Assembly (NCBI GenBank): GCA_036867785.1 | Contig: CP145421.1 | Coordinates: 744,001 to 808,000 of the forward strand | DNA length: 64,000 nucleotides | Source of the DNA: Plasmodiophora brassicae | Lineage: Eukaryota | Reading direction: 5' to 3' | In this document: positions 1 through 64,000 of the stretch, one piece after another | Numbering within the stretch: the stretch's first letter is position 1 | How the letters are laid out: every line of letters starts with the position of its first letter | Notes under the pieces: generated by a model | What the model saw: the letters and a program-made list of their open reading frames with translations, nothing else | Databases searched by the model: none | Told to the model about the DNA's origin: nothing | Made by a program: the position numbers and the translations under genes

Positions 1-618
1 ATTGTCGATGACCGCATTGCCCTCGTTGCATCGGCGAACTTCAACGATCGAAGCCTGCTGGGTGATCGCGACTCGGAGCTTGGAGTGACAGTGGAGGACG
101 AAGATTCGTTTGAGATATCAATGGACGGCAAGCCCTGGATGGTTGGCAGGTTCCCCCACGAGCTACGTTTGAGGCTATGGGCCGAGCACCTGGGTCTAAA
201 GCCAGACGAGGTACACGCCATTTCGGATCCAATCTCTGACGCGGTATACAATGGCATCTGGCTAAAGACAGCCCGCGAGAATACTGCGATCTACGAGAAA
301 GTGTTTCCCAGTAAGTTGCTGGGCTGTTTCGCGTCCCACGATCGTTTAACATCATCGTCCGTCAGGTATTCCCCAGAACTGCCATCGAACCATGAAGGTT
401 GTGTAGCCGCTTCGTTATTTGTAGAAAGCGTCGTCTCAACACTGTTGCAGATTTTCAAGAGTGCAAACGGTCTCCAGGTACCGGCGCCCGCTGTCACAGA
501 CGGGTCCGAGCTTGCTGGCGTTCGCGGCACGCTGACCATGCACCCCATCGGGTTCCTCCTCGATGAGGAAATATCGACCAAACTGTCGCTCGTCCTCGGT
601 GAAAACATATCTCAATGA
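1..618 (+). CDS. PLD: Phospholipase D, 3' part (gene enters from the left of the window)
   Basis: Frame 1 from base 1 reads IVDDRIALVASANFNDRSLLGDRDSELGV (region after the second HKD motif of PLD1/2), then LRLRLWAEHLG and VRGTL; two probable short introns; stop at 616-618. Confidence 0.9.
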   Translation: MVDDRIALVASANFNDRSLLGDRDSELGVTVEDEDSFEISMDGKPWMVGRFPHELRLRLWAEHLGLKPDEVHAISDPISDAVYNGIWLKTARENTAIYEKVFPSKLLGCFASHDRLTSSSVRYSPELPSNHEGCVAASLFVESVVSTLLQIFKSANGLQVPAPAVTDGSELAGVRGTLTMHPIGFLLDEEISTKLSLVLGENISQ

Positions 619-689
619 GTCAAATCGTCGCACAACGCATACGACGCCGGTTCTGTATTCAGAGACGGCAAGGGCCAGTGGCACCATAT

Positions 690-1472
690 TCACGAGGAGT
701 AAGAGAACGAGCACAGCGCGTAGGCCTCGCGTAACATACGCTTGCAGATGCAAGCGGAGCCGCAGACGGTGCTGCTGTAGGTCAGGCGCGCGACGCTAGG
801 AACATCGCTAGGGGCAGGGGCAGCGCAGGTCTCCGCGAACGTCCAGTGGTCAAAGTACGGCAGTGGCGTTTGGGGCGCTGCCACCGACGTCTCCACCATA
901 TGAAGGGTCTTGCAGAAGTCGTCGTTGTCATCGTCGTCGCTTCTCTCGTCGATGGCCCTGCATATGCCCGGCATGACGAACACGTCGAGAACGTTCCAGA
1001 CCGGGTCGCGACGAACGGCGATGCCGCTCCAGTCGTCGTGGGCAATGTTCTCACACTTGCCCTGCGTCGTCACCGAGCTGGCGCCGCCGAACGACTTGGC
1101 CGTAATGCTCCCGTCCGGGTTCATGTACACTGACAGCGTCTGCTGGCCTTTGCCGCTGGACGACGGCTTGTGGTAGATGCTGAAGATGTTCAACGGCGGC
1201 GTCGTCGGCGTGTCCAGGTAGTTGCCGTTGTCCGCGTTCGGGTGAACGTAGAACATGTACGTGTACTGTGTGCTGTTGACCACGCTCGGGTCGAACGCGA
1301 CTGGCGCCGCCACCGCCGTCTGCGTCGACACGGTCGGCTTCCGCGGGCCATCCAGGAGCAAAGTGTACGCGTGCGAGATCGTGACATGGCCGAACAGCAA
1401 TAACGTAGCTAGGTAGGCATCTGGACAAGGTGGTTCACCAGTGAGACGGCGTCCTATGTACCGGGACCACAT
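690..1472 (-). CDS. Hypothetical protein with signal-like hydrophobic N-terminus, beta-rich (possibly ConA/LamG-like fold)
   Basis: 260-aa ORF; hydrophobic YLATLLLFGHVTISHA followed by beta-strand-like segments (YTYMFYVHP, TLSVYMNPDGSI, WSGIAVRRD). The 3' end is uncertain. Confidence 0.5.
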   Translation of the reverse strand: MWSRYIGRRLTGEPPCPDAYLATLLLFGHVTISHAYTLLLDGPRKPTVSTQTAVAAPVAFDPSVVNSTQYTYMFYVHPNADNGNYLDTPTTPPLNIFSIYHKPSSSGKGQQTLSVYMNPDGSITAKSFGGASSVTTQGKCENIAHDDWSGIAVRRDPVWNVLDVFVMPGICRAIDERSDDDDNDDFCKTLHMVETSVAAPQTPLPYFDHWTFAETCAAPAPSDVPSVARLTYSSTVCGSACICKRMLREAYALCSFSYSS

Positions 1473-1683
1473 GCGCCCTACAGCGTGCGTTGACAGAGTT
1501 CATGGTCGACAGTCGAGGCAGCGAACGCTCCACCGCTATCCAACGAACCGATCTGTTAAATGACGCTACCAAAGCGTACGAATCTCGAGAGACCCAGACA
1601 CGCGCCTGCCATGGACGATAATATCACATGCAGATCGCCGCGAATATCTTCCCGGCCGGAACGGGAATCCGGATCCAGAGATA

Positions 1684-2553
1684 TCAGACGACGATGGAGC
1701 GCAGGACCGACTGACGTGATCGGACAACGCCGTTACGATCGACAGCGACACGGACGTCGATGCGCGCCAAAGTGAACGGCGAGTTGCCGTTGGCGTTCAG
1801 GCAGGCGAACAGCTCGGTGACGACGTGCCTGTGCGTTGTGACGGCCAGTTTGGGGCACAGGCCCCCACAGAGACTGCGGACGACATCGGGGCACGCCATG
1901 CAATCCAGAACGCCGTTCACGCGAACGGGCAGGCCGCGATAGGCGAACGATGATGCGTCCACGACAGACGACGGGTCAGGCACCTGGCGCCCGATGGTGT
2001 GGATGACTGCCGGGCCTATGAATGTCCCGTCACAAGTTGCCATGACGATCTCGCCAACGGCTACGTATGTCCTCGAGGACAGGGACGATGTTGGACGGTC
2101 CCGTGGAGGTGACAAAGACAGGCGCGGGAGACGCTCGGAAGACAGATGAGCAAGGTCGAGGCAGACCTGTCGAAGATGCGATGAGGGCGGCGCCTCGGCA
2201 GGGTTCAGGTTGAACAGGCGCGAGGCGGATGTCGTGCTGCCATGTGGGCGACCGCGCCACATCCGGACCCGGATGTCGGTCATCAGGATCACGTCGCCGA
2301 CCCGGAACCGTTCGACCCACCGCGACCGGTCCCGCCACATGGTGACCCGGAAGAACGGCGTGCCGCACTGCCCGACGAGGACGCTGCTGAACGCCACGCG
2401 CCCCGCCGACGTGATCGCCACCGGGTCGACCTGGAACGCCACGGCGCACAGGCTGACGACCGTGTCGACCTGGAGCCCGCCGATGCTGCTGGTCACGACT
2501 GGCGCATGCAGCCACGAGGCCTCGTAGTTCTGCAGCCGGGCCCAGTCGGACAT
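1684..2553 (-). CDS. OB-fold ssDNA-binding protein, SHLD2/FAM35A-like
   Basis: Intronless ORF; FFRVTMWRDRSRWVERFRVGDVILMTDIRVRMWRG...STTSASRLFNL fits the OB-fold pattern I recall for SHLD2; C-terminal VVTELFACL...VDRNG also resembles it. Confidence 0.6.
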   Translation of the reverse strand: MSDWARLQNYEASWLHAPVVTSSIGGLQVDTVVSLCAVAFQVDPVAITSAGRVAFSSVLVGQCGTPFFRVTMWRDRSRWVERFRVGDVILMTDIRVRMWRGRPHGSTTSASRLFNLNPAEAPPSSHLRQVCLDLAHLSSERLPRLSLSPPRDRPTSSLSSRTYVAVGEIVMATCDGTFIGPAVIHTIGRQVPDPSSVVDASSFAYRGLPVRVNGVLDCMACPDVVRSLCGGLCPKLAVTTHRHVVTELFACLNANGNSPFTLARIDVRVAVDRNGVVRSRQSVLRSIVV

Positions 2554-2703
2554 CGTCACGGGGATCCGCAGCTGCAGCGGACCGCGCGTTTTACCGCGTC
2601 GGTTCGCTCACCCGCCACATGACATGGGCCAACTGCACCGCGGGCTGTATTGGGGAATATGCGCGTTCAGGGGCCGGTGCACGACCACAAGCATGTTTCG
2701 CAT

Positions 2704-3865
2704 TCACATGATGGTGCATTTGGCACCCTGCAATTGTTCATGGCGGGCACGGGCCTGCTCCGGGTCCACGGTTGAGTAGGCCCAGGCGCAGACCTTCCTG
2801 TAGGCGGCTTGGATGAGGCCGGGGCATCGCGGCGAGAGAAGCGCGCCGTCGCAGGTCTGCCGGAAGCTTTGGAAGGCCAGCCGCGCCGGCGTCGAGAACA
2901 TGTAGCGGACCCGAAGGTATTGCCAGACCAGGACGGTGACCAGGACCTGGCGGTGCTGGGAGAGGATACCCAGGACGAACGATATCCCGGTTAAAATGTC
3001 CAACGAGGCACACCAGTTGTCAAGAGCAGTCTTCTTCGACCCGATCCATGACAACGTTGACGACAGCCTGGCATGCAAGCCTGGCGCAAACATGGGCAGG
3101 ATCGCACGGTCGAGTGCCGAAGCAACGAATAGCCCCGAGCGACAGAAAATCGGGAGGATGGGAACTACAGGGCAACAGTTAACACTTGAGCCAGGACGTA
3201 TCAGTCAACAACGTACCCAGCGTCGGGTAAGCAGCAATCAATGCAAAGTCCAGCATTAAAAAGTGCATTTCCTCGTCAAAGAACAGCCGCTGGGCATAGG
3301 CAGCGTCCATCTTTGGTTTCTGCATCAGGCCATCAGCGACAAGGAGCCCGCCAATGATGCCCACCAGACCAGGTTACCCCATGCGTCGTCAGGACGTGAA
3401 TCGCGCCATTGACGATCCCACACAGGACGAGGAGCCGGAAGACGACGGCATTCAATCCAGGGGACGACACCGTCGCGATAAACCTATCGTGATCTCTAGG
3501 CGTCAGGTGGCACATCGCACACCCCGAACGATGGGCGCGTACCCAAGTGTGAACAAGAGGACGAGAACGTTCGCTGCCAGGCGAACGTAATTGCAGGTAA
3601 TGATAACAGCTCGTCGCGTCGACGATTGCGGTGCATCGTCAGGGTCGGGCCCAGAACGCGTCGTCCTTTGCGGCGCTGGCTCGAGGTCCAGGTGCTCGTT
3701 GACCGCGCCGCGAAAGTACTTCCGCTTCGCCTTCACAACGGCGACCTGCGGGTCGACGCTGGCGGATATGAACATCTGCGACAGGCGCTCCTGCCACTTG
3801 GCATCGGCGCCCCAGTCGTGCGCCTCGAACTGGCGTTCCGCCTCGACGGCCAAGTCCGCGACCAT
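2704..3865 (-). CDS. TMEM33/Pom33 (UPF0121) family membrane protein, multi-exon
   Basis: N-terminal FEAHDWGADAKWQERL...KAKRKYF; hydrophobic exons; C-terminal WQYLRVRY...SPRCPGLIQAAYRKV typical of the family; ends CTIM. Confidence 0.75.
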
Positions 3866-3997
3866 CGCGGCGACCACCACCACCACCACCACGAACGGCG
3901 ACACAAAAACGAGACTGACGCCCTCGACCGACCGAGGCCGTCGTCGGCCGAGAACGTCGTCACCCCATGCAGGAGGAGTGCCCGAGGCGAGTCGTGT

Positions 3998-5817
3998 TTA
4001 GTGAGCCGGCGCTTCGTTCGGGCCGGTACCGGCAGCGGATGCTGGTTTCGGGGCGGCCGCGGCCGGCTCGTCGAAGTCGGCGGTGAACAGCTCGGACACG
4101 GATTGCTTGGTGTGGATCCGCGCGATCGCCTGCGCGAGGAACTCGGCGATGGACAGCTGGACGATCTTCTCGCTCTGCTTGTTCTCCGGCAGCGGCACCG
4201 TGTTGCAGACCACGACCTGCGTCGACGCGGGGGCGTCAGGCTGCATCACGACACGTTTGCGCCCGCGCCTCGCGCATGGGTACCTTCTCGAAGCAGCTGC
4301 CGTTGATCCGCTCGATGGCGGGCCCGTTGAATAAGCCGTGCGTCGCGAATGCATAGACGCGCTTGGCACCCTGCCTACACACGATGACTGAGATGAACGC
4401 CCGGTGACCAAACGATCTGGGGCGCGTGCGCCGGCATACTTTTTCAACACTTCAGCGGCCTGGCACAGCGTTCCAGCTAGGACGACATGTCAACGTGGTA
4501 CCGGCGGTCGCATTCCATTGGGGGAGCGGCCCACCGGTGTCAATCATATCGTCGACGATGATGCAATCGGCGCCCTTGACGTCTCCGACTAAGTCCATGC
4601 GGTCGACGACGTTGGCGCGCAACCTCTGCTTGATGATCATCGCTAGGCCGGTATCCAGCCCATAGTGTCTCAGTCCGTCCCTGGAGGCGCTCATCAGCAA
4701 TACAAAACCGGTACCTCGCGGCACGCTTCGGTACCTGAACTTCTTGGCCCGGTACACGCCACCCGCATCCGGACTCACGATCACTGTGTTCTCACCCCGG
4801 AGACCCAACTCGGCGAAGAACGGCAGGGCGACTACCGCCCCTTCGAGGTTGTCGCAGGGCGTTCGCGGTCCAAAGAATCCCTGTACACCGCGAGCGCGCG
4901 TTATAAAGGGGGGGGGGTGCATCTGGTTTCGCAGCGTTCACACCTGAATCTGCCCGCAGTGCAAATCGACGGCGACGACGCGGTCGACGCCGACCGACTC
5001 CAGCAGTAGGGCAACGTCGGCAGCTGAAATGGGAACTCGAGACGTCATCTACAGGAACGTTCACAAACGGCGGCTGCCGAGGAACGCGCACGATGGCCAA
5101 CCTTGCGGTCCTGTCGAGCGTAGCCAAAGTACGGAATGATTGCAGATATCTTTCGGGCGGACGCCCTCCTAAGCCCAATGTGCTTGGTCAGCAGATTGGC
5201 GATAGGACGTGAGCAGACAGGTCACCTGAATGTACTGATCATGAGAACGAGCTCCATTAGGTGGTCGTTCACGCCGGGCGGGCAGGTCGGCTGAATAATG
5301 TAGACGTCCGCCGACCTGACGTTTTCGTGGACCTGAACGCCTATCTCGCCATCCGCAAACTTGGTGATCGTCATCTCACCCAGCTTCGTGCCCAGATGAG
5401 CGCAGATCTCTTTTGCCAACTGCCCGGATGGTATCATCAGTCACACAATAATGTCATTGGTGGACAGAGGCGTATCGTTCGTACCGGCACGTTAGCTGAT
5501 CCGGAGAACACCAACGGTTTATAGTGCGCCTTCTGCTTATTCGCTGAACGCGCTGTTGCTATCGGCTGACGGTCCCCAGCAGGAGGTCCACCATCCGTCC
5601 CATGTGTGCCTGCGTCGTTTGTCGCAGGCGCTTTAACATCCTCGGCGACGGCCTGTTCGCGCCGCGACCAGACAGCATACACGACGGCGACCCCGAGCAC
5701 GGGCAGCCCCCATTGCACGTTCCGCTGCCAGGGCGTCGCCGCCGCCGCCGATGACATCCGCCTGGCACACACCAGCCGGCATCGTGCCGCCCGCGCCAGG
5801 CCCGCCCACGACATCAT
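3998..5817 (-). CDS. PRS: Ribose-phosphate pyrophosphokinase (PRPP synthetase), multi-exon, with organelle-targeting N-terminus
   Basis: Motifs [77 protein letters not shown]. Confidence 0.95.
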
Positions 5818-6162
5818 CGCATCCGCCGTGCCCCGAACGACAACGGATGATGGCAGTGTCTCGGACACGGACTGGGCCGACAGTCGGGGGGAGCACCGGA
5901 GCACACACACGACTGCACGGAGTCCCACTCCGGCCCGTCTCTCTCTCTCTCCTCACGCCTCGCAGTTGGCTGTCGGCGCCGCCGCTCTTCTCACGGTACG
6001 TACCCACAGTGGGTGGGTGAATAATTCGAGAAACTGAATTGCGGGGGATGGTCAAGGTCGCTGGCTGCGGTGCTTGCTCGGGATCGTGGTTCTAGAACGC
6101 CAGTGGCGTTGGGGCAGGATCCGCGCGGACGTTGTGTGACACGCGCGCGCGCGCGCCAAAAC

Positions 6163-6771
6163 ATGCTGTACCACATCGTTCTGCTGCGAGTGAGGGACGA
6201 TGCGGCGCCGCCAGCGACGCAAGCGATGATGGACGCCATCCACGGCCTGTCGACGCAGATCCCGTGTATCGTCAGCGTTGCAGGTCGGCGTTATGGTTCG
6301 CGTCGTCGGGGGCGTGATGCCTGAACGCATGGGTGTTCGCAGTCGGCGCACAGGACAACCAGATGTACCCGAACTATAGACCCAGGACGGCCGGGTACAC
6401 GCACGCGTTGATCGTCGCGCTCGAATCGGCCGCCGACCTGCAGGTATACGCCCACCACCCGACACATCTTTCTGTCGTCGACACGTACATCAAACCCCGT
6501 CCGTTACCCACCCCGTTTCCGAATACGCCCGCTCGAATATCCTGATAATCGCTCTCCAGTGGCCGACGCCGTCCTGGCAGTTGACTTTATCGACGACCAC
6601 GCCGTGCTGCCAACGCCCCGGCCAACCTCGCCCAGGGCTGGATGGCAACGACTCCGCCGCGCCACACGCCGCATGCTCTTCGCTGCTGCCGTACCTCTCC
6701 TATTCCTTGGACTCGGTGCCGCAATCGGCTACGCTTCCAGGACTCGATCGGCATCCCCCGATAAACAATAG
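6163..6771 (+). CDS. Stress-responsive A/B barrel (Dabb) domain protein with C-terminal transmembrane anchor, 3 exons
   Basis: MLYHIVLLRV...IPCIVSV / GYTHALIVALESAADLQVYAHHPTH / VLAVDF, then a hydrophobic tail LFAAAVPLLFLGLGAAIGY. Confidence 0.8.
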
Positions 6772-7030
6772 CGGTCTTCCATATCGCACCAGATGTACAA
6801 TGTGTTGCCGCATTCGGGGCACTGTCGCCGCCGACCGGCTTTGTGCCCCCAGAACCAGGCCGCCTTTGCTGTTGTTGGGCAAAAATGGCCGCTGAGGCGC
6901 GTAGGACGTACCAGGTACGTAACGTGGCGGCCCAGCCGGAGCCGGGAGACGGAATCAGGCCAAAGTCTGCGGCAGTGGGACGGGGACGGGGGGCGTAGGC
7001 CGTTGGGGGTACGGGGTTGCTGCCCCGGCC

Positions 7031-7050
7031 GGACGGACGGACGGACGGAC
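7031..7050. repeat. (GGAC)5 microsatellite upstream of the sphingomyelinase gene
   Basis: ggacggacggacggacggac read directly. Confidence 0.85.
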
Positions 7051-7110
7051 GGGGGGTCGGATCACGCCTGCGCCGGGTGGTGGGGGGTCGACGCGTCGTG
7101 ACCGTCGCCG

Positions 7111-8965
7111 ATGTCGCATGTCCTGTGGCTGGCGGACCGTCTGCGCCGGGACATCACGTACGTGAACAGCCATGGGATGCTGCGCCGGGAGACGGGCACG
7201 GGCACGCCGCGTGACGCGGATTCAGGCCGCGGTAGCGTCGTCGGCGACGAGGCCGACCCGTTCGAGCTCCGCGTCCTGACGATGAACGTGTGGGGCCTGT
7301 ACTTCCTGCCGCATGTCGAGGCGCGTGTCGAGGCGCTGGGCGAACGCCTGCACGGATACGACGTGATCGCGCTTCAAGAGGTCTGGCATGCTCGCGAGCG
7401 TGACGCGCTGAGGACAGCGGGTCGTCAGGCCGGCCTGATCTATGCTCACTATTTCGCCGGTGGGATCGGGTTTCCGTTCTGGCCTGGGTCGCACGGGACT
7501 GGCGTCCTGGTCCTGTCCCGTTTGCCCATCGTCGATGTTGTCTGGAAGCGCTTCCTAATCAACGGGAAACCCTACAAGGTCTGGTGTCAAGAGCGCCGTG
7601 GGGGGACCCTGGTCTAACCGTCGCACGATGCAGTTGCATCACAGCGATTACCTAGCGGGTCGTGGGGTCGGCCTGCTTCGCTTGTCCTCCCCAACTGGCC
7701 CTATCGACGTGTTTGTCACACATTTGCACGCGATGTGTACGATTAGGCACGTGCTAGTGCGTTGGCGAGTCGCTGAGCGCCCATATAGATGTGGACAATC
7801 CCGACGACGACGAGTATTTATCGCATCGCATGGGGCAGGCGTTCGAAACCGCTCAGTTCATACGGGCGACTGCTCGCGCTCCCCTAGTAACGACTGCACT
7901 CCATTCGTGGTGGGTATAATGTAAATGTTTACTCATTTGCTTTGCCAGGTCGTTGTGATGGGCGACTTCAACTGCTGGCCGAACTCCGTCTCGATGTGTA
8001 TGCTGAGAAGTTTCGTATCACTGCGCGACGCCTGGGACTACTGTCACCCAACCTCAGAGGTATTCCTACCGGACATTCATCAGATGCCAAAGGCTAACGA
8101 CAATTTAGTCGCGCGACGCTGCCGTAGAGGATTGGAGCGGCTGCACGTTTGGCACGCCAGACAACGCCTTCTCCTACAAAGAGGGCATCAAACCGCAACT
8201 ATTAGACTACGTCATGTTCGCTACTCTGGATCAACCTTTGTCCGATCCTCGAATCCACTGGTCTCTGCGCGAATGCTCGCTGGCGATTGAGTTCATGGAC
8301 ATGGCGGCGCAGGCAGCAGGTTCGCTTGACCGTTTCCACTGGGATCATTGCCCTGACAAACTGTGTGATAAGGCACATCGAGTCCCCCGTCGCGGATTCC
8401 TCTAAGCGACCACTGGGGTGTTAAAGCTGTGTTTGCCGGTTCTCGTAAGACGCCCGCGTCAGGTGCCGCCGTTGGCGATGACCGCCAAAAGTGGCCTCTC
8501 GACTCGATAACCACCCACGATCATGAGCTGCTTCAGGCAGCCATGGCAATCTGCATGCAGGGGCGGAAGGTTAGTTGCGCGTCCCGCCGCCTTGACTATA
8601 AGCTGAAGCGTGCTCTGTCCCATGGCAGGAGGCAAACAGACGACGTTCGCGTCATCATCGGCGAACCTTGTTTGCCCTGATGATCTTCCCGTTGCTCTGG
8701 ATCATTGGATTCCGCATCCCCATCGCACTGGCGTGGACTCCGTTCCTGGTCAGTGGATACTGCATTGCTGAGATGCTTCTGGCCCAGGGAGTGGGTAAGT
8801 GACGAGAGTCGCGATACATATCGCCCTGTGTGCAGTGTGGATTAACGTTATGACGTGGCATCAGTGACCGATGAAATCACAAGCTTCAACGAGATCCTTC
8901 ATCAGATGAAGCACCTGCTGAAAAGGCAAAGCGTTCATAGTGCTCCCGCTCTCGATGCTACATAA
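7111..8965 (+). CDS. Neutral sphingomyelinase / ISC1-SMPD2-like EEP-family phosphodiesterase, multi-exon
   Basis: LRVLTMNVWG, ALQEVW, GTGVLVLSRLPI, VFVTHLHA, MGDFN, LDYV, SDHWGV, plus C-terminal hydrophobic helices; stop position inferred from splicing. Confidence 0.85.
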
Positions 8966-9027
8966 AGCCAACGGGAGTTTCATGAAATGCCAACGTCCGT
9001 CGAATAATTCGCTACTCAGTATTACAT

Positions 9028-10521
9028 TTAGACCAACGGAAACGCATTCCGTTTGGAGAGCGGGGTGTACGCGTATCTGCTTCGCCGGCTCGAGACATTG
9101 CGCAGCAGGAAGAACGCTGCTGCGACAACAACGATGGGGAGTACCAGGATCCAGATGTTAACGAACGGGAATGACCACCCGTCAGGCGCGGGAGGCGCAG
9201 GGAGCATCAGCGGCCGTCGATGCGTATCCGTGTCTGGAGCGAGAGGACTCGGATTGCTGATCGTTTCAAACAGGACCGACCCGATCGCCCAGTCGATGCC
9301 AATGCCGTTGACTTCGTGAACAACCTTGATGTTCTCGAACGGTTCGCTGAATCCGAAACCGGTCGTCAGGACAGCATGCACGTAGGCCGCATTGAAGCAC
9401 CGCTTGACGATCTGCTCGGGGTTGTCGTCGTTCTTGAATTCGTTGCGCATAGTTTCCACGTCCTTGGCGCAGAACGGCCGTGCAACGTCGTCAAGCTGGT
9501 CGGGGCGTTGCACAACCCCAAAGAATCGGCTCGTATAGAAGAAGTTCTCGATGGCGACGAACTCGACCCCCTTGGTGCTAGGTTGGTACACGCCATTGAA
9601 GCTGCAGGATACGGCGGGGCACTGAGCATCCGACCGCAGCAGGTCCGGCATGAGCGCCGAGCACTTGTCGAAGTCACCAGGTAACGACGGGAACTGCGGC
9701 TGACCGCCCTTGGGCATGCACGGGTTATGTGCGCCGGCCCCGAGGTTCTCCTCAAGCCTCTCCAGGGCTTGCTCGAGGCCGTACCCCAGGAACGAGTGCG
9801 TGTACAGCTGGTACGTCCTGCCACCAATCTCCAGCGGGACGGTCCACTTCGGATCAGCGGCCCCTTGCGGCACAAACGATATCTGCATGGAGGCGCCGCC
9901 CATCTCGATGACGCCGACGGGGCCAAGGTGCGCGTTCGCCTGGTCATGCAGGCGCTGCATGAGATAGTTGGCGGCAACCCACCCGAACATGCCCTCGTCG
10001 CGACCGGATATAACAGAGGCCCACGTGCGCTTGAAGACGAACGCCGTCCGTTCGATCGACTCGGCGCAGTGCTCGAGGATCTCCGCCGCCTCCGCCTGCG
10101 CCACGCTTCGAAGGCCGGCCGTTGCCTTCAGGAACACGGGCGTGCGGCGCCACTGCCAGCGCGGCACATGGTCCATGGCGAACTCCAGCAGAGTCCGGAT
10201 CGACTTCGCAGCGCCCGCCGGGTCCGACGTGTACGACGACAGCCCAGGTTTGACCTTGTGCGTGAATTCGGCCTGGATCACGGGAAGGCCACTGCCGGGC
10301 GTGACCTTCGTCGAGTGGACGTGGATCCTGGACCCACTGCTGCCGGCATCAATGGTGACCATATACCGCATGTCGGACGGGCCTTCCATTGCGACCGGCT
10401 TCAACGTCTGCGACACGTCCGATTCGCCCGCGGACGACGACGACGCCACGACCCAGATCACCGGGCCCAGGAGCGTCGCCGCGAACACCATCGTCGTCTG
10501 CAGGCGCGCCGCCGGCGTCAT
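9028..10521 (-). CDS. GDA1/CD39-family nucleoside phosphatase (apyrase/NTPDase), intronless CDS
   Basis: Apyrase conserved regions DAGSSGSR, KATAGLR, ISGRDEGMFGW, EMGGASMQ, HSFLGYG, DWAIG; N- and C-terminal hydrophobic segments; first ATG at 10521. Confidence 0.93.
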   Translation of the reverse strand: MTPAARLQTTMVFAATLLGPVIWVVASSSSAGESDVSQTLKPVAMEGPSDMRYMVTIDAGSSGSRIHVHSTKVTPGSGLPVIQAEFTHKVKPGLSSYTSDPAGAAKSIRTLLEFAMDHVPRWQWRRTPVFLKATAGLRSVAQAEAAEILEHCAESIERTAFVFKRTWASVISGRDEGMFGWVAANYLMQRLHDQANAHLGPVGVIEMGGASMQISFVPQGAADPKWTVPLEIGGRTYQLYTHSFLGYGLEQALERLEENLGAGAHNPCMPKGGQPQFPSLPGDFDKCSALMPDLLRSDAQCPAVSCSFNGVYQPSTKGVEFVAIENFFYTSRFFGVVQRPDQLDDVARPFCAKDVETMRNEFKNDDNPEQIVKRCFNAAYVHAVLTTGFGFSEPFENIKVVHEVNGIGIDWAIGSVLFETISNPSPLAPDTDTHRRPLMLPAPPAPDGWSFPFVNIWILVLPIVVVAAAFFLLRNVSSRRSRYAYTPLSKRNAFPLV

Positions 10522-11186
10522 GCGCACCCAGAACTGCGTCAGGCGCGACTGCCACACATCAATGAGATTCCCCGTCGGTGAACCCCGCCCGGACGACGAC
10601 GACGCCCGGCCGTCGTGCGCCCTCCCCCCAAAAAAACGCGGAATGAAAACGAGTACCGCGCAACCCCGCCAGTTCGGCGGCCGGCGACGTGCCGGATCCG
10701 AACCCGGCCACGTCGACTGAAATAATATAATGAAGGCCAAATTGAATGCGGGCCCAGAACGAAACAAAATAAAGAAAACAATCTGATGAATTTGGGGGAG
10801 GGGCTGACGTGGTCACAATTCGCAACGTGTCGCTCGCACCTGTGCGGATGGGGCGGCGGCGCTGGGGTCGGATCCCGGCGCTGGCGAGGGGTCGGCGCGC
10901 GCGACTCGTGTCGACCGTCGGCGTGGCGGTAGCAGCACGTCCAGCCTGATGATGCGCGGCACCGTCGCCGTCCCGTGTGGGCCATGGACGCGCTGTGACG
11001 GGCTGTACGACGGGAACCGCGAGGCCACGCCCAGCGCGCCGATTGCGGGTTGTTTATGGACTATACCTAGTCATCATGGCGTGCCGCTCCTGCCTGCAGG
11101 TGACCTGGTACGGGTTTCGCCCGTTCCCGCTGGCATATGCTCCTGCAGGCCATTGTCACGGGTCGTGTACACGGTGCCAAGCGCTG

Positions 11187-12696
11187 TTACCGGAACGATC
11201 GCTGTAGGGCGTTGACACTGATGTCAGCAATGTGCACCATGGTGGCCGCGTCGATGTCGGCGATCGTCGTCGACCGCATGATGGGAGCGCGCAGCAGGAG
11301 GAACATGCCGACGGCGACGTCGTCGAGGCAGTGCCACCCGAAGAGCATGCACTGGTCCCAGATGAAATCGCTGGCAGCCTTGCTGAGGAACCCGACGAAC
11401 CCGTGCTCCATCCATTTGGCAACGATCGCCGCGGGGTCGACACAGACGGGCAGGCCTTTCGCGCCGCGTCCCGCGCCCTGCGCCCCTTCTGACAGGAACG
11501 ACTTGGTGCAGATTGACGTCATGTGCGCGAGCAGCGTCGGGTCCCGTTTGCCCAGCTCGGCCAGGATCGACACCGCCGACCACTGCATCGGGTTCTCGAT
11601 CTGCTTCTGTGCCGTCAGGCTCGTGAAGTATGCGACCAGCGCCGACGGCGCGGCGCTCGGGAAGGCTTGCATCAGGTTCAAGAGCAGAATCGTGTACCTG
11701 GCGCCGTACTAACCGAACGCCTGTGTTCAGTGCCGTGCCCGACCAGCGCGCCGTGTGCGATCGCAGACCGACCTTGCCTGTGTAGATCTGGAATCGGTTC
11801 AGCACCGCCAGGGCGACCTGCTCCCTGTCCTTGACCATGTCCCACAACGCCGTTGGAATGGCGTCGTTGTCGCGGGCCACGCTGGATAGTATTCGCTCAA
11901 TGAGAACGCTCAGCTGGGAGTGGTCCCTGTCGACGAGCGATCTCTGCACGACGCGTTCGGCGATCTGCGCGTCCAGGTCTGCCGGGTCCACCGTTGACAA
12001 CTGCAAGCGCCAGACGTGCTGGCGAAGCGGGAGACAGAATTGCATTCCGCCGAACTCTCGTAGACGGTACCCCAACTCGGGGTTACGCGTCAGCACGTCG
12101 ATCAGTCCGATAGCGACCACATCGCTAATCGCCATTGCACAGCGCTTGGCCTGAACGCATCGTGATGCAGAGCCAAGCACACACGATTGCATTCGCGCTT
12201 ACTTCGGTGGGGATCGCTTGAAGGACCGTCTGCTGGACAGCTGCCGAATAGGCGGTTCGTGCTGCACCACAAGGCGTTGATTCAGGACTGGCAATCTTGT
12301 CGTTGACCCATTGTGTCAGCTCGTTGCGTAGGCGCTCGAGCAACGCCTGGCGAACGTTGCTTTTCATGAACGGCTCGTCAAGTAGCTCGTGCTGGTAAGG
12401 CACATCAGGTACGTAATCAATAGCGAATCGTTCGCCTGCTAACTGGAGAAGCCCTTGGACGACCTGGTATGTCGTCAACGAGCGTCGTCGTGCGTTGTCT
12501 GCGGGTGCCGTCGTACCTGGGGGCCCTCCGAACGGCGTTCGGCAATGTATTCAGCTAGGAGGTTGGACAGGGTCGTCCGCATCTCAGCCCAGCCGCAGGC
12601 ACTGTACAGTGTCGCTTCCTCGACCGACCGCATCCAGACCGATGCTAATCGGGACGGCTCTGGCGGTGCTGCTGATGGCTGGCTTGCCCCACTCAT
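11187..12696 (-). CDS. Hypothetical protein, possibly with a degenerate TBC (Rab-GAP)-like domain, multi-exon
   Basis: Four consecutive minus-strand ORF pieces separated by intron-sized gaps; PLRQHVWRLQL and FVGFLSKAASDFIWDQCML recall TBC motifs. Confidence 0.5.
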
Positions 12697-12901
12697 GTCG
12701 TTGTCGATGCCTCTTGCATGTGCTACACAGTACTAGTGCCCGGTGCAGCAGCCAGTGACAGGGCATGATGTCACTACATACGACACTGCAGGCTTGTTTA
12801 GCCAAACACTTGCCCCTACTGCACCCTTGGTTCAATATATTACTGTTTATTTCTAGTTCAAGTAGACGTAATTCTATCCTTAGAACTGCTTCAGCAGCGC
12901 G

Positions 12902-15900
12902 TTAGTCGGTCGCAGACTCGTCGTCGGACAGATCCTGAGGCGCAAGGCGGGCCGAGCTTTGCGCAGCAGACGTGGAATCGGCGTCGATCGAGATGCAGTG
13001 CGTGATGGCGTACTGCAACCGCTGGTGGAGTACGTCAACGGTCGAGTAACGAGGCAGCTCGATGGAGAAGAAGCACGTGTGGGAGATCGGCAGGTACTTG
13101 TCGGGGTCCTGCCGGGCTTTCGGCATGTTGGAGATCTTGAATTTGCAGTCGAACTCGCTGGCAGTCAAGGGAAGCCTGGACCGCCCCCAAACGAATTTCA
13201 GGAAATTGCTACGCTCCATGTCGTCGAACCTGACAACCGCAGCACCATCAGTTTCCCAACCCAAACACCGATCGCGCGACACGTCAGTATCGACCTGTTG
13301 AACATGACCTCCCAAAAGGCAACAATGTGCGGATCGGTTGGAGAGCACCATTCGTACGTGGTCATGGATTTCAGCAGGTCGAGGTTCATCGTAGGGCGTC
13401 CGCAGACTTGCAACTCCAGTTCGGACCAGGTAAACAGAGACAGCATCGGGTACGGTACGATGGAGCTGAGGCCACGAAGCATGGCCTCGCAATGCACTTT
13501 GAACTCGTCAACCCTGAACGCGTACAGAGCATCCACGAACTCGTGGCGATTATCCCACGTGACTGGAATCTCCGATCCACCAGGAACGAGATCAACCTAT
13601 ACCGTTGAACGGGGTCAGTGCGTACTAGGCGTTCAAACGGAGAGACGTACCTCCTCCCCGTCACTACCAGTAACAGAGAACGACATCGACAGGATGTCCT
13701 CGAACGCATCTGGGGCGATATTGGGATCCGTTTCCATTCGACGAATGTTGGACACAATGCGAAACGCCACGGCATCAATGGCAAGGACATCCTGTTCTGT
13801 AATCCTCTCGCCGACCAGGACTTTCCATCTGTGCGAATATGTCAATACCGCGCTGCGAACCACCGCCCGGGTTGGACAATTACATGATTGAAGGGAAGTC
13901 AAGGTTCAGCAGGTTGCGACTGCGGATGGCAATGCCCAGCAATTTGCCCACGAATTCAAACATCGAAACGTGCAGGGGCTCGGTCGATGACGTCCTGGGA
14001 ACAAACTTATCTTGATTAATGCCAATCTTGGAGCGCTTGTTGGGACAGGGCACGAAGAGTGGAAGCACGGACGATTGGAGCTCCTGGCACATCATGTCGA
14101 GACAGGTCCGGTAAGGACCGCCGTAATCGTCTGAGAATTCGCCTTGAAACACGACCTGCCCCACCAGGTCGGTCAGCAGCGTTCGCAAAGCATGCTCGCG
14201 TGCGTTACCTTCCACGCGCGCTCCTCGCGCCGCAAACGAAGCGAAGCAACAGGCAGATGGTGGACCTGGTGGAAGACTTGCCCGAAACAGGTCCGATTCC
14301 CTTTCACGTCCACCTTGTTCTTGTCCCGGAATGCAGCCGCCTGGAACCGGTCAATTTGGAGACGAATATCGCGCGACATTCCAACAGATTGTCCATCGGA
14401 TGCGGTTCGTATGAGGACTTCGTGCCACAGGCAGCTCTTTGTCGACGAAAAGATCAAACCACGAGCCTCGCGGATCATCGCTGCTAAACGCGATTCCTGG
14501 TCCGATCGGGCCAGGTTGACCAAGGGGAGAATGCCGGCGATGAGAGAATTGAAATGGGACAGTACCGCTAATCTAAGGCGCAGAACGCGGTGGGCCATCA
14601 CTCGTATGCGTTCGTAAGGAGCCAGCTGCACAGGAATTAGCTCTAGTTCAGCCTGCAGAACGCTCAGTTCGCCTGTAGACGATCAGGAGGCAAATCGCAC
14701 GTACGATGGTGACAGGTTTCGACGCATGCATCTGAATGCGTTCGAAACAATCAATGAGTTCACGGTCAGATTCGATATCGAAGTGCTGGCCGTTCTCAAT
14801 CAGCATCTGTTCAATGCCGACAACGCCTGCCATATCCGGCCATGCGCTCACCATCTGGACAACGCCTTTGAGGAATAAGGTCGGCCATGCTCGTCTGGGC
14901 TGAGATGGATCCCAAAGCACAATTTCTAGGAAGCGTTGCAATTCAATGAAATGGGTATACCACAGTGGCGTGTCCGTGTCGGTGCAAGAGCTCGCGCCGT
15001 CTTCGGAGAGGTAATACCGTTCATCAATGGAACATACAAGCTCCAGGAGCGCCTGGAAGAATTCGGAGAACAGCTTATTGTCTTTCGAACGTTCGTACAG
15101 GACAAACATATGGGATCGGAGGATAGTCGTCTTATTGTCGCAGAATGCCACACCGCTCCGAATCAGATAAGAAAGAATGATCAGGAACTCGAGCCTATGT
15201 CGGGAATTCGAGATGACGACCATTTGGAAAGTGAGGTTGATAATAGGCGGACAGAGAAGCCGGCGGGTGACGAAGTCTAATGCCATATGATTGCCTTCCG
15301 CAGAACGGTGAATTCGGACGAAGATGTTCAGAATCCAAAGGCTGATCTCAGCATTGGGTTTGCTCAGGGCATTGAGTTCAGTGTCAATAGTAGTATCCGG
15401 GCGCATGCTCATGCCAACCATATGGACTAAGCATTCATGAACAAGAAATTTCGCCAATGGGGTATCAACAGGGCCATCCCCGCCAAGTGACTTCGTTTTC
15501 GTCCATTGTGTAAGCTCATGCGATAGGCTTTGCATAACAAGATCGCGCAAGATGTCAAGCGCGCCAGGCAAGCGATCGAAAGCGATCAAGCGTAAGAATC
15601 GTGATAGGAACTGGAAGCCGCCAACACAGCCAAAGTCGAACACCTCATCGCTGTCTTGTTCATTCCAATGCTTGATGAGAGCCAAGAGAGCTCGACGCGC
15701 GAAAACTATGGTCAGCTGCTGATTGAGCTTAATGACGTCCGTCACGATATGAGCCGGAGAGGTGACATCGATCCGAGGAACAACCTGCCGAGCCGGAATG
15801 TTGTCTGGCCGTGCAGAAGCGAAGAGGGGTCTGCTAGCATCCCCACTGGATGAATCAAGAATGCGATACGCCGGGTTCTCAGTAACCGAGGAGTCATCAT

Positions 15901-18900
15901 CTTTGGCTCTAAACTGGAGATCTCCAACTACAGTTTCGCTGTGACGATCACTGGCGAATTGGACATCTATCATTCCATCATTGTCGAGACGATCGACAAG
16001 CCAACTCAGAGCCCGAACGTAATCTCCATCGTTGGTGAGAAGGGCTTCGCGACAAAGTTGGACAGGAAATCCAGTGTTGTGAAGGCATCGGGCCTCTTCG
16101 TCCAGCTTTGCCAGAGCATCTTCCTTAACGAGCTCCTCCTTGTGCGTTAGGATCCAGTGGCATGCCAAATATCGATTCATATTGCAGCGACGCATGGCCC
16201 GAAGAACCCAGGACGGAGGGAATCCCATCTGTTGCAACGACGTGGATGAACTGGCAATCATCGCATTGCTGATTGGCGAATCGCAAGCGCGACCTGTATA
16301 CAGTTGAAGTAAGCACAGTGCGGTCAAAAATCAGAAACGATACTAACCAAGATCCAGCACATCTCGAGCCGACAATGCCGTGCGGTATAGCTGCATGCAC
16401 CGGAGCGACATTGGAGACGCATCGCATTGTTGACCATCGGCGGCAGCAGGAAGAATCATCAACCCGAGCTCGAACGCCAATTCCTCTTGATTGCTGAAAA
16501 CGCAAACTTGACGTCCGTCAACGTAAATCGTGACGTTATTATTCACTGAGCCGTCAACGACAATGGAGACACGATGCCAAGATTCGCGATCGATAGGCAT
16601 CACATCAGACCGACCAGAGGTGGATATAAAAGTACCGTCAGATGCCCAGATAACCTGTGGCACAGGAAGCTCCGCTGTGGCAAGCATGGGTGCACTTAAA
16701 TGGGCTGAGTGGACCCTAACATCAAGAACGAGAGTATACGACTTGATGGTGAAACCTTTCCATGGACTTCGCCAAAGGATTGAAGCCCCCGGGGATACCA
16801 CTACTTCAGAAATGTTTTCTGCGCCCTATAGTGCAAGTCAGTATGGCAATTAGGCCAACTAGAACGTGATGTGGACTACCTCGGACGCTTTCCGGATGTC
16901 CCCCACAAACTCCAGGTTATCGATCGCCATTTGCAACTCGGAGAAATCCTCGAAGTTGACCATGGACCAGTTCTGTCTTCTCATTTCGTCAAGCTGGGTA
17001 TCAGAGACAACGAACCCCAGTCCAGCTGTGACAGCGGCAGCGACCTACATACTTGCATTAAACTTTAATTTCCCCAGATCAGCTGACATGGCAAACCTGT
17101 TCCTCGTTTAAGGGGACATCCCAAAGAGCAACATCACGCATCGTCCCTGCAATCGGCCCTACGAGGATCTGCAGCGGCTGTACCCCTGAGATAACCGAAG
17201 AGTCAACCGTCGCGATGACTAAGCCGTCGAAATAAAGATCGAGGCAGGGCTGCGAATCCTTCCTCGACCCAATCACCGTGAAGGTATGCCATTCTCCATC
17301 ATCAGCTGCGACAGCAACTTCATTGGACCAAGACTCTGACGAAGATATTGATATAGTCAGCTTTGTGCGATAATGAACAGAAATCTGCACAGCATGTAGG
17401 TTAATAATGTGTCGGCAACTTCAGATGGATGTACCTGGAAGACAGCGTTTGATGAAAGAAGTGTAAAAAGTGAGCTATCTCTCGTTCCATCGAAATGACA
17501 CGCAGTTGACAGGCTGAAGTTGGACAAGTCGATGTTCTCTTTTTCGACATCTAACTGAAGTTGCTTTTCCGAAGCCTCACTGGAATCGCTAAGACGCGCA
17601 GCACAAGTTGGGACAGCATCTACTAACGCATGAGACATGGGTTAAGCAACCGGACTGTCAGCGTGCATACCAATGAAGCGCGCCGCCCTTCCTAGGCTAA
17701 AGTCTCTTACACAGCCATTCTTCAGGAAATAGTTATCGGCATCGCCAGAAAAGTGAAGTCGCAAAGGGTACCTGTACACACGTCAGTATTCCAGCATGCA
17801 CCGAAATGAAATGGATCGTACAGAGGGAGTGGTGCGAAGCCATTAAGCTGGATTAGAGGTTTCGAAGGGACACTGCGAGGTATCTGTGAAGTCAGAAGAA
17901 ACGTGCACTTGTCTCCTGTCGCCACAGTGCCGATCACATGAGTTGACGGAATGTTCCGAATCTGCTGAGGTTCAAGAACCTGATACAGAAAATGAGAAAG
18001 TAGGGCACATCTTATACAACACTCCTAGGTTTACACTAGAGCCCCCTTCTGCACCCAGATGAGGTCCCCCTGACCCGAATCCGAAAACGTGTCCTCTTGC
18101 CGTAACCACAACAGTGTGGTCTTGGCCTCCATCGACCCATACACACTTTTCACCGCTCAAGGTGCCACCGACCAAAGACGGAACGTTTGCTGGAGACGTG
18201 GACCCATGTCCAAGCATGCCCTGTGTTCCAGAGCCCCAAGTGTAGAGCTGTCGAGCGATTAGCCAACATCACGGAAACAAAGGAATTTCTAACCTTTCCT
18301 TCGTTGGTAATCGCCATTGAATGATCCCATCCCGCAGCAATGTGCACGACAACCTTGCCAGTCATTGCCTGAACTTCTCGAGGAAACAATTCTTTGTCGT
18401 TGCTACCATGTCCACAAACGGGACGGTTGCCCTCGTAACCTGCTCCCCAAGTATACCTACGGATAACCTACGTTAACACAGTAGATATGCCCATTAGCAG
18501 AGTGGACCGTACAAGGTGCCTTCAGCGGTGACAGCCATGGAATGTTCCCAGCCCCCAGCAATCAGAACAAAGCTCAACGGTTCAGCGTTCTTGACCAACT
18601 TAGGGAACATCAATTTTTGCGTTGTGCCATGCCCCAGCTGACCAAACACGTTCTTCCCCCAAGAGTACCTAAGTATATGCTTAAGTTACAATGTCTGGAT
18701 ATAACGACGACGCATTATACAGTGATCCTGAGTTCGTAATTGCAAGGACATGTGACCCGCCGGCGCATATACGGACAACTACTTTTCCCTCAAGATCGCC
18801 CTTAACTTTGACAGGGACCAGCTGAGATGTTGCCGCGCCGACGCCAATCTATATGCAACGTGAAATGTTGTCAGCATTGGATAATGTCACAACAAGATTC

Positions 18901-21900
18901 TATGTACCTGTCCATTTGCATTGCTGCCGAATGCCCATATAGCGCCTTCGTCAGTCAGAACAGCCGAAAAATTCAGTCCAGCGGACACCTTCGTCAGAAA
19001 ACCATCTTAGCGACCCCTATCGATAAAGAAATACGAAGAACTATTACCTGAATGCACCGAATGCCTTCCAAAGCTTTGACTGCTCTCGGACTGTTTTCCA
19101 GAGCAGTGCTGCCATGGCCTAATCGACCATCGTCGCCCTGACGGAAGTGAGGTGAGATATCACCCAGGTACCGAGGCTCAATGCGTACTTTGCCCCATGT
19201 GTATGGCACTCCGACATTACATAATGCAACGACGTGCGACGAAAAGCACGATATACTGACGATGGCGCAATGCGTCGACCCGAAACCTGGAATTACCGTC
19301 GGTTGTGCCACTTGAGAGGTATTCCCGAATCCAAGACGTCCATTGTCCCCTTTCCCGAAAGCGAGCACGTGACACCCAGGTGAAGATAGTGTCCTGCGGT
19401 ACGTCACTTATGAATCAGAAAGGAGGCAAATAATGAACGCACCTGAACTTGGATGCGCCGCGACCAGTTGCAGATGGTCTCTGCACTTTTGAAGATTCTG
19501 TAGGAACTTCTGGGGGCGGGTGACGTGAAGTCAGGAACTCTTCGGGAATGGATTGTTGCATTAGGCACAGCAATCGTGTTTCAAGGTTTTCAACTCTTAT
19601 TGGAGTTTTAACGGTAGACGCGGAAAAGGCGGTAGTAACGATGGGCTCTAGAGCTGAGGCTACAGCAACATCCACATGTTAGGTGTTATTGGGAGAAGTG
19701 AGGCGACATGCAAACCTCTTAATAATGATGCCAACGCTTCGGAGCATTCTAAACCCTTCTCCAGCACTCGAGCGGCCATGCGTTTGATCTGGACATCTGG
19801 TAAGCAGCGATCAACTGTAACCATACGAGACGTACATGTCCTCGTAGCATGCAACGAGAGTACGAATCCGAGTCGACGGTCAAGGTAAACAGTTTCGCAA
19901 CGAGAACAGCGACATCTGGAATTGTAGAGAAGCATTCTGGAAGAATGTCCACTTCCGAGAGTTGTTGGACCTCAAGACCATTCGCATTCGCTAAGCTTTT
20001 GCACTCGACCGCTCCGCTGATGTGTTTTCCACCCTCGATGCAGAGAAGAAATGGGGACTCAGTAAACGAAATGATGACACCTTCTTCGTGCTTGCCCGAA
20101 TGCCGAAACGAGATACGAGCGCCTTCACGGAATGGCTCGATCCATGCACCGAGAACGGCAAGTGCCCCGAGCGCCAACACGAAACGATTGACAAGCTCCT
20201 CATTACAAGATTGTCCAGAAAAGGGTTCAACAAGGGCATCAAAGTGAACTGGTGTAAGGTCCCCAATGGCAGACCGAATCGCATCTCTGACGGGCTCAAA
20301 CCAGAGGTCATCCAGCCAAAGAATACGAATGAGAGCAACCATTTCGCTGGATGTCCATTGTGACTCAAGCGTCGCTGCCATTGTCGAGCCCATACATGAT
20401 CGACCAATACATTCAATACAATGCCGCAAGAATTCAGTGTTCGAAGTTCCAACTCTTGTCAAGAGATCGGCAGTCGGTGCGACGACTGGCAGGACAGACC
20501 TGCAAATGCGCAGGGCAAGAGTCCTGCCTATAACGTTCTGGTCGTCACTGGTGGCTATGCGGATGATGGTTTGCATCCAGTCTGCCGTACAGATTGCCCG
20601 CTGGAATGTAGAGCTGGAACTACACCTGGCCAGGACCCATAGGAACTGGTTAATGCAAAGGTCGACCTCCCCGATAGCAGTGGCACGTTTTCTACGACGT
20701 CGTTTGCCATGTTCTCCAAGGTCCCCATAGTCAAGGGCGTACCACGCAGTGCTTGACTTTGCAAGAAGAACCTGTCCGTGCAGAAGTCAGACAATATCTC
20801 GGCACAATAAGAGGTTAGGGCGCACCTTTGCAGAACGTTCATCCCAATCTTCGGCTTGCCTCACCGAACCACGAGGTGGAACAATCGTGATCCGCGCATT
20901 AGACGCGGCAACCGCGCATGCCATTGGACCGCAAATGCCAGTGTATGCGATTCCTTGCGACACACCATTTTTCCAGAACGCGACAGACCCAGATTTCGCA
21001 GAATAGCAAATGGTAATGATATCCCCCATGCCAAACGGCTCGCCGTACTCCTCCATACATCCTCCAGTAACCTTTGATCCGCTTCCAGCATCGTAACTCC
21101 ACCCAGCGCTCATCATTCGATTGGGTGACATGCCAGGTGAGCTGATGGACCTCAGGGGAAGGAGACCAACGATGAGGTCTGATAGAGCAGATGGGCCAGA
21201 CTCGATGCTTATAGAGATAGCGTCAACTACTTCTTCGCCGGTCCATGCAATATCCAGGCAAGAAAATTCGACGCCGGACGGCTCGGCGGGATTGATTCCA
21301 CTGAATTCAGCAGATGAATTCGAAGTAGCCTCCCAGTAATGAAAGCGGGCACCGGAATGCTTGTCGGAACCCTCGGGCGCCAAAGCCTGCTCTTTCTCCG
21401 TCTTCCGAGAAGCAGCCCTCTTTTGACCCGTCGACAATTCGGCACCCTGATCAGTTGATGGCAAGTGGACAGCTTTAGCTTCGCATACACAGCACTTTGT
21501 CTCTGTTGCAGCATTCAGGTACGTGCATTGTTTGCACGCCCATGCAGTCGATTGTGGCTGTGCCTGGTTACGGGGAGTTGTACAGACAGCGCAAGTTTTC
21601 GATTCGGGATCATTCAAGAATGTGCAGGCTTTACAGCTCCACTGGGAAAGAAGCATCAGTGCCTCCATCTCGCGCGCCAGTTCGGCAGCCTTTGCCGCTT
21701 CTGCCTCCATGGCAACAATGTCGGCGCGTTGGTCTTGTAAGTCGTGAATCTGCTCGAAAACAACGAGCAGAATGTCGTTCAGCAACGAGTGCGCCAGTTC
21801 AGAGTTCCCGTCAGAACCGAGGACTGAGCAACGAGCAATCGAGTACAATATCAGTCGAAACAGGCACCATGCTGCATAACGGGTTTTCCATTGCCAATCC

Positions 21901-24900
21901 CCGCAGTCGAATTTGAGGACTGGTTTAAGCAGTCGGACAACGCCGGTCCTGTACAGCTGCTCAACATCGACGTTACCGAACTCGAATGTCAGCAAGTTGA
22001 GGCAAAGCAAGAGTTCACTCTCTTCCATTGGCGTCCTAGCCAATGACGCAACAAGTGAATAATAGGATCTCAGTAGTTTCTCACGCAAGGTCTTTCCAGC
22101 GGAAGCTGTTCCTGACAGGAGGTGAAATCTCGAAACAGTTCCTTCACCAGACCGAGATGTTTCTGGAGGAGCAGAAACTGATTGTCGATGAACCGCTTGT
22201 CCAACATTTTTGAGAATGTCGATGCGCATATCATGATCCGAAACAGCACGAAGCAGCTCAAATATAACATTTACGGTATGCAACCGAAGTGCCGCCACTG
22301 ATCGTTGAGCAACGATGGAACGATTTAACGACGGCACATCCACGCTGGGGTCCTGAATGAAGTGCAATATTTGCCTACTAACGTAAGCGTCGTGGTCCTT
22401 ACTGATACCCCCGCAAGTGTTGATAGTGTCAGCGTACTCGGCCATAATCGGCTTCGATGCCATCGAGTGGCAGTCATTCTTCAGCAACCTCATCGCTCGC
22501 AAAGTGTTTCGAACAGTATTGCGTGATCTCGAATTGCCACGAAGCAAGACTGGAAGCTGATACGATACTGATCCCGAACTTTGCCGAGTCAAACTGAGAG
22601 GTTCCAGGGACGCAGTTGCGGCAATCCCACGAAGAAACCGTGTCCGTTCCAGTATGGGCTGGACAATAAGTTCGCGTTCGTATCCCTAAAAGCAGTACAT
22701 ATTACACTTAAGAAAATATTCTTTTGATACCGCATACCTGTCCAAATCGAGTGGCCACAAACGATTCGATTTCAGATGCTTTACGCCATAAGCGAAGCAA
22801 TGTGTCATCCGGGCGCTGTGACGAATCCTCAAAGACACAAAGGAGGGCCTGCCATGTACAAACGTCAAAATGGCGCAGGAAATCCAGCTACCTACATTGA
22901 CGCACCTGATCTATTCTTGACGCGTGCTTGACCATTACAGCGAATACTGCTCGAGTTGCCCGTTCGGCGTGTGCTTTGATGCTTGGCGGAAGAGGGAACG
23001 TACATCGCGCAAAAGAGCTCAGCTTGCTAATCAGCTTTGCACCGCGCCCCGAGTTATCAGTTATCTCATTTAAGAAATCTTCATCTTCGTCCTGGAAGCC
23101 CCAGATGATCAGCGAAAACAATACGCGAAACCAAGCTAACGAACCTCCGAACGGTGCCTGAAGCAAGACGGTGGTAACCCGATGCCAGCACTTGCAGTAA
23201 AGGGGCAGAGTTCTCGCGCAAAAGGATTGGTAGGTTCAAAGCTCCCACTCAGTAAACTCGATTCAAGCCACGCATTGTCGACAGCCTGAATGAAAGCAGA
23301 ACGTGCCGTCAGTATTGGTAACGGACAGAAAATGTGCAGAACGAACCCGTTCTTCCGAACTTCCAGACCTGTTCAGCATCAGACTTGCAAAGTCGCCGGA
23401 CAACCATGAAATTGTACGTGCAAGGTCATGCACCCATGAAAACGCCCGAGATACGAATTGCCCCGATACCTAATGGTTCTTGTTTAGATTAACCACAGCA
23501 GCACGTAACTGCACTAGTTTACCTGGATCCGGAATCCCCAAGCACCATCGGCGTTCTTAGATGCCGCGCGAAAGACACAAGATAAACTAGAGGCCCTGAT
23601 GGCCAACTCTTGCCCGTTCAGAGCCCACTGTTGTCCGCTGAACCGCGCGACACGTGTTTTATCCGGTCCTTCACCTGCGTAGATTTCAAGAATATCATTC
23701 CCTCCCGCTGTCGAGCACCGAGGGTCAAGCGTAATAACAAGCTGGTCGCTTCTGTGGAAATGTTAGGACCTCTGCGCTAGTATAAACTTGTAGAAATTAC
23801 CTTTCCATCGATACTACATGAACAGAAGAGCAACCTCCGACATATGGATGACCGCTTTCAATGACTTGGACCTGCGATCGTTTCACAGGCTTGCACTTCA
23901 GCAGAAGGACCAGCTTTCGCAGCTCAGAAATTGATTGGATTAGCGCAGTTAGAGGTTTGACGAGAAACGGTGATAATTCGGCACGGTCCTCTGACTGAAA
24001 TGATGCCAATGCATTCAGCAGCGGAGCTAACAACGTTGTCAAACATGAATGCTTCAATGGCACTTCTAGGCTAGACAGGCTCGCAACGTTTGACGTTTGG
24101 GCATGTGTCACGCAGAAATTAACCTGAACGTCATGAGTTAGAACGCGATTCACGTAGAATGTGATCAACAGCACCACACCATCATACACGCCGCATCGAT
24201 GATTATGCGACAATACCGTGCGAGGTTTGAGACAACGATCGTCATCCTTTCACGGTCGCCAACGTTGCGTAGGAAGTCCAACAGGGAGGCTACTTGGGAG
24301 AGGAACGGTGCAAGCAGACATTTTGCTTGACACAGACTCGATTGACTGATATCTGAAGCTCTGGAAACAAGACCAAGTTCCCCGGATGGGTCGGAGGTAC
24401 TCATCCTATTGGTCCCGATGACATCCTCCAGGTTTTGTTGACATTCTCTTATAGCGTCGCTAGTGAGGACGGTCACGAGTTCAAACAACGCCAATTCATC
24501 ATCAAGTTTGCTTTCGGGAAAGCAACCATGGAGTCTAGCAAAGAGAGAGAAAACGGGACCAGGTTGCGTTAACCTGGCTTGGAGTAACTGAAGCAACTTT
24601 TGTTCGACATGGGTGAGATTTGGCAAAGAAGAGCCCTGCTGCCTCAATAAGAGGCTAGTTACAAAATGCGCTTGCTCATGGAATGATGGAAAGAACACCT
24701 CGAAACCGTAAGCTATGGTTACAAGACCCTCCCTTTGGACCATGTCTGAAACACCTCCTGATGGGCCGGCTTCGCTGGTAGAACACCGGTGCCCAGCCAA
24801 ACCGAAAAGGAGATCCCAGCATTCGTTTGCGGTTGTCGACGAAGCACCAAAGCATGTAAAATCCATCGAGCATAGAGCCATTGTGCGGATGTGGGCTTTA

Positions 24901-26309
24901 AGAACAAGAAGAGCGCTTAACAGGATGTCAACGCTACCTGCTTCGCCAGAGTTCACCGCTAAACCTGCTGATCGGACAATGGTAACGAGATCGGTAAGGG
25001 CGCGCTCAGATACCTCGATGGCCAAAGGGTGATCAATCCTGGTTAACCCGTCCCAGCCGGTGTTGCCAACATTGACAATGTCGTCGTCGGGACTGAGGGA
25101 TATCGCCCGTTGTTTCATATGAACAAGTAACAGAAGAGCAATCTGCTTGGGCTCTGGCATGCTCAGCAGGACCAAGCGAAGGTGCTTGTCAACGTTCACA
25201 AACATACGATCTGATGGATCGACATTAGAGACCTTTGTGATGCCGGACGCCGCCGACTGCTTCGAGGCTTCAGCGAGGGATGGCGGATTCTGCTCGAAGT
25301 TACCAGTGGGATACACACTCGCTGCAGTCGCTTCCCTTCTGGAGTCGCCTTCATGTTCAGCTGGACTATCAAGGGGTTTCTCCAATGCGTTCGAGTCGGA
25401 GCCTGGATGAGAAATTTGAGCCGTAGCGAGACCTTTGTACGTAGCGAGCTCATGGACGAGATTGACGAAGTCCTCATTCCAAAGAGACAATTCGGGATCC
25501 AAGGACAGAAGAGCAATAACCCCATGCAGAAGCCCTTGTGCAGACCCTCGCAGCACACTAAGCTTAAGCGTGAGATAAATTGCAAGCGAGCGCTCTTGAC
25601 CAGAGCTCTTCTCGTCGTAAATGATGCGGTCAAGAAATTCAACGATGGGCGTAAGCCATACAGGCGCTAGTGAACACTTCGGTTCGTCCGGACCTTCACT
25701 AGACGCCAGCTCTAGCGCTGGTACATCCTTCAACAGATCGCGAAACATCATCAGGACCTCGATTAAGACAGTCGGCTCATTGTTCTTCACCGACTCAACA
25801 AGGGTGACAATGAGCGATATGGCATAGCGAATACCGAGCCTCTTTGCCTGAGAATGAGACATTGGAGCGAATGAGCTGGATGGCTGGCTGACCTCATCAG
25901 CCTGTTCAGAACGGCAGCGTAGCTGGGCGAGTCGCATGGCTTCAGCCCTTGCTTCGCACGCACGTGCGCCTCGCCGAACAAGAGCGGCATGAACTTCTCG
26001 AATGACATACATACGACGGTGAAGGTCAATTGCGAATTTGTCGAGACCAACGCCGTCGACGAGCAGGGCAATGTCAGACATGAGCCCGTGAAGCAGGTCA
26101 TCGGACCTCTCAAGCGCGGCGAACGGCGCGAACGCCTCGGTGAAACATTCCGCCCGAACCTCGAATTCAGCCCGCGTCGGATGCACATATTCGCGGCCGA
26201 CCGCTCGCAGCGTCCGCTCCAGCAGCGGATTCTGCCAGTCGACCTGGCTCAGGCACGCCACGATCGCCTGATCCTCGTCATCTGAGCGCGCCGACTGGCC
26301 GGCGCCCAT
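12902..26309 (-). CDS. Giant HERC-like HECT E3 ubiquitin ligase (2x RanBP2-type Zn finger, SPRY, RCC1 repeats, LamG-like, UBA, HECT), many exons
   Basis: HECT: GEFSDDYGGPYR, FEFVGKLLGIAIR, FLKFVWGRSRLP, LPISHTCFFSIELPRY. RCC1: FGKGDNGRLGFG, GDDGRLGHG, IAAGWDHS. ZnF: WSCKACTFLN...CAVC and WACKQCTYLN...CCVC. SPRY: YGEPFGMGDIITI...FWKNGVSQGIAY. UBA: LQQMGFPPSWVLRAM. Start MGAGQS. Confidence 0.9.
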
Positions 26310-26506
26310 GACGTGAGCGTTCGCCCGGCCCCGGCAAGCAAATTTCCACGATCGCCCCAACCACTTTCGCAAAGGCGGCAGACCACAGAACGTGGTACGT
26401 TACGATACGATGGCGAGGAAGAATCCAAAAATGGTGCCGGGAAGCTCTCCGAGCCGACCATTTTGCTGCGTACGGCCCGACCCGGTCGAGCTGCTGCAGT
26501 TCATTG

Positions 26507-26767
26507 CTAGCGTCTCATAGTAATGCCAAAGGAGACAGCAAGGACGATCACCGCCAGGAATGACCATCCGTAGCCGTGGCCGGTGCTGACGTTCGGACGC
26601 GTTCGTTCGCGCTTTGCCTGGTCATGCATCATCACGACTGGCGCAGAACGAGCGCGCATCTCCCTGTTCTGCACATGCCCTCGCTGTACTCTAGAGCTGA
26701 CGGCATTGCGCTCTTGGTTCTTGTCGTCGCTGACAACGTTAATGAAGAAGGCGCGTCTAGTAGTCAT
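26507..26767 (-). CDS. Possible small tail-anchored protein
   Basis: Short ORF ending in one hydrophobic helix and a basic tail (WSFLAVIVLAVSFGITMRR); no recognisable homology. Confidence 0.3.
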   Translation of the reverse strand: MTTRRAFFINVVSDDKNQERNAVSSRVQRGHVQNREMRARSAPVVMMHDQAKRERTRPNVSTGHGYGWSFLAVIVLAVSFGITMRR

Positions 26768-27048
26768 TGCTGGGATGGATTTCGAATGACAGTTCCGGCG
26801 TTGGAATGACTTCACAGTGACAGGTCAGGGTCAATAAACATCATTCTCTGCCAGAGGCACCTTCATCTATAATGCTATCTGCCATGGGTATCTATCTACC
26901 TAGTCCGGGAGGATGCGAGATAAGGGATATTGTTTGCAATGGAATTATTATGGAGCCAGTCCAACAGACGTCCCCACCCCACACACGGGCCACGGTCCAT
27001 GGCTGGCGGAGTCCGTCACGGACGCCGTGCTTTCCGAACTATCCGACC

Positions 27049-28675
27049 ATGTTCTCGCAGGACGTCTCGAACGAGTGGGCGGTGCCCGATGCGGTTCGCA
27101 AGTTCGTCACTGCCTTGCACCGGGCCATTACCGATCGGTCAGCGTACGAGATTGCTGATCTCTACACGGTTCAATATTCGAAGACGACGGAACGGTTTTT
27201 CAAGGCGTCTCCGTGGCCGACGGCAGACCTGATTGCCGATATCGTGTCCAATGATGCCGATTTCCTGGTTGTCTATAGGGAGATGTTCTATCGCCACGTG
27301 CACAACAACCGTGATTGCTTTCCTACTGTCCAGGATCGGGTCGCTGCGTTCAAGAACTATATCGAGCTGTTCAACATTTTCCTGAAGCAGTCTGAATCCG
27401 AACCGAAGCTGGATTTGCCACAACCGTGGTTGTGGGATATCGTCAACGATTTCGTCCTTCAGAAGTTCGCGTTCGACGAATGGGTCGCGACCGCTGATCA
27501 AGAGGACCTCGCCCAAATTGCAGGTGAACGCGATCCGATCTGGTCGATGCCGATTGTGTTGCAGTATCTGCATGCTCTGGTTAATAAGGGCCGCGTTCCC
27601 TTGAAACTGAACCCAGCTGTTTCCCCAACTGACGCTGGCGGTGACACTGGATTCGGCATTGCCAATTCCACGCGGACGATGGCACATTTCGCGCTTATCT
27701 GTCTCGCTCACGTACACATGCGTCTGGGCGACTACCAGACGGCCATTGACACGCTGGAGCCGATTGACTCTCGTAAGCGCTCTCAGGTTGCGAAGATGTA
27801 CTCGTGCTTCTCTACACTGTCTGTGTCGCACGTGCTGCTGGCTTGTAACTTCCTGCTGACGTGACCTTTGTAGGCATTACACCATGGCTTTATCCTTCGT
27901 GATGCTTCACAGATTCATGGAAGCTATTCGTGTTTCTGCCGCGTTGATATCCTACTCACAGAACACGAAGGCGTTTGCTGCACACCGAGCATGGGAAATG
28001 ACCCAAGGATTCGGTGCGCGGACTCCATTTCACGATCAGACGTTGGCACTACTCGCCATCGCATACGCTGTCTGCCCAAATGCACGCATCGATGATTCCG
28101 TCCTGTCGACGGTTAAGGTCGTCTATCATGTCGCACGTTTGCGCCATGTATTGACACTGTCCATGTCTCAGGATGAGTACGGTGACGAAATATCAGAGAT
28201 GGATGCGGGGTCGACAGATGTATTCCGCCGCCTGTTCGACTTTGCCTCGCCGCCTGCGCTTGGCGATGCTGTTGAGCAGCGTAGCCATCGTCTGTCAATA
28301 TTCCTCAAGGTCCGCTGCATTCTACGTGCGCGAAGTATGCATATCTAATTGCAACCACAGGAGGTGACCCAGCGCCAAGCTCTCAACGGCATCGACCTGT
28401 TCCTGAAGCTGTACACCACCATTTCTGTCGATAAGCTGGCGTCGGCGCTGAACATGGATGCGGTTTCCGTTCTGCAACAGCTGCTTGCGCTGAAGCAGCG
28501 TAACCGCATGATCCAGGAAGGTCATGCTGACATCACCAGTTCCGACGTCGATTTCCAGATCTGTGGTGATACTGTCCACGTCCAGTACAGCAAGGCGCCG
28601 CGCGGGCACACGGATTTCTTCCTGCGGAACACGTACAAGCTGAACGAGCTTGCTCGTGATATCGAGCGGATGTAG
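27049..28675 (+). CDS. EIF3L: Eukaryotic translation initiation factor 3 subunit L, multi-exon
   Basis: VPDAVRKF, TTERFFKASPWP, FLVVYREMFYRHVH, LPQPWLWDIVNDFVLQ, HMRLGDYQTAI, FLKLYTTISVDKLA. Confidence 0.92.
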
Positions 28676-28805
28676 TTCGTCAACAATACACTTGCCTGCG
28701 AACTGTTTCAGAGTACCAGGTTGCATGAGACAATATGGCAATGATATTTAGTGTAGGTCCGCTGAGGCATAGGAGACATGTAAGTACGATGGGGCTGATC
28801 ACCAT

Positions 28806-30040
28806 TCATGCAGCTGAGGCGGGATGTCCCACACTTGTTTGGCCAGTTCTGCTTATCGACAGAAGAACGACGCCACCGATCGTGATTGCCAATCCGAGCA
28901 AGAACACCATCAACCGCGCCGTTGTGAAGAAGGCGTACTCTTGAAAGAAGACCATGCCCGAAATCACGCTGCCCAGCAGCCAGCAAAGTTGGAAAACCTG
29001 GTAGCGAATGTATGTTCACACAGTGTCGCCATCGCAACAGGGCAAGCAGAACAAACCGGAACAACATGCGCAGCGTTGAATAGCTTCAAAGCGGAATTCA
29101 GAACCTTGAACTGAAAGAACACGGACGTGCATAATCCGGCCGCTATCTGCTCAAGTACACGATTAGCACAGCATTGCGTTACGCAGCATGAACAAACGCG
29201 ACAGACACAGTACGGCCACAGCGTGGCAAACATGCTCGCCGACCGTTCTTCAATGCAGGCGAAAAGAAGTGATGCAAGGCACTTGGCAAATAGGACATTA
29301 CACGACCCAATGATACCGCTGTAGCACAGTAACATCAGAAACCATTGCCAGTGTGTCGTCGGGTATATCACCTGAGAGCCGACAACGAAAACCGCAGCGT
29401 CCTTGCGTTGTATTTGGCAGAGCTCTGCTTACGGAGGCGCCGCTGCACAACCGATACCCTCGCCAGGATACCGATACCGAGAAGGATGGTGAAGGCATAA
29501 CCAAAGAAGTTGTACGTCAGGTACAGTCTCAGCAGTTCGGAAACCGTCCTTTCCACGTTGGTAGTTCGAGCAGCAATAACAGCTATGATTGTACCAGCGA
29601 ACGTGACAACAGTTGATATTATTTCGATGGACGTAATCGGCTCGCCTAAAATGAACCTTGCGCAGAAGATGTTGAACACCAGCGCAAGCGTTCCAGTTGG
29701 TGCGACTATGATTTGAGGGGCAATCCCCAGGGCTGGAAGGACTAGATCAGCCTCTTTCCAATGGTGCACCCCAGCTGCACTGAAACAAACCTAGAAAGTC
29801 TAACAAACTGGCGGCAGCGACGAGCCCCATTCCAACCAACCAGAGGCCCTGCCTATAATAGCGTGTCGAGTGAGCACTCCGCTGTAGCAGGTCAGCAGCA
29901 ACGGCGGTGTCGGCGCGCCCTGCCGCATGCCGAGAATGGGACAACTTTTGCAAGGAGATGCCGACCGGCGATATACAGGAAGCCATCAGCGCCAGGCCGA
30001 CACCGGCCAGTGTCAGCGACGACGGCGCAACGATACTCAT
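28806..30040 (-). CDS. NIPA-family (DUF803) magnesium transporter, multi-exon
   Basis: GVGLALMASCISPVGISLQKLSH, LWLVGMGL, APQIIVAPTG, ILGEPIT, LNSALKLFNAAHVVPV, GMVFFQEY. Confidence 0.88.
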
Positions 30041-30620
30041 CGCCACAAACGCTGCCCAGACCGGACACGCGACAGCAGGAGTAGAGGGCTCGGTCAAAGA
30101 TTCCCGTCGCGCACGGCGCCACCCATTAATACCATCACGGTGTAACGCAGCGGTGTCCCTCGGAAAACGGTCTGCTCGGGGCACTGGCGGCGCGCAGTGC
30201 GTGGACTTGGAGGATCGACCAGCTCGCAAGTCGCAACGCTCCGCATTCGGACGCCACAGAGCCACGCGGGCGTCGGGCCGGGCCGGGCCGCCGGGGACAT
30301 ATGCACCAACGCCAATGTCAGACGGCGGACTTACAATCCCCATATACGAGAGAACTAAACGTCCCTTTAAGTGTGGGGATGCTTGCGTATTCGTCTGGAA
30401 GATATGCGTTCGGCATCTCTGGCGGGACGAATTTGCAACCTGTGGCGCCCGTCCCTGACAACTCCATGAAACTGATGGTGGACGCACGCTCGCCTCAGGA
30501 ACTGGGGTTTGGGAGCATATGCCGCTATGGGAACGCCGTCGCGAGTATTCCAGGCATTAGGGTCCTGTTGATACAGTACGGTAGCGTCACGCTAGGGCAG
30601 ACAGTACCGTGCGATCGCAC

Positions 30621-33600
30621 ATGCCCTCGTCGATGTCGTTCGCGGACGACAACATCGAGACGCCGGGGCCGTCGCGTCCGCTTCCCTTCTCGGCGTTGGA
30701 CCATTTCCTGTCTGGTCCCGGGCGCACCGACCGGTCTGCCATTCGGCGACGGCTGCGTCGGGAGGCGGCCGATTTGATTGCGACTCATCGTGCCAGTCAG
30801 GAGGTGAAGGCGCCAGCGGCGCCTTCCAAGCCTGCTGTCCCTCCTCTTGCCCTATCGTCACGAGAAAGCATAAAGTCGCTGTCAGAACCTGGAACGACAG
30901 CGCCCAAGCTTAGCTCGCGGGCGTTCCACCAGCTCTCCTTGAACGACCTTGCCGCCACCGATGATCGGTTCAGCACGAAGACGCTGCTGAACGTCGACGA
31001 GGCCGTCGTTCTCAATGCGACGGATGGTGACCGCGCCCGAACCCTGATCAAGAAAGCGACGCCGTCTCAGGATGGGTGGACGCCGAGGCCGAGGAGGACT
31101 CCTCGACCACGATTGGGCACGGCCCCGGTGTCCCCTGGTGACGACACCCCCGTCGTCGGGACACCGTTCCTGACGGAAGTCGACCCAGGACAGGCGGCCG
31201 CCGCTGTCAGCAACGACGACGATGGAGGTGATGAAGTGTCTGCGGTGGACGTCATGACGCTGCTGGATCACGAACGACTTGGGGACCTGTCGGCCAAGTT
31301 CTCAGCGCATCCAGGCGCAGCGCTGACTCTGCAGCAATTCGTCCACTGTGTGAAACCATACCTGCCGACCACCGTTCATGGTACCGCTGTCATCCGTTGC
31401 TGACTCGGCCCTGTCCTCATCTGGTGCTGCCCGCCAGGTGAACTATCTGTCGTGATGGGCCTCTGTAAACTGTTCGACGAGATCGACGTGAACGGCGATG
31501 GGACGCTTGAATGGAACGAGTTCACGAACTACGTCGTCGATGCTGGCATGCACTCCAGCGACGCCGACACGGCTGAAATGCCTGTGGACGGGTACGAACG
31601 CGTGAGTATCCCCTTGAACATCGGCCGCGAACGCCACGAAATACGGGTCACGAAGCTGGCCTACTTTCCTGGCCTTCACCAGGCGATGATGTGGGATGGC
31701 ACCAAATTACAGGTCAACGTTCTGGACGGCAAGGTAAGCCGCCCGGCAATGACAGCGCTCGAGCGGGTCTGACCTGGGATGCAGAACCTGCACAGCGTTG
31801 CAACATTGCCATCAGGGGCGCATACCGGCTGTATACTGGCGGCAGAGTACATTCCATCCAAGTCTCTGCTCGTCACCGCTGGCAACGACAGGCGGATGTG
31901 TCTCTGGGATCCAGTGCACCAGTACGCGCTCTCGAAGAGGTACCAACATCCCCAGGCGCAGGTAATCGACCGCAGGTAGGCGTGGGGAACGCATATGCTG
32001 ACATCGGGGCAGGTGGCCCTACAATGGCACGACGTGCACGATAGATTGTACACGGCAGACGACCAGCACGCGGTGAACGTGTGGAATATGGGTCAGCCTT
32101 CGATTGGCGTTATTGTCAGGGCCATCGCTCACTTATACTGTTCACAGCGTCGTTGGATCGCCCGGTCAACAACCTTCCGGGGCAGCACGATCTCGCGATT
32201 CTCGACATGTTGCTCCTGAAGAACCTGAACCTGATGGCGACGGCATCACTAGGTGGGCCCTCGATCGTCGCCGTCGCCTCCGGGTCATCCCGACCGCCGC
32301 CGGCTGACGTAAACCGTGTAACTCTAGACGCCACTATTGGCCTGTTCGACATCGTACAGAACCGAAAGAGCCACAGGCTCCGTGGGCATCGTCGTGGCGT
32401 TCTTAGCCTTGCATACCATTCGGAGTACCACTGCCTAGGTCCAGGCCATAACCGCCCTCACACCCATACGCCATGGTTGACGCTGTCACAGTCAGCGCGG
32501 GGTACGACCACAAGGCATTGATCTGGGACCCGTATGTGGACAAGAGCATATGCTCGCTGAACGGGCACTTCAATCCCCTTATCAGTGTCAGCACGGTAGC
32601 CGGGACCCCTCAGATCGTCACGGTACGCTAGCGGCCAATCGTATGCAACGTCCTCCTACTGATGGCGAACGACATATGCAGGCCGACACGTCCGGCTGCG
32701 TGAAGATATGGGACATTCGCAACTACGCCTGCGTCCAAACGATCAATCTCTCGTCGAGCGATGACCTCAGCCTGGAATCGGCCGAGGCGCTCGCCGTGAT
32801 GCCGCAGACGAAAAGGATCATCGTTGGCGGCAAGGGTGGCATCGCCACCTATGACGGCGAGTGCTCGTTTGGGGTTTCCAATGCAATCGAGTGGCTGACA
32901 AACGGCGCCGCCAGGTTTGTCGGCCGCTGGCCGGTACCCCATTCTGGCCGATATCGAGCCGACGACCATAGCCCTCTATAACGACCACTTTGGGACTATC
33001 GTTACAAGCGTCGGGCGGTCGTTGAAGGCAAGCCATGTTGATCAAGGTTGTTCGAGGGTGCTCACGTCCTAGTGCAGGTCTGGGATGTCCGAACCGGTCA
33101 GATTCGTTCCGTGTTCAGGAACGTGACTGAAGCGCCCATAACTGCTATGGCGTTCGACACAAGCCAGAAGAAGGTATTACTGCTGCGATAGCGGGATGCC
33201 TTCCGATGAAGACCAATGGAACGTGTGTAGGTCATCGTTGGAGATTCGTCGGGGACCATCCGGGTCCTGAACGGGCGCAACGGGGCGTTCCTGAAGATTT
33301 GTGACATACCACACGCTCGATGCGTTACAGCACTCTGGTACGCCTCGTCGATGAAGGCCATCGTGTCATGTTCGTGGGACGGCTTGTGTCGCCTGTACGA
33401 CGACTCGGACTCGGTCACCGAGTACGTGTACCTTCGCCGGGAGGCGCAACAGATTGAGCACGAGGTGACCGCGTTCGATGGACGCGAGTGATGCTGCCAC
33501 TGACCACAAGGCAGGTTACGTGCGCGTGCATTTCACAGTCGTTGACGCTGTGTGCGGCGGGAGGGGCACAAGGACGGGTCGTGCTGTGGGACTACGACAC

Positions 33601-34415
33601 CAACACCATAGAAGGGCACCTACCAGGCCATAAGAGCGAAATTACCGCTCTAGCGTTCCTGGACCCATACCCGTTGCTGATGACGGCCGACCAGGACGGC
33701 AACCTGTGCATGTGGGCGGTCCGGCCCCTTCTGCGATCCAACCAGACGGAAGCGCCTTGCCTGTTCCGCGTCGTCAACGTCGTCGTTGGCGTGAACCAGC
33801 CCGTCATCCAGATTCAGTTCATTCCAGACGGCCACCAAGTGTACACCGCCGATGCGGCTGGCGTCTGCCGTATTTGGTCTATAGAAGGCGCGTTGTTCCG
33901 GTTGCAGATGGCTCCGTTCCTGCCCACCAGAGACGAAGACCGCGCGTCAAAGGCGACACGGATGGAGGAGTACGAAGTATACCGAGCGGCAAACAAGCCG
34001 ATGATGGCCAGGATCTGGACTGCCGAGAAGCTGATTCGCCCGGGAGACGTGAAGCTGATGGATTCCTGGCAGGCGCATCAGGATTCGATCCGGTCCATGG
34101 ACGTGATCACGTGGAGGTTGCCGCAGCAGGCCGCTGGCATCATCACGACGGGTTTCGATCGGATGGTGAAGGTAACAGCATCGAGCTGACTGCGGATGGG
34201 CGCGCCCCCGTCTGAGAACTGGTCAGCTTTGGGATCTGCGCGGGCGACCACTCGGTGCCCTGCACCAAGGACGCGGTGAATCCGAAATCAAATGCGACAT
34301 CGTGGATTGGGCGTTCCGCTTGGACACGAAGTCAAGAAGGCGGAGAGCAATGGACCGTGCCAGGACGGTGCTCGACCAGACTCGCCTTCTGGAACCTGTT
34401 CGCCCGCCAAAGTAG
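30621..34415 (+). CDS. EF-hand + WD40-repeat protein (WDR49/WDR64/EFCAB8-like), multi-exon
   Basis: Canonical EF-hand LFDEIDVNGDGTLEWNEF, then many WD repeats (LRGHRRGV, ADTSGCVKIWDIR, LPGHKSEITAL, WQAHQDSI, LWD). Confidence 0.85.
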
Positions 34416-34463
34416 TACATGGGAAGTCGTATTTGATTTATGTGGACGAACGTCGTAACAGGA

Positions 34464-34853
34464 TTACGCACGCGTGTAGATGACCTGCGAGCTGTGCTTG
34501 ACGACAGGGATGATGTGGCCCTCCTTCTCCAGGACGGCAAGCGCCCGGCGACACAGGCTGCCGTTAACGTGCAGACGCTCACTGACGCTGGCAACGGTGA
34601 TCGTCTTCATCTTCGGGACCTCCTTCATGAACTTCTCGTGAAGGGCGGCATCGAAGACAACAGCGTTGTCCTTCTTCTCCTTCTGCTTGCCCTTGGACCA
34701 CTTCTTCTTCTTCTGCTTCGATCGCGACGACGACTGCGCGGCCAGAAGCTTGGCGGCCTTCGACTTCTGCTCAACCTTGGGCGGCTACAATCACCAGCAC
34801 GTCGTGTCAGTGCTCAGTCCCGTCCATTCCCATCGTACCGACAACCCTACCAT
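34464..34853 (-). CDS. RPS25: 40S ribosomal protein S25 (eS25), 2 exons
   Basis: Spliced M|PPKVEQKSKAAK...KKKKWSKGKQKEKKDNAVVFD...VSERLHVNGSLCRRAL...KHSSQVIYTRA; not shown in the ORF track because the ATG is separated by an intron. Confidence 0.95.
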
Positions 34854-35011
34854 GGTGAATCAACGCTCTGCAACGGCGGAGTCCGCCACGGTCTTTTACA
34901 ATCCCGAGACGTCATTATATGCGGGTGCCCTAATACCGGATGCGATCAGCTGAGTGGGCTCAAAGCATCTCGTCACAGTCGGTCCTGTGCGTAGAGAGAC
35001 GCATTAGAGTC

Positions 35012-35818
35012 ATGCCCGGAGGTCAGGACTGGGTCCCCGCGTATAATTTTACCGATGACAAGGTGCCGTACGAAGGCAGGTGTCTGCCTGTCATCAGTCC
35101 TAGCCAAACGCTGACTATTCAACCATAGTGGACTCCTGGACGGTGACAGGCTCAGGCCAGCTCGAAAGAACGCAGGCGATGTACGACAAACGCCCATGTA
35201 CCGACACGCCCCCGTTCGTCGATAAGAATCTGGCTGTTGCCGAGTCCAGGTCGCCACTTGACTTGCTTGTCGCCATGGTCGTACCTACAAACACCTGCTG
35301 TACAGGGTCAGTTTTCCTCGGAAAGGCGATCGCCATCTCAGCCGCTCACGGTCAAAGACTAGGCGTGAACCCGGCCATCGAAGACCGTCATGGAGCCCGC
35401 ATGATACAATGAGTCTGCAGAAGGTGCAGCTGAGCGTTGCACTGGTGAATCGTCTCTGACAGTGGAGACCTACGTAGGTCTTGAGGCGCGGCTTTCGACA
35501 TAGTAAGCACGATATCATCCCGCAGACCTCCTCGTCGAAAACGGAACTTGGTATGGTGACTGACTTGGCACCGAGTCACTGACATGCAAGCTAATTGCAA
35601 ACGTAGACATTCGAGAAGCCGTGATTGTGCCAACAGTCGGCCACGTACTTAGCATCATCGAGCGTCAGGAGCTGGGACGCTTCCAGTTGCAATGGCTCGA
35701 ATCCGAGCGTCGAAAGCGATGGAAGTGCCCCGGTGCAGAGCAGTCGCTACTGTATCCGCTGAACATCTATGGCCAGACAGATGTTGACAAGTACTCGTCG
35801 CCGTACCCGAACGAATAG
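35012..35818 (+). CDS. Possible small multi-exon hypothetical gene
   Basis: ATG divergent from RPS25, several plausible donors and acceptors, and a last exon IIERQELGRFQLQWLESERRKRW...; I could not resolve a single consistent splice path. Confidence 0.3.
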
Positions 35819-35856
35819 CGCAAACACGACCGCGGTTTCTCTTAATCGAGGATGTA

Positions 35857-37626
35857 TTATCTGTTAACATGATGGGGAGATCTTGCGGGACGATGGTGTT
35901 CACGATGATGGTAGTGGTGATGCCTGGGAGGCGGTGCATTGTGTGAATGGGAAGGGCCGTGCGAATGGCCAGGCGGTCGGTATCCTTGCTGAGGCCTCGG
36001 ACGATGATGCCCTCCCATATCGAGGCGTTGTCGTTTGGACGCATGCGCTTGGGCCGCTGCCTCTGCACGTTGCTGCTTCCGCATTCGTGCCATGTACTCA
36101 TGCGATTGCTGATACACCGGGAGGCTGGCCGCACGTGTAAGCGACCAATCCACACACGTAACGGTACGGACGAGGAGTACTCTTTCGGATCCATTGGCAG
36201 CGGCTCTGTCCAGAAGAAATCATGCTGCAGAGCTTCGCGTGCGCTGATACGCTTCGCAGGGTCGAGCTCCAGCAGTTTTGACAACAGGTCCAGGACCAGA
36301 GACCCGTACCTGGAAGTCCCACCGTTAGACACGAGAGCAAATCACAGGGGGCCACCAAACATTACTTCGCAAACCGCGCCTCAAACGTCCTCGGATAGAC
36401 GTTCTTCATACGAAGCTTTTGATATCCGGGAAGTTTCGTGAAGCCGGGCCACGATTCAGGCGTCGGTGTCCCACACAACCGAAAGATCCGGTCGATCTGA
36501 TCGAGTTCCGTGGCACCGGGGAACGCCGGTGCCGCTGTCAGCATCTCCGCAAACACGCATCTGCACGGGAGCAACATCAGCGACGGGCGACAACATTATC
36601 GTGCCGCATGCGGCGATGCACTCCGTACCCGATGGACCACATATCAACAGCAGGGCCGTACTTTCGTGCACCATAGAGAAGTTCCGGAGGGCGGTACCTA
36701 GGCGAAATCCGTCTTCGAATGTTCATCGCAGAGCACGCGCACACAGGGGCCATACCACAGCGTGACGACATTCGACGTGTACTCCTCGTCAGTGTTGACA
36801 AATCGCGCCAGGCCGAAATCGGCGAGCTTGACCTCGCCGGTGTTGGATATAAGGACGTTGGGTCCCTGTCAAGGCCTGAGCGTTTGACAGAAAAGCCAGT
36901 AACCACAGATAGGCAACCTTGACGTCGCGGTGTAGAATCTTCTTGTTATGGCAGTGGTTGAGGCCTTGCAGGATACACCTGAGGTAGTACTTGATCTGCG
37001 GCATCGACAGCTTGACGTTCGGGTTCTCGAGTAGCCCGGTCAGGTCGTGGTCCATGAACGGAAACACCATCACGACCGACGAATTCTCCCGGTCCAAAGC
37101 CGAGTCTGCCATCGGGCCACGTCCGGTCAATGAGCGCAGTCGTGCAGGACGACGACGCCCACTGAATACAGACCAGTGGATGCAACGACGTCATTGAGCT
37201 GAATAATATTCTCATGCTCCAGCGCCTGCAGAATCTTGATCTCTCGGATAGCAGTGATCGGGAACTGGACACGGGCAACGTCAATTGATTCATGGAGACT
37301 TCACCGGCGCGCGGCGCGATCCAACAAACGCACCCCTTGGTTCTCGAACGCCATGCGAACCTTTTTCAGCGCGACAAGGCGCCCGCCCGGCGCTCTCGCC
37401 TTATACACAGACCTGCGTCGTGGCGGCGTTAGAGCTCGCTGACGCACAGCCGTCTAAAACCTGTCCAAATGGGACGATACGGGTACCCATAGGTGCCCTT
37501 GCCAATCATTTCGATCCGCTGATACACCTCGTCCGACCGGAACTGTGGATGCCGCTTGGGGTCGCATGCCCTGGCGCCGGACGCGTCATGTGCTGGCGGT
37601 GCGGACGGCGTCGCAGCACCCGACAT
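35857..37626 (-). CDS. CDK9/CDKC-type (PITAIRE) cyclin-dependent kinase, multi-exon
   Basis: [75 protein letters not shown]. Confidence 0.92.
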
Positions 37627-37982
37627 GCCACGACACGACAGCCAGGACAGCGACTGCGCCGCGCTGTTCGCGCCGGCCGCCCGATCGCGTCACTGCCCAC
37701 TCGACCCGGGACGGACGGACTCCGCCGACCAATGCCCAACCCAACCGCGCACTCGCAGGGCCACCCCGGAAAATCCGCAAGAACCATCGGGACCGCGTAC
37801 GTTCCAGGACACGGGCCGACCGACCCGCCATGATGATCGACTGGTCCGGTGGCGGCACGACCGCTATACAGTGCCGCGGCTCTACGGAGCAGAGACAGCA
37901 GATATCGAAACGGACGAGGGGAGAACGAGAACGGCTGTATCGCCAGCACAAAGGGCACGGTTCAAAACAACGCTGCACGTGT

Positions 37983-40060
37983 TCACGCGGCAAACGGGCA
38001 CTTTCCGAGGGAAAACCTGGGCGCCCACATGGTGAGTGACAATTCGCGAATACCTCGAGATGACTGAAACATACGCAGGGCACTGCTGGAGCATTTCCTT
38101 GATAGGCGTCGTGTCTTTAAGCAATGGCGACGCGTCCGAATCCTATGAGGCCACGCGATCAAACGGACAGCAATCTTCATTGCGCAGGCAGTGCGAACCT
38201 TATGGTGGAAATGCGCAAACAGTTTGGCGAAGTCGTCGTGCGAATATTTGGGAGTGCTGGGCTCTTTGCGCTTCTTACCCGACATGGGGCATCGGAACGA
38301 CGACGAAGACGCAGTTGATGAACACTGCAGAAGACGCCTGTAAATGGGAATTTGACAAAACGCGGCACGATAAACTCTTACACGCGACAAAATTGAGGCA
38401 GGGTCGGCTGCTGGGACGCGTGACGTAAGACGCGTCGCCTTGAGCATCTTGGACACGAAGTCATTGTCCCCTTGCAGCATCTCGTAATGCGTTGACGGAA
38501 TGGAAGCGAATTTCTCGAACAGCTGAGCTGACGTTTTGAGTTGCTACATCCACAGCAATTAGCAGACATCTTGAAGCAACGTGGTAGCAGAGCAACCTTA
38601 AACGGACACCCGTGGGCTTCAACGAAGGCCGGACACGATTTCAGAGCACGACCCATTGCCTCCTGCGGTGCCTGGAACGGGCGACCAAGTGCAGCGAACG
38701 GGCAGCCACTAAACATGTAGGAGAACATGACCAACACGTTGAAACGTGGAGACCACAGGCACAATACCCGGTAAAGGCAGAGCAGTCTTTGACGCTTTTC
38801 GTGAACAGGTACGCGATGTTGGGATGAGCGTCTGTTGGAGGTGACGCTGCGTTGAAAACGCATGACTTTCCTTTGAACGCTGGGCAATCTGCAACCTGGG
38901 CGGCGCTAGTGATTTCAGGATGGGCATTACTGTCTTTGGAAAATGGGCACGTTCCCGCCGACCACGCAGGGCACTTCTCCTTGATCACGTCCAACGCGCC
39001 ATCAATCATCCCCATCATGCGATGGTCCTTATCAGAACTGGCCTCACGGAATGGGCAGCCGGCCTGTTGCTTGAAGGCAATGCAGTCATGGGCGACATTG
39101 TCCAGCGCGTGAACTGGCGGGTGCAGTGCCTCATGCCAGCCAGCCAGGACGGGGCAGGACTCATGCTCTTGACGCTCAGGTTTGAAAGGACACCCAGCAG
39201 CGAACGCCTTGCAGTTGCCAACGTTTGCCAGTTGCGCCAGCTTTGGATATTTCGATTTCTTCGCATCGAAAGGGCAAGACTCAGAAAACCTGTACGGTAC
39301 GATAAATCGTTGGATCACAAACAGATGGGAGTCGTGCTTACGCTGGACATTTCCTCAAGTCCATCTCAGAGAAAGACTTGTACTTGTCCAGAGGACAGCG
39401 CTCATCCTTAAAAGCCGGGCAGACTTCGCGAAGATAAGCGATAAGGGCTTCAGAGAACTTGATGCCCTTATGAATTGTCTGCTGCGAATTGGGCTTGAAC
39501 GGACAGTCCGCAGCAAACGCTGGGCACTTCTTGATCTGAGCTGCAAATTCATCTACCGAGGGATGGACGGCAGACTTCTTGAACGGGCACGAATCATGTC
39601 CGCTGAAGACGGGGCACGTTTTGATATCGCCGACGAACCTGGTTCGAATCGAAGTCAAAGAGCTGGGATGACTGTGTAAACATTTGCCGTACTTAGATAT
39701 ATCCGGATGAGACGCTCCAGCGAACGGGCACGACTTGGTTTCTTTGAAGTTGGGGCAAAGATGCACCAGTGCCATTGACGTAATTTTCGGGTGCATGTCG
39801 TTGTTGTTCGAGAAGGGACAGCATCCTTGGTTCCAGGCTGGACACTTCTGACGAACGACTTCCAGATCCTCCTTGGAAAGAAGCGCTGCATGGCCGCCAT
39901 TTTCGCTCGAGAACGGGCATCCCTTGCCGTACGCCGGGCAACGCTGGACGCTCGGAACACCGTTCAAATTCGGGTGCCCCTTCGCTGGCGCGGCAGGCGC
40001 CGCGTCGGACGACTTGGCGCGCTTGTGTGCTGGGCTGGACGCATAAGGACACGTGGACAT
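37983..40060 (-). CDS. Orphan Cys-Pro repeat protein with 14 C-P-A-F-x(2-5)-C-P-F-type units, multi-exon
   Basis: Manual splicing across about 7 short GT-AG introns gives a continuous protein from MSTCPY to CPAFSLGKCPFAA*; repeats are restored across splice junctions. Confidence 0.85.
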
Positions 40061-40642
40061 ACCGGACGGTCTCTCCTCGACCGCCTTCCTCTGGAATTGG
40101 ACACAAAAATGTAGTGACTCGCCTCACGCTCGAGGGACGAGGCCGAGGGGACAAATTCAAGACCGCCACCAAAGGCTGCAGCAACGATTTTTTTGCCCGC
40201 AGTCCCATTCCGGCCATTCGTGTTGGCAGCAAGCAACCAGCACCAGCGGACATGGCATTTCGCCTATTCTGCCTATACCACATAAAAAGTATCTAAATAC
40301 GTACCATCACGTCACGAGAGCCGACGAATGACACTTAGAATCTTGCATCGAAGCGCTATGCGCAATCGGTGTGTGGCGACCTTTAGCCTGAACGTTCCCA
40401 GAATGTCTTCGACGTTCTCATGGACATACGCAATCAAACGACAACTGAACCATTATTGTGAGTGTCGTCTGAGAATGTTACGAAGCAGCGGGCCCGGTCC
40501 TGTTCTCCAAAACGATGTGTGATTGGACGGAACAGTTGCCACGGGGTCCCATCTCATTTTTGGGGTGTTGCCAGTTGACAAATATCGTTGAGCCTCGCGG
40601 GGATCAATCCACCTTGGGCATCGGGACGATCACGTGCGGAGG

Positions 40643-43600
40643 ATGGCGCTTGTATCGTCGACGGGCGTGCTCGCGCTCCTTGACGAGCCACAAACTGCGC
40701 TGCAGGTGCAGGCGCTGAGATCGCTGAACCAAATCGTCGATGTGTTCTGGGCCGAGATCGCATCATCGATCGCGAAATTGTGGGACGTGTATGCCATTCG
40801 TACGTGGAACTCGACTGACAACATCATACTACAGGGAATCGCTCTGCGAGAGTACTGTGTTCCCAGAAAAGGCGCTTGCAGCTGCTGTAATCTCGAAAGT
40901 GTTCTACCATCTCGAGGAATTAGATGACTCGCTGAAATATGCTCTTTCTGCTGGCGATCACTTCGACGTGCACTCTCATGCCGAGTACACAGAGACTCTT
41001 ATCGGTACGGACGGTACATGTAATCCTGCGACATGGTATTAACCCAAATGTTTGACAGCAAAGTGCATTGATGAGTACACCCGGCTTCGCTTGGTTGCCC
41101 TTGAAAGTGGGACCGAAGTGTGTCGTATTTGTATCCGTGTATTTGCACTACCTTATGTTTGTTCTTAGGCCAAAATCGACGCCCGCTTGGAAGCAATCAT
41201 CCAACGTGTGTTCCAACGCTGCTTTGAGGATTCTCAGTTGCATCAAGCTGTTGGTATCGCTCTGGAATGCCGTCGTCTTGACATGGTCGAGGCCGCTGTG
41301 GGACACGCGTCCGGCGACGCTGCCAAGTCTCGAATGATCAAGCACTGTCTCCACCTCGCGTTGACGGTTGTGAAATCCCGCCGTTTCCGGCAGGAAGTCC
41401 TGAGGCTCATCTGCGCTCTGTGCTCCAAACTCGAAACGCCCGATTCGTTGTCGCTTTGCCACTGCCTGATTTACCTCGACGATAGCAATGGGTTCGCGCA
41501 ACAACTTGGAGCACTTGCGAAGGCCGGTAATGTCCTGATGGCATACCAGATTGCATATGATCTTGCCGACTGTGACAATTATCCGTTCCAACTGCGCGTC
41601 ATTAACGCGCTACCCGACGCGGGCATTGACGAGCAAGTTCTCAAGAACCTCAAGTATATCTTGTCCGGCGAATCAGCGATCAAGCTGTACACACAATTCC
41701 TGCATTCGCAGGCGAAAACCGATCTCGGCATCATGTCCGCCATTAAGGAGCGCGTCGAGGGCCGCAACAGCGTAACGCACATGTCTGCCATCGTGTCCCA
41801 TGCTTTCATGCAATGCGGGACAACGCATGACCAGTTCATTCGGGACAATCTCGACTGGCTGACGCGAGCGAACAACTGGTCGAAGATGTCGGTGACTGCT
41901 GCTTTCGGCGTCATCCACAAGGGGTACCTGCAGAATTCCATGCGCATCCTTCGCCCGTACCTGCCAGGCGAGGGTTCTTCGAACTCTCCGTACCTTGTTT
42001 CTGGTGCATTGTACGGTCTCGGCCTGATTCATGCCAACCGCGGTGGCGATCAGTTGGCCTATCTCGAAGAATCCCTCCGGAATGCTGGTGAAGATGAAGT
42101 TGTCCAGCACGGGGCCTGTCTGGCGATCGGCCTGAATGCGATGCAGACGAGTGACGACAATCTGTACGACACGTTGAAAGGTGTTCTATTCCACGACAAT
42201 GCTGTCGCAGGGGAGGCCGCCGGTCTTGCAATGGGCCTTGTTCAGCTCGGTGCCAACAAGGAGGTGCACATCCACGAAATGATGGCGTACGCCAACGACA
42301 CCCAGCATGAGAAGATTGTTCGCGGTCTTGGCATAGGATTGGCGCTGATGGTTGCCGGCCAAGAGGAACATGCAGATGGTCTGATCACACGAATGCTGGG
42401 CGACAAGGATCCGAACATCCGCTACGGCGGTTGCTTTGCCATTGCACTTGCGTTTGCGTGCACGGCCGCCAACTCTGCTATCAATCGGCTGTTGCACATC
42501 GCTGTTTCCGATGTCTCTACGGATGTTCGTCGTGCTGCTGTTATTGGTCTGGGTTTCGTTCTTGGCAACGTTCCCGAGCGCGTCCCGAAGATTGTCTCGC
42601 TTCTGTGCGAGTCGTACAATCCGCATGTTCGGTACGGCGCCGCCCTTGCAATTGGTATCGCCTGTGCGGCAACGGCGAATCGCCAGGCCATCGAGCTGCT
42701 TACTGTCCTGTCTAAGGATCGCGTCGACTTCGTCCGTCAGGGTGGCATGCTGGGCCTGTCAATGGTCCTCATCCAAGTGAACTCCGCGCAAGAAGCAGCC
42801 GTGGAACAGCACCGGACGACGTTGACGACTGCCATTGAGGGGAAGCACACCGACACGCAGACAAAGATGGGCGCCATCTTGGCCCAGGGCATTCTGGACG
42901 CTGGTGGGCGCAACATGACCATCGCGCTTCGATCCTCCAGTGGCCACAAACGTCTGTGCGCGTGTGCTGGGCTGGCCGTGTTCACCCAGTATTGGTATTG
43001 GTACCCTCTCGTGCATTTCCTGTCGCTGGCGCTTGCCCCGACGCCACTGATTGGCCTGAACCGGAACCTGGCCATCCCTAAAAACGCGTCGTTCGTCTGT
43101 AATGCGCGCGCGTCGCTCTTCGACTACCCGGCCGTTCAGCAGCCCAAGAAGGAAGAGGAGGTGAAGAAGGTTCCAACTGCTCAACTGTCGATCTCGGCCA
43201 AGGCGAAGCAGAAGGCGATGAAGAAGAAACGGGGGTCCGGCGACGCCGATGCCATGGCAGTGGAGCCTGCGGAATCGCCGTCCGACAAAGAGGCGGTGAA
43301 GGGAGAATCTGCTGATGCCGCTGGCGAATCGACGACACAGCCTCCTGCAGTTACTGCACCTGAGCCTGATCATTTCACGTGCCCGAATCAGTGTCGGGTG
43401 ACTCCATCGCAGCGCCACTTGATGTCGGTCGAGCCCGGATCTAGGTATGCCCCGGTCAAGAAGGACGTCTTCGGCATAATTGTCCTATCCGACACGCGGC
43501 CCGACGAGCCGGAAGAACTGTTCAACGAAGAGCAGCCACATGGTACGTATATTCAGTAATCGGGTCATGAAAGTTGCTGAGCGCTTCTGTGTCCCTTCAG

Positions 43601-43662
43601 TTATTGGAGTCGGGGAGGAAGAGGAGCCGTCTCCACCAGCGCCATTCCAGCTGACCCGTTAA
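40643..43662 (+). CDS. RPN2: 26S proteasome regulatory subunit RPN2/PSMD1
   Basis: GVLALLDE, VDVFWAEI, SKVFYHL, FIRDNLDWLTRANNWSK, PC repeats, ESYNPHVRYGAA, QGILDAGGRN, QYWYWYPL, EPSPPAPF. Confidence 0.97.
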
Positions 43663-44684
43663 ACCAATCGACGTGAATCGGAACAACGCAGAACTCCCAA
43701 CGCTATCCAACGCTGGAGCAATACATTCGCGGGTCATGCTGCTTCACATTTGTCGGTTTGTTTCGGTCTTGGGTGGAATGCCCAGAGCGTAGCTGATAAT
43801 TCTGCCACTGAGCCTGCTCCTGTTCTGAGCTCTTCGCCGTCAGCGTTTACCAGACCATGCTGCGATGTCCACATGCAGAACTTGTGGGAACGCGCTTCTA
43901 TCTGCAATCACCGCTTGAGTGTTTCCTGTCCATTCTGGCACTGCCTGGTGTCAGATCGGAGGCACTGCTTGCGGGCTGACCGAGTTCCCATTGGAAATAG
44001 CAGGTGAAGATAATGGCAGTAATGTATACCTGCGCACATTCCATGCCAGAGATGTGGTGGGTAACAGGACCCGGACATCGGATTCGCCATGCACGTTCCA
44101 GTTCGAGTTCAAGAGCATCTCCACCGCAAGCGGAGCTTCTAGACGACGACGACGAATACGATGAGATGATGGCACAGCTCTTTCCAGACTTGCCACGATA
44201 CGACTCTGCGGCCGCCTTTGCCAAGGGGCGACGACGGATGTCGCGAGCTGCGGGAGGTGTTGCTGTCGGCATGGTCGCCATCCGCCAACCAGCGATATTG
44301 ATTCGGTGTCGGCGACGTGTGCACGTGGACCCGACCAGCCCATACGATACATGCAATTTCCTGTCGCGAATGCCACTCCATGTCGATGAACTGCGAATCA
44401 TCTAAGACTAGGAATATACCAGATATCGGTCGTCGACCTCGCCCGCAACGATCGCCGTCCACATACTTCTCTGTCTGCCGCAGGCGTCACTATCCGCCAG
44501 CCTGGTCAATCTGGGCTTCCTTGCTTGATCGCCTTTCGACGTCACTGTCTGTGGAACAGCATATTTACTTCCAGGTTGGACTCCCTATGAAAACGTCGGA
44601 TATGACGTCCGTCTTCGATGATGTACACTTAACACCGTTCATAGGCGTGCGGGAATGCTTGCTCGGTCGAGGGAGTGTGCCTGC

Positions 44685-44919
44685 TCACTTCGAATGACGG
44701 TATGCTGGAGGCAGCGAATCGTCGGACGCTGAAGACGACGACGATGGGTACGACGGAGGTGACAGTGTCCTGGAGATTGCGAATCGTAGGACGTCGTCAA
44801 CGATGTGGTCAACGTCTTCGCCACGACGGCGGCAGGACGTTACCGCGGCCACGGCTCCAGGCCACGAACACCGTTCGCACGCGATCGACCAGTAGACGAC
44901 GACCTTCGTCGACATGTCG
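44685..44919 (-). pseudogene. Orphan ORF-X copy B (inverted, 5'-truncated, frameshifted)
   Basis: RHVDEGRRLLVDRVRTVFVAWSRGRGNVLPPSW, then a frameshift, then EDVDHIVDDVLRFAISRTLSPPSYPSS. Confidence 0.75.
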
Positions 44920-45225
44920 CATGCGCTGATGAGGGCAAGGGCGACAAACATGGGCCACGGTATCCTGTCGTCTTCGGTCGTCCGCGGCCGACATGCCGAT
45001 GAAGTTCGTCGTCTACTGGTCAACCGCGTGCGATCGGTGTTCGTGGACTGGAGTCGTGGCCGCGACAACGTCCTGCCGCTGTCGTGGCGAGAAGACGTTG
45101 ACCATATCGTTGACGACGTCCTACGCTTCACAATCGTCAGGACGCCGTCACCTCCGTCGTACCCATCTTCGTCGTCTTCAGCATCCGACGATTCGCTGCC
45201 TCCAGCACACCGTCATTCGCAGTGA
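44914..45225 (+). CDS. Orphan ORF-X copy A (open, 5' end formed at the inversion junction)
   Basis: 103-aa ORF, clearly paralogous to 46872-47165; expression unknown. Confidence 0.45.
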   Translation: MSHALMRARATNMGHGILSSSVVRGRHADEVRRLLVNRVRSVFVDWSRGRDNVLPLSWREDVDHIVDDVLRFTIVRTPSPPSYPSSSSSASDDSLPPAHRHSQ

Positions 45226-45612
45226 GCAGGCACACTCTCTCGACCGAGCAAGTATCCCCGCACGCCTATGTGTTAAGACTACATCATCGAGGAACACCGA
45301 ACCGAGATCGCTGGTCGGCGGATGGCGACCATGCCGACGGCAACACATCCCGCCGCTCGCGACATACGACGTCGTCGCCCCTTGGCATGGGCGACCGCAG
45401 AGTCGTATCGCGGCATATATGTAGGTAGAGCCCCCAGGCGGATTGCCAACGGCCATCATCGGTGCTGAACTGGCCGCAATCCCCCAACGGGGCAGCGGAC
45501 CGCGGTCCAATGTCACATTTGTCACCGTCCCCCTCCAGCCCATCCGTTGTTTTTTGTGTTGGGGCGACTGCGGGGCAGGTAGGCGGCGGTGACGACGACC
45601 TCGCTCGACACG

Positions 45613-45865
45613 ATGTCCTCGGAGGATCCCAAGCCGCAGATCGACAAGGACTGCCACCATCACTGCGTCCAGCTCTACAAGGCGTACGAGGCGTGCGCCA
45701 AGCGTATCGAGGGGGACGAGTCCGGCGAGAAGAACTGCAACGGGTACATCTACAAGTACTGGCACTGCACCGATCACTGTGTGCGTCGTCGTGCCCGACG
45801 CCTGCCGCCCGGTTCGCTGACGGTACCCGCAGATGGCGCCAAAGCTCTTCAGCCTGCTGAAGTAG
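45613..45865 (+). CDS. QCR6: Cytochrome b-c1 complex hinge protein (subunit 6), 2 exons, intact
   Basis: MSSEDPKPQIDKDCHHHC...YEACAKRI...NCNG...WHCTDHC | intron 45781-45832 | MAPKLFSLLK*. Confidence 0.93.
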
Positions 45866-45929
45866 GTATTCGGAATCGCGCGGTCCAGGCGTTTGGAACA
45901 ATATACAGGACGACGTACCGATCCGCTCC

Positions 45930-46310
45930 TACCTGGTTGTATTACGGGCGCCGTCGCCTGGCTACCCGACGATCGGTTCTTCTGCGAGTATGGCGTCTAT
46001 CGCGCCTGCTTCTGCCTCCTTCGGCAGGCTGGTCTCTGTGATGGCGGGCGCCGACCGGTACGCGCCCGCCTTGATCACCGCCCGCAGCTCGTCGTAGGCC
46101 GTGCGCCCTGCAATCATCGCCCTTGATGTAGGCCTGGAGTTCGGCCCGATTCGGCGTCCGGAACAGGCAGTCGGTCACCGCCTTGGCCGTGCGTTCCTCG
46201 TGGGTCGTGCAGCAGCAGCAGCAGAGCCAGAGTACACCCGGCCGCTAGACCCGTGCACTGTGCCGCCTGCGTTTCCGACGCCTGGCGGTACACGTCGACG
46301 GTGCCGTACC
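45930..46310 (-). pseudogene. Decayed partial copy of the 3' end of the cNMP-RGS gene
   Basis: Matches about 48080-48251, then jumps to about 48651-48859 (RGS core deleted), with indels. Confidence 0.88.
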
Positions 46311-46394
46311 CGACTGGGTGGGTGGTCTTCGGACGTCCGATTGGCGATTCGCCATGCACGTTCCATCCAGGGTTTGCTGGCTGAATCTTCGGTT

Positions 46395-46685
46395 CTCGGA
46401 CCCGAGACTGAGGGCGCCTGCGTGAAAAGCGCGAAGAACAGAATAAACTAAACTCACTACCGTAACTAAGACGTAGACTGGAGACGACGGTATTACATTC
46501 TCCGTCACGGAAGGTGAGGCGCTGTCGGCAGCATCGAAGAACATTGAACGGTCCCTCCATCGGAAGTAACACTATCGCCCCCATTATAAGGTTTTTGCAA
46601 GCGGCGCCGTTCCAATGCGTCTGCTGGAGCCTATAGGAGTACGCCCCATGGAATCAATCGATGAACCGCACATGTCAGTGTAAGT
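46395..46685 (+). pseudogene. Possible PH-domain gene fragment
   Basis: ETEGACVKSAKNRIN + WRRRYYILRHG + EPIGVRPM resemble PH beta1/beta2/beta4 but are broken by stops and a frameshift. Confidence 0.35.
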
Positions 46686-46736
46686 GCGCCGGTCGCAGTT
46701 CGGTCCTGGGGGGCCGATAGCATCTTGCCCCCCGGA

Positions 46737-46761
46737 GGGGGGGGGGGGGGGGGGGGGGGGG
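46737..46761 (+). repeat. G25 homopolymer
   Basis: Counted directly in the sequence. Confidence 0.9.
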
Positions 46762-46871
46762 TACGAGGACTGGCGCGCACCCGGGCGTTACGCGTTACAT
46801 GTCCTGCGTCGTGGCACACGCGTTACACGATGCAGTTCCATTTGTCAAGTCGGTTCCCGACGGTTCGGGTG

Positions 46872-47165
46872 ATGGCGCACCGGTACGAGGAGGTGCAGGG
46901 CTTGTCGTACGCGTTGATGACGGCCAGGGCGACGAACATCGCCCATGCCATCCTGTCGTCGCCGGTCGTACGCGGCCGACATCCCGATGAAGTTCGCCGC
47001 CTGCTCGGCAGTCGCGTATTATCGGTATTCGAGACGTGGAGTCGTGGCCGCGACAACATCCTGCCGCCGTCGTGGCGGGAAGACGTTGACGATATCGTTG
47101 ACGACGTCCTACGGTACGCAATATCGAGGACGCCGTCACCACCGTCTTACCCATCCTCGTCGTAA
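46872..47165 (+). CDS. Orphan ORF-X copy C (97 aa; its stop codon is supplied by the palindrome arm)
   Basis: MAHRYEEVQGLSYALMTARATNIAHAILSS...WSRGRDNILPPSWREDVDDIVDDVLRY...; frame preserved relative to copy A. Confidence 0.5.
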   Translation: MAHRYEEVQGLSYALMTARATNIAHAILSSPVVRGRHPDEVRRLLGSRVLSVFETWSRGRDNILPPSWREDVDDIVDDVLRYAISRTPSPPSYPSSS

Positions 47166-47296
47166 GACGGCCTCAGTGATGTACTGATAAGACCCCCTTT
47201 GGGAAGCGTGGGGGTGAATGCACTGTCCACCGGGAAAGCATTCACCCCCACGCTTCCCAAAGGGGGTCTTATCAGTACATCACTGAGGCCGTCTTA
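47163..47296. repeat. Perfect 59-bp inverted repeat with a 16-nt spacer
   Basis: 47163-47221 is the exact reverse complement of 47238-47296. Confidence 0.97.
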
Positions 47297-47769
47297 TCGG
47301 ACATTTTCCATAGAGGAGGTTGTTCCATAGACAGTAAACCAAATGGCGATCATGCACGCCCAGGTCGATCAGACTGACAGAGAGTGTTGTCGACGGCAAG
47401 CAGCTGTGTGCGAATCCAGGCGACATGCATTACTAGCGACATCGCGACAGAAACGTGCATATATCACCTGGATCGGCCGAGTCCAAGTGCACACGTCGCC
47501 CCACTACTGGCGTGCGTCGCCCTTCCATCGTGGCATACATGTAGGGATTATGCCACGTGGAGCTCCAGTCGAACGGCGACGATGCACGTCCAGTACCGGA
47601 CGCTGATGATTACGGCGTGCCGACCGTCATCATCAGTACTGAACAGGCCCCACGTCCCAACAGGGCAGACCGCGGTCCATGTCGGCCCCGTCGATCCATT
47701 CTTGTTGCTTCTATGCTGGGGTGACTGCGGGGCAGGTAGGCGACGGCGGCGGCGACCTCGATCGACACG

Positions 47770-48017
47770 ATGTCCTGGGGTGGATCCCAAGCCGCAGATC
47801 GACAAGGACAGCCACCATCACTGCGCCCAGCTCTTCGAGGCGTGCGCCAAGCGTATCGAGGGGGACGAGTCGTCCGGCGAGAAGTACTGCAACGGGTACA
47901 TTCTCAAGTACGAGCACTTCACCGATCTCTGTGTGCGTCACCGCGCTCGACACCATCCGCCTGGCTCGGTAACGGCAACCGCAGATGGCGCCCAAGCTCG
48001 TCAACCTGCTGAAGTAG
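47770..48017 (+). pseudogene. QCR6: QCR6 pseudogene
   Basis: Relative to 45613-45865: +1 frameshift right after the ATG, a 9-nt deletion, Cys losses and WHCTDHC changed to EHFTDLC. Confidence 0.88.
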
Positions 48018-48081
48018 GTAATCGGAATCGCGCGGCCCAGGGTGTTTGCAGGAATGTACAGGACGTCGTATCGACCCGCTC

Positions 48082-49842
48082 CTACATGATTGTATTACGG
48101 GCCTCGCCTGGCTGCACGACGATCGGTTCTTCTTCGAGTATGGCGTCTATCGCGCCTGTTTCCGTCTCCTTCGGCAGGCTGGTCTCCGTGATGGCCGGCG
48201 CCGACCGGTACGCGCCCGCCTTGATCACCGCCCGCAGATCGTCGTAGGCCGGGCTCTTCAGGAACCTCGGGTACACGTCCGACTCGATCAGGCGGAACAC
48301 GTTGTTCTGCGCCTGAATGTACATGCGCTTGTCGGCGGGCGGCCGCGTCAGTCGCTCCTTGATCTGATCCAGGATGTACGCCGGCAGGTTGACCACCGAA
48401 TCCGCCAGGTACTGGCTGTATATCTTGTTCGCCATCGTCGCGCGCTCCTCGTCGGTGACGTTGGCGCGCGCGAACCGATCGCACATCATCCAGAATTCGA
48501 CGTTCTCCTGCGACATCTCGCTCTTGCAGTAATTGATGAGGTATTCGACGCCGATCGGGTGATGCAGGATATCGACCAGCAGCATGGCGTCAGGGCTGAT
48601 CTCGTCGTCACCGCCCACCTGCGACAGCTTGAACACGGCCGCCGCCGAACGCGCCCTGCAATCATCGCCCTTGAAGTAGGCCTGGAAGTCGGCCCGATCC
48701 AGCGTCAGGAACAGGCAGTCGGTGACCGTCTTGGCCGTGCGTTTCCTCGGGCGGTCGTGCAGCAGCGCCAGTTCGCCAAAGTACGACCCGGCCGCTAGGC
48801 TCGTGCACTGGGCCGCCTGCGTTTCCGACGCCTGGCAGTACACGTCGACGGTGCCGTACGCGATCATGTAGAACAGGGCGCCCTTGTCGCCTTCGTTGAA
48901 CACGATCGTGTTCGCTGGGACGAACATGAGCTTCGTCTTCGGGCCCATCTCCATCAGCTGCTCGTCGGACAGCGACGCGAAGAACGGCCCCTTGTACCGT
49001 CGGAACTGTTTCGCGATCCGGATCTGGATCTGGGTCCGGATCGGGGCCTCGATCGACGGCGCCAGGTCGACGATCGTCTTGAACTCGGTGCTGCGAAGCT
49101 CGAACAGGAGGCAGTTGGTGTCGCAGGTGACGGTCGCCGTCCGCGGGATGCCCATCAGCAAGGCGATCTCGCCGAAGTAGTCGCCGTCGGCAACGCTGTC
49201 CAACGGGATGGCGAACTCGCCGGTCCCCGCCGTGCACTGCGCCCGCCCCGAATACATGATGAACATGGCCGCGCCCTGATCCGCCTCCCGGATCAGCACC
49301 TGGCCGGGGTCGGCCGCCCGGAAGTGCACCAGGTGGGCAATCATGTGCAGGTTGTCGTCCGACACGCCCGAGAACAGCGACAGGCGACGGAGGCAGGCGC
49401 GGATCAGTCGGGACCCGGCCAGGTCCTGCAACAGCTTGCGGACGTCATCAGACACGGACGCCAGCGCGTTCGCCTCCAGCACGAACAGCCGCACCACGGT
49501 CTTGGCTTCGACGGTGACCTCGTGCCCAGCACGAACGTCGTGCTCGTCGACGTACCCGAGGAACTCGCCCGACGTCCGCTGCGCGACCGCGTTCGTCAGC
49601 GGCGCAACGCGCACGTTGATGATGCCTTTGGAGATCAGGGCGATGTACGCGGGTGCGTCGCCGGGTTTATACAGGAACTCGTTGGGTTGCAGGTACCGGA
49701 GCGTCATGAGAGACGCCAGGTCGCTGAGCTCGTCGGCCGACATGTTGAAGCGTAACGCGGTCAGGCGCAGGGCCGCCAGCGCCTTCTGCTGCGCCGTCAG
49801 GGTCTGATGCAATTTCTTCCAACGGGCCGCCAACCCCGCCAT
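48082..49842 (-). CDS. Three cyclic-nucleotide-binding domains + C-terminal RGS domain, intronless
   Basis: Phosphate-binding cassettes YFGEIALLMGIPRTATV and YFGELALLHDRPRKRTA; RGS motifs YCKSEMSQENVEFW, KIYSQYL, VNL, AQNNVFRLIESDVYPRFLKS. Confidence 0.92.
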   Translation of the reverse strand: MAGLAARWKKLHQTLTAQQKALAALRLTALRFNMSADELSDLASLMTLRYLQPNEFLYKPGDAPAYIALISKGIINVRVAPLTNAVAQRTSGEFLGYVDEHDVRAGHEVTVEAKTVVRLFVLEANALASVSDDVRKLLQDLAGSRLIRACLRRLSLFSGVSDDNLHMIAHLVHFRAADPGQVLIREADQGAAMFIMYSGRAQCTAGTGEFAIPLDSVADGDYFGEIALLMGIPRTATVTCDTNCLLFELRSTEFKTIVDLAPSIEAPIRTQIQIRIAKQFRRYKGPFFASLSDEQLMEMGPKTKLMFVPANTIVFNEGDKGALFYMIAYGTVDVYCQASETQAAQCTSLAAGSYFGELALLHDRPRKRTAKTVTDCLFLTLDRADFQAYFKGDDCRARSAAAVFKLSQVGGDDEISPDAMLLVDILHHPIGVEYLINYCKSEMSQENVEFWMMCDRFARANVTDEERATMANKIYSQYLADSVVNLPAYILDQIKERLTRPPADKRMYIQAQNNVFRLIESDVYPRFLKSPAYDDLRAVIKAGAYRSAPAITETSLPKETETGAIDAILEEEPIVVQPGEARNTIM

Positions 49843-49957
49843 CGGAGCCCGACCGCGACGAGGAACAACGAGAGATACCTATGTCGCCCGTTCTCCGTTC
49901 CAGATATCTCGTATGTATTGAGCGGCAATCGCGTGGATACCCAACGGATCACAAGAT

Positions 49958-50347
49958 TCACAGGCCATGGCCCGATTGCACACCTGAACGTCTAGGAGGC
50001 TCGTGTTGCCGTTGAATTCGGGCGCGCCAGGTGCTGTCGTCGATGAAGACGTTGCTCTTACGAAGCGCCAGACGCCGAGCGGTACCTAGGCCATGGACGC
50101 GGCGTTGCTCGAGCGTATTCGGGGGCAGGGCTCGGTCCCGGCGACGCTGCCCATTCTGAGTGCAGGACGCGTACGTGTGGCCGACCTCGTTGCACCACGC
50201 GCACGCGTGTCGCAACGTGCAGGAACGTTGCTGGCAGCCGTGCGACGTGTTGAATGGGAAACAGGACTCGCGACACTGCGCCATGTTGATTCCCGGAATC
50301 GGCCGTTGAATCGCCGGCCCGGGCCGATCATGCATAGCAAACGCCAC
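49958..50347 (-). CDS. Small CCCH + CCHC zinc-finger ORF (possibly an exon of the neighbouring gene or a gag-like relic)
   Basis: CFPFNTSHGCQQRSCTLRHACAWCNEVGHTYASC; start and splicing unresolved. Confidence 0.45.
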   Translation of the reverse strand: MAFAMHDRPGPAIQRPIPGINMAQCRESCFPFNTSHGCQQRSCTLRHACAWCNEVGHTYASCTQNGQRRRDRALPPNTLEQRRVHGLGTARRLALRKSNVFIDDSTWRARIQRQHEPPRRSGVQSGHGL

Positions 50348-50446
50348 CAGAAGGAGTGGTTGATCGGCGAAACAGAAGGTTTGCGGAACCCTACGAAGCG
50401 AGCTGATCGACCCGTCGAGGGATCGTTGGTGTACAAGCCGTCTATA

Positions 50447-50794
50447 TTATGGTGATGAACAGAACGTGCGTTTCGATTTCACCTTCGACAGTCGAGCCTC
50501 AATCTGCAGGTACAAATCAGCCATTACGAACCGGATCAACATCAAGGCACAGACCTTGTTGAGAAGTTTTCGCTCTTGGTCGTTGTGAACGGCCTCGTGC
50601 TCGGCCATGATGAACCTGGCGTTCTCCTGGTACCGTGCCATCGCCTCCTCCAACGCGCGTTTCTCCTTTTCCAGACGACCGCCGAGCTGGACCGCTTTCT
50701 TGCGGTTGTCAGACTTCACCGACAGGCTCGGCTGCCCTTTCAGCAGCCTCGACTGTAATCGCCTGATCTGGCGCTTCGTCACAGCAGAAGACAT
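50447..50794 (-). CDS. Small basic coiled-coil hypothetical protein
   Basis: MSSAVTKRQIRRLQSRLL...LEKEKRALEEAMARYQE; one probable intron. Confidence 0.45.
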   Translation of the reverse strand: MSSAVTKRQIRRLQSRLLKGQPSLSVKSDNRKKAVQLGGRLEKEKRALEEAMARYQENARFIMAEHEAVHNDQERKLLNKVCALMLIRFVMADLYLQIEARLSKVKSKRTFCSSP

Positions 50795-50983
50795 CCTGGC
50801 GGCGAATGACGACCGTCGGACTGCGTGGCGGACTCCGCCGAAGCGGCACCAAGTCACGCGTCGACGTCGATACAGTCTACCATAGGTATGTCCAACGAAT
50901 ACACAAAGCAGAGATACAAGTCGGATGACGGATCACAAGTTCTGGTTCTGTACGGAATCGTTGTTTCGCGGCAGGCTAGACGT

Positions 50984-51637
50984 CTAGTCCCACGCAGTCG
51001 TTACGCCTGGCTGCCAGTGCCCGTAATCGAACCTGCCGCTCATCTGGTTGCCATTCGGGAACGCGAACAGGACCTCGCCGGTGGGCACGTGGTCGCTGAA
51101 CGTGCCCGACATTTTCGTCCCGTCTTTCGATGTCCACTGGCCGCTGATCAACTTGCCGTTCGCCCAGCGTCCTGCGATCATCGATCCATCGTGCCCGTAC
51201 ACGTAGGTGCCTTCGCCGTTCTTCACGTCCTTGTCGAAGGTGCCAAGGAATCGGTCGCCGTTGCTGTACGAATACAGTCCCCGTCCATGGCGTTGTCCGT
51301 CGACCCAGTCGCCTTCGTATTTGCTCTTGTCTGGATACGTCATCGTCCCCGTTCCATGACGCTTCCCTGCCTGCCATTCGCCGGTGTACGACGCGGATGG
51401 GTTCGACCAGGTGTAGACGCCCTGGCCTTGCCTCTTGCCGCCAACGTATGCTCCGGTGTACGTGTCGCCGTTAGCGAATTTGGCTGTCAGCACGAGGGAT
51501 TTTAGGAAAGCGGGAAAACACGACCTGATACTGCACGTACCGGCTGCTTGCCCGTCTTTGCTGAGGAATGGAAGCTTGGCCTCGTCGCCATCAAATTGCA
51601 CTTCGTACTTGCGCTCAACCTCCTCTTCGTCGCCCAT
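50984..51637 (-). CDS. MORN-repeat protein (RSPH1/radial-spoke-like)
   Basis: Tandem YxGxWxxGxRHGxGxxxY repeats; one in-frame intron near the 5' end. Confidence 0.9.
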   Translation of the reverse strand: MGDEEEVERKYEVQFDGDEAKLPFLSKDGQAAGTCSIRSCFPAFLKSLVLTAKFANGDTYTGAYVGGKRQGQGVYTWSNPSASYTGEWQAGKRHGTGTMTYPDKSKYEGDWVDGQRHGRGLYSYSNGDRFLGTFDKDVKNGEGTYVYGHDGSMIAGRWANGKLISGQWTSKDGTKMSGTFSDHVPTGEVLFAFPNGNQMSGRFDYGHWQPGVTTAWD

Positions 51638-51839
51638 GACGCCGACCGCCGTTAAACGACAAGGATCGCCAGCAGTGTACCCGGGATCGATCCAAATCTC
51701 TCGCCATCGTCTGGCTACGTACCAGTGTCGGCTAGCAGATACGTCTTACGCGCAACAATAGGCGCAGGCATGTATTGACATGGAGATCAGGGACTGATCA
51801 TGACAGGAGCTGGCTTCTGGATGAAGGCGGCCAGAGGTA

Positions 51840-53156
<1,317 letters not shown>

Positions 53157-53564
53157 TGCTGTCGACGTCCCACGGCCCGATCGGCGACCACGCGATATCA
53201 ACTGTGACACAAACAAGTGGCGGGACAGGCGTGGGCCCGGCCTCTGCGCCAGCGCCGCCCAACAACGTCGACCTCAGGGCGTAGTAACAGCCCGACACGT
53301 CGGCTTCTATTTTTACGACCGCCCCTCCCCCGGGTCCTCAAGTCTGAAGGCGCCAATGAATCGGCGGGCAACGACTGGCACTGGGGACCGTCGTCTCAGT
53401 GCGTCTATGTACAGCCGGTTACCGATTTACGATTCATCGCGTTGGCGGAAAGAGCGCGCACACCCTCGATCCCATGTCAAGGCTCCCGCAGCCTTACACT
53501 ATGCAAGTTGCCGGTTCGTTGCCGAATACGTCCGCAATGAGGTGGACGCTTGTATCGATGTATG

Positions 53565-54495
53565 TCAGCGACGTTTGATTTCAGCGCAGAGCCGCGCCTG
53601 TAGAAGGTGGACCGCCTCGAGCGTCAGGACGAGTTTCTTGGCCTTGATGATCTCGAGGACGTTCGCGAACTGCGCTTTCATCAAGTTGAGGCCAGGGACG
53701 TTGCGAATCGCAAGCCTTGCGTTGCGGTCAAGCTGAAATGGGCAGGCGATCAGATGACAGCAGGCTCAGACAGCAACGCATGGGCTACTACGACCTCGTT
53801 TCCTGCGACAATCAGCGCGCTATGGAGGCCAAGCGTGTCTTGAATGCGAACCGCCTCCTTCGTCTTGTACGTATCGAGTACTGCAACCCCATTAGGTTGA
53901 AAGCGGTGGCGGGATGACATATATAAAAATCCTACCAGCATTGTCGACAACGATTACGTTTCCCTCATGGAATCGCGTGGAGAGGGCCACCCTGACTGCG
54001 AGGCGCCGAACCTGACACCATGAACCATTGATACCCGTTCCCGCACACCGAGGAGACCGGCCACCTTCTTGTTCAGGTCAAATGAGAAATCCCTGGGCAC
54101 CTTCGCATGAGCGTGCCCGCCGCCACGATTGACGGGGCTCCGCGTTGAACCTTGCCGGGCGCGCCCAGTACCCTTCTGCGCGTGTGGCTTCCGACCACCC
54201 CCGGACACCTGCCACATTGTTAGGCGCGAGCAGTCATGGCAGGCCGTCCTAAATCGACCTCTCCTCGCCCTTTGGTCTTGGCGGTCGACCACCCGCGAAT
54301 GGCAGCCAGGTGCCAGCGCACGGCGCGCTGCAGCAGATCGCGGCGCAGGTCCTGCGAGAACAGCTCGCCGGGCAACTCGACCAGCGACGTGCGCTGCCCG
54401 GTCTGCAGGCTGTGCACCCAGGCCTCCACCGGCGGACGCGCCGCCTTCGTCACGGCGACCGCCGTCGTCGACAGCCACCGTCGGCCCCCAAACAT
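53565..54495 (-). CDS. MRPL4: Mitochondrial (bacterial-type) ribosomal protein uL4, multi-exon
   Basis: Presequence [42 protein letters not shown]...[26 protein letters not shown]...NVLEII. Confidence 0.92.
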
Positions 54496-55026
54496 GTCGA
54501 CGGGTGATCCCGTCAGGGCCGCCCCGCAATCCGAATCACGCAAGGCTTCTTCGCTTCGCGCGCGGTCCGGCAGCAGCAACTCGATCCTGTCGAAACGAAC
54601 GGGGCCGTTGAGGTCTGATCGCACCATGTTTACGGCCAGTTTCGCCCGAGTAGATGCTGGATGTGTCAACAGTAAAGATGTAATTGAAACGTGAGTTAGC
54701 TCGAAACGGCGTACGAGCGTGCGTAGGCTCTAGGTATTCTATCTTGCAAACGCTTCCGCTGTCACGATCACGGGTGTCCCCGCTCGCATGGACTTTATTC
54801 CGGCGCCGACTTGTTATGTCGGCGCCTGACACCCGCGTCCACACACAGGACGCGCGCTCCGGTTGCGCCGGTCCGCGGTATGCAAATTTCGAAAGAGCTA
54901 CCACGGCGGTCACCGATGTGACTTAAACATTGTTGGTGCCATCTGCCGCTTACCGGAGCAATAAGGACGACATGGAAAGAAATGACGGATTCGCCGACAG
55001 GACATTGGTCATAGGCAGATTCGGGA

Positions 55027-55080
55027 TTCCCGCGGCTTCCCGCCGATTGGCGATTCCCGCAGCTTCCCGCGAATTCCCGC
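55027..55080. promoter_or_regulatory. Cluster of five TTCCCGC motifs in a divergent intergenic region
   Basis: Copies start at 55027, 55037, 55054, 55064 and 55074; a regulatory role is inferred only. Confidence 0.3.
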
Positions 55081-55364
55081 AGCTTGGACTCCCTGTTCCA
55101 GATTTAGATCGCTGCCGCGGTCCGGGCAGTTCGAGACGGGATCGAGAGCGACTGCCGAGTGCCGACGCCGACGTGAGCCGTGATCTTGACGACGACGTCG
55201 TTGCATCGTCAACTGACTGCCCGCTTAGCGCGTGGTCATAACGGTGACGTTGCCAACCGGCGGCGATCATAAGTACGACGTACGAGTGGGGTTTGGAGAT
55301 CAAGTGATTGCGCAATTCCCGTTGACCGCTGTTGCCCGGTCGGGTAACCGTTAGGCCACTGAAT

Positions 55365-56592
55365 ATGCAAACGGTGTCGAAGCATGTCGGGTTGCTAGTT
55401 ATAGCAACTTTGGGTGCATTGCTGGCAGTGTCGATGGTCATCATGGTGCTGGTGACGTATGTGAAGCTAGCTCCATCGTCGAAAACGTCACCGGTGCCAG
55501 GGTTACGTTTGCACTTGTTCGGTGCCAACATTCCGCATGACGACAAGCGGGGCACTGGCGGCGAAGACGCGTTCTTTCTGGACCACACACTGAACACGTT
55601 TGGTGTCGCTGACGGCGGTATCTAAGTCGGTAGTAAGAAGCCCCTGGCGGTTCTGACCGACGGGCTGTGTGACTTAGTTGGCGGCTGGGCTGCGGTGGGT
55701 ATCAATTCGGGAATGTTCTCACGAGCCATCCTTGGCGCGGCTCTTGGTACGATATCAAGTAACCCGCACCTGACTCACAAAGCGGCCATTAAGGTGGCGC
55801 ACCGAGCCGTGATGCGGCAAGGATATCCTGGATCGACGACCTTGATACGTAACCTCTTCGTTGTGCGCTTTTGTTTCATCTTTCTGACGTTCCATATGCA
55901 GTGGGCACGTTGAGCGGTTCAAAGCTGCATCTGACGAACTTGGGAGATTCTGGTGCTATGATCCTGCGCCACAGTGGTCAGCAATGGAAGATGCTGTCCC
56001 GAACGACCGAACAGCAGCACGAGTATCTTCTCTGTCGTGCACCCTGTCCCCATCCCGTTACTCACCGTATGGCTTTCGCTAGGTTCAACTACCCTTACCA
56101 GCTGAGACACGATGATCAAGAGTCCTCAGACGTCGACAAAGCCGAATCGACAACGCAGCAAATCCGGGTGGGCGATATTGTCATTGCTGCGTCTGATGGT
56201 CTATGGGACAACCTGTTCGAGGTTGGTCGTCAGGTGTCATCCCATACCCCATGTCTCACAATCCGACTGTCTTGGCAGGGTGAAATCATCGACATTGTGG
56301 CATCGACCTCTGTCGATCAGCTTGCTGGCACGATTGCTGCGAAGGTACGCTTGGCGTGAGGCGGGCGCAACGGGTGGCAACTCATTTCACGGAACGACAG
56401 GCATACAATGCATCGAAGGCCAAACGCAAAAGTCCTTTCTACCTTCACTGTATTCAACATCGCAAGGGATGTTCTGAGGGAGGCAAACAGGACGACATTA
56501 CGGTTATCGTCGGCTCCGCGATCATCGCCACGGACGACATCGCGTCGTCGTTGGACCAGCATAATTTTGACATGCCAGGTTCCACAGTGTGA
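55365..56592 (+). CDS. PTC7: PTC7-type PP2C phosphatase with N-terminal signal anchor, multi-exon
   Basis: GGEDAFF, GVADG|VGGW, GSTT, NLGDSG, EQQH|FNYPYQL, SDGLWDNLF, GGKQDDITV. Confidence 0.88.
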
Positions 56593-56730
56593 GATAAATC
56601 ATGGAAGTATGTACCTTTGCAGAGTCGGACGCCCCCCAGAGGGGCGATGAGTAGAAATTGTACGAACGCCGTATATTGTACAACGGAGTCGCAAACAACG
56701 ACAAACAGCATATGGCGTACATAAACATAT

Positions 56731-58234
56731 TTATGTACTTTCCGTGGCTTCGGGGCTGGAAGGCTCCAGGTTGCAAACGACATCTTGCTGAGATACGAGT
56801 GTCGAAGGAGGCGGCACCGAATCACCGAGGAACTCTGGATGGATGGTGATGTTCACGATTCCCGCCTCAGTAAGCACCGCCTACGACAACTATTCAGATA
56901 CCAGGATACGATTATCAGCAAACGCAACACTGCACCTTCAGTTGGGTGAAAACAGAGGACGTGTTTGCTTCGTCCCTCATCGTAACATGCATGGACGCTA
57001 CAGTCGAATCGCTGGACAAAGACCATAGGTGGAAGTTGTGAATACCAATAACATCTTCGACAGCCAGCAGCTTCCCGATGATTTCCTATGCGGATGACAT
57101 CCAGTCAGCATTGGGCCCCAAACACAGGACCAACCGTCCCAAGGACCTGTACGTTGACGCCGGCTGGAGTCCTCTGAAGCAGGACCTTAATGGATTCCAT
57201 CATGAGCGGAAACGTCGTCGCTGCCAGAACCACAACGATGATAATCGTGAACAGCGGGTCAGCGAGAAACCGGCTCGGGCCTGCAAGGAAGGGCACGTTG
57301 AGATCCTCACACGTCACGCCAACTAGGGCGACCTGTTACTTTGGCTGAACTTGACGATGAGCGAGGAGCAGATAACGCCAACTGATCCAAGAGCGTCACC
57401 AAGAACATGAAGTAGAACACCTGCAGAGCGCAAGTTAACGAAAACGATAGACAGACGTCATCGAGGCATGACATCAACCTTGCATGTTTTTGTCGCGACG
57501 AGCAGGCTTGGCGTCTGACGGTCTCTCATCGGGGGCTCCAGTGCCCAGAATCCATAGCCCTGTCATCGTCGCACACGCGGGTCAGAGTACATTGCGAAAG
57601 AGGCCGACAGGCCACGGCGTACCAAGGAGGTTGGCAACGAGACCTCCAACAGATACCCAGAGAACGAGATCGATATCCTCCGCCAGGTCCGTTTCGGGCT
57701 TAACGATCAGCTTGACGGCGTCGATCGTCAACGTCATGCATATGGACAGCATGAACGTTGCATTGACGAGGCCGCCGACAACTTCGGTTCTCATCCACCC
57801 GAATGTTAGTTTCTCATTGGCTACGGAAACCAGGACCAGACTGTTAGATAACAGAGAAGCGGTGGGCCATAGGAGGCAATACCAGGTCTTCTGGACAAGA
57901 CGATAGCGTAGAGGCCAATCCCCATGGAGATAATATCAGACAGCATGTTCATTGCGTCGGCGACAAGCGCCAAGGAATGGAACATGAACCCGACGACAAC
58001 CTCGACGATGAAATACACGACGGTCAGCGCCAGCGCCGCATAGAACCGGGCGTCCACATTGCGGATGCCCTTGGTCGTGTTCAGCGACGCATGCGACACG
58101 TACGCCCTGTGTTCGCGCAGCGCCGACCGGTGCTGCGTCTTCACGAACGCGATCTGGCTCCGGCCCTTGATCGCCTCATGCTGCACGCCGCCGCCGGCCA
58201 GCTCCAGGCCAGCCGCGCCACTGCGCTTCGCCAT
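56731..58234 (-). CDS. Cation diffusion facilitator (ZnT1/ZnT10/Cot1 clade), multi-exon
   Basis: SLALVADAMNMLSD, TFGWMRTEVVGGLVN, VLLHVLGDALGS, ADP, LLQRTP, HNFHLWSL, TIHPE. Confidence 0.92.
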
Positions 58235-58893
58235 GTAACGTTAACTCGCGCCCGATGCGGTACGGCCACGGCGCCGGGCTCTCGGGAGTCGGGGGGCAAA
58301 TCCGACGGTTTTTTGGGATTGTCCGATCTGGCGATTGTGATTTCCCAGACCGCCAGTCTTGAAATCGCAGTTTCCTACCTGCCTCCTGCGTCGCCGACTG
58401 CCCAGTTGTCACACCCGGACTTCTATTTTTAGGTTTCAGGTGTCTTTGCCGGGTCGTGACTGGTAGTACCTACCTAGTCTGGTACACTCTGGTACTATAG
58501 CCGACACTGGCGGACCGAGACGCAGGTTTTCTCAGCACCTATAGTCACCTACCAGTACTGCCAGATAACCACATCTGCAGGCCAGTCCTCCAAGTCATCG
58601 GGCGGCAGGTCGGGATCGTCGTGTCAGGCTTCCGCCCCGTGACCGCAGTGTTACTCGCAAGGTTGCAATGTGCAAGGTCTCACGACTGCAGTGTTGCTGA
58701 GAAAGTTCCAAGGTTCCACGCGCGGCATGGACATGGGCGCTCTTAAGAATCCATAGACTCATTTTCATTCCCATTTCGGCACGTTACGATCAACGCCATT
58801 CAAGTGATTAAGAGTCCGTAAGCAGCACCTCCATGGCCGTCTCGGTCATCGGCGCCTAGACCTTTGCAGACCTTGAGTAAGGTGATACGTACT

Positions 58894-59062
58894 ATTGATC
58901 ACCTGCTTCAGAGTGTCGGTGTCGCGGTGGCCCGACAGGGTCCGCGATGTAATCCCTGAGAAATAATCCTGTACTTCCTCAAACACGACTCAAACTCTTC
59001 TTCTCACAGACCCTGCCGGGCCAGACCACCGCGACGCCGACGCTCCGGAGCAGGTGATCAAT
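58894..59062. repeat. Imperfect inverted repeat, about 50-bp arms, 66-nt loop
   Basis: 58894-58942 versus the reverse complement of 59009-59062: five transitions and one 5-nt indel. Confidence 0.85.
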
Positions 59063-59157
59063 GGTATCCGCAGGGCCAACTGGGCGGGCTGGAAGGAAAA
59101 GACAGTTGAAGTTGCGCGGAGTCCGCACCGTGTGCGTTGGGCCGACGGTGAGTGCTG

Positions 59158-59452
59158 ATGGCGTCCAGCACGAATGCGTCCTATAAGAAGGTCGTCGCAG
59201 GCAAGCTTCGACTAAAGAGTCGTCCTGCAGATTCGACAGTCGAACCCGTGCGTGGGATCCACGTCGTCGATTTAACGGTCGCCCTGCTGAATTGCGTTGT
59301 GGCAATAGACCATTAAGAAGAAATCCAAGAAGGCCGTCAAGAACGTCGAGAACGCCTCGACAACGGGCACACCCCAGCAAGCGACCGAAAACCAGACCAG
59401 CGATGCTGTTGATCACCGAGAAACGAAGAAGAGCGACAGATATTGTAAATAA
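59158..59452 (+). CDS. Minimal FRG1-like protein (77 aa, 2 exons)
   Basis: Exon 59158-59247, GT-AG intron 59248-59308, exon 59309-59452; YKKVVAGKLRLK...KKKSKK...DHRETKKSDRYCK* matches the FRG1 termini as I recall them. Confidence 0.75.
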
Positions 59453-59749
59453 CACATATTCATGAGGCCGTCATCGCCACATGGTCGTCACGTCTTAGTC
59501 GACATTCTAGGCAAATGCGTTGGCGAACCTCAACAATGCCCTCAGCTGCCGGGAACGCCCTCCAGTAGCTACGCGATCTATTTCCAGCTTGGCTATATCG
59601 GGCACAGTTGCAGGTGGCAGCAGCAGCAGCAGCAGCAGGAGACAGCCAGACAGACAGGGTCGTCCCCATCGGGCAGTGCCCTCTGGGAACGCAACCCACG
59701 AAGCGCAGGCGGTGACGGCGCAACCTGCCTGTCAGCAATCCCAGCCACG

Positions 59750-62133
59750 ATGTCGTGCCGCGAGATCAACTGCTGTACGTGTGCCGCCGGCCCGTTGCTC
59801 GGCGCCCGCCGCCCACTGACCGTCGTCTCAGCTTGCGACCGGTTCGTCGGGTCGGCCGTCAACCCGACCGAATGCATCTGCCAGCATTCCTGCGTTCGAC
59901 ATCGGGTCGCGCGCGCATCCTGTCCACGACCCCACCTGGCACAGCGCCAGACCGGTTCGTCGCCGCCGCCCAACGCCGTCCCCCAGCGCATCGGCCGCAG
60001 TCATTCGCATTCAGAATCCTCCAAGACTGCTCGACCGCTTCCCTCGTACCATGATCCGTCCTGTAGCGGCCCGCCATCTGTCTGACGCGTTCCCATCCGT
60101 AGGTTGTCGTCGTTGAAGAATCAGCCGACATCGAAAAGCCTGGAGGATGTCAGCACACGACCAGCGTCGTCAGCAGCAGCGCCTGTTGTGCCGGCGACGA
60201 ACAATGTGCTCAGTGACGGCTCTGTACAACAACGGGTGCCCGTTTGTCGTCCCGCCTGGTGCTGATTTGTCGACAGGGGAAGGCGACGTTCGCGTCGTAC
60301 CTGCCGCACGCGTTCGACAAGGTGAAGGATCAGCTGGAGACGGGCATGGCCGAGGTGTACCGCCTGAAACAGTTCGTCATGAAGCTGTGCCAGATGCAGC
60401 AGGACTTCAGCAACGAGCTGGCGACGCTCGTCAAGCGCGAGAAGGACAAGATCGCCATGTGGCGCAAACCCGACTTCATGGTGTCGTGCGGGGGCGCCGT
60501 CCTCGACGTCTTCGAGAAGGCGGAGGAAATGGCGCGCATCCACAGCTGTTTCGCCACCGAGGCGCGCCTGTCCGTCGTCGAACCTCTGCAAACGTTCGAG
60601 GAGATCGGCAAGCCGATCCTGAACCGGATCATCGACAAGGAGCGCTCGATCACGTCCGGGATGGATGCCCGACGCTCCCTGATGGAGAAACGCAAGGCGG
60701 AATGCTTGCGCCTGCTGTCAGTTCATGCTGGCGACCTGGGCATCGACGCATCGTCGCTGGACCTGAACGCGCAGCGCCCTGCACGAAGCAACCGCGGCGG
60801 GATGCTGCTGCACAAGATCGGGACGCGCGCGGCTGAGGTCCTCGGCAAGGCCGACGAGGCGCGCGTTCGCAACGCCCAGGTGGTCGAGAAGGCGTGCGCG
60901 TCGTACTCGGACGAGATCGCCATTTCCAACCACATGCTGCACTCGTACACGTCGCGCGAGGTACCCGAGCTGCTGTTCGAGATGCAGAGCCTGGAGGAGA
61001 TGCGCATCAATTCGGTTCGCGGGCACCTGGAGGCGTTCGGCGCCCTGTTCTCGCCAATGGCAACCAGGTACCAGGCGCTGTCGGACGGCCTACGCCGGTC
61101 CTGTGCCGCGATCGACCTCGACGGCGACATTGTCGGGTTCTGCACGAACGCCGCGTCGCAGTACGCTGATGGGTCCAGGCGCCTGGACCCGTTCCAGTAC
61201 GAGCTGGCGATCCCGTTGGACGAGATCCTGCGCCTGACGTCGTCGGTCGTGAACGCGTCGCCGCCGCCGTGCCCCGTGTACTTCAAGACGACGCTGGACG
61301 GCATCATGGAGCGTCAGCGGGAGTCGTCCGTCTACCCGGAGCACACGTTACCGAATGTGTTCACGGTTCTGAAGGCGGCGGTTGTTCGTGCCGGTGGTCT
61401 GACGACCGAAGGCATCTTCCGCGTGTCGCCGGAAGCGTCCGCCGTTGTCGATCTCGCGCGTCAGTTCGAGTCCGGTGATCTCAGGGTACCTGCGGATACG
61501 TCGCCGCACGTGCCGGCCGCGTTGCTGAAGAAGTGGATGCGTGAGCTGACGTCCCCGATCATGCCGGATCAGTTGTACGAGGCGTGCGTCGACCTGGGGC
61601 GACAGACGGCGTGCCCTGGGCGGGAGCGATTGCAGAGCGTGATCGGACAGATGCCGGTGCATCACGCCAGGCTGATGACCGCGGTCCTGCACCTGGTGCA
61701 ACAGTTCGCCGCGCACGAGGCGGAGAACAGGATGTCGGTCAAGAACCTGTGCATCGTCCTGGTACCGTCCGTGTTACGGTGCCCGGAGAACGCCGACCCG
61801 ATCCAGGTGATGAAGAACGCCCAGTTCGAGTGCCGGTTCCTGGAGTACTGCGTCGAGGCCGTCGACACGTCGTCGTACCCGGTCGGCGAAGAGGACGACG
61901 CCGTCCGGTTCCTGAACAGCGCGGCGGTAGACGCCGTGCAACCGTCGCCCAGAGCATCGGTCTCATCAGACAGCCCAACGCGAAAGGAGGCGGTTGCCGA
62001 CGCCAAGAACGGGCCGGAAACGCCGGCCGTGCCGCCGTTGCTGCCCATGTGGAGATCGGCGTTCGACGCCGACGGCAAGCAATACTATTTCCATATCGAG
62101 ACCAGGGAAACCACCTGGACGCGACCGTGCTGA
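59750..62133 (+). CDS. F-BAR + RhoGAP + WW protein with an N-terminal Cys/His motif
   Basis: F-BAR-like helical region (MQSLEEMRINSVR); RhoGAP GLTTEGIFRV, PAALLKKWMREL, NRMSVKNLCIV; WW LPMWRSAFDADGKQYYFHIETRETTWTRP. The 5' exons are inferred. Confidence 0.88.
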
Positions 62134-62296
62134 AATACATCAACACGACCCGCGGTGCGACAATGTAGCTTCGGAGTTCTGTCTCCACTGCCTCTGCTGT
62201 ACCTACAGTAGTATTGCATATTCTGCATCCCCACCTGCTTGCGCAATACGTGTCGTGCTTCGCTATTCTGGGCGCGGCGCGTGTGAGACCAGTCGG

Positions 62297-63418
62297 ATGT
62301 CGGATGTGGATGACGGCAACGGGCGGAAGCGGTGTCGCGGCGCGGCGGCGTCCTCGTTGGCCAAGCGACGATCGCTGCTGCGGATCAGCGTGCCGTCGTT
62401 CAGTGCCGTAGACAACGACGATGGGGACGGGACGGGCGCTGCTGCCGTCAGCGCGGTGCACCCGACTGCGCTGTACGACATTGTTAGGGAGCTCTGCAAC
62501 ACAGAGCAAGGCAAGATCCTGTTGGCGAAACGGCGCTCGCTTGGGGACTTGCTCGTGCTCAAAGTTGTAAAATCGCATTTAGGTAGCGGCATCATGGCGG
62601 CACAACGGATTCTATCTGATCTTGTTGATGTAGCACGGAAACGACGATCGATTGCGGGGGATGAGCTTCCCGATGACGTTCTGAGTGAGATCGAGGTGAT
62701 GCAGATGTTGCATCCGCCGGGCCATGAATCTGTGATCAAGTTCGTCGAGGTCCTGCATTCGGCGAATCACATTTGGATCGTGATGGAGTATGCACCTGGT
62801 GGCGATCTCGTCGGTCTCATGGGTGCCCCGCTGTGCCGACAGCGTTTGAGACGGTACGCCCGACAATTGCTCGACGCCGTTATGTTCGTCCATTCGCGAG
62901 GGGTCGCGCATTTAGACATCAGCCTCGAGAATGTCTTCATCGGTGCGGACGACGTGATCAAACTGGGTGACTTCGGGGTGGCGCGACGAGTGCGTCAGCA
63001 TTGTGGACGCGTGGGGAAACTGGCGACGATGGCGCCGGAAGCGTTTGCGGGTGACGAGACGTTCGACACTTTCCAGGCCGATATGTGGTCCGTTGGCGTC
63101 CTGCTATTTTCTTTGGCCTTCGGCAGACCTCCGTTCTCCGAACCAAGCCAGGCGGATCGTGGATTTGCAGACGTTATTGAGAACGGATTCGAGGGCATCG
63201 CGCGGGTCGCTGGTGTCGAGTTGGACCAGGACAGGCCGCTACTCGAGTTTCTTGGCTCGCTGTTGACAAACGCCGGGTCGAGATTATCAGCTCAGTCTGC
63301 AAGGTCTCATTCCTGGTTCACTGTGCAAGATGGTGACGACAAGAAGGATGCTGATGACAGTATAGTTGGCAGCGACTCTCCCAATGGTGACGGTGGCGTC
63401 GAGCGAACCTCAGACTGA
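62297..63418 (+). CDS. CAMK-like Ser/Thr protein kinase (non-RD), intronless
   Basis: LVLK, EIEVM, IVMEYAPGGDL, AHLDISLEN, DFG, MAPE, ADMWSVG. Confidence 0.88.
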   Translation: MSDVDDGNGRKRCRGAAASSLAKRRSLLRISVPSFSAVDNDDGDGTGAAAVSAVHPTALYDIVRELCNTEQGKILLAKRRSLGDLLVLKVVKSHLGSGIMAAQRILSDLVDVARKRRSIAGDELPDDVLSEIEVMQMLHPPGHESVIKFVEVLHSANHIWIVMEYAPGGDLVGLMGAPLCRQRLRRYARQLLDAVMFVHSRGVAHLDISLENVFIGADDVIKLGDFGVARRVRQHCGRVGKLATMAPEAFAGDETFDTFQADMWSVGVLLFSLAFGRPPFSEPSQADRGFADVIENGFEGIARVAGVELDQDRPLLEFLGSLLTNAGSRLSAQSARSHSWFTVQDGDDKKDADDSIVGSDSPNGDGGVERTSD

Positions 63419-63437
63419 CAGGAGTTTGCGAAGGATA

Positions 63438-64000
63438 CTATCTGTGTATGGAGCTAGGCGCTATGGACGACGGCGAATCAACTAGCTTGTGCTGCGACCG
63501 CAAGACAAACGCATGCGACAAAACGGCCGTCAGGTCTGCCTCCGTCCACGACGATGTCGGATCGTTCTGAAGCGTCGACAAGATATGCTCCATATCCATG
63601 TTCTGTTGGGATAGCAACAGTCAAACATTGCAAGGAATGTACACAACCTGGGACGCAAACAGGCCTTCAGATTTGGTGCGAACGTCAGCAGGAACGCAGC
63701 GCAGACGAAGACATGGAAGCCGGCAAACCCTTTCTCCTCAGAGAAGTACGTGTCCCACAAGCGCACGATCAGCGGCAGCGACAGTTCCCGCATGAGGAAC
63801 TGTAGGAACAGTTAGCCGTCGAGCAATAGTCAGCGTTTGAGGCAATCGTACGCAATTCATCCAGCGGTATGCAAAGAAACTGTACTGGACTTCTTGCGAT
63901 GCCAGGTGCTCATTAAGGCGCGCTGTGAAACCAGCTCGCTCAGCAGGTGAATATCGCCGTCCGAAGGTACGCATGCTTACGGTCGATGATACCCATGAGG
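63438..64000 (-). CDS. TBC-domain Rab GAP (Gyp1/TBC1D22-like), 3' part
   Basis: FAYRWMNC|FLMRELSLPLIVRLWDTYFSE...FHVFVCAAFL...LQNDPTSSWTEAD. Confidence 0.9.

Follow-up and report, generated by a model that had tools for sequence, protein, structure and literature searches.

A paired Cys-Pro loop protein of Plasmodiophora brassicae and its probable kinship with a cysteine-rich domain ahead of heme oxygenases

The 64,000-nucleotide stretch of Plasmodiophora brassicae DNA analyzed here (the window) encodes a 562-aa protein that is built from 11 tandem paired-cysteine loops and one degenerate copy of the domain that precedes heme oxygenase in other eukaryotes, without the enzyme part. Homology between this repeat protein and the heme oxygenase front-end domain is close to certain from the profile comparisons below, and the protein probably holds heme or iron, judging from its sequence and its relatives. 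In this obligate root parasite, it would hint at a way of handling heme or iron. The Cys-Pro signature and the heme oxygenase partner are known, whereas the domain and its enzyme-free arrays are apparently new: no published account of the domain or of PBRA_004469 was found in searches of the open full-text literature. Neither Pfam nor NCBIfam has a family covering the repeat or the domain.

The repeat gene is a real, spliced gene encoding a soluble protein. It extends on the minus strand from an ATG at 40060 to a TGA at 37985–37983 and has a compact eukaryotic structure of eight exons and seven introns, every intron being GT..AG (introns 1–4 at 39692–39639, 39341–39290, 38767–38709, and 38596–38544; introns 5–7 at 38381–38325, 38198–38143, and 38074–38017). 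Joints were read from the contigs of four of the 24 listed runs (X1, X5, X7, and X15). All seven introns are spliced out in the contigs of X1, X5, and X7, which come from three studies and are RNA-like by a program's guess, none being recorded as RNA; this bears out the spliced exons of the original prediction. In the unspliced run X15, none of the seven is removed. The RNA-like contigs over the gene begin at 40102–40180, and the spliced product is identical to the public P. brassicae protein P0001. NCBI names this protein "CDK2 like", a label probably inherited from a model merged with the neighboring kinase. The older public model CEO95756 (924 aa; PBRA_004469) keeps introns 5 and 7 and reads into the downstream kinase gene, and a kinase domain occurs only in the merged model (P0193, aa 635–911), where it belongs to the next gene. 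The joints of the three studies, which place the stop at the TGA given above, contradict that model.

Within 38143–38278 (minus strand), intron 6 translated in the exon 7 frame encodes a C-x6-CCPF motif that ends at the acceptor TAG, and the relative P0059 has a full extra motif at the matching place. An alternative intron from a strong donor at 38278 to the AG at 38199 would bring this motif in frame (520 aa, without KKRK); it is absent from the contigs of the four runs examined, and patterns of the C-x6-CCPF type arose in 24 of 5,000 shuffled introns in a post hoc count. The CDK gene lies directly downstream of the repeat gene (about 35650–37645, minus strand), with one RNA-like contig (X1) continuing beyond 37600, and the gene for the 26S proteasome subunit Rpn2 (40640–43559, plus strand) is divergent and ~0.6 kb from the repeat gene start. 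No heme or iron link was seen in CDK, Rpn2, or the 21 scanned of the window's 34 longest ORFs, and tblastn with the heme oxygenase domain gave no match within the 64-kb window. Farther away, an ORF at 1684–2607 (minus strand) matches the first OB-fold of Shieldin complex subunit 2 (PF21669, E 4e-12), here in a rhizarian; an ORF at 48085–49878 (minus strand) comprises two cNMP-binding domains and an RGS domain; and overlapping-frame ORFs at 60217–63415 (plus strand) carry RhoGAP, WW, and protein kinase domains and are possibly one spliced gene.

The spliced product contains 14 paired C-P-x-F-x(2-5)-C-P-F motifs, all those listed in the original prediction being present and in order. It has 33 Cys and 27 Cys-Pro motifs, where more than 20 had been claimed, together with all seven of the H-P-x-[ILV] linkers, and 10,000 shuffles of the protein never gave more than two paired motifs or more than 10 Cys-Pro. 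Motifs 1–11 form a tandem array (aa 41–367; 38854–39940, minus strand) with a period of 24–43 aa, whose linkers mostly carry H-P-x-[ILV] or another His, generally 7–12 residues past the second Cys. On the same strand, the coding part of exon 1 (39693–40060) holds the start codon, a lone CPY, a basic N-tail, and motifs 1–3; exon 2 (39342–39638) holds motifs 4–6 and the start of motif 7; exon 3 (38768–39289) holds the end of motif 7, motifs 8–11, a lone CPV, and the start of motif 12; and exon 4 (38597–38708) holds the end of motif 12 and motif 13. A Cys2-His unit had been proposed for the repeat. It stands within this subfamily, where a His lies no more than 25 residues after 10 of the 14 motifs, but not family-wide, since only 144 of 451 short linkers contain His and the relative P0168 has none.

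The claim that no catalytic domain, signal peptide, or transmembrane helix is visible agrees with our scans, in which the protein had no match to heme oxygenase in Pfam or with our own heme oxygenase profile, no signal peptide, and no hydrophobic segment (maximum KD19 0.78); its compartment is presumably reducing. Spongospora has an orthologue (50% identity), and across three full-length proteins Cys is retained at 29 of the 33 positions. Two basic motifs had been put forward as nuclear localization signals; KKRK is kept in 3/3 full-length relatives compared and stays a candidate, whereas PAHKRAK is not kept.

The original prediction regarded the protein as an orphan, which is refuted by the relatives retrieved. 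The first search returned three proteins: the repeat protein itself, its Spongospora orthologue, and a protein with motifs ahead of a heme oxygenase domain. The non-enzyme part of this fused relative gave 154 matches, the best 120 of which are listed, and profiles built from the repeat protein and the relatives nearest to it yielded 54 and 80 matches. Among the matches listed, 195 of the 196 retrieved proteins from outside the window carry the motif; seven window-derived proteins were excluded from these counts, and P0145, an F-box/LRR protein without the motif, was removed as a false match. Fusion to heme enzymes, which the original prediction had suggested looking for by profile, was found as a heme oxygenase domain in 100 of the 195 motif-bearing relatives listed, a set that contains redundancy (corals are numerous, and there are some cluster duplicates) and for which a fused protein was one of the seeds. 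The motifs are N-terminal to the enzyme in 100/100, and three motifs are the commonest number (52/100). Seeding only with non-fused proteins still gave heme oxygenase in 28 of 80 and 10 of 54 matches, and many of the matches lacking it are short gene fragments.

Among the matches listed, fused carriers include the cnidarians Actinia, Actinostola, Desmophyllum, and Xenia, six Mucorales, the oomycetes Saprolegnia, Aphanomyces, and Achlya, Perkinsus, the dinoflagellates Gymnodinium and Polykrikos, and the amoeba Balamuthia. Enzyme-free carriers listed are Spongospora, Planoprotostelium, Physarum, Clastostelium, Vermistella, the choanoflagellate Salpingoeca, Dendronephthya, Jimgerdemannia, and Chromosphaera; the arrays that stand alone come from amoebozoans, corals, Spongospora, and one choanoflagellate. 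Names of vertebrates or land plants are absent from the named matches listed. The domain is fused to heme oxygenase in no fewer than four major lineages (Opisthokonta, Amoebozoa, Stramenopiles, and Alveolata) and also stands alone. As other partners among the matches listed, a weak SnoaL-like domain accompanies the motifs in a few proteins that look secreted, and RhoGAP and MORN occur once each, possibly through merged models.

Several relatives depart from the common layout. P0138, P0141, P0136, and P0095 combine 4–8 motifs with a weak SnoaL/NTF2-like domain (Pfam E 8e-5 for P0138 and 0.019 for P0141; by eye for P0136 and P0095), and three of them have a signal-peptide-like start. P0044 of Salpingoeca urceolata has the layout of heme oxygenase without the catalytic domain: it contains three complete domains together with a lone CPV-H, and its C-terminus is a membrane anchor. 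In the array subfamily of P0053, P0054, P0057, P0060, P0167, and P0171, whose named members are cnidarian, Cys replaces the first conserved His and the second is often missing. In the Mucorales heme oxygenases P0175, P0179, P0181–P0183, and P0189, the domain is cut down to two motifs with P-x-x-H-P, and C-terminal Cys-Pro motifs are mostly absent. The amoebozoan-type arrays P0056, P0061–P0063, P0065, P0068, P0069, and P0165 are composed of four-motif units with His-rich spacers and terminate in a conserved CPF-x-x-x-H tail; the Planoprotostelium array is named "erythrocyte binding protein", probably wrongly.

The front-end domain, which lies on the N-terminal side of heme oxygenase, is ~110 aa long and contains six Cys and two His. 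In 41 of the 43 fused proteins examined, the order is motif, short helix, motif, helix with P-x-x-H after it, helix with His, motif, and G-x-P-L-x-x-E-L, and the seed of 41 domains was built without P0067 and P0109. The two His are retained in 39/41 and 40/41 of these fused domains; the His were outside the selection pattern and the Cys within it. Across 234 complete domains from 141 proteins, each of the six Cys is retained in 232–234, and 208 retain the second His. At the first His position, 64/234 have His and 32/234 have Cys, with variation in coral copies, and the second His is missing in 24 of the 32 domains with the Cys substitution. Cys spacing is exactly 6 in 658 of 950 motifs, Pro follows the first Cys in 917/950, and Phe stands at +3 in 939/950, the motif pattern having demanded an aromatic at +3 and not Pro after the first Cys; the consensus loop is C-P-x-F-x-x-G-C-P-F/Y. 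An AlphaFold model of a relative's domain, of moderate confidence (pLDDT 71; helices 78–90), is all-helical with the motifs between the helices.

Three comparisons point to a copy of this domain in the repeat protein. The fused-domain profile matches best at aa 387–476 (iE 1e-12), hhalign gives a probability of 99.6 over 40 columns, and a Cys-free helical sub-profile of the 41 fused domains matches aa 433–467, just past motif 13, at 6.4 bits, a narrow margin over the best of 1,000 shuffles (5.5 bits). With the same sub-profile, Spongospora reaches 7.5 bits against 5.8 shuffled, P0059 stays below 5 bits, and the domain's C-terminal tail, searched as a profile, yielded no match. By these alignments, the C-terminal third is a degenerate domain copy (aa 391–560; 37992–38784, minus strand), following the 11 tandem motifs and carrying a KKRK-bearing insert of ~45 aa. 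Exon 5 (38382–38543) encodes the first helix and P-x-x-H (His452, 38489–38487) of the heme-oxygenase-type module; exon 6 (38199–38324) encodes the insert, with a lone CPM and KKRK (38276–38265), and then a helix with His527, probably the module's second helix, as judged by eye in alignment A2; exon 7 (38075–38142) encodes a linker and the start of motif 14; and the coding part of exon 8 (37983–38016) encodes the end of motif 14 and the stop codon, all on the minus strand. The His helix (aa 516–527) and the final motif are present after the insert, and the profile failed to align them in one piece.

Structure searches gave no clear match. The best PDB sequence hits had E 1.6 (whole protein) and 0.61 (one domain), and the ESM Atlas yielded no usable match to either the whole protein or a single domain. 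The AlphaFold model of the full repeat protein is unreliable (mean pLDDT 47) and was left out of the fold search. With the domain model, which is of moderate confidence and ligand-free, the best Foldseek E was 1.7 and the best VIA match had Z 4.3 and rmsd 3.2 over 86 aligned residues. The absence of a clear fold match does not amount to a new fold. A complex prediction, run without alignment, in which the Actinia domain was combined with heme and the catalytic core of the same protein gave no answer (score 0.00). In the metagenome search, the one locus returned, L001, was rejected as a chance match, its ORF having no Cys motifs.

The repeat protein may be a heme-holding or heme-relay module detached from its enzyme, a reading to which we give slightly less than an even chance. 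Recurrent fusion to heme oxygenase, its dominant partner, suggests by domain association that the module is tied to heme breakdown; the homology to the fused domain extends past the motif into the Cys-free helical part, and both Cys of the loop bear the Pro-aromatic signature of heme regulatory motifs (HRMs). The loops would present reduced, Phe-flanked Cys-Pro thiolates as axial ligands of ferric heme, and a His close by would be the second ligand or the one to which heme is handed over. In the fused proteins, the domain would gather labile heme and then pass it to or gate the catalytic pocket, as an enlarged, structured counterpart of the HO-2 HRMs. The stand-alone array would be a multivalent heme sink or relay, and the conserved KKRK might perhaps allow its nuclear entry. 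PMC10377097 describes heme-binding CP motifs as located in inter-helix loops, often near aromatics, and as able to hand heme to His. PMC11900463 reports that HO-2 HRMs take up a second heme and regulate activity and, together with PMC8808069, that they load the catalytic site with heme. However, PMC8808069 also reports that heme buffering in cells does not require these HRMs, and Cys-Pro alone therefore does not establish heme binding or buffering. The link to heme made in the original prediction is strengthened by fusion to heme oxygenase across several supergroups.

Other observations argue against heme. Since 53 of 61 complete fused enzymes have further Cys-Pro on the C-terminal side of the catalytic domain, a role like that in HO-2 may be taken already, and in the four relatives with signal-peptide-like N-termini the Cys would be oxidized. 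Known HRMs are mostly single, flexible motifs, and the strict Cys pairs and six near-invariant Cys per domain look like a metal site. The Zn/Cu-type metal alternative of the original prediction is nearly as likely because of the strict Cys pairing, the His-to-Cys swap, and the likeness to half a CCCH finger.

A metal-thiolate module is a close rival, only somewhat less likely than the heme reading. Each loop would be a bidentate "half finger", and loops would pair together or with His, binding Fe2+, Fe-S, or Zn. Six Cys and two His make eight ligands, as many as two tetrahedral sites require; the His are conserved without having been selected for; the His-to-Cys replacement is a swap typical of metal ligands; and 29 of the 33 Cys positions are kept in all three full-length proteins. 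The motif also matches the first half of CCCH models and that half only (PF25585 positions about 1–18 of 32), with E 0.0094 for the repeat protein, and the whole-protein E of relatives is as low as 4e-11. Heme oxygenase releases iron and requires electrons, so an iron or Fe-S site would fit the fusion equally well as heme capture: the fused domain would catch the released iron, relay electrons to the enzyme, or be a structural two-metal domain, and the stand-alone arrays would be iron or metal stores. However, CCCH, CDGSH, and ferredoxin patterns are absent from the motif region of every relative scanned, the three full-length proteins have no CxxC, and metal binding does not call for Pro-aromatic after both Cys. 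The ligand count is also not constant, as His is missing from some arrays and the second His is lost in most of the Cys-swap domains.

A redox switch or thiol buffer is unlikely. The C-x6-C loop would close as a disulfide, like the two HRM cysteines of HO-2, and would adjust heme oxygenase to the redox state; as thiol sinks, the arrays would counter the oxidative burst of the host. The strict intramotif pairing and the secreted-looking relatives fit such closure, PMC11900463 (see also PMC2742820) reports that the HO-2 HRM disulfide tracks the cellular redox state, and a disulfide would be consistent with redox-gated heme binding; yet the conserved His and the His-to-Cys swap are left unexplained, and the repeat protein presumably sits in a reducing compartment. 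A regulator that acts in the nucleus or binds RNA through degenerate CCCH-like fingers, or one linked to a kinase as "CDK2-like" implies, is very improbable: KKRK, the weak half-finger matches, and the adjacent CDK gene merged in one public model speak for it, but the repeat lacks the third Cys and the closing His of a CCCH finger, the merged model needs introns that the contigs of three studies splice out, and Spongospora P0002 and P0059 have no kinase domain.

Tentatively, and with rather less than an even chance of being right, the domain may be an ancient eukaryotic cofactor module, a folded Cys6-His2 unit made of paired Cys-Pro loops, that serves heme intake, iron exit, or electron relay of heme oxygenase in many non-vertebrate lineages and that was repeatedly split off and amplified into enzyme-free arrays. 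If so, the arrays would represent a novel class of proteins that store and chaperone labile heme or iron. The wider question is how labile heme is kept in cells and brought to heme oxygenase and how the released iron is taken away; the domain may bear on it and is small, conserved, and readily expressed. Its description would annotate more than 100 hypothetical proteins and correct a "CDK2-like" label.

The unannotated N-terminal extensions of PF01126 heme oxygenases (Saprolegnia SPRG_11703, Actinia tenebrosa HO-1-like, Perkinsus chesapeaki, and Mucorales) have the same motif and, past the second motif, a helix and P-x-x-H homologous to those of the repeat protein, which in contrast lacks the catalytic domain and membrane tail and adds 11 motifs with H-P-x-I linkers and the KKRK insert. 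CCCH fingers (PF00642 and PF25585) share the first half, C-x-x-F-x-x-G-x-C, whereas the repeat has no third Cys and no C-x3-H end, and its Cys spacing is shorter (mostly 6). The pattern C-x7/8-C-x5-C-x3-H occurs nowhere in the repeat protein and once among the relatives scanned (P0110), outside the family motif; half-CCCH Pfam matches fall below the cut-off for the repeat protein and above it in P0068 and P0168 by summing repeats. The repeat protein contains no CxxCH of c-type multiheme cytochromes. CDGSH/NEET [2Fe-2S] proteins share the 3:1 Cys:His ratio of the fused domain, but the repeat protein has no match to the CDGSH consensus and none to this family in Pfam. Metallothioneins are very high in Cys, with CxC/CxxC clusters and few aromatics; a stand-alone Cys-rich array as a possible store resembles them, whereas the repeat protein has only 5.9% Cys, is Phe-rich (6.6%), and has no CxxC. 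On these comparisons, it is outside the heme oxygenase, CCCH finger, CxxCH cytochrome, CDGSH, metallothionein, and CDK families. Heme regulatory (Cys-Pro) motifs are found in HO-2, ALAS, Bach1, Hap1, and HCCS, and the repeat family shares their Cys-Pro-hydrophobic signature, an association with heme oxygenase, and a nearby His, the second half of the repeat, G-C-P-F-K, resembling the HO-2 motifs. Unlike them, its Cys are strictly paired at fixed spacing, lie N-terminal rather than C-terminal as in HO-2, and form a conserved ~110-aa helical domain and also arrays of 8–20 or more without the enzyme. If the module does hold heme, the repeat protein would work like an HRM protein.
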